From: Prasinococcaceae sp. CCMP 1430
Taxonomy: Eukaryota; Plantae; Prasinodermophyta
DNA length: 51,864 nucleotides
Direction: 5' to 3'
NCBI GenBank assembly: GCA_013416795.1
Contig: RQSC01000028.1
Span: forward strand, 48,442-100,305
Below the pieces are notes generated by a model, which was given only the letters and a program-made list of their open reading frames with translations, was not told where the DNA came from and searched no databases. The translations under genes were made by a program, and so were the position numbers. Below are positions 1 through 51,864 of this stretch, piece by piece. Positions within the stretch are counted from its first letter, which is position 1. Each line of letters begins with the position of its first letter.

Positions 1-83
1 GGCCCTCGCCACTCGCGCGCGCGCGCGCGCGCGCGCTCCCACGCACGCAGCCGCCGCGGCGCACCCGCCAACACACGCAACGC

Positions 84-345
84 ACACGCGCGCCCAAACC
101 TAAACCTCATCCAAACCAACCATCATTCAAAAAGACCTTCAAATGACGCGATAGCGAACCCTACCACCCACGCGCCCCAAAACCGCGCCAACACACACAT
201 ACCTTGGTACAGTACCATGATGGTACAGCCGCGCCAACACACACACGCGCCCAAACCTAAACCTCACCCAAACCAACCATCATTCAAAAAGACATTCAAA
301 TGCCGCGATAGCGAACCCTACGACCCACGCGCCCCAAACCGCGCC
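84..345. repeat. Imperfect direct duplication of a ~100-bp unit, period ~157 bp
   Basis: cgcgcccaaacctaaacctca.ccaaaccaaccatcattcaaaaagac.ttcaaatg.cgcgatagcgaaccctac.acccacgcgccccaaa occurs at ~89-189 and ~246-345, with a GTAC-rich spacer between the copies. Confidence 0.9.
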
Positions 346-1711
346 TCAGAACAACCATCCCCACGTGCCCGGAGGCGCACGGGCGAACGCCCAGGCGGAG
401 GCGACGGCGGCACCGGGTCATAGGGGGTGAGAGCCCCCGAACACGCCCCTCGATCGATGCGGATGGAGGCGCTCAGACCCGGTTCAAAAGTCGCTCGATC
501 CCGGGGTCCACTCCGGAAGTCGGATCGCGCTCCACCGGGGGTGGTTCGAAAATTCGAAATCGCGCAATGGCGGAGCTGCCAATGAGCGTGGAGCGAGTCT
601 CCCGTGTTTACTTATGACCTCTTTTATGTATGAACGTACGTCGAGGGGGCGGCGCGCGCGAACGCGTCCGCCGCCGGCCGGCAAAAATCCAAACCCTACG
701 AGACGGCGCGGATAAAACCCTAAAAGGGGCGAAACCTAAACCTCCCCCCAGATGCGTCGCCAACGAGTCGCCGAGGGGCGCGCGTGCGCATTTGGAATCC
801 ACTTTTGTAAGATTGTAATAGCGTATCGAAATCGGATGTGTATATCATTAAACATCGAAATCCGATATGGAATCCGTTTTGAAAGTGTGCATTCCATGAG
901 CTGGGCGAGGGCGTGTCGTGCCGTTGTGCTGGTCGTTCCCCCGGCGCGCGAGCGAGCGAGCGAGCGCGCGCGCGCGGGCGCGCGAGCGCGAGCGGCGTCG
1001 NNNNNNNNNNNNNNNNNNNNNNNNNNNNNNNNNNNNNNNNNNNNNNNNNNNNNNNNNNNNNNNNNNNNNNNNNNNNNNNNNNNNNNNNNNNNNNNNNNNN
1101 NNNNNNNNNNNNNNNNNNNNNNNNNNNNNNNNNNNNNNNNNNNNNNNNNNNNNNNNNNNNNNNNNNNNNNNNNNNNNNNNNNNNNNNNNNNNNNNNNNNN
1201 NNNNNNNNNNNNNNNNNNNNNNNNNNNNNNNNNNNNNNNNNNNNNNNNNNNNNNNNNNNNNNNNNNNNNNNNNNNNNNNNNNNNNNNNNNNNNNNNNNNN
1301 NNNNNNNNNNNNNNNNNNNNNNNNNNNNNNNNNNNNNNNNNNNNNNNNNNNNNNNNNNNNNNNNNNNNNNNNNNNNNNNNNNNNNNNNNNNNNNNNNNNN
1401 NNNNNNNNNNNNNNNNNNNNNNNNNNNNNNNNNNNNNNNNNNNNNNNNNNNNNNNNNNNNNNNNNNNNNNNNNNNNNNNNNNNNNNNNNNNNNNNNNNNN
1501 NNNNNNNNNNNNNNNNNNNNNNNNNNNNNNNNNNNNNNNNNNNNNNNNNNNNNNNNNNNNNNNNNNNNNNNNNNNNNNNNNNNNNNNNNNNNNNNNNNNN
1601 NNNNNNNNNNNNNNNNNNNNNNNNNNNNNNNNNNNNNNNNNNNNNNNNNNNNNNNNNNNNNNNNNNNNNNNNNNNNNNNNNNNNNNNNNNNNNNNNNNNN
1701 NNNNNNNNNNN

Positions 1712-2653
1712 GCAAAGCGCGCCGCCGCCGACGCACGCCGCGCGCGCGCGCAGCTGGCCGAGGCGCTCGCCGAGCTCGAGGCGTCGGCGACGCAGCAGGC
1801 GCGCACCACGAGCAAGCTGCAGGAGACCGCCGACGGCATGGCCGCGCAGCGCGTGCGGGCGGAGCGCGCCGAGGACGAGGCGCGGCGACTGGCGCGGGAG
1901 CTGGGCGCCGGCCACGAGGCGCTGCGCGCCGAGGTCCGGCGGTTCAAACGCGGCGCGCTCAAGGCGCTCAAGGAGGCGGAGCGATCCGAGCGCCGGGCGG
2001 CCCAGCTCGAGGGCGAAGCGGAGGGGGCGGAGGCGCGCGCGAGAGAGGCCGAGGCGGGCGCCGCGCGCGCCGGGAAGGCGGTCTTGCGGGCAAACGGGGA
2101 GCGCGACGCGAAGGCGCTCGAGCTTGCGTCCGCGCGCGGAGAGGTGGCGTCGCTCGCGCGCCACCTGGAGGACCTCGCGCAGGCGGCGGACGTCGCCCGC
2201 GCGGAGCTCACCGCGCAGCAGGAGCGCAAGAATCGCGCCGTGCACGCCGCCAAGGCGGCGCGCGCCGAGCTGCGCGAGCGCGACGAGGCGCTCGACGAAG
2301 CGCGCGCGGCGCTCGAGGAGGAGCGCGCGCGCGCGCGAGCGGGCGCAACCTCTCGAAACGACGAGCACGAGAAGCTGGCTGTGCTGCGCGACATGGTGCG
2401 CTCGTTGCGCATCGAGTGCGACCGCCGCCGCCGCCGGGAGCGCAAGCTCGAGGACCAGCTGCGGCGAGCGGGAGTGCGGCCAAGCGCCGCGGGGAAGAGG
2501 GCGGGGCCCGGTGGGAAAGGGGGGTGGGCCCACGCGCATGACGACGGGAGCCAGCTGAGCTCGGGGGGCGACAGCCCGTACGGCGCGAGCCCCGGCGAGT
2601 CGGACGCCGTCTCGCTCCCGAGCATCCAGTCGCACAGGGCTCCACCGGTCTGA
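1712..2653 (+). CDS. Coiled-coil hypothetical protein, 5' end in the gap
   Basis: Frame of ORF 752..2653 after the gap is long, A/E/R/L-rich and heptad-like (AQLAEALAELEASATQQ...) with GC3-biased codons; stop TGA at 2651-2653. Confidence 0.7.
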   Translation, partial: AKRAAADARRARAQLAEALAELEASATQQARTTSKLQETADGMAAQRVRAERAEDEARRLARELGAGHEALRAEVRRFKRGALKALKEAERSERRAAQLEGEAEGAEARAREAEAGAARAGKAVLRANGERDAKALELASARGEVASLARHLEDLAQAADVARAELTAQQERKNRAVHAAKAARAELRERDEALDEARAALEEERARARAGATSRNDEHEKLAVLRDMVRSLRIECDRRRRRERKLEDQLRRAGVRPSAAGKRAGPGGKGGWAHAHDDGSQLSSGGDSPYGASPGESDAVSLPSIQSHRAPPV

Positions 2654-2782
2654 TCGGCGCGATCCGTCCCCGCGCAGGAGCGTGCACGTAGCGCGCGCGG
2701 ACGCGCGGACGAGCTGCGGCTGCGGCGTGTATTACTGCCTTTGCGAACGCGCATTTAGCGCTGGAGGGCGCGTGCGGCGCCC

Positions 2783-3434
2783 TCAAGATGCGTCGGCGCG
2801 CCCCGAGCTCGCGTTGACCGCGCGCAGGACTCGCACGGCCGTTTGCGTCGCCGCCTTTGCGCGTCCCCACCCCTTGGCCGCGCCGGCGGCGCCGATGACC
2901 GCCTTGGCGAGCACCGCGGCGCTTGCCGCGTCGAGCGGCTCGGCGTACCGCACCGCGTGGTGCCCGCCGCCGCGCGCGAGCGCCGCCATCGCGAAGAGCA
3001 CGCGCCCCGCGCCCCCCCGCGCGCCGTCCGGCTGGGCGCTCCCCGCCTCGCGAACATCGAGACCGGGCCCGGCCGTGGAGACCTCCAGCGTCGCCGGGTC
3101 TACGCGCGCCGCGCGTATCACGAGGTTGGTATGGCTCGGCACGATGTCCTCCCCCTCGAAGATGTCGACGAGCTCACCCGCGGTGGGGCGCGCGCCCACG
3201 CCCACCGCCATGGTTGGCGCCCCGCCGCCGTCCTCGTCGTCCGCGTCGCGCGCGCTTCTCAGCGCGCTCGCGAGCGCCAGCGGATCGCCGTCAGCGAAGC
3301 TGCGCGCGGCCACTGCGGCCTCGTCCCCCCCCATCCAGCCCCCCTCCATTCGCGCGCTCGTCACCCTGCGGGGGGACGGCCGCCCGGCCGCCGCGAACGA
3401 GGCGCCCGGCGACACGCGCGGGTCGCCGCCGCCG
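2783..3434 (-). CDS. Hypothetical protein, 5' end in the gap
   Basis: Globular-looking frame (GELVDIFEGEDIVPSHTNLVIRAARVDP...) with GC3 bias, convergent with the previous gene; no family recognised. Confidence 0.5.
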
Positions 3435-4671
3435 NNNNNNNNNNNNNNNNNNNNNNNNNNNNNNNNNNNNNNNNNNNNNNNNNNNNNNNNNNNNNNNNNN
3501 NNNNNNNNNNNNNNNNNNNNNNNNNNNNNNNNNNNNNNNNNNNNNNNNNNNNNNNNNNNNNNNNNNNNNNNNNNNNNNNNNNNNNNNNNNNNNNNNNNNN
3601 NNNNNNNNNNNNNNNNNNNNNNNNNNNNNNNNNNNNNNNNNNNNNNNNNNNNNNNNNNNNNNNNNNNNNNNNNNNNNNNNNNNNNNNNNNNNNNNNNNNN
3701 NNNNNNNNNNNNNNNNNNNNNNNNNNNNNNNNNNNNNNNNNNNNNNNNNNNNNNNNNNNNNNNNNNNNNNNNNNNNNNNNNNNNNNNNNNNNNNNNNNNN
3801 NNNNNNNNNNNNNNNNNNNNNNNNNNNNNNNNNNNNNNNNNNNNNNNNNNNNNNNNNNNNNNNNNNNNNNNNNNNNNNNNNNNNNNNNNNNNNNNNNNNN
3901 NNNNNNNNNNNNNNNNNNNNNNNNNNNNNNNNNNNNNNNNNNNNNNNNNNNNNNNNNNNNNNNNNNNNNNNNNNNNNNNNNNNNNNNNNNNNNNNNNNNN
4001 NNNNNNNNNNNNNNNNNNNNNNNNNNNNNNNNNNNNNNNNNNNNNNNNNNNNNNNNNNNNNNNNNNNNNNNNNNNNNNNNNNNNNNNNNNNNNNNNNNNN
4101 NNNNNNNNNNNNNNNNNNNNNNNNNNNNNNNNNNNNNNNNNNNNNNNNNNNNNNNNNNNNNNNNNNNNNNNNNNNNNNNNNNNNNNNNNNNNNNNNNNNN
4201 NNNNNNNNNNNNCACCCACCCACCAGCCCACGCGGGCACACCGCAGCGCGCAGTGCACGCGTACGCACGCGCACGGCTCGCGCCCGGCGCGTGCGCGTGC
4301 CCTTGCACACACACACACACACACGCAGTCACGCAGTCACGCAGTCACGCATTCACGCATTCACGCGCACGGTCACACAGTCACACAGCCACACGCACGC
4401 GCGCACGGTCACACGCACGCGCGCACACACGCACGCCTCCCCCCACGCGCGCGTCACGCCCGCGCCCGCGCCCGCGCTGCTAACCACCCGCTTCACGGCG
4501 CCCGCGCCCCCGATCGGTCCGCCCGGGGGAACTCGCGGCCGGGGAACGCGCGTTCCCCGAGCGAGCGAGCGCGAGACGCCCGCGCGCGCGCGCCGACGAA
4601 ACCTCAACCCAAAACCGCAACAGTTGTAGTTCTAAAAGCATCAAAAAGGTGAATCTTAATAAACCCTACGT

Positions 4672-4960
4672 AACTCATGACCCTAATTCGGTTCAGCCAA
4701 GAAATACTGTACGAGCAGGTGTACAGAGGTGATCAAAAGAATCGTACGCCTCGGCAGGGCGGGTTTACGCCCGCCTAAGAATCGCTCCAGCGCGCGCCGC
4801 TTGGCCAGGGCGCCCAGCTTTACCCCGGCTACTCATGGAGCATTTCCGCACCTCGTGAGCTGCAGCGAGGCGCCGTCGGCGGGGGGGACTGCACTGAACA
4901 CTGTACAACAGATGAGGCTGATAGACCCTATAGAACTCATGACCCTAATTCGGTTCAGCC
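4672..4960. repeat. Pair of identical 27-bp direct repeats bracketing 235 bp
   Basis: aactcatgaccctaattcggttcagcc at 4672-4698 and 4934-4960. Confidence 0.9.
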
Positions 4961-5169
4961 GAAAATGGAGCGACGAGCGATAGCGTGGACGTTTCTCCAT
5001 CATTTCGTGGGTCTGGGACGCAAGGACCTCAACCGCGCGCGCCCGACGCGCCTCCCCCCCCGCGGATGCGTTTCGGGCGTTCCCTGCGGGCGCGGCGCGG
5101 AGGGCCCGCTCGCGGCGCGGGCGGGGTCGCGGCGGGAAGGGGCGCGCGCGAATTCGCGCACGCGCGGGC

Positions 5170-5350
5170 ACACACACGCGCGCGCACACACACGCGCGCA
5201 CACACACACACGCGCGCGCACACACACGCGCGCACACACACACGCACGCACACGCGCACACACGCGTGCACGCGCGCGCACACACACGTGCACGCGCGCA
5301 CACGCATACGTGCAAACGTACGTGCACACGCGCACGCGCACGCGCACGCA
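5170..5350. repeat. Degenerate (CA)/(CG) microsatellite
   Basis: cacacacgcgcgcgcacaca... tract; similar tracts at ~4305-4435, ~6470-6660 (TG) and ~27665-27840. Confidence 0.85.
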
Positions 5351-5540
5351 CGCCCACGCGCTCTCTCGCGCGCCACACGCGCGGCGGTGCGCGGTGCGCC
5401 AGTGGGGGGGGGGGGGGGGGGAGAGAGGTGGTGTGGTGTGGTGTGGTGTGGTGTGCGCGAGGTCCCTTGGCGCCTCGTCCGGTGCGTCGTCGGGCGCGAT
5501 CGCCGCCTGGGGCGTCGCGGCGCGCGCGCGCGCGGCGGCC

Positions 5541-6272
5541 ATGCCGCAGCGCGCGATCGCGTCGTTCTTCGNGGCCGCGGCGGCGGCCTCGGGCGCGCCG
5601 CTGCGCGCCCTGCTCGTGGAGGAGGGGTGGGCGTCGGCGCTCGCGCCCGTGCTGTCGTCGCCGTCCTTCGCGCGGCTGGAGGCCTTCGTGGCGTCGGAGC
5701 GCGCGGGCGCGCGCGCGGTGTACCCGCCGCCCGAGCGCACGTTCGACGCCTTCCACGCGACGCCGCTGCGGTCGGTGCGCGTGGTCGTGCTGGGCCAGGA
5801 CCCGTACCACGGCGCGGGCCAGGCGATGGGGCTGAGCTTCTCCGTGCCGCGCGGCGAGAAGATCCCCTCGAGCCTGCGCAACATCTTCAAGGAGCTCGGC
5901 GACGACGTGGGCGCCGCCAGGCCCGCGCACGGCGACCTCACGCGCTGGGCGGCGCAGGGCGTGCTGCTGCTCAACGCGGTGCTCACCGTGCGCGAGGCGG
6001 AGGCCAACTCGCACCAGGGGAAGGGCTGGGAGGAGCTCACCGACGCGGCGGTGCGCGCGGTCAGCAGGGAGCGGCGCGGCGTCGTCTTCCTGCTGTGGGG
6101 CGCCAAGGCGCAGGCCAAGGCCAAGCTCGTCGACGCCTCGCGCGGCCACACGGTGCTCAAGTGCCCGCACCCCAGCGGCCTCTCGGCGCACCGCGGCTTC
6201 TACGGCTGCAAGCACTTCAGCAAGGCCAACGCCGCGCTCGGAGACGGCGCCGCCATCGACTGGCAGCTCTGA
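5541..6272 (+). CDS. UNG: Uracil-DNA glycosylase, family 1
   Basis: VVVLGQDPYHG, GLSFS, QGVLLLN, LWG and HPSGLS motifs; N-terminal PIP-box-like QRAIASFF; one ambiguous base at 5572. Confidence 0.96.
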   Translation: MPQRAIASFFXAAAAASGAPLRALLVEEGWASALAPVLSSPSFARLEAFVASERAGARAVYPPPERTFDAFHATPLRSVRVVVLGQDPYHGAGQAMGLSFSVPRGEKIPSSLRNIFKELGDDVGAARPAHGDLTRWAAQGVLLLNAVLTVREAEANSHQGKGWEELTDAAVRAVSRERRGVVFLLWGAKAQAKAKLVDASRGHTVLKCPHPSGLSAHRGFYGCKHFSKANAALGDGAAIDWQL

Positions 6273-7092
6273 GGGACCGCACGGGACGCGCGCGCGCTCG
6301 CGCTCGGCCGCGCGCTCGGCCGCAGCTTATAACGACGCGCTCGACTCGCCACCCGCCGCCCTTGCCGCCGCCGGCGCGGGCGGCGGCCTCCCCTGGCGGG
6401 CGGAGCTGGAGGTGACGATGCCCGCGCGCTCGCGCGCACCCTCGCCGCGCAGCCTCGGCGCGCGCGTGGGCGTGGGCGTGTGTGTGTCTCAGACGTGTGT
6501 GCGACTGCGTGTGTGTGACTGTGCGTGTATGTGTGTGAACGCGTGTGCGTGTGTGACTGTGTGTGTGTGCGAGACTGCGTGCGTGCGTGCGTGTGCGTGG
6601 GTCCGTGCGTCCGTCCGTCCGTCCGTGCGTGCATGCGCGCATGCGTGCGTGAACGCGCGTTCCTTCCCCCTTACCCCCCCCCACACCCACACACCCACAC
6701 CCACCCACCCACACACCTCCCCCCCTCCCCAGCGCGCGCTCCCCCGCCCCCTTTTTCCTCCCCCGACTTTCCTCGGATTTTCCAGCCGGAAAAGGCCAAT
6801 CAAAATCAAAATCGAAACTCCGAATTGCTTCCCCGGCGGCCCGCCGCGCGCGCGCGCTTTCGCGGAAGGCATTTCGCGACGCGGTTCCGCGAGAACCTCA
6901 TTCAGAGCGGGCACGGCGCGCGCGCGGGCGGTGCGGATAATTCGGGGGAACGGTACGAGCGGCTGCGCACGCGCCGCGTGGCCGGCTGCTGCTGCTGCGG
7001 CAGGCGCTGCAGGGTGCCTGCCGCTGGGAGGGGGGCGGCGGCGCCACAGCGCGCTCCCGTCGGGTCGGCGGCCGCGGCCGCGGCCGGCGGCG

Positions 7093-8657
7093 ACGAGGAG
7101 GTGGACGTGGTCGTGATCGGCTCGGGCATCGGCGGGCTGTCGTGCGCGGCCGCGCTCGCGCGCTACGGCCTCACGACGGCCGTGTGCGAGTCGCACTCAG
7201 TGGCAGGCGGGTCCGCGCACGCCTTCGAGCGGAAGGGGTACACCTTCGACAGCGGGCCGAGCTTCTTCTCGGGGCTCGCCGAGTGGCCCAGCCCCAACCC
7301 GCTGGCGCAGGTGCTCCGCCTGGCGGACGCCAAGGTGGACGTGACCTCGTACAAGTCGTGGGTGTTCTACCTGCCCGAAGGCCCCTTCCGCGTCACCGCC
7401 GACGGCAAGGCGTACGCCGCCGAGCTGCGGCGCGTGGGCGGCGAGCGCGCGGGAAAGCAGTGGGCGCGCCTGGAGGCGCTCCTCGCGCCGCTGGTCGGCG
7501 CCGCGCAGGCGCTGCCCCCCGCGGCGCTCCGCTTCGACCTCGGGGCGCTGCGCACCACCGCCAAGTATCTGCCCGGCGTGCTCTCCGCGGGACCGCTCGC
7601 CGCGCTCCTGCAGCGGCCGTTCGCCGACGTGATGGCGCTCGCGGGCGTGGACGACCCCTTCCTGCGAAACATGCTCGACCTGGAGTGCTTCGTGCTCAGC
7701 GGCGTGCCCTCGCGCGGCACCATCACCGCCGAGATGGCCTTCATCTTCTCCGAGCGCAACCTGCCCACCGCCACCGTGGACTACCCGATGGGCGGTGCGG
7801 GCGCTGTGGTCGACGCGCTGGTGGAGTCCGTCGAGCGCGCGGACGGCTGCTCGGTGCACACCAACGCCCACGTCGAGGAGGTCCTCATGGACGGAGGCCG
7901 CGCGGCGGGCGTGCGGCTGCGCGGCGGCCGCACGCTGCGCGCGCGTCGCGCGGTGGTCTCCAATGCGCCTGCCTGGGAAACCTCGAAGCTCATCGCCGGC
8001 TCGGGCGCCGAGCTGGCGCGCGCGGGCGCCAAGACGGCGCGAGAGAAGGCTGACCTTCCCAAGTGCGCCTCCTTCATGCACCTCCACGCAGGCATCGACG
8101 CGGCGGGCCTCCCCGACGATCTGGAGTGCCACCACGTCATTGTCAACCGCTGGGACGGTCCCGGCGGCGTGGAGGAGCCACAGAACGTCGTGATCATCTC
8201 CATCCCGTCGGTGTTCGACCCATCGCTGGCGCCCGAGGGGAAGCACGTCGTGCACGTGTACACCGCGGGGAACGAGCCCTACGAGCTCTGGGAGGGCCTC
8301 GAACGTGGAAGCCCGGAGTACGAGGCGCTCAAGGAGGAACGCTCGCAGTGCCTGTGGGAGGCCCTCGAACGCATCATCCCTGACGTGCGCGAGCGCGCCG
8401 AGCTGGCGCTGATCGGCACGCCACTCACGCACGAGCGCTTCCTGCGGCGCAGCGGAGGCAGCTACGGCCCAGCAGTCGAGGCGGGCAAGGCGGCCTTCCC
8501 CGGTCCCGGCACTGACGTCGAGGGGCTTTACTGCTGCGGCGACTCGACGCTGCCGGGGATCGGCGTGCCAGCGGTGGCCGCCAGCGGGCTGATGGCGGCC
8601 AACACCATCGCTGATGTCGACAGCCACGTGGCCTTGCTCGAAGAGCTCGGGCTGTGA
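7093..8657 (+). CDS. Carotenoid isomerase / phytoene dehydrogenase (CRTISO/CrtI-family) FAD oxidoreductase; start codon not found
   Basis: VVVIGSGIGGL Rossmann motif, GYTFDSGPS, YPMGG, IGTPLTHERFL and GLYCCGDSTLPGIGVPAVAASG; no nearby upstream ATG, so the start given is the beginning of the conserved domain. Confidence 0.88.
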
Positions 8658-8896
8658 TGCGGCCTGCCCCGCTGTGCGCGCGCGCGCGCGCGCCCCCACC
8701 CGCGCCCGCGTGAGTTAATAAACCTATCTCTCTCTCGTTATACTGGGCGATTCGAGCACCTCATCAGCACCGCGCCTACCACGAGCGCGGATGGATGCGC
8801 ATGGTACGGGGGCGAAAGAGGAGGGCGGGGCGAGGCGGCGCAGCACACTCGAGCGAGCGGTGCAGCCCCTCGTGCGTCCAGCGAGGCGGAGCGAGC

Positions 8897-11800
8897 TCAC
8901 TGCGTGCTCTCGGCGTTGGCCGCGCGCGTCGCGAGAGGAGCGCGCAACCTGCTGCCCTTGCCAATGCCGCCAGTAGGAGCGGCCGCCGGCGCGACCGGCT
9001 GCTCCGGCTGCTGTTCGGCCTCCTCCGCGACGACCTCTTGCTCCTCCTCAGCCTCCGTTGCCTCCTCGGCCGCTTCGCACTCCTCCACGCCCTCAGCAGC
9101 GGCCTCGATGCTGTCCTGCACAGCCGCCGCGGACACGGTCTCCGGGGAGGCGAGGTCTTCCTCGGCCGCCGTGCCATCGGCACGCTTGCTCGCGCGAAAC
9201 TCCTCGAGCACGACCGCCGGATCGGCCGTCGCGAGCTTCGCGGCGGCACCCTCGCGCGGCACGGCATACGCACGCCGCTGTGGTGTCATCCCCGTGGGCT
9301 TCACGCTCTTGAGCTCGAAGGCCCGCATCGAGCGCGCCACTTCGGTGGCCTTGGACACCGTGCGTGCGCTCGCTGCGACCGCAGCAGCCTTGCCCTCTGC
9401 GGCGGCAGCACCGAGTTCGCCCGCTGCGCCGGCGGCGGCGGCCTGCGCCTCGCCAATGGCGCCCTCCAAAGCACCGGCGCCACCCTCCACCGCTTGGACA
9501 GCGGACGCGTGCGCGGCCTCGAAAGCGGCGCTGGCGTCGGCGGCCTGCGCCTGGGCAGACCCGTGCGCGGCCTGCGCCTCAGCGGAGGCCTTCGAGTCTG
9601 CGTCGGCCGCCTGGGCCGCCGCCGCCGCCGCTGCCGTGGAGCTGTCCTCGACGGCGGCCTTCATGGCGCCGACACCGGCGACCGTGGCAGTCATCATCTC
9701 GGCCAGCTTGCAATTTGCGCCGGCGCCGATGGAGCGAACCGCCGCGGCAGTGTGCGCCGACGCAGCACGCACGGCCTCGGCACGCTTGGTGACGAACGAT
9801 GCAACGAGCGTCTCGATTCCAGAGAGCAGCTCGGCCTGCTCCGCCGCGGCGTCGGCCTCGAACGTCGCAGCGAAGGCCTCGGCCTCGCCGGCGGCGTCGG
9901 CACTGTCGGCACCGACCTGGTCGGACACCTCCTTTGCGAAAGCCTTAAGCGACTCCTCGTGCTTGCACATGTCGGCGGTGAGCGCCTCCGCGGCCTCCGC
10001 GGCGGCGTCGGCGGCGGCCTTCGCAGCGGCGACGGCCGCGGCGCCGCGCGCTCCGCGGCGACCGCATCTGTACGAGCGCCGTCCGCGACTGCGCTCGCAG
10101 CGCTCGCGGCACTGGCCATCGCCGCGGCACCCTCGGCGGCGGCCGTCGCGACGGCCGCCGCCTGCGAGCGCAGCGAGGCTGCCACGCGCGCCTGGTCGGC
10201 AGCAGCATCCTTCGCCTTGCTCTGAAGCGCGTCGTAGCGCTCCGCCTCGGCGTCGAGGGCATTGCCCGCAATTTCGCTGACGGCCGTGAGGCGAGTGGCC
10301 AGCTTCTCCTTCAGGCGTTCGACGGCGGAGGCGTTGTGGCCCGCAATGCCGTCGGCGCGCGCGACCTTGGCAAAGAGCTCGGAGACGTCCATCGCGGCCG
10401 CGTCGAGCTCCATGCGGACCTTGTCGGCGTGCGACACCAGCCCCTTCTGCGAGCGCTCGTGCGAGGCGATCAGGTAGTCGCGCTCCTCGAGGCCCTCGTG
10501 CGCCTCGTCAAGCGCGCTCTCCGTGGCCTTGAGCTCGCCCTGCGTGGCCTGCAGCACGCACACGGTCTGGTCGTGCGCGTCCTTGAGGCTGTCGAGCTCC
10601 GTCTCCTTGGTCTCGAACAGCTTCTGCACCTTGGCGAGCTCCTCCTCCTTCTCCTCGATCTGCTGTTCGAGCGCGAGCACGGTCTCATCGAGCTTCTTGC
10701 GCTCCGCCTGCTCCTCGGCGTAGCGCTCGGCGTTGATGTACACGCCGTTCTTCTCGCGACAGGCCAGGAGGTCGCGGCGGAGGCGGTCGATCTCGCCGGT
10801 CATGTCCTTGATGAGCGTGGTCTTGGTCACGCGCTGGTTGACCTCGGGCCTGTTCTTGATGTTCTTGGCGCGATGCGCGTAGTCGAGCGTGGACAGAGTC
10901 TCCTCCAGGCAGTTGACCGAGGGGGCGACCGTGGCGATGATGCACGTCTTCGTGCGGCCGCCGAGGGAGTCGCGCAGCATGCGCGTGAGCTTGGAGTCGC
11001 GGTAGGGCACGTGTGGCTGCTTCTCCACCAGGGCGCTGATCACGCGGCCGAGGGTGAGCAGCGACTTGTTGATCTCGCCCGCCTCGCGCGCGCGGCTGTC
11101 CTTTGCGCCGGAGCGCCCGATGTTCTCCGAGCCCGCCAGGTCGACGAGGTTGAGGCGCCCGACCTTGATGACGTCCTCGCCGTCGGGGGTTGACTCCTTC
11201 ATGTGGATGGTCACCGAGAACACCGAGTGCGAGCGCGAGGACTGCTTGTTGAGCTTGGTCTCCGCGGTCCGGCGCTTGACCGTGCCGCGGTTGAGCACGT
11301 CGAAAATCTCGTCGGGGGTCTTCACGATGACCTCCTCGAGGCCGCGCACGGTGACGAAGCCCTTGGAGTCCTCGAGCAGCGCGAGCTTGCGCTTGTCGTC
11401 GAGCGTGTCCGCGCCGAGCAGGTCGGTGATCTCCTCGTTGTACAGCTCGAGGAAGGTGACCTTCACCGAGTACTCGGACCCGTTGGCCTCGAGCGTCTCG
11501 AAGATCTGCTTCACCGAGCGCGGGATGACGCCGGCGTCCGCCGCGAGGGCGCCGTCCTTCACGTACGTCTTCTCGGCGCCGGCGATGCCGCCCTCCATGG
11601 TGAAGGTCTTGCCGGTGCCCGTCTGGCCGTAGGCGAAGATGGCGCACGTGTAGCCGGAGAGCACCTCGTCGACGATGGGCGTGACGGCGGTTTCATAGAG
11701 CTCGGCCTGCTCGCTCTGCGGGCCGAACACCTTGTCGTAGTGGAAGGTGCGCTCGTGCGTCTTGCCCGCGATGGTCTGCGACACGTGCACCTCGCGGCTC

Positions 11801-11934
11801 GCCTCGGCGCACTTGACCACGGTGGGCGCGCGCGCCTTCTTCTCCTCGGCGTTGGCCGGCCGGCAGCGCAGGATGACCTGCACGTTGACCGAGTCGCCGT
11901 CGCCCGCCGCGCCCGACCCCGCCGACGCCGCCAT
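8897..11934 (-). CDS. Kinesin-5 (BimC/Eg5 family) with an apparent frameshift near 10045-10052
   Basis: IFAYGQTGTGKT, NKQSSRSH, LVDLAGSE, HVPYRDSKLTR, coiled-coil stalk; the C-terminal part lies in a second frame (ORF 8897..9970) and carries the BimC box KPTGMTPQRR. Confidence 0.93.
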
Positions 11935-13239
11935 GCCCGCCCTCGCCTCGCGTTCCCCCTACACAAAGAAAAGAGCGCGCGGCTTCCGCCGCGCGCGCGC
12001 GCGCGCGCGGGGGGGGGCAGCGCTCTGCCAGTCATTCCCATGCGCTCTGTGGCGCGCGCGGCGCCGCCGCCGTGGACTCCACCCCACCCCACCCCACACA
12101 CAGCCTCGCGCGCCCGCGTTCGCGCGCGCGCCGCTGCTGCTCCCCTCCCAACGGCTGTCTTCGCATCGACGCATTTTTCTAAAAATATTTTTAAAAAAAG
12201 GCACGTCCAAACGCATCCGCTCCGGCCGAGGAGCGTCGCCCACGTCACAAACGCATGCATTTCGACGCGCAGACGGCCGGAGGCATCTCCATCAAAACGC
12301 ACCATACTGTACTCGGTAGCTCAATTTGATGAAGCGTGAGAGGTATATCACTTAACATCAAATCGGATCTTTTCATGAATGGCATTTTTCTGTTTCCCGT
12401 GGGCATGCAATTCGACGTCACCTTTTTTTTGTCGGACGGGCGCGCGCCGAGATCCTGCCGTAACCTTAACCTCATCGCAACGCAATTTGTGTTTTATGGA
12501 TAAAGGGTTCATAATTTTGAGCTTTCGCTTGTGTTTTGACCACGCGCCCGGGCGCCGCGCGCGCGAACCTCCGTACCGACGCAACCCCGTTCCCCCCCCC
12601 CCACCGCTTCTTTGCGGTTTCAGCCCGGGTGTCCGCCGACATTGTTCTCGTTTTGACGACTCTTTTTTACAAACCCTGTTTTTGAAAACCGTTGGGGGAA
12701 AGCGCGCGGAAAACGCCCGGCTGACGGCGTCGCCCCGACGTCGCCCGCGCATCGGATTCCGGAGCGCGCGCGCGCGCGTTTGCCGCGGGACGCGCGGCGG
12801 CGGGTGCCGCGCGACCTGCGCGCGCGTTTTACGGGACAGATTTCGGGCGCGCATGGAGCAAACGCGCGCGCGCGCGCGCGCGCGCGCGGAGAAAGGCGCT
12901 CGCTCGCTCGCTGGGGAAGGGGGGGAAGGAAGGGAGCGACGACGCCACAGCTGGCGCCGCTGGCGCCCCAGCGGAGCGCCCGCTCACGCCAACGCTCACC
13001 CCTGCACACGCACGAACACACGCAGGCACCGCCGGGAGGGCGCCGTCCTCCCTTTCCCTCGTCGCCCGCGTCGGCTTCTCCCTCGCCGGTTTTCCACTAC
13101 GCGCGCCAGCCTCGGCCCCTCCCCCCACCCCACCCCTCCTCCCCCCTCGACGCGGCGCAGGCCCTCCATTGCCAGGCGCCCTGCGGCGGCGGCGGGCGAG
13201 GCGCGCGGGTGGGCGCGCGGGCTAATAAGGGAGGTAATC

Positions 13240-14073
13240 ATGGGCGCCGGGGCGAGGGCGGCCGCCAAGGAGCTCCGCGTGGACACGGACGGCGTCCGCG
13301 GGGCGCCGGACGGCCGCGCGGAGGAGGGCGAGCCGTGCACGCCCAGCGGCGGCGAGTGCTCGTCGGCGGGCGACGCCAGCGAGTGCGCGACGCCCGCATC
13401 GGTGCTGGACGTGCGCAAGGCGCAGCAGCGGCGCCTCTCCGACAAGGGCGGCGCCAAGGAGGCAGCGACCGCCGAGGGTGCAGCCGCGCACGCTCCCGCG
13501 CAGCGAACGGCGCTGGTGGCGCACATGCGATCGGGCGCGGCCAACTCGGCGATGGCCTCGCGGCGGCCGCCGCTCGCGCCAAACACCGGCGCGTCGCGCG
13601 GGCGACCGCCCGCGGCCGCCGTCGCCCGCGGGGGCGCGGGCCACACGCTGCCGTCCGTGCTGAGGAGGTGCGTCGTACGATGCGCTGGGGGCAAGAGAGC
13701 GTGGGAATAGAGCCTGTGCGCGTGCATGTGGGCGAGAGCGAGCGCATCGGATCGCTGGTCGCTGACGCCGCCGCGCCTGCTCCAATGCACGCCGGCCGAT
13801 CGCGCGCGCGGGCGCGCTTCGCTCGCCTCGGCGATGGCACGCGCGTCGCCTCCTCGGATCCGATCCGTCGCGCCGTGCAGGCTCAAGGCCCGCAAGGGCG
13901 CCAAGGGCTACAAGCGCAAGGTCCTCAAGGCGCACGCGACGCTTCCCGATCTGCTGTCCTCGCAGCTGGGCATGGGCGGCCTCGCGCGGGCGCTCGAGAA
14001 GCGCGCCATGTGGCTGGCAATCTCGGAGAGGCGCGAGCTGATGCGCGCGCAGGCGCTTGGCGTGCTGCAGTGA
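13240..14073 (+). CDS. Hypothetical protein, 2 exons (13240-13667, 13881-14073)
   Basis: ATG at 13240; GTGCGT donor at 13668, CTGAC branch, GTGCAG acceptor at 13880; frame-consistent join to ...LKARKGAKGYKRKVLK... Confidence 0.55.
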
Positions 14074-14304
14074 GGCGCGCGCAGTCCTCCGCAACGAGCG
14101 CGAGCGTGCGCACGGCGGCGCGACCATACGGCGCAATGCGGTGACTAACAACTAATTAACAAACGGGTGCTTAATCTACGCGCACTACGATCAGAGCACT
14201 ACCGTCGAACGCGCGCGCTCGCAGCTGCGCGATGCATTCGTGTACATGTACATACATTTACTGCCCCGCAAGCGCCGCCGGCGCTGGGCGAGATGTCGCC
14301 ACGT

Positions 14305-15700
14305 TCACGCTGCGTCGGCACAGGCGTGCTCGCGCAAGTGCTCGATGGCCTCGCGCACGACAGCGCCGTCCTCCGTGACCGCGCAGCCCGACCACGCCAG
14401 GTTGAGAGCGCCCGTGCCGAACGCGCGCACGCCGCGCGCGACCGCACGCACGTTCCCCGAGCAGTCATCGCGCAACAGCTGCGTGCGTTCCGGCAGGCCG
14501 GCGGCACGCAGCGCGTCTTTCTCGGTAGTGGAGACGGCGCTGTGGGCGCGCGGGGTGAAGGTCGCGCCTAGCAGGGGTGCGAGAGACGGACGCAGCACAG
14601 TGCGACGCGTCAGTGCCCCATGGCGTACATATAGCGCGCATTCAAGCCCGCAGCCGGTGCGCACGCGCGAGCGCGCCCCTGGTCCCGCGGGTAACCTGCG
14701 CGCGCGTCGGGCGCACTCACCCTCGGCGGCATCATCGTCCTGCCGCCACTCGGCGACTTTCTTCAGCACGGCCACGAAGAAGCCGCCCGAGTTGTTGTCG
14801 TGGGGCGCGATGCGCGAGCATCGTTGCAGCTGCGTGCGCATGCCATCGCTGAGCTTGGCCGGCGCGAACATGGAGCGCTGAGGCGCCGGGCGCATGCCCG
14901 CAGCCTTGGCGTCCGCGCGGGTCTCGTACCACCTGAGGCTCGCCTCCTCCTCGTCGTCGTCGATGGCGTGGTCCGCCACACGCCAGGTCGTGAGGCCCGG
15001 CCGTCGAACGAAACCATCTGCGACACGCGCGGGCCACGCCGCGACCTTGACCGCGCCACGCGCGCGGCGAAGCACCTCGGCGACGACCGCCTCGTCCTCG
15101 ATGGGGTTGAGGCTGCACGTGGAGTATACCATGGTGCCACCGACGCGCAAGAGCTCCACCCCTCGCAGCGCGATTGCAAGCTGCGTGGCGTGCAGCGCAT
15201 TCCCGACGCCGGGCGTCCAGCGCGGCAGAACGGAGCTGTCCTTGCGCACGGTGCCGTCGCCCGAGCATGGCACGTCCGCCAGCACCCTGTCGAAGCCCAC
15301 GCGCGTCGTGCTCCGACCGGCGCCGCACCGCCCGAAGGGCTTCTGTGGCAGCGGCACCGCCTGGCCGCCGTGATTGACGGCGGCCAGCGCGCAGCATCGC
15401 GCGGGCGCACTTGGCGCGCGACGCCCGTGGCGCGTCAGGCAGTCGGTGAGGGTGCGCAGGCGTCGCGGGTCGGCGTCGTTCGCAACCACGAACCCATGCT
15501 CACCCACCGCCTCAAGTATCATCATGGTCTTCGAGCCCGGCGCCGCGCACAGGTCGGCGACTGCCTCGCCCGCGCGCGGCTGCAGCGCCAGAACGGGGAG
15601 CATGGATACGGTCTCTTGCCGCGCGGCGGCTGCCGCGCCGGTGGCGCCCTCCAGAGCGCGCAGCAGCGCCTCCTCCACACTCGAGCGGTCGGCGCGGCGC
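14305..15700 (-). CDS. RsmB/NOP2-family RNA cytosine-C5 methyltransferase (NSUN2/TRM4-like), 5' end missing; probable intron 14568-14720
   Basis: DLCAAPGSKT, ANDAD, FDRVLADVPCSGDGTVRK, YSTCSLNPIEDEAVV and PHDNNSGGFFVAVLKK; GTGAGT...CTGAC...CTAG intron. Confidence 0.9.
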
Positions 15701-15739
15701 TTGCGCGCGGCGGCGCGCACGGGCACGCGCACGCGCACG

Positions 15740-16890
15740 CGGACTTCCGCAACGCAGCCAACGGCGGCTACTTCGAGACCTCCTACTACTTCGACAGACT
15801 CGTGCACGACTTGTCAATGGCGGACCTCGAGGACCTCTTCGACGCGGCCGGCATGAGCACCTGGACCATCGACGACGTCGGCAACGTGGCTCGCGCCGGG
15901 ATGCGCGCCGGCGCCGGCGTTGATGACGTCGAAGGCGTCGCCGCGCGTCTCAACGCGAGCTCCGCGGCGTCGTCGTCCGCCTCATCCGCCTCGTCCTCGT
16001 TGCCCAAGGCGAGAGCGGCGACCGCGGACGCGCGCACGCGCGCGTGCGCGGAGGGGCAGGCCTCCCCGTGCGGCTTCTGGCGCCGCGTGCAGCAGCACGC
16101 GCTGTCCGGAGGACGCGCGGCGCCCCTTTTCCGCCGTCACGCGCGAGATGCGCGCGAGACGACGCGCGAAGCGCGCGGGACGACGCGCGAGGCGCGCCCG
16201 CGGGGCCGCAACAACCAGAGCGCTCGCCTCCAGCGCCAGGCGCGCCTCCTCGCCATCGGCCCGTCGCCCCCGAAGGTGAATCCCGGCGTCCTGGACTTCA
16301 TGCTCGGCACAGACGCGCACGCGTACGCGCACGCCGGCCCATCGGCGCTCGGCGTCTTTCAGTGGGCGGCCAAGGCCGCGCGCACGCAGCTGCGCACGCT
16401 GGCGCTGGTCCCCGTGGCGCGGGATGACGCCAAGGAGTCGCCGACGACCAACAACGCCAACGCCGAGAGCTCCGCCCCGCGTCTGTTCTCGCTCGAGCTC
16501 GACTCCTTCGCCTTCGCCCAAGGCAGCAGGCCGCTCCATCCTGCGCCTGGGCTGGACGTGCGTTTGCCGAGCCTGGACACGCTCGTGTTGAGGAGCATTG
16601 ACAGCCTCTTCAGCGGCGCCGGCGGCAACGCGAGCGCGGCCTCTTTGGCCGTCGGAGGCGCGGACAGCCGCGCGGCCGAACGCGCCGAGAGCGTGCGCGT
16701 CGATGCCATGGACGCGCCGTCGACCACGGCCGTGCCATCCAATCTCGTACAGCCGGCGAACGTGGCCGTGCCGGTGCTGAAGCATGGGGTGCCCGTGCCC
16801 CCAATATCGGATGACGCGGGACCAGCTACGCGCGAGCTCTGCGACGAGCTGCGCAACGTCGGCTATCGCCGGCTGCAGGCGTGTGCCTGA
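15740..16890 (+). CDS. Hypothetical protein, start uncertain (first ATG at 15817)
   Basis: Coding-like frame (GGYFETSYYFDRLVHDLSMADLEDLF...) with GC3 bias; no family recognised. Confidence 0.5.
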
Positions 16891-17268
16891 GCGGAGATGT
16901 GGCGCAGACAGGGCACGTGTCTCGCGCGCGAGGACGCGGTGGGGTGCTCGCGCCTCCCGTTCGGAGCACGCGGACGCGCGCACAGACCCTCGAACGTGCG
17001 TGTGCACGCACATGCGCACGTGCACGACCCTTCGCGCGCGTGCAGGGGCCGCTCTGCTCATTCAAGCCCGCCACGGGGCACCACGCGCACCCATTTCAAG
17101 CAACGAACGATCCGGGGGGGGCGAAGCGAGGGCGCGCCGACAGAGAGGCTAGCAGCATCAGTGTAACACTCGCCGCCTTCCCGAGCTCCGATGCCCACCG
17201 ACCGCACCATGCGCGTGTGCGCGCAAACGCGACATTCTCTCTGGCGTGCACACCCGCACGCATACTTT

Positions 17269-17290
17269 TAGAGAGAGAGAGAGAGAGAGA
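17269..17290. repeat. (AG)n microsatellite
   Basis: agagagag... run. Confidence 0.9.
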
Positions 17291-17619
17291 CCCGCGCCTT
17301 GCGCGCTGCATGCGGTCTGGCGCCGAGCTTGCGCGCTTGCCTGTGCTCCTCCGCCCGTACGGCCCTGCCGGGGAAGAGGCTCGTGCGCATGCTGACGCAG
17401 CTGCGTCGCGACTCCTGCACTAAGAAGTACTGCACTGCGCGCGTACTTAAACCCTTCCTTCAGCGACCCAAATAAAAACCCAAACCCAAAGCCCTAACGG
17501 ACGCGCGCGCGGTCGGCCCGCGGGCGCACGGTGTCGCGGGTGGGTGGGGGGCACACGCGCGCGCGCGGCCGGCGGCGGCGCGGAGGAGCGCCAAGCTTTG
17601 GCCCACGAGCACATTTCTG

Positions 17620-18240
17620 ATGCGGGCGGGCAAGGTGCGGGCGCGCGAGCGGGCGGGGAGGGGCGTGGGCCCGAGCGGAGTCGGGCGCGCGCCCCTCACG
17701 CTGGGCCACCTTGCCCCCGCGCTCGTTTCTGACGCGCGCGTGCACGCCTGCGCTCGCTCGCCCGCGCGCGTTCGTCCCGTGCAGCCCGGAGACTTCGGTG
17801 ACGAAGACAAACTCGGCGAGGGCGAGGGCATGTCCATTCCGTCCGACATGTTCGGCTGCTCGCCGGAGGAGAAGTGCGCCCAGGCGCTGCAGTCGCTCTT
17901 CACGTCGGTCGGCGTGCGCGTCGTCATGGAGCAGTGGATCGGCAGCCGCCACCGGTCGCCCATGTACAACAAAATGATCGACTACCTCGAGGAGAACCCA
18001 ATCAAGGGAGGCAACTCCACGGAGTGGCTCGCGACGATGATGCGCCACGAGGAGCTAGATTTCCGCCTCGCGGCAGTGCGCATCGTCGAGGTGCGGCAGA
18101 AGTACGCCAAGGCCGCCTTTGACTGGGACGACATGAAGCTGGTGGCGCTCGCAGGCATCGAGAAGGACTCGCGCGAGCTGCTGGGCGCGTACATGACGCA
18201 GAGCTTCGATGCTGGCTCCGATTCCGACGATGACGAATGA
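17620..18240 (+). CDS. RBCX: RbcX type II Rubisco assembly chaperone; probable intron 17635-17784; transit peptide not evident
   Basis: MSIPSDMFGCSPEEKCAQALQSLFTSVGVRVVMEQ...EWLATMM...AVRIVEVRQKY...FDW matches the eukaryotic RbcX-II pattern (SPE.KAA..L..LFT.VA.R.V..Q; R..EVR..Y...F.W). Confidence 0.85.
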   Translation: MRAGKVRARERAGRGVGPSGVGRAPLTLGHLAPALVSDARVHACARSPARVRPVQPGDFGDEDKLGEGEGMSIPSDMFGCSPEEKCAQALQSLFTSVGVRVVMEQWIGSRHRSPMYNKMIDYLEENPIKGGNSTEWLATMMRHEELDFRLAAVRIVEVRQKYAKAAFDWDDMKLVALAGIEKDSRELLGAYMTQSFDAGSDSDDDE

Positions 18241-18363
18241 AACCGGTCGAGTCACGCCCAGACGCATGCGAACGCGCGCGACCGAATACAGTAATAGGCG
18301 CGAGCGCGCGCGCACAGGTACATCCATGCTTTGTGACTATGTGTACACGTGCATTACAGGAGC

Positions 18364-20269
18364 TCACACGCGCGCCTTGGCCCTGTCGCTCTTGACAATC
18401 GCGAGCTCTTCGCTCCACTCGTAGTCCATGCCGCTGCCGAAACGCACCGCGTCGAAGGCGCGCCGCAGCGCGTACGCCCGCCGCGGAGGCAGTAGCTCGT
18501 CGAGCGAGGCCATCAAGTCCGGCGAACCTTCCATGAACTGCGAGCAAATTGGCGAACCAACAACGAGCCGGGCGTGCGCGCGCGCTCGTGTCAGGCAACT
18601 GCGCCGAGGCGCGCACACTCGCGAGCGTCGGGCGCATCGCAAACGGCGACGCCGCCACCGCATACGCGCACCGCCGCGGACGCACCTTGGTTGCCAGCGT
18701 GTACGCCCCCATCGTAGCGTAATGCTTGGCCCACTCAGCAAGGTTGCCCACGCCCACCGCTGCAACGAGGCTCGGCACCATCAGTGGCGCCTGTAGCATG
18801 TAGGTGCCAAGGGTGCGACCAAGAACCTCGAAGGACGGCACGTCCTGGAGGAAGGGCCGCATGATGCGGTCACCATTCGCGTCCATCGCCGCGAAGTTTC
18901 CGCTCATCATTTTCGAGATGAACTCTTTGTCGTATCCCGGGACGGCCGTCGCGCCGGGCTCCAGCTTCATCGCGTCGTAGAACGCCCCTGGTTCAGCTCG
19001 CGCCGAGAGATGCGGCGCGGCCAGTCCTGTCAGCGCTGCACATGCGCTTCAATGCGGCGCATGCGCTTCCATGCGCGAGGGGCGTCGGGGAGCGCCAGGT
19101 GAAAGCGCACGCGTGCGCAGGCAGTGCAGGCCAAACATCGAGGCGAAAGAGGCGCGCTGTCAGGGGCAAGGCTCGAGCCACTGAAGTCACGTACATTGCG
19201 CCGATAGGTTTGGGAGGTAGGGGCTGAGCATCCCGAGCGCATCGGCATCGACGGCGTTGATCGACAACGCCTCCTGCAGGCCGTCGGCCGTGCGCGCGAG
19301 GTGCCGCGAGAGCGCACCAAACCCGCCGAACGAGAGCGGGCTCTGCGCGCCGCCCGCGTCGCCCACGCACAGCACGCGGCTGACGTCCGCACGCAGCGGC
19401 GAGTCGCGGTACGCGGGGAAGATCGCGTACATGAGGCGGCGCACCTCGAGGTCGTCAAGGTTCACGTTCTGGTACGCCTCCAGCCGCGGCCAGTACTCCT
19501 CGAGCATCTGCTCAAGGCTGGGTCGCCGCTCGTCGGCGTCCAGATAGGAGAACATGTACGTCGTGCGGTCGCCTGCGCCCGATCCCGCCGGGAAAGCCTC
19601 CCAAAAGTACTGCAGATCGAGGCTGCTCGCAGGCGCGTCTGTGACGATGAGGTCGCCGCTCGTGTTGCGCTCGGGCGCGAAGCCCGACGCGCAGGTGCCC
19701 ACCACCATGCACACGGCGTCCGGCGGCGCGTAGCCGCGGAACTGCGCGGCGGCGGGCGACGCGTTGCCCATGCAGTCCACGACGACGCGCGCGCGTAGCG
19801 CGTCGCCGCCCTCCACGCGCAGCACCGCGCCGTCGGCGTACACGTCGATGCCCTCAAGCGGAGTGTTCTCCAGCACGTCCCCGCCGCGGCTCTCCAAGTT
19901 CTCCCTCGCGCTATCGACGAGCGCGGCGGGCGACACGCCGAGGTTGAGCACGTTCGATATGGTTCCCTCAAAGCCACCGTAGAATGCCGCTCGCACTGGG
20001 TTGAACTCGGCGGCGATGGCCGCCTCAGCCTGCGCCTCGGTCAGCGCCCCTGCGGCCACCACGTCGAGGAGCTCCGCGCGAGAGATATTCCACTCCTGCT
20101 CGCGCCCGCGCACCGCGCCGCGTTCGACGAGCGCGACACGAAGTCCGCGCGCGGCGAGCGCGGCGGCGACGAAAGACCCTAGCGTCCCGCCACACACCGC
20201 CACGTCATAGAGCGCCGAGCCGGGCGCCTCGTCGGCCGCGCGGGCGCTCTCCTTCTCGCGGTCGCGCAC
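18364..20269 (-). CDS. CruP-like FAD-dependent lycopene cyclase paralog; exons ~20269-19195, 18987-18686, 18537-18364; start codon not found
   Basis: DVAVCGGTLG, REQEWNISR, NVLNLGVSP, QYFWEAFPAG, DRTTYMFSY, QSPLSFGGFG, PYLPNLS and C-terminal FGSGMDY; canonical introns 18988-19194 and 18538-18685. Confidence 0.88.
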
Positions 20270-20772
20270 GAACGGCGCGCGACGCTCGCTCGCGCCGCCG
20301 CCGCTGCCGTGCCCCGCCGTGCCGCGCCGCGCCGTACCCGCCGGCGTCGCCCCGCAGCCGACGACGCAATCAAAATCAAAATCAAAATCAAAATCGAAAA
20401 CAAATAATCACCGCTTCTTCCGAAAAGGCGCACGAACGGTCGTCTCCATCCTCACGTCAATGTGCAATGCTGTGTGTACTTTCACCGATGGTTCCGTGGT
20501 GGTACAGTACCATCGATTGATGGTACAGCACCAACCGGTGGTACAGGCTTTGAAAAGGGGTTGCTTTGGTGTTGCTTTCGGGTTCGGTCTCGGTTTCGGT
20601 CTCGGTCTTCGGTCTCGGTTTCGCCTTCCGCCTGCGCAAGGGCGTGGGCCTTTTCCATTCGTTTTGACCTCGCGCTCGTCCCGCCGTGGAATCTTCGGGA
20701 AGCGCGCGTGTGCTGGGTGGAGGCGATGGCCGTGTGTGCGAGGGGGGGGGGGTGTCGGTCGGGTGGGTTCGC

Positions 20773-22503
20773 ATGCGTTTTGATGGCGGTGGTGGGCGCG
20801 GGCGGGCGCCGAGCGGCGGCTTCGGCGGCCTCGGGGGCGCCACGGAGGGTGCGTGTGCTGAGAGCGCGGCGGCGTCTCAGGTGGCCCGCGCTGGTGGGTG
20901 CATCTCTCCCAGCTTTTTGCGCACGCGTTCGTAGGAGTGGGCGGGTGGATGTGCGCGGGCGCCGCATCGCAGGCGCGCGACCAATGTGAAGCTGACAAGC
21001 CCCCCTGTGTGCGCGTGCACGCACGACGCCTGCGCTCGCGCTCGCGCTCGCGCTCACCCCGTGCGTGCAGGTCGCGTGATATCCGTGGACCGCTCTGGTC
21101 TGCGGCTGCCGCGCGCAGCCGCGCCCGTGTCCGAGGCGCTGCGCGCGCCGCCCGCGGCGCCGATGGCCGCCAAGCTGTGGGCGCTGCGGCGCCAGCGCGG
21201 CCATCCGCTCACACTCGCCGAGTACGTCGAGGCGTGCCTCACCGATGAGGAGCACGGATACTACACCACAAAGGCGCCCGGCGCCGTCTTCGGCGCGACC
21301 GGGAGCTTCGTGACGTCACCAGAGATCTCGCAGATGTTCAGCGAGCTCGTCGGCCTGTGGTGCGCGGCCACATGGGAGGCCATGGGCTCGCCGCGCAGGC
21401 TGCGCCTGGTGGAGATGGGCCCCGGCCGCGGCACGCTCATGGCGGACCTGCTGCGCGGCACGGCGGGCCTGCCGGGCTTCGGCGAGGCGCTCGAGGTGGA
21501 GATGGTGGAGGTGTCGCCGAGCATGCGCGCCGCGCAGCGCGAGGCGCTTGGCGTCGAGAGCGGTGTCGACCGCGCGGGGGGCGCGGGGGAAGTGGACACG
21601 GAAGACGCGAGCGACGGCGGCACGTCACGCTTCGGCCCGCGCGTCACCTGGCGTGGTAGCCTGGCGGCCGTGCCGAGCGGTGACGCCGTGCCGGCGCTCT
21701 TCATCGCGCACGAGCTCTTCGACGCACTGCCCGTGCATCAGTTCCGCCGCACGGAGAAGGGCTGGTGCGAGGTGATGGTGGAGACGGCCGACGCGGACGA
21801 CGAGCACGACACCAAGTTGGTGTTGTCGCCTGGCCCGACGACGGCGGCGGCGACGATCGCTGAGCGGCGGCTCGCGGCGATGGACGCGGCGTCCGCGGCG
21901 GATTTGGACGCGCTCGAGGTTTCCCCGGCCGGCTGGGCGCTCGCCGGCGAGCTCGCACGACGCGTGGCAGACGATGCCGCGCCCGGCGCGGCGCTGATCG
22001 TTGACTACGGCCGCTTCGCACCCTACGGCGCCACGCTGCAGGGCATCCGCGACCATGCGTTCGTAGATGTCATGGAGAGCCCGGGCGATGTCGACTTGAG
22101 CGCGTACGTCGACTTCCAGGCGCTGGCGCAGGCAGCGGCTGAGGCGGCGCCCACTGCGGCCGTGTACGAGGCCGTCGACCAGGCCACCTTCCTGAAAGGG
22201 CTCGGTATCGATGTGCGCACGGAGATGCTCGCAGCGGCCGCGGGTGAGGGCAGCGAAAGCGCCGCTGCGTTGCGCTCGCAGCGCGACCGCCTGACGGCCA
22301 CGGGCGCCGACGGCATGGGCGAGCGCTTCATGGCCATGGCCATCGCGCACGCGGCCATGCCGCCTCCGCCGATGAGCGGCGCGCGCTATGCGCCGTACGA
22401 CGTGCCCGGCGGCGGCGCGGGCGAGGCTGCGCGCGCGGTGGCGCCGGGGGCCGAGGCGCTCGCCAAGGCGAGGGCGTGGGGGAAGATACCCACGTCCCTG
22501 TAA
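20773..22503 (+). CDS. NDUFAF7: NDUFAF7/MidA SAM-dependent arginine methyltransferase; main exon 21071-22503, first exon 20773-20848 tentative
   Basis: HGYY, FVTSPEISQMF, LVEMGPGRGTLMAD, AHELFDALPVHQF, LIVDYG, PGDVDLSAYVDF and GMGERF; ISVDRSGL at the start of the main exon. Confidence 0.9.
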
Positions 22504-22815
22504 ATTTGTAACCCTCTTCTCACTCAAATACCGTATACCTGGTGCTTTGGTTTGGGTACACTGAAGGTCAAAACGAATTGCGCTGTGTCGCCGACCGACG
22601 CGACGGGCTCGTTTCCCGAACGGTCGCGCCGCGCGCGCGCGTTGGTGCGCGCGAGCGAGCGAGCGGGTGCGCCCCCCTCACACGTCCCCCACGCGGCGCG
22701 TCCGCAGGAGGGTGCGGGTGCCGGCGCGGGAGGTCGCAGCACGCAGGGGGCGGGGCGTTGGTAACGGCGCACAGGCACGGGCGCGCGCGCGCGCGGGCGG
22801 GCGCTTCGCGACGCC

Positions 22816-23769
22816 ATGAGCGGGCGGTACAGCTTCTGGTGCCCGGACAATGCGCACGCGCGCCACCTGGCGGGGGTGACGGACTCCGACAAGGACTTCC
22901 TGCGTGAGACGAAGCGCGTCGAGAATCCGCTGGAGCGCATGGCCGCGAAGGCGGCCGCCGCGCCTGCGCGCAAGTGGACGCCGCCAGCTGGATCGGAGCC
23001 AACGCAGCCGTTGATTCCGGCGCGGCCGCCCGATTCGGCGCGTCGTAGGCCAGCAACCGCTCGCGCGCGCTCGTGCGCGTCAGAGCGCGCCGGTGCGGAG
23101 GAAGGAAACGTCGACGACGAGCGCAGCGGTGCGTGCACGCTATGAGCTTTGCATGCACGGCGCGCGTATATGAGGCTGCACGCGCAGCAGCGGCGACTCG
23201 CTGACACACGTGCACGCACGATCGCAGAGCGCAAAGCGTGGAACAACGCATACTCAAACGTTGCTGCCAATGGCAGCGAGGCCGCTGCGCGCCGCGCGCG
23301 GCTGCGCCTTGCGTGGAGTCGCGAGTACGGGGACAGGCTACGCACCGAGGCACGCGAGTGTGGGGAGAAAGGTATGCGCGCGCAGGCCGCCGGCCATTGC
23401 TGGCATGTGCGTGTGATTGTTGCAGCCATCGCGTGCGTCGCATTGGCATTGTTGGCGCGGACCTGCGGCCTGCGCTCACACGCGCTGGTATCGCCACACC
23501 CGCGCTTACTCGCCATCCCGAACGTGCCTGGGATCGTTCTCTCTGTTATTACCGGTCTCGCAGACGCGCGCGCGGGCGACCGGCCGCGCACGCCGCCGTT
23601 GGCGGAGGGGGCAACGGACAGGGCACAGCAGGCTGAGGTACGACTCGGGATGGCCCGCTCTCCGGCGCGTCTGTGTCAATTGCTGGATGTACGCCAGCAC
23701 GCGTGCGTGAGCTCGCCTGCACCCTTGACGCGCATCCGCGCGCGTGATTCCTCTGCGACAAGTCGCTGA
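22816..23769 (+). CDS. Hypothetical multi-exon protein (introns 23129-23227 and 23372-23563)
   Basis: ATG at 22816; GT...GCAG introns join in consistent phase; no family recognised and the 3' structure is uncertain. Confidence 0.45.
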
Positions 23770-25117
23770 CGCCAATCTCGTGCGGACGTGCCCGTGCTCG
23801 GCTTCGCTCGTGCGAACCCGTGCCTGCCCGTTCGAACTCCTGCGCGCAGTGGCCGCGCCAGCTGCAGCCCACGCAGCGGCCGCGCTCGCGCGGGCGCCTG
23901 CACCTCGGGCGCCCGGGAAGCGCGCGCGCCCGCCCCGCGCGCTCCTGGCGCTGAGCCGCCCCCAACTCCCGCGCGCGCTTGAGGACACCCCAGAGCTAGG
24001 AACCTGCTCCCCCTCCCCCCGCCACGCCGGTGCAGTCCCGCGCGCGCCGCTCGCGCGCACCCGACAGAAAAAAAAAAACGGCAATAAAAATCAAAAATCA
24101 AAATCAAAATCTGAAAGCCACGCGCGCGCCGGGGTGCGCGCTGAAGGCTCCCGTGGGTACTTTTGCCATGTTTTTGGGAGGGGATACCTTCGGGGTTTCG
24201 AATGCATTCGTGATGGGCGTTCGCAGCGTTCCGCCGAGGGCAGCGGCGGCGGCCGGCAGAGCTTCTTTTCCATGGCGCGGTATTGTTGATGTAATTAAAA
24301 GTTTTATCGTTTACGTCATTTTGTATGTAATAAATTCTGTGCGCGTGTCGAAATTGCACATTCCGAAAGGTGTTGCCAGCGACGCGGGCGCGCGCGCGGG
24401 GGCTGGGGCAGGGGGCGGGGCGCGCGGTGGCGCGCCACTCCGTGCACGCCACGCAGCCCTCCCCCCCCCCGATCAGGTGCGACGCGCGGGAGGCTGGTGT
24501 TTGGGCGCGCGGGGAACGCGCGCTCGCGCGGGGCGCGGGGCGNNNNNNNNNNNNNNNNNNNNNNNNNNNNNNNNNNNNNNNNNNNNNNNNNNNNNNNNNN
24601 NNNNNNNNNNNNNNNNNNNNNNNNNNNNNNNNNNNNNNNNNNNNNNNNNNNNNNNNNNNNNNNNGGCGGCGGCGGCGGCATGCCGCCGCGCAGCGGCTCG
24701 CTCCGGCGGGCACTGGGGATGGGCGCCTCGCGGCTTGGGTGGCCTCCCGGACGCGCTGCCCCCAGCCGCAGCCGGGTGTGCCGCCGCTGCCTTTGCTGGC
24801 GCGCGGGTGTCCGTCCAAACAGACGCTGCCGTCCTGCCGGTGGCGCGGCTGCGCCCGCCTTGCTCCGGCGGCGGCGGTAGCCGTCGCCCCCGCCGCTGCT
24901 GCCGCCACCGCCGCCGCCGCCGCCACCAGCCGCGCTACGGCGTCAGTGCGTGCCCCCGCCGCCGATCCCGACGGCTTCGTAGCGGCGCTGGAGACTCCTC
25001 GCCGGCCGCGCAGCGCCGCCTCCACCCCGCTTGCCGCACGCGCGCCCGGACGCTCGCTGACGCCAAACAACCCCACCCGCTCGCTGGCGCCTGTCATTCG
25101 CGCCCCGCGCAGCCACC

Positions 25118-26033
25118 ATGCCGAAGGCCGCGCGCATGTACCCGGCGGACGACGTGTCCAAGCCGCTGCGCAAGCCCAACACGCTCAAGCCCACCAAGCT
25201 GCGCGCGTCGATCGCGCCCGGCCAGGTGCTCATCCTGCTCGCGGGCCGCTTCAAGGGCAAGCGCGTCGTCTTCCTCAAGCAGCTTGAGTCGGGCCTGCTG
25301 CTCGTCACCGGCCCCTTCAAGGTCAACGGCGTGCCGCTGCGCCGCGTCAACCAGCGCTACGTGATCGCCACCTCGACCAAGGTCGACGTGGCGGGTGCGG
25401 ACGTGGCGGCCGTGGGCGACGCCTACTTCAAGCGTGAGGCCGCGGCCAAGGGCAAGAAGGGCGAGGACGAGTTCTTCGCGGAGGGTGGCGAGGTGCGTCA
25501 CGAGCCGCACGCGCCTGCCCGCCCGCCGTCGCCCGCGCGCCCGCGCGCGCGTGCGCGCGCGCGCGGGCGGAGGGCGTGCGTGAGGGGGAGCGAGGAGCGC
25601 GCGAGAGCGCCAGCATGCATTCCTTTCGCGCGGGCCTCCATGCCGCGGCGAACAACACCCGAGCATGGCGCAGAGTGACCTAGTACGCGCGGCCCTCTTT
25701 TGCCCCGCCGCCGCCGTCCTTCGTGGGCGTCGGGGTTGTTCTTGGTGTCGTACAGCCCGCACGCTCGCACCCGCGGAGACGCGGAAGCGCACACGCACAC
25801 GCGCGCACGCGCGCCGGACCGCGCGCGCGCCCTCGCCCCCCGCGCTCGCGCGCTGACCCGCCGTCCCGCCGCGCCGCGCCCCGCAGAAGAAGGAGGTCGC
25901 CGCGGCGAAGGTGGAGACGCAGAAGAAGGTGGACGCGGCCATCGCGGGCAAGCTGGACGCCACCATGAAGGGCTACCTGGGCAGCCGCTTCTCGCTCAAG
26001 TCGGGCCAGTACCCGCACGAGATGGTGTTCTAA
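25118..26033 (+). CDS. RPL6: 60S ribosomal protein L6 (eL6); exons 25118-25492 and 25887-26033
   Basis: [61 protein letters not shown] and [14 protein letters not shown]; canonical intron; an acceptor just upstream of the ATG suggests a further 5' intron. Confidence 0.97.
25607..25757 (+). ncRNA. Candidate intronic H/ACA-box snoRNA
   Basis: Two hairpins, an AGAGTGA hinge at 25672-25678 (imperfect H box) and ACA at 25752-25754, inside the RPL6 intron; folded by eye only. Confidence 0.42.
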
Positions 26034-26206
26034 CTCTGCAGAATTGCAAACACACTGTAAGAACGCCCTATTAACAAGAAGCAAAGTCACGCGCGCACGC
26101 GCACGCACACATGCGCAGGCGCTCTCTCTCTCGCGCGCGTGGGGTCCGCGGCGCGCGCGCGGGCGCGCGCGGGCGCTCTCCCCCCTCCTTACACGCGCGC
26201 GAGTGC

Positions 26207-26719
26207 TTACAGGTCGTCCGGCTTGGGCGCCTCGACGACCTCCTCCGCGTCGGCGCCCGCCCCCGCCGGGACCTCTGCGGCCTCGACGACGGCGACGACT
26301 GCGGTGGTGTCGTCGACCTTTCCGCCGGTGATCTTCTTGCCCATGAGCCTGTCGAGCAGGCCGAGCTCGACGCCCGCGTCGATGGCCCCCAGCGAGTACG
26401 GCGAGTCGCGCTCGGTGTCGAGGCTGCGGCGCCGCGCGAGCGAGGTGAGCGCCTCGGCGATGGCGGCCGCCGTCTCGGCGGGCGCGCGGTCGGTGCCCGT
26501 CTCGCCGTACACGAGCCCCTCGATCTCGCGGTCGAAGACGTTGTCGTACACGCCGTCCGACGCCAGCACCACCACGTCGCCCTCCTGCATCTCCGCCTCG
26601 AGCAGCTCAGCGTCCGAGGCGTGGTCGCTGCTCGCGGAGCCGAACTGGTACGGGCAGTCCCAGTAGTGCTGCTGCTGGCGCGACGCGCGAACCACCTGCG
26701 CGCGCGCGCGTGAGTGCGT

Positions 26720-26771
<52 letters not shown>

Positions 26772-27026
26772 GTGTGAGTCACGTGCGCGTGCGAGCGAGG
26801 GTGTGCGTGATCTCGTGTGTGTATCTACGTGCGGCGCCACCTGCGCGTGGCCGCGCGGCGCACCTTGCCGTCCCTGAGGAGCCTCACGCCGCTGTCGCCG
26901 AGGTTGGCCACGCAGAGCGTGCGCCCGCGCGCGAGCGCGAGCACGGCTGTGGCGGCGCCGGGCACGCGCATGCACGCGCCGTGCGCGTGCTCGAGCACGG
27001 CGCGCGCCGCGGCGGTGCCGACGGCG
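26207..27026 (-). CDS. PTC7-type protein phosphatase 2C, 5' part in the gap; intron 26696-26863
   Basis: GAATAV, ANLGDSG, QQHYWDCPYQ, VVLASDGVYDNVF and GGKVDDTT. Confidence 0.9.
26721..26770. repeat. (AC)25 microsatellite in the PP2C intron
   Basis: Perfect dinucleotide run. Confidence 0.95.
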
Positions 27027-28531
27027 NNNNNNNNNNNNNNNNNNNNNNNNNNNNNNNNNNNNNNNNNNNNNNNNNNNNNNNNNNNNNNNNNNNNNNNNNN
27101 NNNNNNNNNNNNNNNNNNNNNNNNNNNNNNNNNNNNNNNNNNNNNNNNNNNNNNNNNNNNNNNNNNNNNNNNNNNNNNNNNNNNNNNNNNNNNNNNNNNN
27201 NNNNNNNNNNNNNNNNNNNNNNNNNNNNNNNNNNNNNNNNNNNNNNNNNNNNNNNNNNNNNNNNNNNNNNNNNNNNNNNNNNNNNNNNNNNNNNNNNNNN
27301 NNNNNNNNNNNNNNNNNNNNNNNNNNNNNNNNNNNNNNNNNNNNNNNNNNNNNNNNNNNNNNNNNNNNNNNNNNNNNNNNNNNNNNNNNNNNNNNNNNNN
27401 NNNNNNNNNNNNNNNNNNNNNNNNNNNNNNNNNNNNNNNNNNNNNNNNNNNNNNNNNNNNNNNNNNNNNNNNNNNNNNNNNNNNNNNNNNNNNNNNNNNN
27501 NNNNNNNNNNNNNNNNNNNNNNNNNNNNNNNNNNNNNNNNNNNNNNNNNNNNNNNNNNNNNNNNNNNNNNNNNNNNNNCAGTGGCGCCCGCACCCGGCCG
27601 CGCGCCCCAGCCTGCCTGGCGCGCGCGCGGGCAATCGCGCGCGTGCGCGTGCACACGCGCGGCACACACTCCATATCACACACGCACACACACACACACA
27701 CACGCACATCACACACACACACACATCACTACGCATCATACGCACAGGCACACACACCAACATGACACGCACACGCACACGCACACGCACACACACACGC
27801 ACACGCACGCACACGCACACGCACACGCACACACGCACCCGCGCGCGCGCGCGCTCCCCAGGCACGCGCGTGCGATCACCCACACCGCGCGCGCCCACGG
27901 CCCAAACCCAAACCTCCCGCATCCAAACCTGATTCAATTTTTCCTCATTCGGCGCAGAATATAAACCCTATGATCGATTTCACCCCATATCGCGGATAAA
28001 ACACGCCGATCTCCGCTGCGATCCGGCGGCGGGCGCGCGACAGCCGTTCGTTCGCTGCCCGCGCGGAGGCAGCGGATTTTGCATCTGGAAGAAAGTCACA
28101 TGTACCCACGGGAGCATTTTTTTAATTTTTTTTAACTGTTTTTCAAGGTTGGGGGGTCGCAGGGAGGTGCAACAGACAGCAGCACACAGACAGACAGACA
28201 GACAGAGAGACAGACGGGAGCGCGCCCGCGGCGCGTGCGGCTCCATCCGATGGCCGGTCACCCGAGCGCCTCGATCGGCGGCCGGACGGGGCGGGACGCC
28301 GATCGCCGATCACCTCGCCTGGCTGGCCGGTCAGCGGAGCGGCGGGGCGAGGTCGATCGAGGTCGCCAACGAATTGAGGTCACAGTTCACGTCACGTGAC
28401 GTGCGAGGCGCGGTGACCGATGGTATCCGCAAGCGAATACGAGGCACAGATGGCCACGGGAGCCTAGATTCGCGCGCGCGCGCGCGGCGCACTCGCGCCG
28501 CGCGCGCGGCACGACGCACAAGCGGCCCCCA

Positions 28532-28533
<2 letters not shown>

Positions 28534-28564
<31 letters not shown>
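28534..28564. repeat. (CT)n microsatellite
   Basis: Perfect dinucleotide run. Confidence 0.95.
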
Positions 28565-28566
<2 letters not shown>

Positions 28567-28648
28567 GTGCGCGCGCGCGCTCGCGCGCGCCGAGGCGCCC
28601 TCTCGACAAAAACAGGCCCGCCGCGTCTTACGTGCGGCGACGCCTCGC

Positions 28649-29216
28649 TCAGGCGCGCCGCTGCCTCTTGGCGGAGCGCGCGGCGGAGCGCGCGATGCCG
28701 CGTTTGCACGGCTCGCACACGAAGGACGTGGGCGGCGCGTCCGACTCGGGCACGCCCTCGCAGCGCGTGTGCACCCACACCTCGCACACCTCGCAGCTGA
28801 CCATGCGCTCGCCGTCGTCGTCGCGGGCGCCGCACACGCAGCGCACGCGCCACGTGGCGCCCGCGCTCGACCAGCCGTCCGTCACCACGGCGGCCGCGCG
28901 CGCCGCCGCATCGCTCGCCCAGCTGCTCGCACCGGCGCCACGCAGCACCACCGTGCCGCACACGCCCAGGCTCTGCAGGCTGAGGCCGTCGCAGTCCGTC
29001 CCCGGCGGCGTTGTGCGCTCCAGGCCGCGCAGCGGCGCGCCGCGCGCAAGCGCGAAGCCGCGCGGCAGCGTGTACATGTCGGCGTACACGCACGACAGCA
29101 ACGCCTTGAGCTCGCCCAGCGTGGCGGCGGGCTCCACCAGCAGGCTCTCGGCGGGAGCCAGGCGGCGAAGGAGCGCCGCCTGGCGCTGCGTCGCGCCGCC
29201 TGCTCCCACACCGCCT

Positions 29217-29247
<31 letters not shown>

Positions 29248-31228
29248 TGCCCGTCACGGCCACGCTGCCGTCGCTGCCCGCGAGGACGTGCGCGAGCGCG
29301 CCTGCGGGCAGATCGGTGATCGCCAGCCCGCCTGCCGCCTCCTCGGCCTCCGCGTCGACCTCCAGCTGGACGGTGCAGCACACGCGCAGCGGCGGGCGCG
29401 GCGGCGGCAATGCCGCCGCGTGGGGCGCCACGACCACCGCGCCGCCGTTGGCTGCGGTGGCTGCCGCGCCGGCGGCCGCCTGCCCGGCGCACGCGGCCTG
29501 CGCCATCACGCCTGCCACGGCGCCGCCGTGAGCGGCGAGCACATCCTCGGCGGCGAACACGCCGCCGCCGTAGTCCTTGACGAACAGCTTGGTATCAAGG
29601 ACGACGCGCGCGTGGCGGTCGACCTCCTCCCCGCGCAGCGCAGCGCGCGCCTTGGCGGCGGCGGCCGCGCCGCCGCCGTCCGCGGCGATGGCGTTCTCCA
29701 GCGGCGAATAGTGCGCGAGCGTTGTGTAGTACACGTACACGATGTCGCGTAGGACCTCGCCGCGCGTGAGCGACCCGACGGGCTTGGCGGCGGCCACCGC
29801 CTCGGCGGCGATCACGGCCGTCGCCTTCGCCTTCGCCTTGGCGCCCCTCGCGGCCTTGGCAGCGCCCTGCGCCGCGGGGGGCTGGCTGGCGGCCATCGCG
29901 GCGACGGCCTCGGCGGTGTCCGCCCGCTCGAGCCTGTACTCCATCATCTTGCTCTTGGGGTTGACGTAGCGCACCACCACGCGCTCGCCGACCGTCGTGC
30001 CGGCAATGGACTTGAGGACGTGGTCGAGAAGGCCCGTGTCGCCGATGCCGCGCGCGCGCGCGCCGTCGCGGCAATCCGACCGTGACACCCGCCGACCGCC
30101 TGCCGCGCGCAGCACGCCCACGAGCGCGTCGCGCGCCTGGCCGAGGCGCTCGTTCGACCACCGGCTGCCCGAGGGCTTCTTGCCGCCGCTGCCGCCGCCG
30201 CCTCCGCTGCCTGGGCCGCTGCTGCTGGACGCAGGCGTGGCGGCGGAGCTCGCGGCGGGCACCTGGCGGACGCGGCGCGGGGCCTCCATCGCGTCTACGG
30301 GGCGCGCGTCGGCCTTGGCGGCTCGCCGCATCGCCATCATCGTCACCAGTAGCTGGCCGAGCGTGCGCGCGCAGCCGCGCACGCCCGCCGGCGCCGCCGG
30401 GCCCTCCTCGCCGGACGCGCCCACCGCGCGCCCGTAGTGTGGCGCGTAGAGGTCGATGATCGCGACGAGCTCCGGGTCGCCCCGCCACGGGGCCGGCTGC
30501 TGCACCTGCTTGCCCTTGCCACCGCCCGCGCCGCCGCACGCCCCCGCCGCGCCGCCCTGTCGGCCGTCGCAGCAGAAGTCCGAACGGATGAGGTCGAGCG
30601 CGACCTTGTGCAGTCCGTCGGCGGCCTTGAGGTAGTCCTTCTTCCTCACGCCGAACGAGCCGCGCCCGAAGCCGTACCCCCAGCGGGCGTACCACGACGT
30701 GCCGTATGCGGCGGTGTGCATGAGCCTCCAGTCGGCGAAGTACTTGGTGCTCACGTCCTTCACGCTCACGCTGCGGCAGCCCAGGCTCGCGCAGAGCGTG
30801 TCCCACAGCTCCATCACGTCGGTGCCGGTGAGCGCGCTGCTGCCGCCGTCCCGGCCGTTGACGCGCAGCAGGTGGCCGAACCCGCTCGAGTGCACCATGC
30901 CGTGCAGCAGGTGGCTCGTCGTCTTCTCGGTGGACAGCGCGTCGCGCGCCACCTTGGCGCTCTGTATGCCGCCGCCCGCGCGCAGCGCCCTGTCGAGCGG
31001 CGACCGAGGCGCGGCGACGATGAAGTGAAAGCGTTCCTGCGAGACGGGATGGTGCGTCCAGCCCATGTACGTGCAGTGGTCACAGTGCACGTTGCCCGTC
31101 TTGAGCACCGCCTCCCGGAACACGAGGACCTCGACGCTACGCGGCGCGGGCGGCGAGCCCTTCCGCGCCCCGCCGCCGCCACCCGCGCTTCGGCCGGCGC
31201 GCGTGGGCGCCGCCGGGGCGTGCTGCGC
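28649..31228 (-). CDS. PHD finger protein of the MALE MEIOCYTE DEATH1 / MALE STERILITY1 family, 5' end in the gap
   Basis: CDHCTYMGWTHHPVS, HLLHGMVHSSGFGHLLRVNG, WYARWGYGFGRGSFG, IGDTGLLDHVLK, VLDTKLFVKDY and C-terminal PHD CVCGARDDDGERMVSCEVCEVWVHTRC...FVCEPC. Confidence 0.9.
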
Positions 31229-31856
31229 NNNNNNNNNNNNNNNNNNNNNNNNNNNNNNNNNNNNNNNNNNNNNNNNNNNNNNNNNNNNNNNNNNNNNNNN
31301 NNNNNNNNNNNNNNNNNNNNNNNNNNNNNNNNNNNNNNNNNNNNNNNNNNNNNNNNNNNNNNNNNNNNNNNNNNNNNNNNNNNNNNNNNNNNNNNNNNNN
31401 NNNNNNNNNNNNNNNNNNNNNNNNNNNNNNNNNNNNNNNNNNNNNNNNNNNNNNNNNNNNNNNNNNNNNNNNNNNNNNNNNNNNNNNNNNNNNNNNNNNN
31501 NNNNNNNNNNNNNNNNNNNNNNNNNNNNNNNNNNNNNNNNNNNNNNNNNNNNNNNNNNNNNNNNNNNNNNNNNNNNNNNNNNNCGCGCCACGCGCGCGCG
31601 GTGTGGCCGCGCGCGCGCGCGCGCGCGCGCTCTTTTGCGCGCGTTTCGTTCCCCGCGCCGAAAACGCCGCCGAAAACGCGCGCCGCCGTTCCCGTTTCGC
31701 TGCCCGAGCCAAAACTTTTTTGTATGTGCGTGCACACACATTAGACGGTTTTGCGTCACGTGCGGCGCATATTTGTGGGTTTTGGGGGGGGTACGAACGG
31801 GGTCGAATTCGGGGCGGTTTCGCCGCGGGCGCGCGTTTCGCGCGCGCGGCCAGGGG

Positions 31857-31881
31857 TAGGGTTAGGGTTAGGGTTAGGGTT
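31857..31881 (+). repeat. Interstitial telomere-like (TTAGGG)n tract in the divergent promoter between the PHD gene and RPSA
   Basis: tagggttagggttagggttagggtt; a further TAGGGTTT telo-box at 31999-32006. Confidence 0.8.
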
Positions 31882-32710
31882 GCGCCGGATTTGCGGTTTC
31901 TCGCGCGCGTTCGGCGGAGGGAGGGTCCGCGAGGCGAGGCGCGGGAGGGGGGGGGTTAAGGTTGGAGTCGCGCCGAATTTGAGGTTTGAGATGTGAGGTA
32001 GGGTTTATAGGTGATGCGGCGAGCGCCGTCGCATCGGCGCGCGGCGATCTAATGCTTTTTGATGGCGATCCTTTTTGATGGCGATGATCGGATGCTTTTT
32101 GACGTGGCTTCGAATGCGCGTCAAAACGCACGCGGCGGCTGGCGGCGGCGGCGGCGGGCCGATCGACACCCCACCCCAGCCCCAGGCGGAACGATTTCGA
32201 AGGACGCTTTCCGCGGCTTTGCGGGAGTTGATGGTACAAATGCAATACAAAATGACCTAAACGGCGGCAATGAGGTAAATTTGGCGCGGCCATTCCGCGC
32301 GTTCCAACCCTAGCCACGCCGCGGCGGGCGGGGAGGAGGGTGTGGGGGAGGGGGAGGGGGGGGAGTGTGCGGCGTGCGCCCCAGCCGCGCCACTCTGTAC
32401 GCGGCTGCCTACTAGTCCTCATCTTGGCTCTTTCCGCGCCGGCGCCTACCCGCTGCTGAGTACCACGTTCGGGGTGCGTGCGCGCGAGCGAGGGCGCGCC
32501 CCGCGCGCGCCCCTCGAGGGCGAGGCGCGGGGGCGCCGAGCGGGCGAGCGGCTGCGTTTAGGGCTGCACCTTCGAGCACCGCCCCTGACTGACCCCTCCC
32601 GCTCCCCCCACCCCCCACCCTCCCACACACACACACACACACATCCGCCCGCCCATCGACGCTGCCGATCGCGCGCAGGAGTCGCAAGTGTCCACCGAAC
32701 TATCGCAGCC

Positions 32711-33595
32711 ATGGCGCTTTCGCAGAAGGAGCAGGATGTGCACATGATGCTCGCCGCGCAGTGCCACCTCGGCACGAAGAACTGCGACTTCCAGATGGAG
32801 CGCTACACGTACAAGCGCCGCCAGGATGGCATCTACGTGATTGACCTGGCCAAGACCTGGGACAAGCTCGTGATGGCCGCCCGCGTGCTCGTGGCGATCG
32901 AGAACCCCGCCGACATCATCGTCCAGTCGGCGCGCCCGTACGGCCAGCGCGCGGTGATGAAGTTCGCGCAGTACACCGGCGCGACGGCCATCGCCGGCCG
33001 CCACACGCCCGGCACGTACACCAACCACATCCACGCCAAGACGTTCAAGGAGCCGCGCCTCCTCGTGCTCACGGACCCGCGCACCGACCACCAGCCCATC
33101 AACGAGTCGGCCTACCAGAACCTCCCCACCATTGCGTTCTGCGACACCGACTCGCCGATGGCGCACGTCGACATCGCCATCCCGGCCAACAACAAGGGCA
33201 AGCACTCGATCGGCTGCCTGTACTACATCCTCAGCCGCATGGTGCTGCAGATGCGCGGCACCATCTCGGCCGCGAACCCCTGGGACGTGATGGTCGACCT
33301 GTTCTTCTACCGCGACCCCGAGGAGATCCGCGAGGAGCAGGAGGCCGCCGCCGCCGCCGCCGCCGAGGCGGAGGCGCCGGGCTACAACGCGGCGGCGTTC
33401 GGCGCCGCGCCGGCCATCGCCGCGCCGGGCTTCGAGCAGCCCGCGTTCGAGGCCGCCGGCGTGCCCGCCGCCTTCGACGTCGCCCAGGCCGCCCCGGCCG
33501 CGTTCGACGCCGCTGCGCCGCCCCAGGGCGCGTTCCAGCAGGCGCCGCCGCAGGCCGCGTTCGACCCCAACGCCAACTACACCCCCCAGTACTAA
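32711..33595 (+). CDS. RPSA: 40S ribosomal protein SA (uS2)
   Basis: [59 protein letters not shown] and [10 protein letters not shown]. Confidence 0.98.
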
Positions 33596-33972
33596 GCGAC
33601 GCGAGTGCTGGGTCGGGAGGTTGCTGCCGTTGGCGATCAGGTCGGGGCAGGGAGGATGTGGCCGCGCACGCACGCCGCTGCCGCCCGCGGCAGCGCGCAG
33701 GGCGGGCGCGCCACGCAGGACCTTGTACGAGCGAACAACCATCACGGAAGTCAGCAGTCTCTTCACGCCGCTAAAGCGGTGGGCGCCGGCCTTGCGGTGA
33801 GCCTTGCCGCCGCTGTAAGACAGGCGCACGCTGTGCGTGACGAGCATCATCTCAATGCGTCGGCCCTAGAAGCTCCAGCGCGCGTGCGCGCTTGCGCGCG
33901 GGCCTGACGCACCAGGTCGTGCATCGACCGCGTATTATTACAGAGTATCTCCCTCGCTGCGCGCAAGCGTCA

Positions 33973-36900
33973 TCACGCGCCGCGCCTGTCCGCCCAGCTC
34001 TCCGCGCGCGCCCCGCGGCGCTCGCCGCGGAAGGGGCTCGTCGCGAGCGCGTGCGGCTTGGCACCGCTCGCGCCGTACCCAGGCGAGGTGAGCGCGGCCG
34101 CGCCGCCGCCGACGCCGGCGGCCAGCGCCGCACGAGCGGCGCGAGCGGTGGTGCAAAGCAGGCAGCGCCAGGGAACCTGTGCGCCAGCACCCTCCTCACC
34201 AGCGCCAGCGCCGGCGCCCACGTTCTCGTCCCTCTCCGCCATCTCGAGGCAGCTCGTGTGGTACGTGTGGCCACAGTAGAACGCCACGAAGCCCTTGCGC
34301 CCAGCTTCGCCGCCGGTGCCAATGATCGGCTCGAGGCACAGGCAGCAGCGCCCGCTGCCCTGGATGCCCCGCTTGCCCCGCCTGGGCACGGGCGTGTTCA
34401 TCGGATCGTTCGAGGCGAGCACGCTCGAGTCGAGCACCACGGGCACTCGCAGCGCCCGGCGCCCGCTCGCGAGGCGCGCATCGGCCGCCTGGGCGCAGTC
34501 CGCCTTGAGAATCGCGTTGCACCCCTCGCGCAGGCTGCTCTGCGTGCGGAAGTCCGACACGATGCGCGCGAGGCGATCGCGCAGATGGGGGATGGGCACG
34601 CCCTCGGGCAAGTGGCGAAGGACGCGCAAGGGATTGAGGTGTGCGCCCACGTGTTCCAAGAGCTCACCCGCGAGCTCAGGGTCCTCCAGTGCCCGCGCGA
34701 CGAGCTCGTCCCAAAGGTCGTCGTCGGCCTGATCCGCGCAGAACTCAACCGCGCGCGGCACATCCCGAAGCTCGCCGAGCACGAGCTGCAGCGCCTGCTC
34801 TGCAGAGCCCATGCGGCCCAGCACGTACACCGCCTCCGAGTGCAAGTTGTACCGCTGACACACTGCGAGCGCATCCTCGAGGGGGTAGTACGGCGACGCG
34901 CGCAAAAATCGCATCAGGCGGTCCGGCGCGAATTCCGCGTACAGCTCGACCTGCCGTCCGTGAACCTCCGCACCGGCCGTCGGGTCGCGCTCGAACAGCG
35001 CGTCCAGGTATTTGTTCAGCGCCCCACGAAGCTGCGCGACCTCGCCATCGGTGCTCGAAGCGTCGCTGGCACGCGCGCGCGCGATGGCAGCGTCGACGGC
35101 GGCCACGACGGCGCTCGTGGACACCTCCGAGGTGTGTTCTGCGAGTATGGCCGCCGCGGCCGCACCGCCATGCTTGAGCAACGCCGCGCAGCGCGCGCGC
35201 GCGGCCCCCCACAACCGACGCCGGCGTACGAACCCCACCGCGCGCGCGCCGTCGCCCGCGTCCAGAAACGCGCCCAGTGCTCGTTCGTGCGCGCCGGCGA
35301 TCACGTAGAGCTCTGCCATCGCCTCGCGCAGGGGCCGGAGCGCCGCGCCCTCGCTTGCGGCTCCGTCTGTGAAATCTATGCCGCCACCAGCCGCGCGCAC
35401 CTCAGCCTCGAGCGTGCTCAGCCGCGCTTCGGCAACCGCGGTGACGTCCGGCGCGGAATAGAGCGAGGCGGGCCACGCGCGCACGCACTCTAGCAGCGTT
35501 TCGTGCGCGCCCTTGCCAGCGTCCGCGGCCAGGAGGCCATTCAGGACGACCTCGTAGCACGTGGGACGCAGCTGGGGCGCGGTGGTTGGAATGTGTGGCG
35601 CCAGCGCGGGGAGCTGGCGCAGGTGCGCGAAATGGAACACCCATCGCTCCCACGCCTCGGTCGACCCGCGCAGCAACGCGGGGCACATGGCAGCCGCGCG
35701 CTCGTACTCGTGCTGGGCCAGAAGATGTCCCAGATAGGCCGCGCCTACCTCGTCGAGTGTGGACGCCTTCAGACGTCGCGTCTGCGAATCGCCCGCGGCG
35801 GCCCAGCCGGCAATACCGCACTCTGCGAGTGCTTCCTCGAAGCGCCCCTTGCTGAGCAGCCACATGACGTGGTCGTCCGCGTCTCTCGCGCACGCAAGCA
35901 CGATATCCTTAGGCGATACCACATAGTACAACGCCTCGCCCGACGACAGCGCGTCGTACGCGTCCTCGCGCGCGGGCGCGCACACGAGTCTGTAGTCAGG
36001 CGGATAGTAGGCATCGAAGCCACGTACGCTCAGCGCGTCGCTTGCGAGCTCCTCGTTGGACATATCTACCAACCGGAGCTCCGGGCGCTGCTGCGTGTGC
36101 GCACGCGCTTGAACGCCGCCTTCCACGGCCTCGGGTCCGGGACAGACGAGCATGACGAGCTGGCGCGCGCCGGCGTCTGCGTGCGGCGTGGGCGAGGGTG
36201 CCAGCATGTGCGCCACTCCACAGAGCGTGCCATCACAGCCGAGCGTTGCAACGACGTCGACAGAGGCTCGCGTGAGCGCGTTGCCGGGCGAGCCGCCGCC
36301 GCCCACGCCTGCCGCGCCGCCCGCCGCGCCTGGCCCCGGCCCGCCCGATCGCACCTTGCACACCTTGACGCAGCTGGACCAACCAATGACGAGCTCCGTG
36401 CCGCCGGGCGCCCACTGCAGGCTCGGTCGCGCGCCCGCAGCCGCTGGGCCACCAGCCGCCGCCACCGCCGCTGCCTCCGTGCGCGGCCTCTCGACAAAAG
36501 CCACGCGCTGCTGCGAGCCCACGTCGTACACCTTCACGCCACGGTCGTTCGCCCACGCCACGAGATCGACAGGCGCGGACCGCGCGCCGGGCGGCGACCA
36601 CGCGCACGCGCGCACGGGCCCCTCGCCCGCGTGCAGCACGTGGTCACGCGCTCCCAGCCAGCCGCGTGCATGGAGAATGAGCTGGCCTGCCAGCCCTCCG
36701 GCAACAAACTGCCGGCTCGAGCGCCGGTTGTAGAAGGGGTCGAGCGCGACACTCTTGACCGGCCGATGGTACTCGACGCGCGAGATGGGCGGCTTGCCAC
36801 CGCCCTTCCCCCCGCTCCCACCGGCGTCTTGGGCGGCGTAGAGCTCGACGACCGTCACCGAGCCGTCGTCAGAGGCGCTCGCAAGCACCTCGCCGTCGGC

Positions 36901-37362
36901 GTCGAAGCAGAGGTCGGTGACGCACGCTGCATGCAGAGCGTCGTAGCGGCGCACTTCGTGCCCACTGAAGTCGAGGAGGTGCACGCTGCCCTCAAAGGTG
37001 CCCAGCGCGAGCATCTTGTCTCCCACAGCGAGTGTCGACGCACTCAAGCCGCGCAGCTCATCGCGGCTGCCGCCGCCGGCGTCGCCCAGCAAGGTCGGAA
37101 CCGAGCCGCCGAGCCGCTGATACTTGAGGCGAGGCTCGTCCTCGTCGTCGCTCCCGCTTTCGCTGTCGCCGCTGTCCGCGCCGCCGTCGAAGCTGCTGTC
37201 GTCGCCGCCCCCCTCGGCAGCGCTCCCACTGCCGCCTCCCGCGTCTGCGCCGGCGACGACGGCGCCGTCGGCGTCGCCACCGCCATCACCTCCCACACCT
37301 CCACCGCTGCTGCCTGGCGCGTCGCCGCCCTCCTCTGCGCCGGCCTCGGGAGCGGCGTCCAT
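33973..37362 (-). CDS. VPS41: HOPS subunit Vps41 (WD40 - CHCR - RING)
   Basis: Acidic N-terminus then EPRLKYQRLG, WD repeats, WANDRGVKVYD, VVSPKDIVLA, FLRASPYYPLEDAL and a C-terminal RING-like CCLC...CGHTYHTSC...CLLC. Confidence 0.93.
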   Translation of the reverse strand: MDAAPEAGAEEGGDAPGSSGGGVGGDGGGDADGAVVAGADAGGGSGSAAEGGGDDSSFDGGADSGDSESGSDDEDEPRLKYQRLGGSVPTLLGDAGGGSRDELRGLSASTLAVGDKMLALGTFEGSVHLLDFSGHEVRRYDALHAACVTDLCFDADGEVLASASDDGSVTVVELYAAQDAGGSGGKGGGKPPISRVEYHRPVKSVALDPFYNRRSSRQFVAGGLAGQLILHARGWLGARDHVLHAGEGPVRACAWSPPGARSAPVDLVAWANDRGVKVYDVGSQQRVAFVERPRTEAAAVAAAGGPAAAGARPSLQWAPGGTELVIGWSSCVKVCKVRSGGPGPGAAGGAAGVGGGGSPGNALTRASVDVVATLGCDGTLCGVAHMLAPSPTPHADAGARQLVMLVCPGPEAVEGGVQARAHTQQRPELRLVDMSNEELASDALSVRGFDAYYPPDYRLVCAPAREDAYDALSSGEALYYVVSPKDIVLACARDADDHVMWLLSKGRFEEALAECGIAGWAAAGDSQTRRLKASTLDEVGAAYLGHLLAQHEYERAAAMCPALLRGSTEAWERWVFHFAHLRQLPALAPHIPTTAPQLRPTCYEVVLNGLLAADAGKGAHETLLECVRAWPASLYSAPDVTAVAEARLSTLEAEVRAAGGGIDFTDGAASEGAALRPLREAMAELYVIAGAHERALGAFLDAGDGARAVGFVRRRRLWGAARARCAALLKHGGAAAAAILAEHTSEVSTSAVVAAVDAAIARARASDASSTDGEVAQLRGALNKYLDALFERDPTAGAEVHGRQVELYAEFAPDRLMRFLRASPYYPLEDALAVCQRYNLHSEAVYVLGRMGSAEQALQLVLGELRDVPRAVEFCADQADDDLWDELVARALEDPELAGELLEHVGAHLNPLRVLRHLPEGVPIPHLRDRLARIVSDFRTQSSLREGCNAILKADCAQAADARLASGRRALRVPVVLDSSVLASNDPMNTPVPRRGKRGIQGSGRCCLCLEPIIGTGGEAGRKGFVAFYCGHTYHTSCLEMAERDENVGAGAGAGEEGAGAQVPWRCLLCTTARAARAALAAGVGGGAAALTSPGYGASGAKPHALATSPFRGERRGARAESWADRRGA

Positions 37363-37881
37363 CCCGCGCGGAGCGGTTTTTCCCACCGCGCGCGCCCGCG
37401 CCCGCGCCCGCGCTCGTCCGGGCGCTCGGGCGGAGCGGGGCGAGGCCGAGAAGAGGGGAGGGACGGACGGGGGTGGGGGGGTGGGGGGGACAGGGGGCAC
37501 CGCGCGCGGCGCGCGGTGTGACGAGCGGCCCCCGCCGGATGCATTTTGACCTCCTCCGAAAAAACACCCGTTCAACACTCGGAAACAATTTCAATCCGCA
37601 TTTTCACATCACAGAGCACTCGCTGGCGCGAACTTCGACCGAGCTCTCATCGAGACCTCAGTAACCGTCGAAATTTACGCTGGCGAATCCAGTCGCCAGA
37701 TACTTCCGCGGTTTCCCATGTTCCGCCGCCTTCGGAGGCGCCAACGGCGACCCTTCCGATTCCGTGGGAAAACGCCGCCGCACACCGCGCAATTTTCACC
37801 ACGTCTGATCCAAATTCCAGAAAGAAGACGTGTAAATGCGTGCTGTAAATTAAAACGACGGCGTTCAAATGTGCACGTCGC

Positions 37882-38232
37882 TCACACCGTTGATTTCTCT
37901 TCAGTGCGCGAAGCGTGAGGCAGCGGCGGTGCCAGAGCGCGCGCGCGCGGGGGCGTGCGTGCGGCGCTGCTACCCCCTCGGCAGGGGCGGCCTGGGAGGG
38001 CGCGCCGCTCTCCGGCGGGGGCTTCGTCGCCGAAGGAGATCGACGAGCCGCCGCCCGGCGCCTTGAGCACGCGGCGGTGGTCGGGTTCGCGGGCTGCATG
38101 CGCGTGGCGGTGCGGGGAATCGCGCTCGCCGAGCGAGATCCCGGGCCGATGGGGTGCAATGCGGACAGGTGCGCGCGGGGGCGGCTCCCCCAGCGCGTGC
38201 TGCGGCGTGCGGGGCGTGTGCCACTGCGACTC
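37882..38232 (-). CDS. Possible small microtubule-associated protein exon (Jupiter/HN1/SPIRAL1-like motif)
   Basis: RRVLKAPGGGSSISFG resembles the RV..PGGGSS motif of these families; no ATG or first exon identified. Confidence 0.35.
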   Translation of the reverse strand, partial: ESQWHTPRTPQHALGEPPPRAPVRIAPHRPGISLGERDSPHRHAHAAREPDHRRVLKAPGGGSSISFGDEAPAGERRALPGRPCRGGSSAARTPPRARALAPPLPHASRTEEKSTV

Positions 38233-38427
38233 CTAGCAATGTCGCGGTGGTGATGTATCACTCTGAGTGCGGATAAGGGTGTTGCGCCTCATGACTGACG
38301 CGCGCGCTTGCGCGCGCTCGCGCGCGCCGATGGGTGCGCCCGCAGATACTCGTGGGCGTACCTCCGATATGAACTGGGCTATACGCTCGCGGCAGCCACG
38401 GGCAGCGACGCGCGGCGAGCGAGACGC

Positions 38428-39882
38428 ATGGTGACGGACGAGGAGGAGAGGCGACGGAGGCGCCACCCCGCGGCGAAGCGCCTGGAGGAGGCGCTGCTAC
38501 CGGCTGCAGCTGCGAAAGCGACGACGTCAAGTGCAAGTTCGCAGCTGATCAGTGATGACTCCACACGGACCCGTCCTCGACGCTCAGCGCTGAGCCAAAA
38601 CCTGGGGCGCAAAGGGCTGCACGCAGCGGACTCGGAGGAGCCGCAGCGGCCCGCAGAGGAGCAACCCGATACAAAAGACGAGCAAACAGGAGGGGCGGCA
38701 CACGCGTGGGCGCTCACAGTAGGCACGGCGGACTACGAGCCGCGCGCGCTGCGCGCTGCGCTGGCAGGGATAGCGGCAAACAGCGACGTGCGCACGGTGC
38801 TGATACTCGCCAGTGCCACTGGCAGTGGAGCTGCAGAGGACCATCACGTTTCGAGGGATGATGGTGGCAGCGGCGGGGCGCGCACGAATGACACGCGCAC
38901 AGAAACGAGCCGTGACTCTTGGGTGCCCGACCATGCCTTTCCACCAGGAAGCGTAGGCGCGGCAATCTACGAGCGCATGCTCACGCCTGCGCTGCGACGA
39001 TGCCTGGACATTCGGATCATCGAGGCGCCCTTGCTCGCCTGCCCGCACGCCGACGCCCGACACGCTGCGCGCTACCAGGGCACCTACATGCGCTTCGATT
39101 TGTGGCGCATGGTAGAGTACGAGCGCATAGTGTACATCGACTTGGACTTCCTCGTGCTCAGCCCATCCTTCGACGCGCTCTTCCACTACGCGATGCCCGC
39201 CGGGAAGGAGCTCGCCGCCGCACGCTACAGCAGCGGCGAGTGCTACGGCCAGGGCGCGGCGCCATGTGCGCAGGATGGTCCGTTGCGTCGCGTGCGAGCT
39301 AGTACGCCGGCGGCCCGCGCACATCCATGCACATGCACACTCACTAACGCGTACTGGGCGCGCCACGCTCGCGTGCGCACACGCGCGGGCAAATGGCCGC
39401 AACTGACTGCGCGTGACGCCCTCGCAGGCCTCCTTGGGCACTTTAACGGGCTCGGCTTTCTCAACGCAGGCATGCTGGTCATCACGCCCGACAAGAGCAC
39501 GCACGCAGAGCTGTTGGCATTCCACGAGGCGACGCAGCGCGCGGCAAAGACCGCGGAGGGGCGTCCCTACTGTGTCACCGACCAGCCATTGCTGTACCGA
39601 TTCTTCGACTGGAAGCGCGGGGGGAAGATTGACTACCTCAGCCCATCCTTTAACTTTTGGCCCAAGGCGGGCATGGCGGCGCCAACGCCGTCCCTGGGCG
39701 CCCACTTCATCGGTAGCGTGGAGAGCAAATCGAAGCCGTGGCGGGCAGACTCCCTCTCGTCACTCGCTGCCGGCAACTACACCACGCGCTTTCACGCCGC
39801 ATGGTGGGCCGCGGCCGCATCGAGCGAGAACGAGGGGGCGATGTGCGGCCACTACCATCGTGACGCGGCCGGCAGCCGCTGA
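38428..39882 (+). CDS. Glycosyltransferase family 8 (glycogenin/PGSIP-like); start uncertain, possible in-frame intron ~39254-39427
   Basis: TYMRFDLWRMVEYERIVYIDLDFLVL (DxD), FLNAGMLVITP, DQ and HFIG...KPW. Confidence 0.82.
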   Translation: MVTDEEERRRRRHPAAKRLEEALLPAAAAKATTSSASSQLISDDSTRTRPRRSALSQNLGRKGLHAADSEEPQRPAEEQPDTKDEQTGGAAHAWALTVGTADYEPRALRAALAGIAANSDVRTVLILASATGSGAAEDHHVSRDDGGSGGARTNDTRTETSRDSWVPDHAFPPGSVGAAIYERMLTPALRRCLDIRIIEAPLLACPHADARHAARYQGTYMRFDLWRMVEYERIVYIDLDFLVLSPSFDALFHYAMPAGKELAAARYSSGECYGQGAAPCAQDGPLRRVRASTPAARAHPCTCTLTNAYWARHARVRTRAGKWPQLTARDALAGLLGHFNGLGFLNAGMLVITPDKSTHAELLAFHEATQRAAKTAEGRPYCVTDQPLLYRFFDWKRGGKIDYLSPSFNFWPKAGMAAPTPSLGAHFIGSVESKSKPWRADSLSSLAAGNYTTRFHAAWWAAAASSENEGAMCGHYHRDAAGSR

Positions 39883-40362
39883 CCGCACCGACGCGGACGT
39901 GCGCGAAGAGTCGCGGCGGGGGCACTAGTACACACGACAACACGGTAGCTAGCGAATGACGACTTTGACTCCATGACACTAAAGTAGTACATAACGTCGT
40001 AGCCGTACACTACTAGGCATCGCGCGCGCGCAATCTGGACGGCGGACGCGCCGGCGCCCGACCAGCCAGTCGCTCGCCGCTCATGCGCGGGCTTCGTGCG
40101 GAGCGCGCATGCGCACGTTGCGACAGCCAGAACGAAACATGTGGACCCACGGGCTAGGCACTGTAGGAAGCACATGCCAGCAGGCGCGGGGCGACGGAGG
40201 GCGTGTGCGGCGTGGAGCACCGCTGACCCACGCACCGCTAGAGCCCCAGGTCGTTATAAATTTACATGGCTTCCGTCGACGGCGAGACGGGAAGGCGACG
40301 CGCACGTTGCGCCGCAGGGCGCGCGGCAGTGTACAGCAGGAAGCGTCCGGGCTCGCGCACGA

Positions 40363-43300
40363 TCACCAGTCATAAGCGGCGGGTGCGGCCCCCGACGGCC
40401 CCTGGGAGACCGTGGAGGTGGCCGGTGCGCCCCAGCTGGAGGGACCCCGGGCATCGTCGGCGCTACTGCCACCGTCCGAGTCGGAGCCGCTGTCGTCAAC
40501 GCGGGCGGCGCCGGGCAGGCGAACGAAAGTAACCTTGCGCGCGCTCTGCGGGTGTCGTATGAGGGCGAGGAGTGGGCAGTGGGAGTCAGAAACAAGCCAA
40601 GGACATGGCGCTCGCGGCGCGACCCGTCGGCGCGAGCGAGCGCGCAGCGCAGTCAATCCGCGCGTGACGCCGGCAGCTGCGGGGGCACGCACCTCGTCCG
40701 CAGTGTCATCGAAGTCCACGAGGATGCCATCGCCCTCGGCGAAGTCGCCGCGCAGGAGGGCCTGCGCGAGCGGCGTCTCGAGGCGCTGCTGGATGACGCG
40801 CTTCACGGGGCGAGCGCCGTAGCGGACGTCGTAGCCCACCTCGCTCAGATGATCCAGCGCCGCATCGGTGATGGTCATCGACATCTTCTTGGCCTCGATT
40901 CGCTTCGCCAGGCGATCGGCCTGCAGCTTGACGATGTCGCGCATCTGCTCGCGCTGCAGAGGCTCAAACACGACGAACTCGTCCACGCGGTTGATGAACT
41001 CGGGGCGGAAGAAACCCTGCGCGACGCCCATCACGCGCTCGCGCAGGAGCTCGTAGCGCGCCGCGCGGTCCGCTCCGTCGGGCATGCTCTCGATGGTGTC
41101 CATGATCTCCGTGCTACCGAGGTTGCTCGTCATGATGATGACCGTGTTGGCGAAGGACACGGTGCGTCCCTGCGAGTCGGTCACGCGCCCGTCGTCGAGG
41201 ATCTGCAACAGCACATTGAAGACGTCGGCGTGCGCCTTCTCCATCTCATCGAGTAGCACGACCGTGTACGGGCGGCGGCGCACGGCCTCGGTCAGCTGCC
41301 CGCCCTCCTCGTAGCCGACGTAACCCGGCGGGGCGCCCAGCAGGCGCGAGACGGCAAACTTCTCCATGTACTCCGACATGTCGATGCGCACCATCGCGTC
41401 CTCCGAGTCGAATAGGAAGGACGCCAGCGCCTTGCACAGCTCGGTCTTGCCAACGCCCGTGGGACCCATGAACATGAAGCTACCCAACGGCTTGTTGGGG
41501 TCTGCGAGCCCCGCGCGCGAGCGCTGCACGGCCTCGGTGACGGCAGTCACCGCCGCGGGCTGGCCGACCACGCGCGCGCCGAGCACGTCCTCCAGCAGCA
41601 GCAGGCGGTCGCGCTCGCTCTGCATGAGCTTGGTGACCGGAATGCCCGTCCAGCGAGCGATCACGTCGCCGATGTCTGTCTCGGTGACCTCGTCGGCGAT
41701 GCTCAGCCCGCCGGAGCCCTCGATGCCCTCAGCGGCAGCCTCGGCCTCCTCAAGCTGCTTCTGCAACGAGATGAGCTGGCCGTACTTGAGCTCGGCGGCC
41801 TTGCTCAGATCGTATTCGCGCTCCGCCTGCCCGATGGCAACGTTGACGCGGTCGATCTCCTCCTTGATGTCGGACACGCGCGAGACGGCGCCGCGCGTCT
41901 TCTCCCACTCCGCTGAGAGCGCCTCTTGCTGCGCGCGCAGCTCGCCCATCTCGCGGTCCAGACGGACGAGCCGGTCTTTGCTCGCTTGTTTCGTCTCGTT
42001 GCGAAGCGACAGGCGCTCCATCTCCATCTGCACGAGCTTGCGGTCGAGGTCGTCCAGGGCGCGCGGCTTGGAGGTGAGCTCCATCTTCAGCTTGGCGGCG
42101 GCCTCATCGACCACGTCGATGGCCTTGTCCGGCAGGAAACGCTCGGAGATGTAGCGGTCCGAAAGCGTGGCGGCCTCCACGAGTGCCGCGTCCGAGATGC
42201 GCACGCCGTGGTGCACCTCGTAGCGCTCGCGCAGGCCGCGAAGGATGCTGATGGTGCTCTCGACGGTCGGCTGGTCGACCAGGACCGTCTGGAAGCGCCG
42301 CTCGAGCGCCGGGTCCTTCTCGATGTACTTGCGATGCTCGTCCAGGGTGGTCGCGCCAATGCAGCGGAGCTCGCCGCGGGCTAGCATGGGCTTGAGCAGG
42401 TTGCTGGCATCGAGGCTCCCCTCGGACGCGCCCGCGCCCACCACGGTATGAATCTCGTCGATGAACAGCACGATGCCGCCCGCGGAGTCCTCGACCTCCT
42501 TCAGCACGCTCTTGAGCCTGTCCTCGAACTCGCCGCGGAATTTCGCGCCCGCGATGAGCGAGCCCATGTCGAGCGACATGATCTTGCGGTCCTGCAGCGC
42601 CTCCGGCACATCGCCCTGCACGATGCGCTGCGCGAGGCCCTCCGCGATCGCGGTCTTGCCCACTCCCGGCTCGCCGATGAGCACGGGGTTGTTCTTGGTG
42701 CGCCGCGAGAGCACCTGCACGCAGCGACGGATCTCCTCGTCACGGCCGACCACCGGGTCCAGCTTGCCCTCGGCGGCCGCCGCGGTGAGGTCGCGCGCGT
42801 AGCGCTCGAGTGCTTCGTACTTGCCCTCGGGGTTCTGGTCCTCAACCTTGCGCCCGCCGCGCACCTCGCGCGCGGCGGCCTCCATGTCGCCCTTGCTCAC
42901 GCCCAGGTACTGCATGAGCCCCGTGGCGAAGCGCGCGTCGTCGCACAGCGCGAGCGCAAAGTGCTCCACCGAGCAGAACGAGTCGCCGAGCGCCGTCTGC
43001 TCGTCGCGCGCGCGCCCCACCAGCGCCTCCATGTTGCGCCCGAGCATCTGCTCGGGGTCGCCCTCCACGCGCGGCTGCCGCGAGATGAACGAGTCGGTGT
43101 ACTGCATGGCGCTCGCCACGTCGGCGCCCGCCTGCCAGAGGTCGTCGCGCGTGCTTTAGGGTTAGATTCAGAGGGTTTGCGCGAGAGGGGGGTTTGCAGC
43201 GCGCCCCATGCCCGCCGCTGGGCCGGGCAGCGCGGGCGGGGAGGGGGGCGCGGCGCGGTCTGAGAGGGGATCGGAGAGCGCGGCGGGGGCGCCGATCGCA

Positions 43301-43764
43301 TCGGGAGAGGCCGATCGCCCCTTCCGATCCCCTCCTCCACCCCGCTTCCGCCCTCCTGCGCGCGCTCGGCGGCGGGGCGCGAATGCGCGCGCGCGGGTGC
43401 GCCGCTGCGCGGAAGCTTCCTTCGGTACCGGCGCGGGCGCGCGAGCGCGCCCCCCCCTCCGACACCCGCACCAAGCCCGCCAAGCGCCGCACGCGCGAAC
43501 GAGCCAGCGCGTATGTGACGCGCGCATGCGCTGGGCTGCGTCCGGGCGGGCGCGCTCGCGGCGCTCGCGCACCTTCTCGAGCAGCCTCGGGTAGAGCCCG
43601 TCGGCGTCGTCGAGCATGGCCTTGGTGAGATGCTCGGTCTCGACGATCTGGTGGCGCGCGACGCGCGCGACCTCGGGCGCGCCGACGACGGCGGCCCACG
43701 CGCGCTCGGTGAAGTCGCCCTGCGAGATGCGCTTGCCGCCGCCGCCCGCCGTGGCGCGCGCGGC
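40363..43764 (-). CDS. CLPB: ClpB/Hsp100 disaggregase, probably organellar; exons <43764-43573, 43131-40693, 40545-40363
   Basis: FTERAW...[10 protein letters not shown]-domain, [24 protein letters not shown]-domain [27 protein letters not shown] and YGARP; canonical introns; 5' end in the gap. Confidence 0.96.
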
Positions 43765-44441
43765 NNNNNNNNNNNNNNNNNNNNNNNNNNNNNNNNNNNN
43801 NNNNNNNNNNNNNNNNNNNNNNNNNNNNNNNNNNNNNNNNNNNNNNNNNNNNNNNNNNNNNNNNNNNNNNNNNNNNNNNNNNNNNNNNNNNNNNNNNNNN
43901 NNNNNNNNNNNNNNNNNNNNNNNNNNNNNNNNNNNNNNNNNNNNNNNNNNNNNNNNNNNNNNNNNNNNNNNNNNNNNNNNNNNNNNNNNNNNNNNNNNNN
44001 NNNNNNNNNNNNNNNNNNNNNNNNNNNNNNNNNNNNNNNNNNNNNNNNNNNNNNNNNNNNNNNNNNNNNNNNNNNNNNNNNNNNNNNNNNNNNNNNNNNN
44101 NNNNNNNNNNNNNNNNNNNNNNNNNNNNNNNNNNNNNNNNNNNNNNNNNNNNNNNNNNNNNNNNNNNNNNNNNNNNNNNNNNNNNNNNNNNNNNNNNNNN
44201 NNNNNNNNNNNNNNNNNNNNNNNNNNNNNNNNNNNNNNNNNNNNNNNNNNNNNNNNNNNNNNNNNNNNNNNNNNNNNNNNNNNNNNNNNNNNNNNNNNNN
44301 NNNNNNNNNNNNNNNNNNNNNNNNNNNNNNNNNNNNNNNNNNNNNNNNNNNNNNNNNNNNNNNNNNNNNNNNNNNNNNNNNNNNNNNNNNNNNNNNNNNN
44401 NNNNNNNNNNNNNNNNNNNNNNNNNNNNNNNNNNNNNNNNN

Positions 44442-45952
44442 TGGCGGACGGCGGCGAGGCCGGGGGCGGCGGCGCAGCGACGCGCGCGGCGGCGCAGGAG
44501 GCTGCCGAGCTGCGGCGTTCGCTGCAGAGGCAGCTGGCGGAGATTCAGAGGACCGAGGCCAAGCTGCGTGCCATCGAAGGGAGCGTCGATGACCACGATG
44601 GCACGGGCGACGCGGGCGACACAGGGGGCGACCGCCGACGCGCGCTAACGGCCCCGACGCTCCTCCTCATGGAGGACCGACAGCTGTGGCCCTACGGCCA
44701 CGTGGCGAGCTCGGCGGGCGACTACTTGCGCGCGCTCGAGGGTGTCGACAGCGCGTCCAGTACGGCCACGCCCCCCAGCGCCTTCGAGCTGGCGGCCAGA
44801 AACTTCGGGCTCGAGTTCGATGCGCTCATGAAATACATCAGAGGCGAAGAGGGAGGCGCGGGCGTGCCGTCGCAAGAGGCCGCTGAGGCTGGCGCCGCCG
44901 CCTCGGACGCTGCCTCCACCGCTACGGTGGCGTACGCCCGCATGCGCGAGCAACTGGCGTCGCTCACCCTGTCGAACGACGCCGTGTGGGAGCGCGAGAA
45001 CAGCCGCGAGCAGGTCCGCGCCCCGTGGGTGATCAAAGGTCCCTACCTCGTCCTGTGCTTGCTGCTGGACACGCTCTTCGACGGCCGGCCCATCGCGCGC
45101 TTCTGGTTCCTCGAGACAGTGGCACGGATGCCATATTTTTCCTACATCTCGTGCCTGCATTTGTACGAGAGTCTGGGGTGGTGGCGGCTGGGAATTCAGG
45201 TGAAGCGCGTCCACTTCGCTGAGGAGTTCAACGAGGCGCACCATCTGCTGACCATGGAGGCACTGGGCGGCGACGCGCGGTGGCGCGACCGATTCCTCGC
45301 GTACCACTCCGCGATTGTTTACTACTGGCTACTGGTGCTGGCATGGGTCGTGTCGCCCACGCTGGCCTACAACTTCAGCGAGCTCATCGAGGCGCATGCC
45401 GTAGACACCTACGAGCAGTTCTTGGAGGAGAACGAGGACACGCTGCGCGAGCTCCCCGCGCCGCCCATCTCGAAATACTACTGGGAAAACGAAACGTGCG
45501 TGCGGCAGCGCGCACGTGCGGGTGCGCGCGCACTGCGAGGCGCGCTCGCGCTTGCGCATGCGCACGGGGCAAAGCACACACACTGACGCACGCGAGCCCC
45601 CTGCACGCTCGCGCACAGCTTCATGTTCGACGAGTTCCAGACGGGTGCTCCCGTGGGCTCGCGCAGGCCGACCATTGACAACCTGCACGACGTGTTTTCA
45701 AACATTGCCCTCGACGAGGCCGCGCACGTTTCCACGATGGCGGACTGCCAGGACAGCGACTTCCTGGCGCGCTCCCCGAACTATGAGGCCATGGTCGCCG
45801 CCAGTGTGTTGACCGCATTGGCTGCGAATAGGTACCTGACCTCCATCGTTGAGGAGGCCGACGAGGAGGCGGGCGGCGTGGCGCTCGACGCCATCGGGAA
45901 TGCGCTCGCCAGGGCCGCTGCCGCCGCGGCGGAGCTGCTCCCCTTCGCGTAG
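44442..45952 (+). CDS. PTOX: Plastid terminal oxidase (AOX/PTOX family), 5' end in the gap; intron 45496-45618
   Basis: RFWFLETVARMPYFSY, HFAEEFNEAHHL, ELIEAHAVDTY, spliced FMFDEFQT, and NIALDEAAHV (di-iron ligands). Confidence 0.94.
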
Positions 45953-46328
45953 TGCGAATGCTGTGGCTCGCTGTTTGTCCGGTGATGCCCGCCCACACGA
46001 GAACGATCGAGAGGACGCAGGAGAGCGAAGCGAGGCAGCGAGGCGACCGGCGCACTCTGAAGAGCGGCGGCGCCGGACGTTCCCAAGCTCTGGGCAGTGT
46101 ACCATCGTACAGTATACGTAAAATCAGACTGTTGTACAAAAAGAGTATACTGCTGCGCATGTGTGTGCGTCTGCGCGTGTGTCTGTGCTGGTGCCTCTGC
46201 GCTGCTGCGTGGCGGTAGCGGGGCCCCCACGTGCCACACGCTGCCGGCACACCATCAAGGCCGCCCCCTCCTTACGCGCGGATGGCCACCTGACGCGGCC
46301 GCCGGCGGCCGCGTTGCCGACGCTGAGG

Positions 46329-49300
46329 ATGAGCACGGCGTTGCCGGCGACGCGCGGCACCCCCGGCGCGGCGGGCGCTGACGAGCGCGAGGCGGTGACC
46401 GTATGCGCAGCCTTCGCGCGTATGGTCGCGGCAGCGCCGCGCGCCCCCGCGCTGCGCTGGGTGCGCGGCGCGCCGGGCGGAGCGTGCGAGGAGTGGGAGT
46501 ACGAGCATGTGGCAGCTGCTGCTGCGCGTGGCGCGTGCTGGCTCGCACGAGCTGTCGGCGCGTCGGGGGAGAGAGCGTGCGGGCGCCCGCCGCTCGTCGG
46601 CGTGGCTGTGCCTGAGGGCGCCGCACTGCCGCTCGTCATGATGTCCGTCTTGCTGGCGGGCTGTGCGCCGGTGCCCCTCGACGCGCGTGGGGACCCGCCG
46701 CCACGACTCGCCGCGATGCTGGCGCGTGCGGCGCCTGCTGCATGTGTTGCGGCGGACGCGTGGACGCGCAGGGCATTGCTCGACGCTTGCGCCTTGGTCG
46801 GCGCTGGACGGGACCCAAGCGCCGTGCACACCCAGCGCTGCGAGCCGGCAGTGGTCACTGCTGATGAGCTCTTCGCGTGCCCTCAGGGCGTGGCATGCCT
46901 CGACGATGAAGAGCCGTTCGCGTCAGAGGGAATGCCCGCTCTCACGCCGCGCGCCGCTGAGGCGCTGGCCGCGCGCGTCAACGCCAGAGCGCACGCGGGC
47001 CCGCAAGCTGGCTCCCTCGTGGCGTCTCGCGTGGCGTCGCTTGCTGCGACCAACGTCTTTCCGCAAGCGGTGTCTCACGTCTACTTCACGAGCGGCTCGA
47101 GCGGAGCGCCGAAGGCATGCGTGGGCACCCACGCGTGCCTGGCGCGTTACGCCGTCGGCAAAAATGCGACGTTCGGCCTCAGCGCGGTCGACTGCGCCTT
47201 CGTTGCCTCGGCCCACACCTTCGACCCCTCTCTCGGGGACATCGCGGCGGCGTTTGCGTGCGGGGCGAGTGTAGCGCTCGCGCCGCGCGCCCTCGTGCTC
47301 GGGGGGCAAGGCGCGCTGCTGAGCGCATTGCGCGAAGCGCGCGCCACCACGCTCCTGTGCACGCCAACGCTACTGCGCCTCCTGCCAGAGGGCACCGCTC
47401 GTGCGCTGAGCACAGAGCTGCCCGACCTCAGAGTGGTGGGCCTGGGCGGTGAATGCATGCCAAAGGCTCTTGCTGCTGAGTGGGCGGCAGCAGGAGAGAC
47501 AGCGAAGGACCTCACGCTACTCAATTGCTACGGCCTCACCGAGTGCACTGTCTACCAGGCGTGCGCAGTGGTCCGGGGCGCAGCGTTCGCGCGAGCGCTC
47601 GGTCCCGGCCTCCGCCGGTCGCACACGGAGCTGCGCGTTGTGAGCGGCGACGGGTCCGATATCGACTCGGGTCGCCTCGTTTGTGCGCAGGACGAGCACA
47701 GTGTGGTCGGCGATGGTGAGCTTGGGGAGGTCTGGTACGTGCGTCCCATCTCCCGCGCGCCGTCGTGCCTTTGACATACGCAGATCCCGCATCACTGACG
47801 CACATGCGCACACGCGTGACCTGCACGCACGCCTGAACTTTGGCCCTCTGTGCAGGATCGTGGGCGGGCTCGTCGGCGAGGGCTACCTCGACCTATCCGC
47901 CGAGACAGCTCTGCGTTTCTCTGTCGGTCCCGACGGCCGCCGTCGCTTTCGAACGGGGGATGTGGCCTGCAACTCACCTGGCTGCGGTTGGGCCCTCGTC
48001 GGCCGCAAAGACGCGCAGGTGAAAGTGCGCGGTAGGCGCGTAGAGCTCGGTGACGTGGAGAACGCGCTCCTCGGAAACGCAGCGATATGTCAGGGACGAC
48101 CGCACGACGGCGTGGAGAGCCACGGAGCCGCAGCCGCTCACTCAAATGCTGACGCCAGTACGGATGCCAACCCGCGCGCAAGACTGGTGGGTGAGCTCAT
48201 TTCTGCGGCGGTGTGCACGCTCTCCGAAGGCGTGCTCGTCGCGGTGGGCGTTCTGCGAGAGGGGTGCGGCGTGAGGCCTAGCATCGAGGAGGGCGCCGAG
48301 GGTAGCGAGAACGAGCATCGCGGCCCTGACGAGCTCGATCCCGATGGCGACGTCGAGCGACGCCGCGTCGCGGCTGAGACCCTGCGAAGGCTGTGCGCCG
48401 ACGTGTTGCCAGCGCACATGGTGCCAGCGCGCATCGAGTTTGTGCGATCGCATACGAGCATACCAACCACGCAGTCAGGGAAGGTCTCGCGCGGTGCCCT
48501 GTCAAAGCTCGTCGCGCAGGCATCTTCGGCCCAACCGAGCGCGCCCAGCGGTGGCTCATCGCGCCCGCGCGGGCGAATGGAGCGCCTCGTTGCGCGCGCC
48601 TTCGAAGCCGAGCTTGGGGTGCGCGCACGCGGGCGTCACGTGAGCCTCCTCGCTCTTGGCGGCGATTCTCTGGCAGCGCTGCGAGTGTGCCAGCGCCTCG
48701 AGCCGGAGCTTTGCGCGCTACAAGGTGAAGGGGCGCACATTGCAGCGTGTGCCCGCGACTCCGAAGAGGCTGAGGATCGGGTCGGCGCCCCTGTGAGCGA
48801 AGGCGGGGCTTTCGGGGAGCTGATGGGTGCGCTGGGGCCTGCCGAGCTGTTGCGGCGCCCAAGCGTGAGGGACTTCGCCCGCCATCTCACTGCACACTTC
48901 AAGCCTGCCAGGGACTGCAGCACCCAGGAAGGCGAAGGGGAACCGGCTGAGGAGTGTGCGAGCGGCAGCGACAGCGACCAAGGTGGTACGGAGGATGGTG
49001 GCGTGGAAGTGGCCGGCGTTGCCGATTTCGGCGAGTCGCGCGACCTTGAGCTGCTGTGCGAGGCATGCCTGGCTGGTTGCGCGTGGGCTGTCCGTGCCCT
49101 GTGCATCGCCGGCTTCGTGGGCGCACACGCACATGCCAAGACGCACCGGGATACTGCCGAAAGCGCACGTGCGGACCCGTTGGTCTGTGCTGCATCGCGC
49201 GGGCGAGTGCAGTGCGTGCGCGTGCTGATTGCTCTTGCTCCGACGCCGGGCGTTCGCACAGGCGTGCTGCACGCCGCTTCGCGCGGAGGCTGCATCGCGT

Positions 49301-49842
49301 GCGTCGACGCGCTCGTGGAGCATCTGGGCGCAAAGGCACTGGCAGCTACAGATAGGGACGGTGCGAGCTGCGTTTGCGTGGCCGCACGCGCCGGCCACGC
49401 GCGCGTCCTCAAGCGGCTGCTCGCACTGTGCGCCGAGGGTGACAAGGCTCTCGCGAGAGCTGAGAAGGCACGGGGTGCGCGCGTCGTGGATTGGCGTGAC
49501 CGGTGCGTGCACAGCTTGTGCGGCTGCGCTGGGCGCGCGAACGCGCGCGCCCATGCCTGACTCCGCACCGCCCCCCTGCTGACCCGAGCGCACAGGTGGG
49601 GGCGCACCGCGCTCATGTGGGCCGCGTGCAATGGCCATGGTGGCTGCGTGCATGCGCTACTGGACGTGTGCGCGAGCGAGTCACTCGTGGACGCCGCGGG
49701 CGAGAGCGCGGTCGCCATCGCCGAGAGGCGCGCACAGTGCGGGGCAAGCGCGGGGCGCGCCTCCGTGTGGGCGGCCATCGCCGCTGCGCTCGGCGGCGCG
49801 GGGACGACCAAACGAGGGCGCGAGATGCGCGCGCGCGCGTAG
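46329..49842 (+). CDS. Stand-alone NRPS-like protein: adenylation - carrier (PCP) - ankyrin repeats; exons 46329-47734, 47856-49502, 49596-49842 (1099 aa)
   Basis: YFTSGSSGAPK (A3), TFDPS (A4), NCYGLTE (A5), GEVWIVGGLVGEGY (A6), FRTGD (A7), GRKDAQVKVRGRRVELGDVE (A8), LPAHMVP (A9), SGKVSR (A10); LGGDSL with Ser at 48667-48669; ankyrin-like units including DRWGRTALMWAACNGH. Confidence 0.9.
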
Positions 49843-49889
49843 GCCGCTGGGAAGCGACACATCGCAGTGCAAACACAAAATTAATAGAT

Positions 49890-51864
49890 TCACTCGTCGT
49901 GCATGAAGGCACCTGCTGGGCCTCCCGCCGGGCCTCCCGCCGGGCCATCGGCCAGTGCCACCTGCTGCGCGCCCGTCTCGGGAGCCTCGCGAGCCTGCCT
50001 GGCGGCGTCCGACGGCTGCCGAAGCGGCGCGTGCAGGTCCCTCCGCGCCATCCCGTCCGCGGCCGCCCCGTCGGGCACCGCGTAGAAGTCAGTAATCTGC
50101 CGGAGCTGCGCGCCCTCGTTTCCGGACCACAGCACAGAGAAGGCTGGCTCAATGCCGAGGCGCGTCGCGCGCGTCTGTTCGTACGACACAAACTGGATGC
50201 GCAGCAGCGTGGGCTCCCACAGGGGCGGCAAAGCATTGACTTGTCCCAGTCCGAAGCGCCTGTGCGCGATCCGCCTCTCGCTCAGGTCGACGATGCGTAT
50301 GATGCGCTCGTCAAACGTCGCGCACGGCACCGTCTCGAACGCATCAATCTCCGCTGCGTCGCGCGGCGCTACCTCTGACGCGGCCGAGTTCCCCCCCTCG
50401 CCCGCGTCGAGGGGCACGAAGAAGGTGAGCCGCTGCGCGGGGACGTTCGGGTCGCCGACGAGCTTGACGCACTCCAGTCTGCGGCAGTTCGCGGCGCGCG
50501 CGCTCAGAGGCGTGCCGCGCGGGCCGCCGCCCGCAATGGCGTCGTCCTCCGCGTCCGCCACCACCGCGGCAGTGCCGTGTGGCATGGGCCCCTCGCACGC
50601 GCGGAGGCTCACGAGCTCCATTCCATGACACCCGTAGCAGGCGCGGTACGCGCCGCACAGCTCCCAGGCGTCGCCCGCGAGGGCGTCCCCGCTGTCGCCT
50701 CCGTCCGGGCGCGCGCGCGGGGTGTCCTGCGCGCAGCTCCGGACCGCCGCGTCTCGGACGAACGCCGGCGTCGGCGTCGCTGCGACGGGGATGAGGCACA
50801 GCTCAGACGACGGCGGGAGCGGGGAGGGCACCGCGCGCGCGCCCAGCGCGCCCGAGATGGCCACCCCGCCCGCCCGCAGGATGCCGACAAGCGCGGACAT
50901 GACGCCGGGGTTGCCCTGGCCCTGCTCCTCCCCCTCCCCGCTGGGGGCGGTATCGTCGCCTGCGCCGTCCACGTGAGACCTGCTGCGCGGCACGTGCGGG
51001 CCGCGAACGCGCAGCAGCGGCCCCGCATGCTCCCCGAGTAATTCGAGGCGCCGGACGTACTCGTCGGGCGTCATGGCGTCGGGCGGCGGCACCTGCGCGC
51101 GCAGGAGCGCGGCCGTGCGAACGCCGCCGGCGCCTTGCAAGCGCGTGGCGCGGGCCTTCTCGAAGCGCGTGCCCCACAGGACGAGGCTCTCGGAGCCGCT
51201 GCCGCCGCCGTTGCTGTTGGCGGCCGGGGGAGGGGCGTGGGCCGCGTGGCACAGCACGGTGTCGCTCTGCTGCGCCTCGAACTCGCGCTCGGTGGGCGTC
51301 CAGGCCACGCTCGCGACAATGGCGAGGCCGCTGCTGTGATCGTCGAGGGCGCCATCGCTGCCACGCGCGAGGCCGTGCGCGTGCGCGCGCCCCTCGGCGT
51401 CGACGGCCTCGAAGCGCAGCAGCAGCTGGGGCTCGAACGCCTCGGCGCTGCGCGACGTGTGCCACGCGCACTCCTCCACGAGCTCCGCGATCCTGTGGCC
51501 GGGCGCGCCGCGCGCGTACGCCAGCGCGAGCTGGTCGTGCGCGAGGCGCAGCCGACCCCCTTGCCGCCATCGCAGCAGCACCACCGCGGCGGTGGGCGGC
51601 GGCGCGAGCACGGCGCAGTACGCCGCGCCGTCGCTCGCGCCGGCCGGCGCCGGGACGACCTCCCACCACGCGCCCCGAGCGCCCTCGGGCGCACCGATGG
51701 CGTCGTCTGCGTCGCCTTCGTCGTGGTCGGCGTCGTTGGCTTCGCGGTAGGCGCCTCCGCACGCGTAGCCGAGGCTCCTCAGCGCGGCCGCGGCGTGCGC
51801 CTCGCTGGGCAGGCGCAGCGCGTCGCGCACGCGCGCGAGGTCCGCGACGGGCCCGTATCCGGCC
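49890..51864 (-). CDS. DUF3506 / Cyclin-D1-binding-domain protein (domain shared with EXECUTER1/2 and FBXO31), 5' truncated by the window edge
   Basis: GAYRACYGCHGMELVSL and LECVKLVGDPNVPAQRLTF match the G.Y...YG.HG.E and KL.GDPNVPA...F motifs. Confidence 0.7.
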   Translation of the reverse strand, partial: AGYGPVADLARVRDALRLPSEAHAAAALRSLGYACGGAYREANDADHDEGDADDAIGAPEGARGAWWEVVPAPAGASDGAAYCAVLAPPPTAAVVLLRWRQGGRLRLAHDQLALAYARGAPGHRIAELVEECAWHTSRSAEAFEPQLLLRFEAVDAEGRAHAHGLARGSDGALDDHSSGLAIVASVAWTPTEREFEAQQSDTVLCHAAHAPPPAANSNGGGSGSESLVLWGTRFEKARATRLQGAGGVRTAALLRAQVPPPDAMTPDEYVRRLELLGEHAGPLLRVRGPHVPRSRSHVDGAGDDTAPSGEGEEQGQGNPGVMSALVGILRAGGVAISGALGARAVPSPLPPSSELCLIPVAATPTPAFVRDAAVRSCAQDTPRARPDGGDSGDALAGDAWELCGAYRACYGCHGMELVSLRACEGPMPHGTAAVVADAEDDAIAGGGPRGTPLSARAANCRRLECVKLVGDPNVPAQRLTFFVPLDAGEGGNSAASEVAPRDAAEIDAFETVPCATFDERIIRIVDLSERRIAHRRFGLGQVNALPPLWEPTLLRIQFVSYEQTRATRLGIEPAFSVLWSGNEGAQLRQITDFYAVPDGAAADGMARRDLHAPLRQPSDAARQAREAPETGAQQVALADGPAGGPAGGPAGAFMHDE

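Follow-up and report, generated by a model that had tools for sequence, protein, structure and literature searches.

A widespread adenylation–carrier–ankyrin protein of single-celled eukaryotes and a possible off-loading role for its ankyrin repeats

To our knowledge, few stand-alone adenylation–carrier (A-T) enzymes are recognised in eukaryotes (Lys2, glycine betaine reductase, Ebony and AASDH), and those whose reaction is established make defined metabolites. Single-module eukaryotic A-T enzymes without a condensation domain use other domains for release, and AASDH (ACSF4-U26) has been proposed to act in post-translational modification (PMC10531068). A comparable solution is found in the homopolymer synthetases PosA and Pls, where release is performed by a non-canonical terminal domain; the pocket code of PosA is DMEHNGTVSK, with an essential Glu (PMC10522769). 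Ankyrin repeats have also been described next to thiotemplate enzymes: according to PMC6361889 and PMC8283056, the trans-acting single PKS and NRPS domains of dinoflagellates are often fused to ankyrins, which are read as scaffolds, although these are other domain fusions than the one described here, and in PMC10512218 Aspergillus AsaA is a separate ankyrin protein beside the NRPS-like AsaC. The passages concerned contain neither an adenylation–carrier–ankyrin (A-T-Ank) family nor a carrier-binding groove, and such proteins would have escaped surveys in which the condensation domain is what defines an NRPS (PMC4661987).

The A-T-Ank gene PRCOL_00006495 of Prasinoderma coloniale lies in a window of 51,864 nucleotides, the whole stretch of DNA that was analysed. 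Its spliced product of 1099 amino acids is read from one open frame across three exons, and every motif quoted in the initial annotation is found in it:

46329-47734, forward strand: exon 1, with the start codon and adenylation core motifs A3-A5
47735-47855, forward strand: intron 1, 121 nt, GT..AG, skipped in X1 and X2 contigs
47856-49502, forward strand: exon 2, with A6-A10, the carrier domain and ankyrin repeats 1-4
49503-49595, forward strand: intron 2, 93 nt, GT..AG, interrupting the D-R-W-G-R-T sequence with which ankyrin repeat 5 begins, skipped in an X1 contig
49596-49842, forward strand: exon 3, with ankyrin repeats 5-6, the Cys loop, the tail and the stop

The gene is spliced and expressed in P. 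coloniale. Both introns are real, as had been proposed, being spliced out in contigs of run X1, with intron 1 also spliced out in run X2 (both probable-RNA runs, labelled as RNA by guess only); contigs of run X5 contain the stretch unspliced, with neither intron skipped. A single X1 contig spans 47986-49816 and crosses intron 2, and therefore places the carrier, ankyrins and tail on one transcript, so that the ankyrin region is not a separate gene. The public model PRCOL_00006495-RA (P0159) holds all three exon translations exactly and agrees with the start codon at 46329, which lies outside the RNA contig coverage; an artefact or a fusion of two genes was rejected on the RNA contigs across the introns and this exact model. 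A hidden further exon was likewise rejected, and an additional catalytic exon is very unlikely, since only 47 bp separate the stop from that of the next ORF, on the opposite strand, and the homologs terminate just past the same tail motif. Diacronema lutheri KFE25_007697 (P0114), also of 1099 amino acids, is a relative and not the window gene, the equal length being coincidental.

Pfam, run exon by exon, returned AMP-binding (E 1e-32), PP-binding (20.9 bits, against a cut-off of 20.8) and Ank_2 (34 bits), with Ank also in exon 3, so the carrier and ankyrin assignments hold; none of the three exons matched a C, TE, NAD-binding or PQQ domain, which agrees with the earlier reading that condensation, thioesterase and reductase domains are missing. 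TIGR01733 is the best NCBIfam match of the A domain, with a score under its cut-off, and its best PDB matches are NRPS A domains; TIGR03443 reached 36.7 bits for exon 1, far under its cut-off of 1030. Long low-complexity inserts are present in the window gene. The features of the protein are as follows:

46419-48507, forward strand: adenylation domain, residues ~31-686 (Pfam AMP-binding, TIGR01733, PDB NRPS matches)
47082-47114, forward strand: A3 motif
from 47217, forward strand: A4 motif TFDPS
48472-48492, forward strand: catalytic Lys motif
48577-48900, forward strand: peptidyl carrier (T) domain, interrupted by an acidic insert (PP-binding, family alignment, model)
48667-48669, forward strand: Ser740, predicted phosphopantetheine attachment site (GGxS), 99% conserved in the family
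48811-48861, forward strand: family-specific carrier segment FGE-L-G-L-P-ELL-RP, its loop ordered only in the carrier–ankyrin model
49045-49812, forward strand: six ankyrin repeats, with conserved groove residues in repeats 4-6
49690-49812, forward strand: terminal repeat with the inserted loop E-R-R-A-x-C ... G-G-x-G-x-T-K, found only in the A-T-Ank family
49738-49740, forward strand: Cys1066, candidate acyl relay, found in 50 of the 62 representatives whose C-terminus is complete

The beta-alanyl-amine synthetases Ebony and Schistosoma Sm-NRPS are likewise single-module eukaryotic A-T enzymes without a canonical condensation domain, and PF00668 (HHxxxDG) is absent from the window exons and from the family members checked. 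Ebony ends in an acetyltransferase-like fold whereas A-T-Ank ends in a six-repeat ankyrin stack; searches with the C-terminal fold return ankyrins only, the AANAT-like condensation domain of the Ebony and Sm-NRPS type being absent, and the A4 motif F-D-P-S sets the family against both. AASDH shares F-D-P-S at A4 and, like A-T-Ank, follows A-T with a repeat-type domain of unknown action, but that domain is a PQQ-like beta-propeller, absent from A-T-Ank, whose C-terminus is ankyrin by Pfam and by fold; the link to AASDH and beta-alanine drawn in the initial annotation comes down to a five-letter motif. Lys2, glycine betaine reductase and CAR, which belong to primary metabolism, are stand-alone eukaryotic A-T enzymes as well, but are reductase-terminated, and the C-terminal NAD(P)H reductase domain of the Lys2, CAR and ATRR type is absent here. 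Among single-domain PDB entries, PosA matches the A core best, although its code differs from that of A-T-Ank (D-P-G-L-A-G-T-V-Y-K) and the membrane terminal domain of the Pls and PosA type is lacking.

A-T-Ank is a broad, apparently undescribed enzyme family of single-celled eukaryotes, and the suspicion that its architecture has no characterised example has stood, no description having been found in a literature search with most subscription journals outside its scope; databases annotate its members automatically. A search with exon 2 retrieved A-T-ankyrin proteins from Symbiodinium and a chytrid, a profile search ~90 more members from chytrids, dinoflagellates, Pavlovales, Tetraselmis, Cymbomonas and Balamuthia, and cluster look-ups extended the range to Chromera, Amoebophrya, Pycnococcus, Mesostigma, two choanoflagellates, Soliformovum and Gymnodinium. 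The lineages thus comprise chytrids, choanoflagellates, amoebozoans, green algae, dinoflagellates, Chromera and haptophytes; among the named matches there are no animals, land plants or Dikarya, in searches not designed to establish absence. A 47-position profile of the C-terminal tail matches 128 clusters (50% identity, many of them fragments) among 1.84 billion representatives, on which ground a one-off domain shuffle was rejected. Within the 104 new matches to this profile, 42 of the 43 proteins of at least 450 amino acids have the family carrier and ankyrins, 37 with the A domain as well, and the sole exception is a weak match. Pfam found no extra catalytic domain in the six longest tail-profile proteins checked, and no C, TE, reductase or PQQ domain is present in any A-T-Ank member checked. 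The divergent member P0148 has extra ankyrins, a weak NUDIX match and a SAP domain; compact members, such as SPPG_07049 of Spizellomyces punctatus, have about 850 amino acids, and PP-binding, borderline in the window gene, falls under threshold in many members.

In a FastTree phylogeny aligned on the family profile and midpoint-rooted, with no AASDH, Ebony or Lys2 rows, the family A domains stand apart from bacterial-type NRPS A domains (support 0.998). An ESM feature search with the A domain returned generic bacterial AMP-binding clusters only; the ESM Atlas holds one eukaryote-only cluster of the same overall shape, the model of which has all three domains arranged in the same way (TM 0.82 over residues 1-851). 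Non-exhaustive pattern scans of prokaryotic genomes and viral contigs, with one short pattern each, found no member, and a prokaryotic or viral origin was rejected, the scans giving generic ankyrin proteins only, one of them next to a separate ORF for an unrelated ligase. Two records that NCBI labels ‘bacterium’ fall in a cluster (L003, cluster of P0109) with eukaryotic genes, mS41 and DNAJC9, on its contig, and are probably mis-binned algal DNA. A third homolog search, aimed at the subfamily without the loop Cys, was swamped by multi-module bacterial NRPSs. At five loci from chytrids and metagenome contigs there is no shared neighbour or partner gene, and a gene cluster was rejected accordingly.

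The enzyme half looks active, to judge from its catalytic motifs: within the family, conservation reaches 95-100% at A3, A4, A5, A7, A8, A10 and the carrier Ser (99% for the Ser), and the Asp-Pro of the A4 motif (F-D-P-S) is invariant in 101 of 101 members. Read by motif anchors, the family pocket code is D-P-G-L-A-G-T-V-Y-K and that of the window gene D-P-G-L-G-G-C-V-Y-K; Asp, Pro and Gly301 are invariant, Tyr331 is present in 96% and position 239 is Gly in 86%. The retention of one code over so many lineages suggests one substrate, and since an aromatic residue at position 331 recalls glycine and beta-alanine activators, the substrate may be guessed to be a small or omega-amino acid. Ornithine or lysine, by analogy with PosA, is unlikely, as the acidic pocket residue, at code position 3 in the Pls and PosA enzymes, is missing.

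The ankyrin half was counted as about five repeats in the initial annotation, and has six in the AlphaFold model of the Spizellomyces homolog (pLDDT 89, pTM 0.86), the last being a capping repeat with a loop inserted between its helices that contains the Cys, an Arg and a G-G-S-G-x-T-K end. Its fold matches DARPins and ankyrins at Z about 20 (Z 20.3, rmsd 1.9 Å over 189 residues to 6ndz_B). Repeats 2-3 vary as ordinary ankyrins do; the groove of repeats 4-6 is near-fixed, with Q737 at 87%, R745 98%, W773 81%, R775 94%, W780 93%, N784 87%, E808 97%, R816 96% and R817 94% (Spizellomyces numbering, in which the carrier serine is Ser536 and the loop Cys is Cys820; in a set that is not dereplicated). 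The most frequent residue at positions 5 and 13 of generic ankyrin repeats reaches <=12%, in a control set biased for Trp10 and Asn14 by the way it was retrieved. By these comparisons the groove is under strong selection, as would be expected of a specific binding site. The window gene keeps the R, W, R, W, N, E, R, R and C residues, has lost the Gln and the two canonical His of repeats 4-5, and has neither partner of the covarying R787-D836 pair. The loop Cys, counted without selecting on Cys, is missing together with its loop in about 12 of the 62 representatives, and hence cannot be essential family-wide. The Cys-less proteins belong mostly to a subfamily in which a basic insert precedes the last repeat (P0101, P0107, P0108, P0127, P0135, P0136, P0157), some of which nest within the main clade by A domain, and mostly retain the Arg and Trp of the groove; both variants occur among Durusdinium-type and Symbiodinium records.

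Modelling predicts that the carrier docks in the groove of its own ankyrins, with the serine at the position of a groove peptide, in a geometry taken from alignment ranges only. The AlphaFold model of carrier plus ankyrins (pLDDT 89.7, pTM 0.89) gives a confident docked pose with the serine side in, and its structural alignments to the ankyrin-B entries 5Y4E and 4RLV start at model residue 43, which is the carrier serine and is matched there to the autoinhibitory peptides of these entries; such peptides line the inner groove of the ankyrins (PMC5779224). In the full-length Spizellomyces model, the A-T pose resembles solved thiolation states (rmsd 2.4-2.8 Å over about 500 residues), and the FGE loop, with a confidence of 82 (ordered) in the carrier–ankyrin model, has one of 52 and is not ordered. 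NRPS carriers present the same face to every domain they visit, so that a downstream domain would give just such a pair of predicted poses, one at the A domain and the other in the groove. From the model we infer that the serine lies over the middle repeats, where the 18-Å arm could reach repeats 5-6. Carrier–ankyrin covariation has a top z of 6.7 against <=4.1 in shuffled nulls, but implausible inter-domain pairs reach z 6-8; the pairs F575-V783, E531-G845 and L537-T770 fit the docking and exceed the shuffled nulls, with equal scores between other domains, and covariation therefore carries little weight here. In an AlphaFold model, any open groove may attract a domain that is covalently linked to it.

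We tentatively favour a reading of A-T-Ank as an A-T-X enzyme in which X is the ankyrin stack, serving as the downstream off-loading station of the carrier and possibly catalytic; the fixed architecture, the absence of a shared neighbouring partner gene, the conserved catalytic motifs, the near-fixed groove and the docked model lead to this proposal. Judging by the intact motifs, the A domain would adenylate a single specific small acid (probably an amino acid or an omega-amino acid) and attach it through a thioester to the Ser740 phosphopantetheine. The loaded carrier is then predicted by modelling to leave the A domain and dock, serine side in, along the inner groove of its own ankyrins, where the Arg/Trp/Gln/Asn/Glu patch of repeats 4-6 would hold the arm together with the nucleophile to which the acyl group passes, be it a small amine or the side chain of a protein; in the main subfamily, the loop Cys may carry a transient thioester on the way. 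The role that the atypical C-terminal domain has in Ebony would thereby fall to the ankyrin domain. That the ankyrin domain is itself the catalyst, a natural ankyrin-repeat acyltransferase acting onto a conserved acceptor through a Cys thioester in the main subfamily, is a bolder and somewhat unlikely claim, as we know of no natural ankyrin domain that is catalytic.

The same lack of precedent speaks for a rather doubtful alternative, close to that of the initial annotation, in which the groove recruits a separate partner, either a transferase or a protein substrate of aminoacylation, to accept the thioester in trans; the pose with the carrier in the groove would then be a resting state, displaced by the partner. 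Groove positions 3, 5, 10, 13 and 14, the usual protein-binding surface of ankyrins, are conserved in the family, ACBD6 offers the analogy of an acyl-CoA carrier with ankyrins that serves N-myristoyltransferase, and the scaffold reading of the ankyrin-fused dinoflagellate domains points the same way. The view of the ankyrins as a binding module in that annotation agrees well with the strong selection on the groove; recruitment as their only function is the less favoured reading, because the confident model fills the groove with the protein's own carrier, no co-located partner gene was seen at the five loci, and the Glu, Arg and Cys set in which the groove ends is enzyme-like and exceeds the usual needs of an adaptor. 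Off-loading and hand-off in trans can blend, for example if a protein acceptor is bound at the same groove. An unlikely further explanation makes the stack a latch or shield that clamps the loaded carrier and guards the thioester or senses the amino acid, with release by an unrelated general enzyme or beside the point: C-terminal ankyrins on glutaminase and asparaginase are regulatory, the groove Arg may do no more than bind the conserved acidic FGE loop of the carrier and the phosphate of its phosphopantetheine, and the grooves of ankyrin-B and ankyrin-G are closed by their own segments (PMC5779224), but the near-invariant Glu and Trp and a Cys loop beyond the serine site are left unexplained, as is an ATP-consuming enzyme kept in many lineages without a product. 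It is very improbable that the A domain alone makes the product, by direct attack on the adenylate or by CoA ligation, with the carrier and ankyrins accessory or decaying; the weak PP-binding scores and the low-complexity inserts of the window gene would fit such decay, whereas the 99% conserved carrier Ser, the match of the model to solved thiolation states and the splicing and expression of the gene argue against it.

A-T-Ank adds a further class to the stand-alone eukaryotic A-T enzymes, spread over opisthokonts, amoebozoans, green plants, alveolates and haptophytes, and this wide spread with a conserved pocket points to an old product. Chemistry in the groove, if true, would be without precedent in a fold that is taken for a binding module, and ankyrin catalysis would mean that microbial eukaryotes have an ancient aminoacylation pathway, or a protein modification, that has gone unrecognised; the compact members and the short list of residues make A-T-Ank directly testable.

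Directly upstream of the A-T-Ank gene, an AOX gene (alternative oxidase or plastid terminal oxidase, by Pfam AOX) occupies 44555-45952 on the forward strand, with an intron that ends near 45619 and RNA contigs much deeper than those of the A-T-Ank gene. An assembly gap of N lies at 43765-44441 and a ClpB/Hsp100 chaperone gene at 40363-43119 on the reverse strand. The convergent gene downstream, at 49890-51830 on the reverse strand, the stop codon of which lies at the 47-bp distance given above, encodes a Cyclin_D1_bind (DUF3506) domain.
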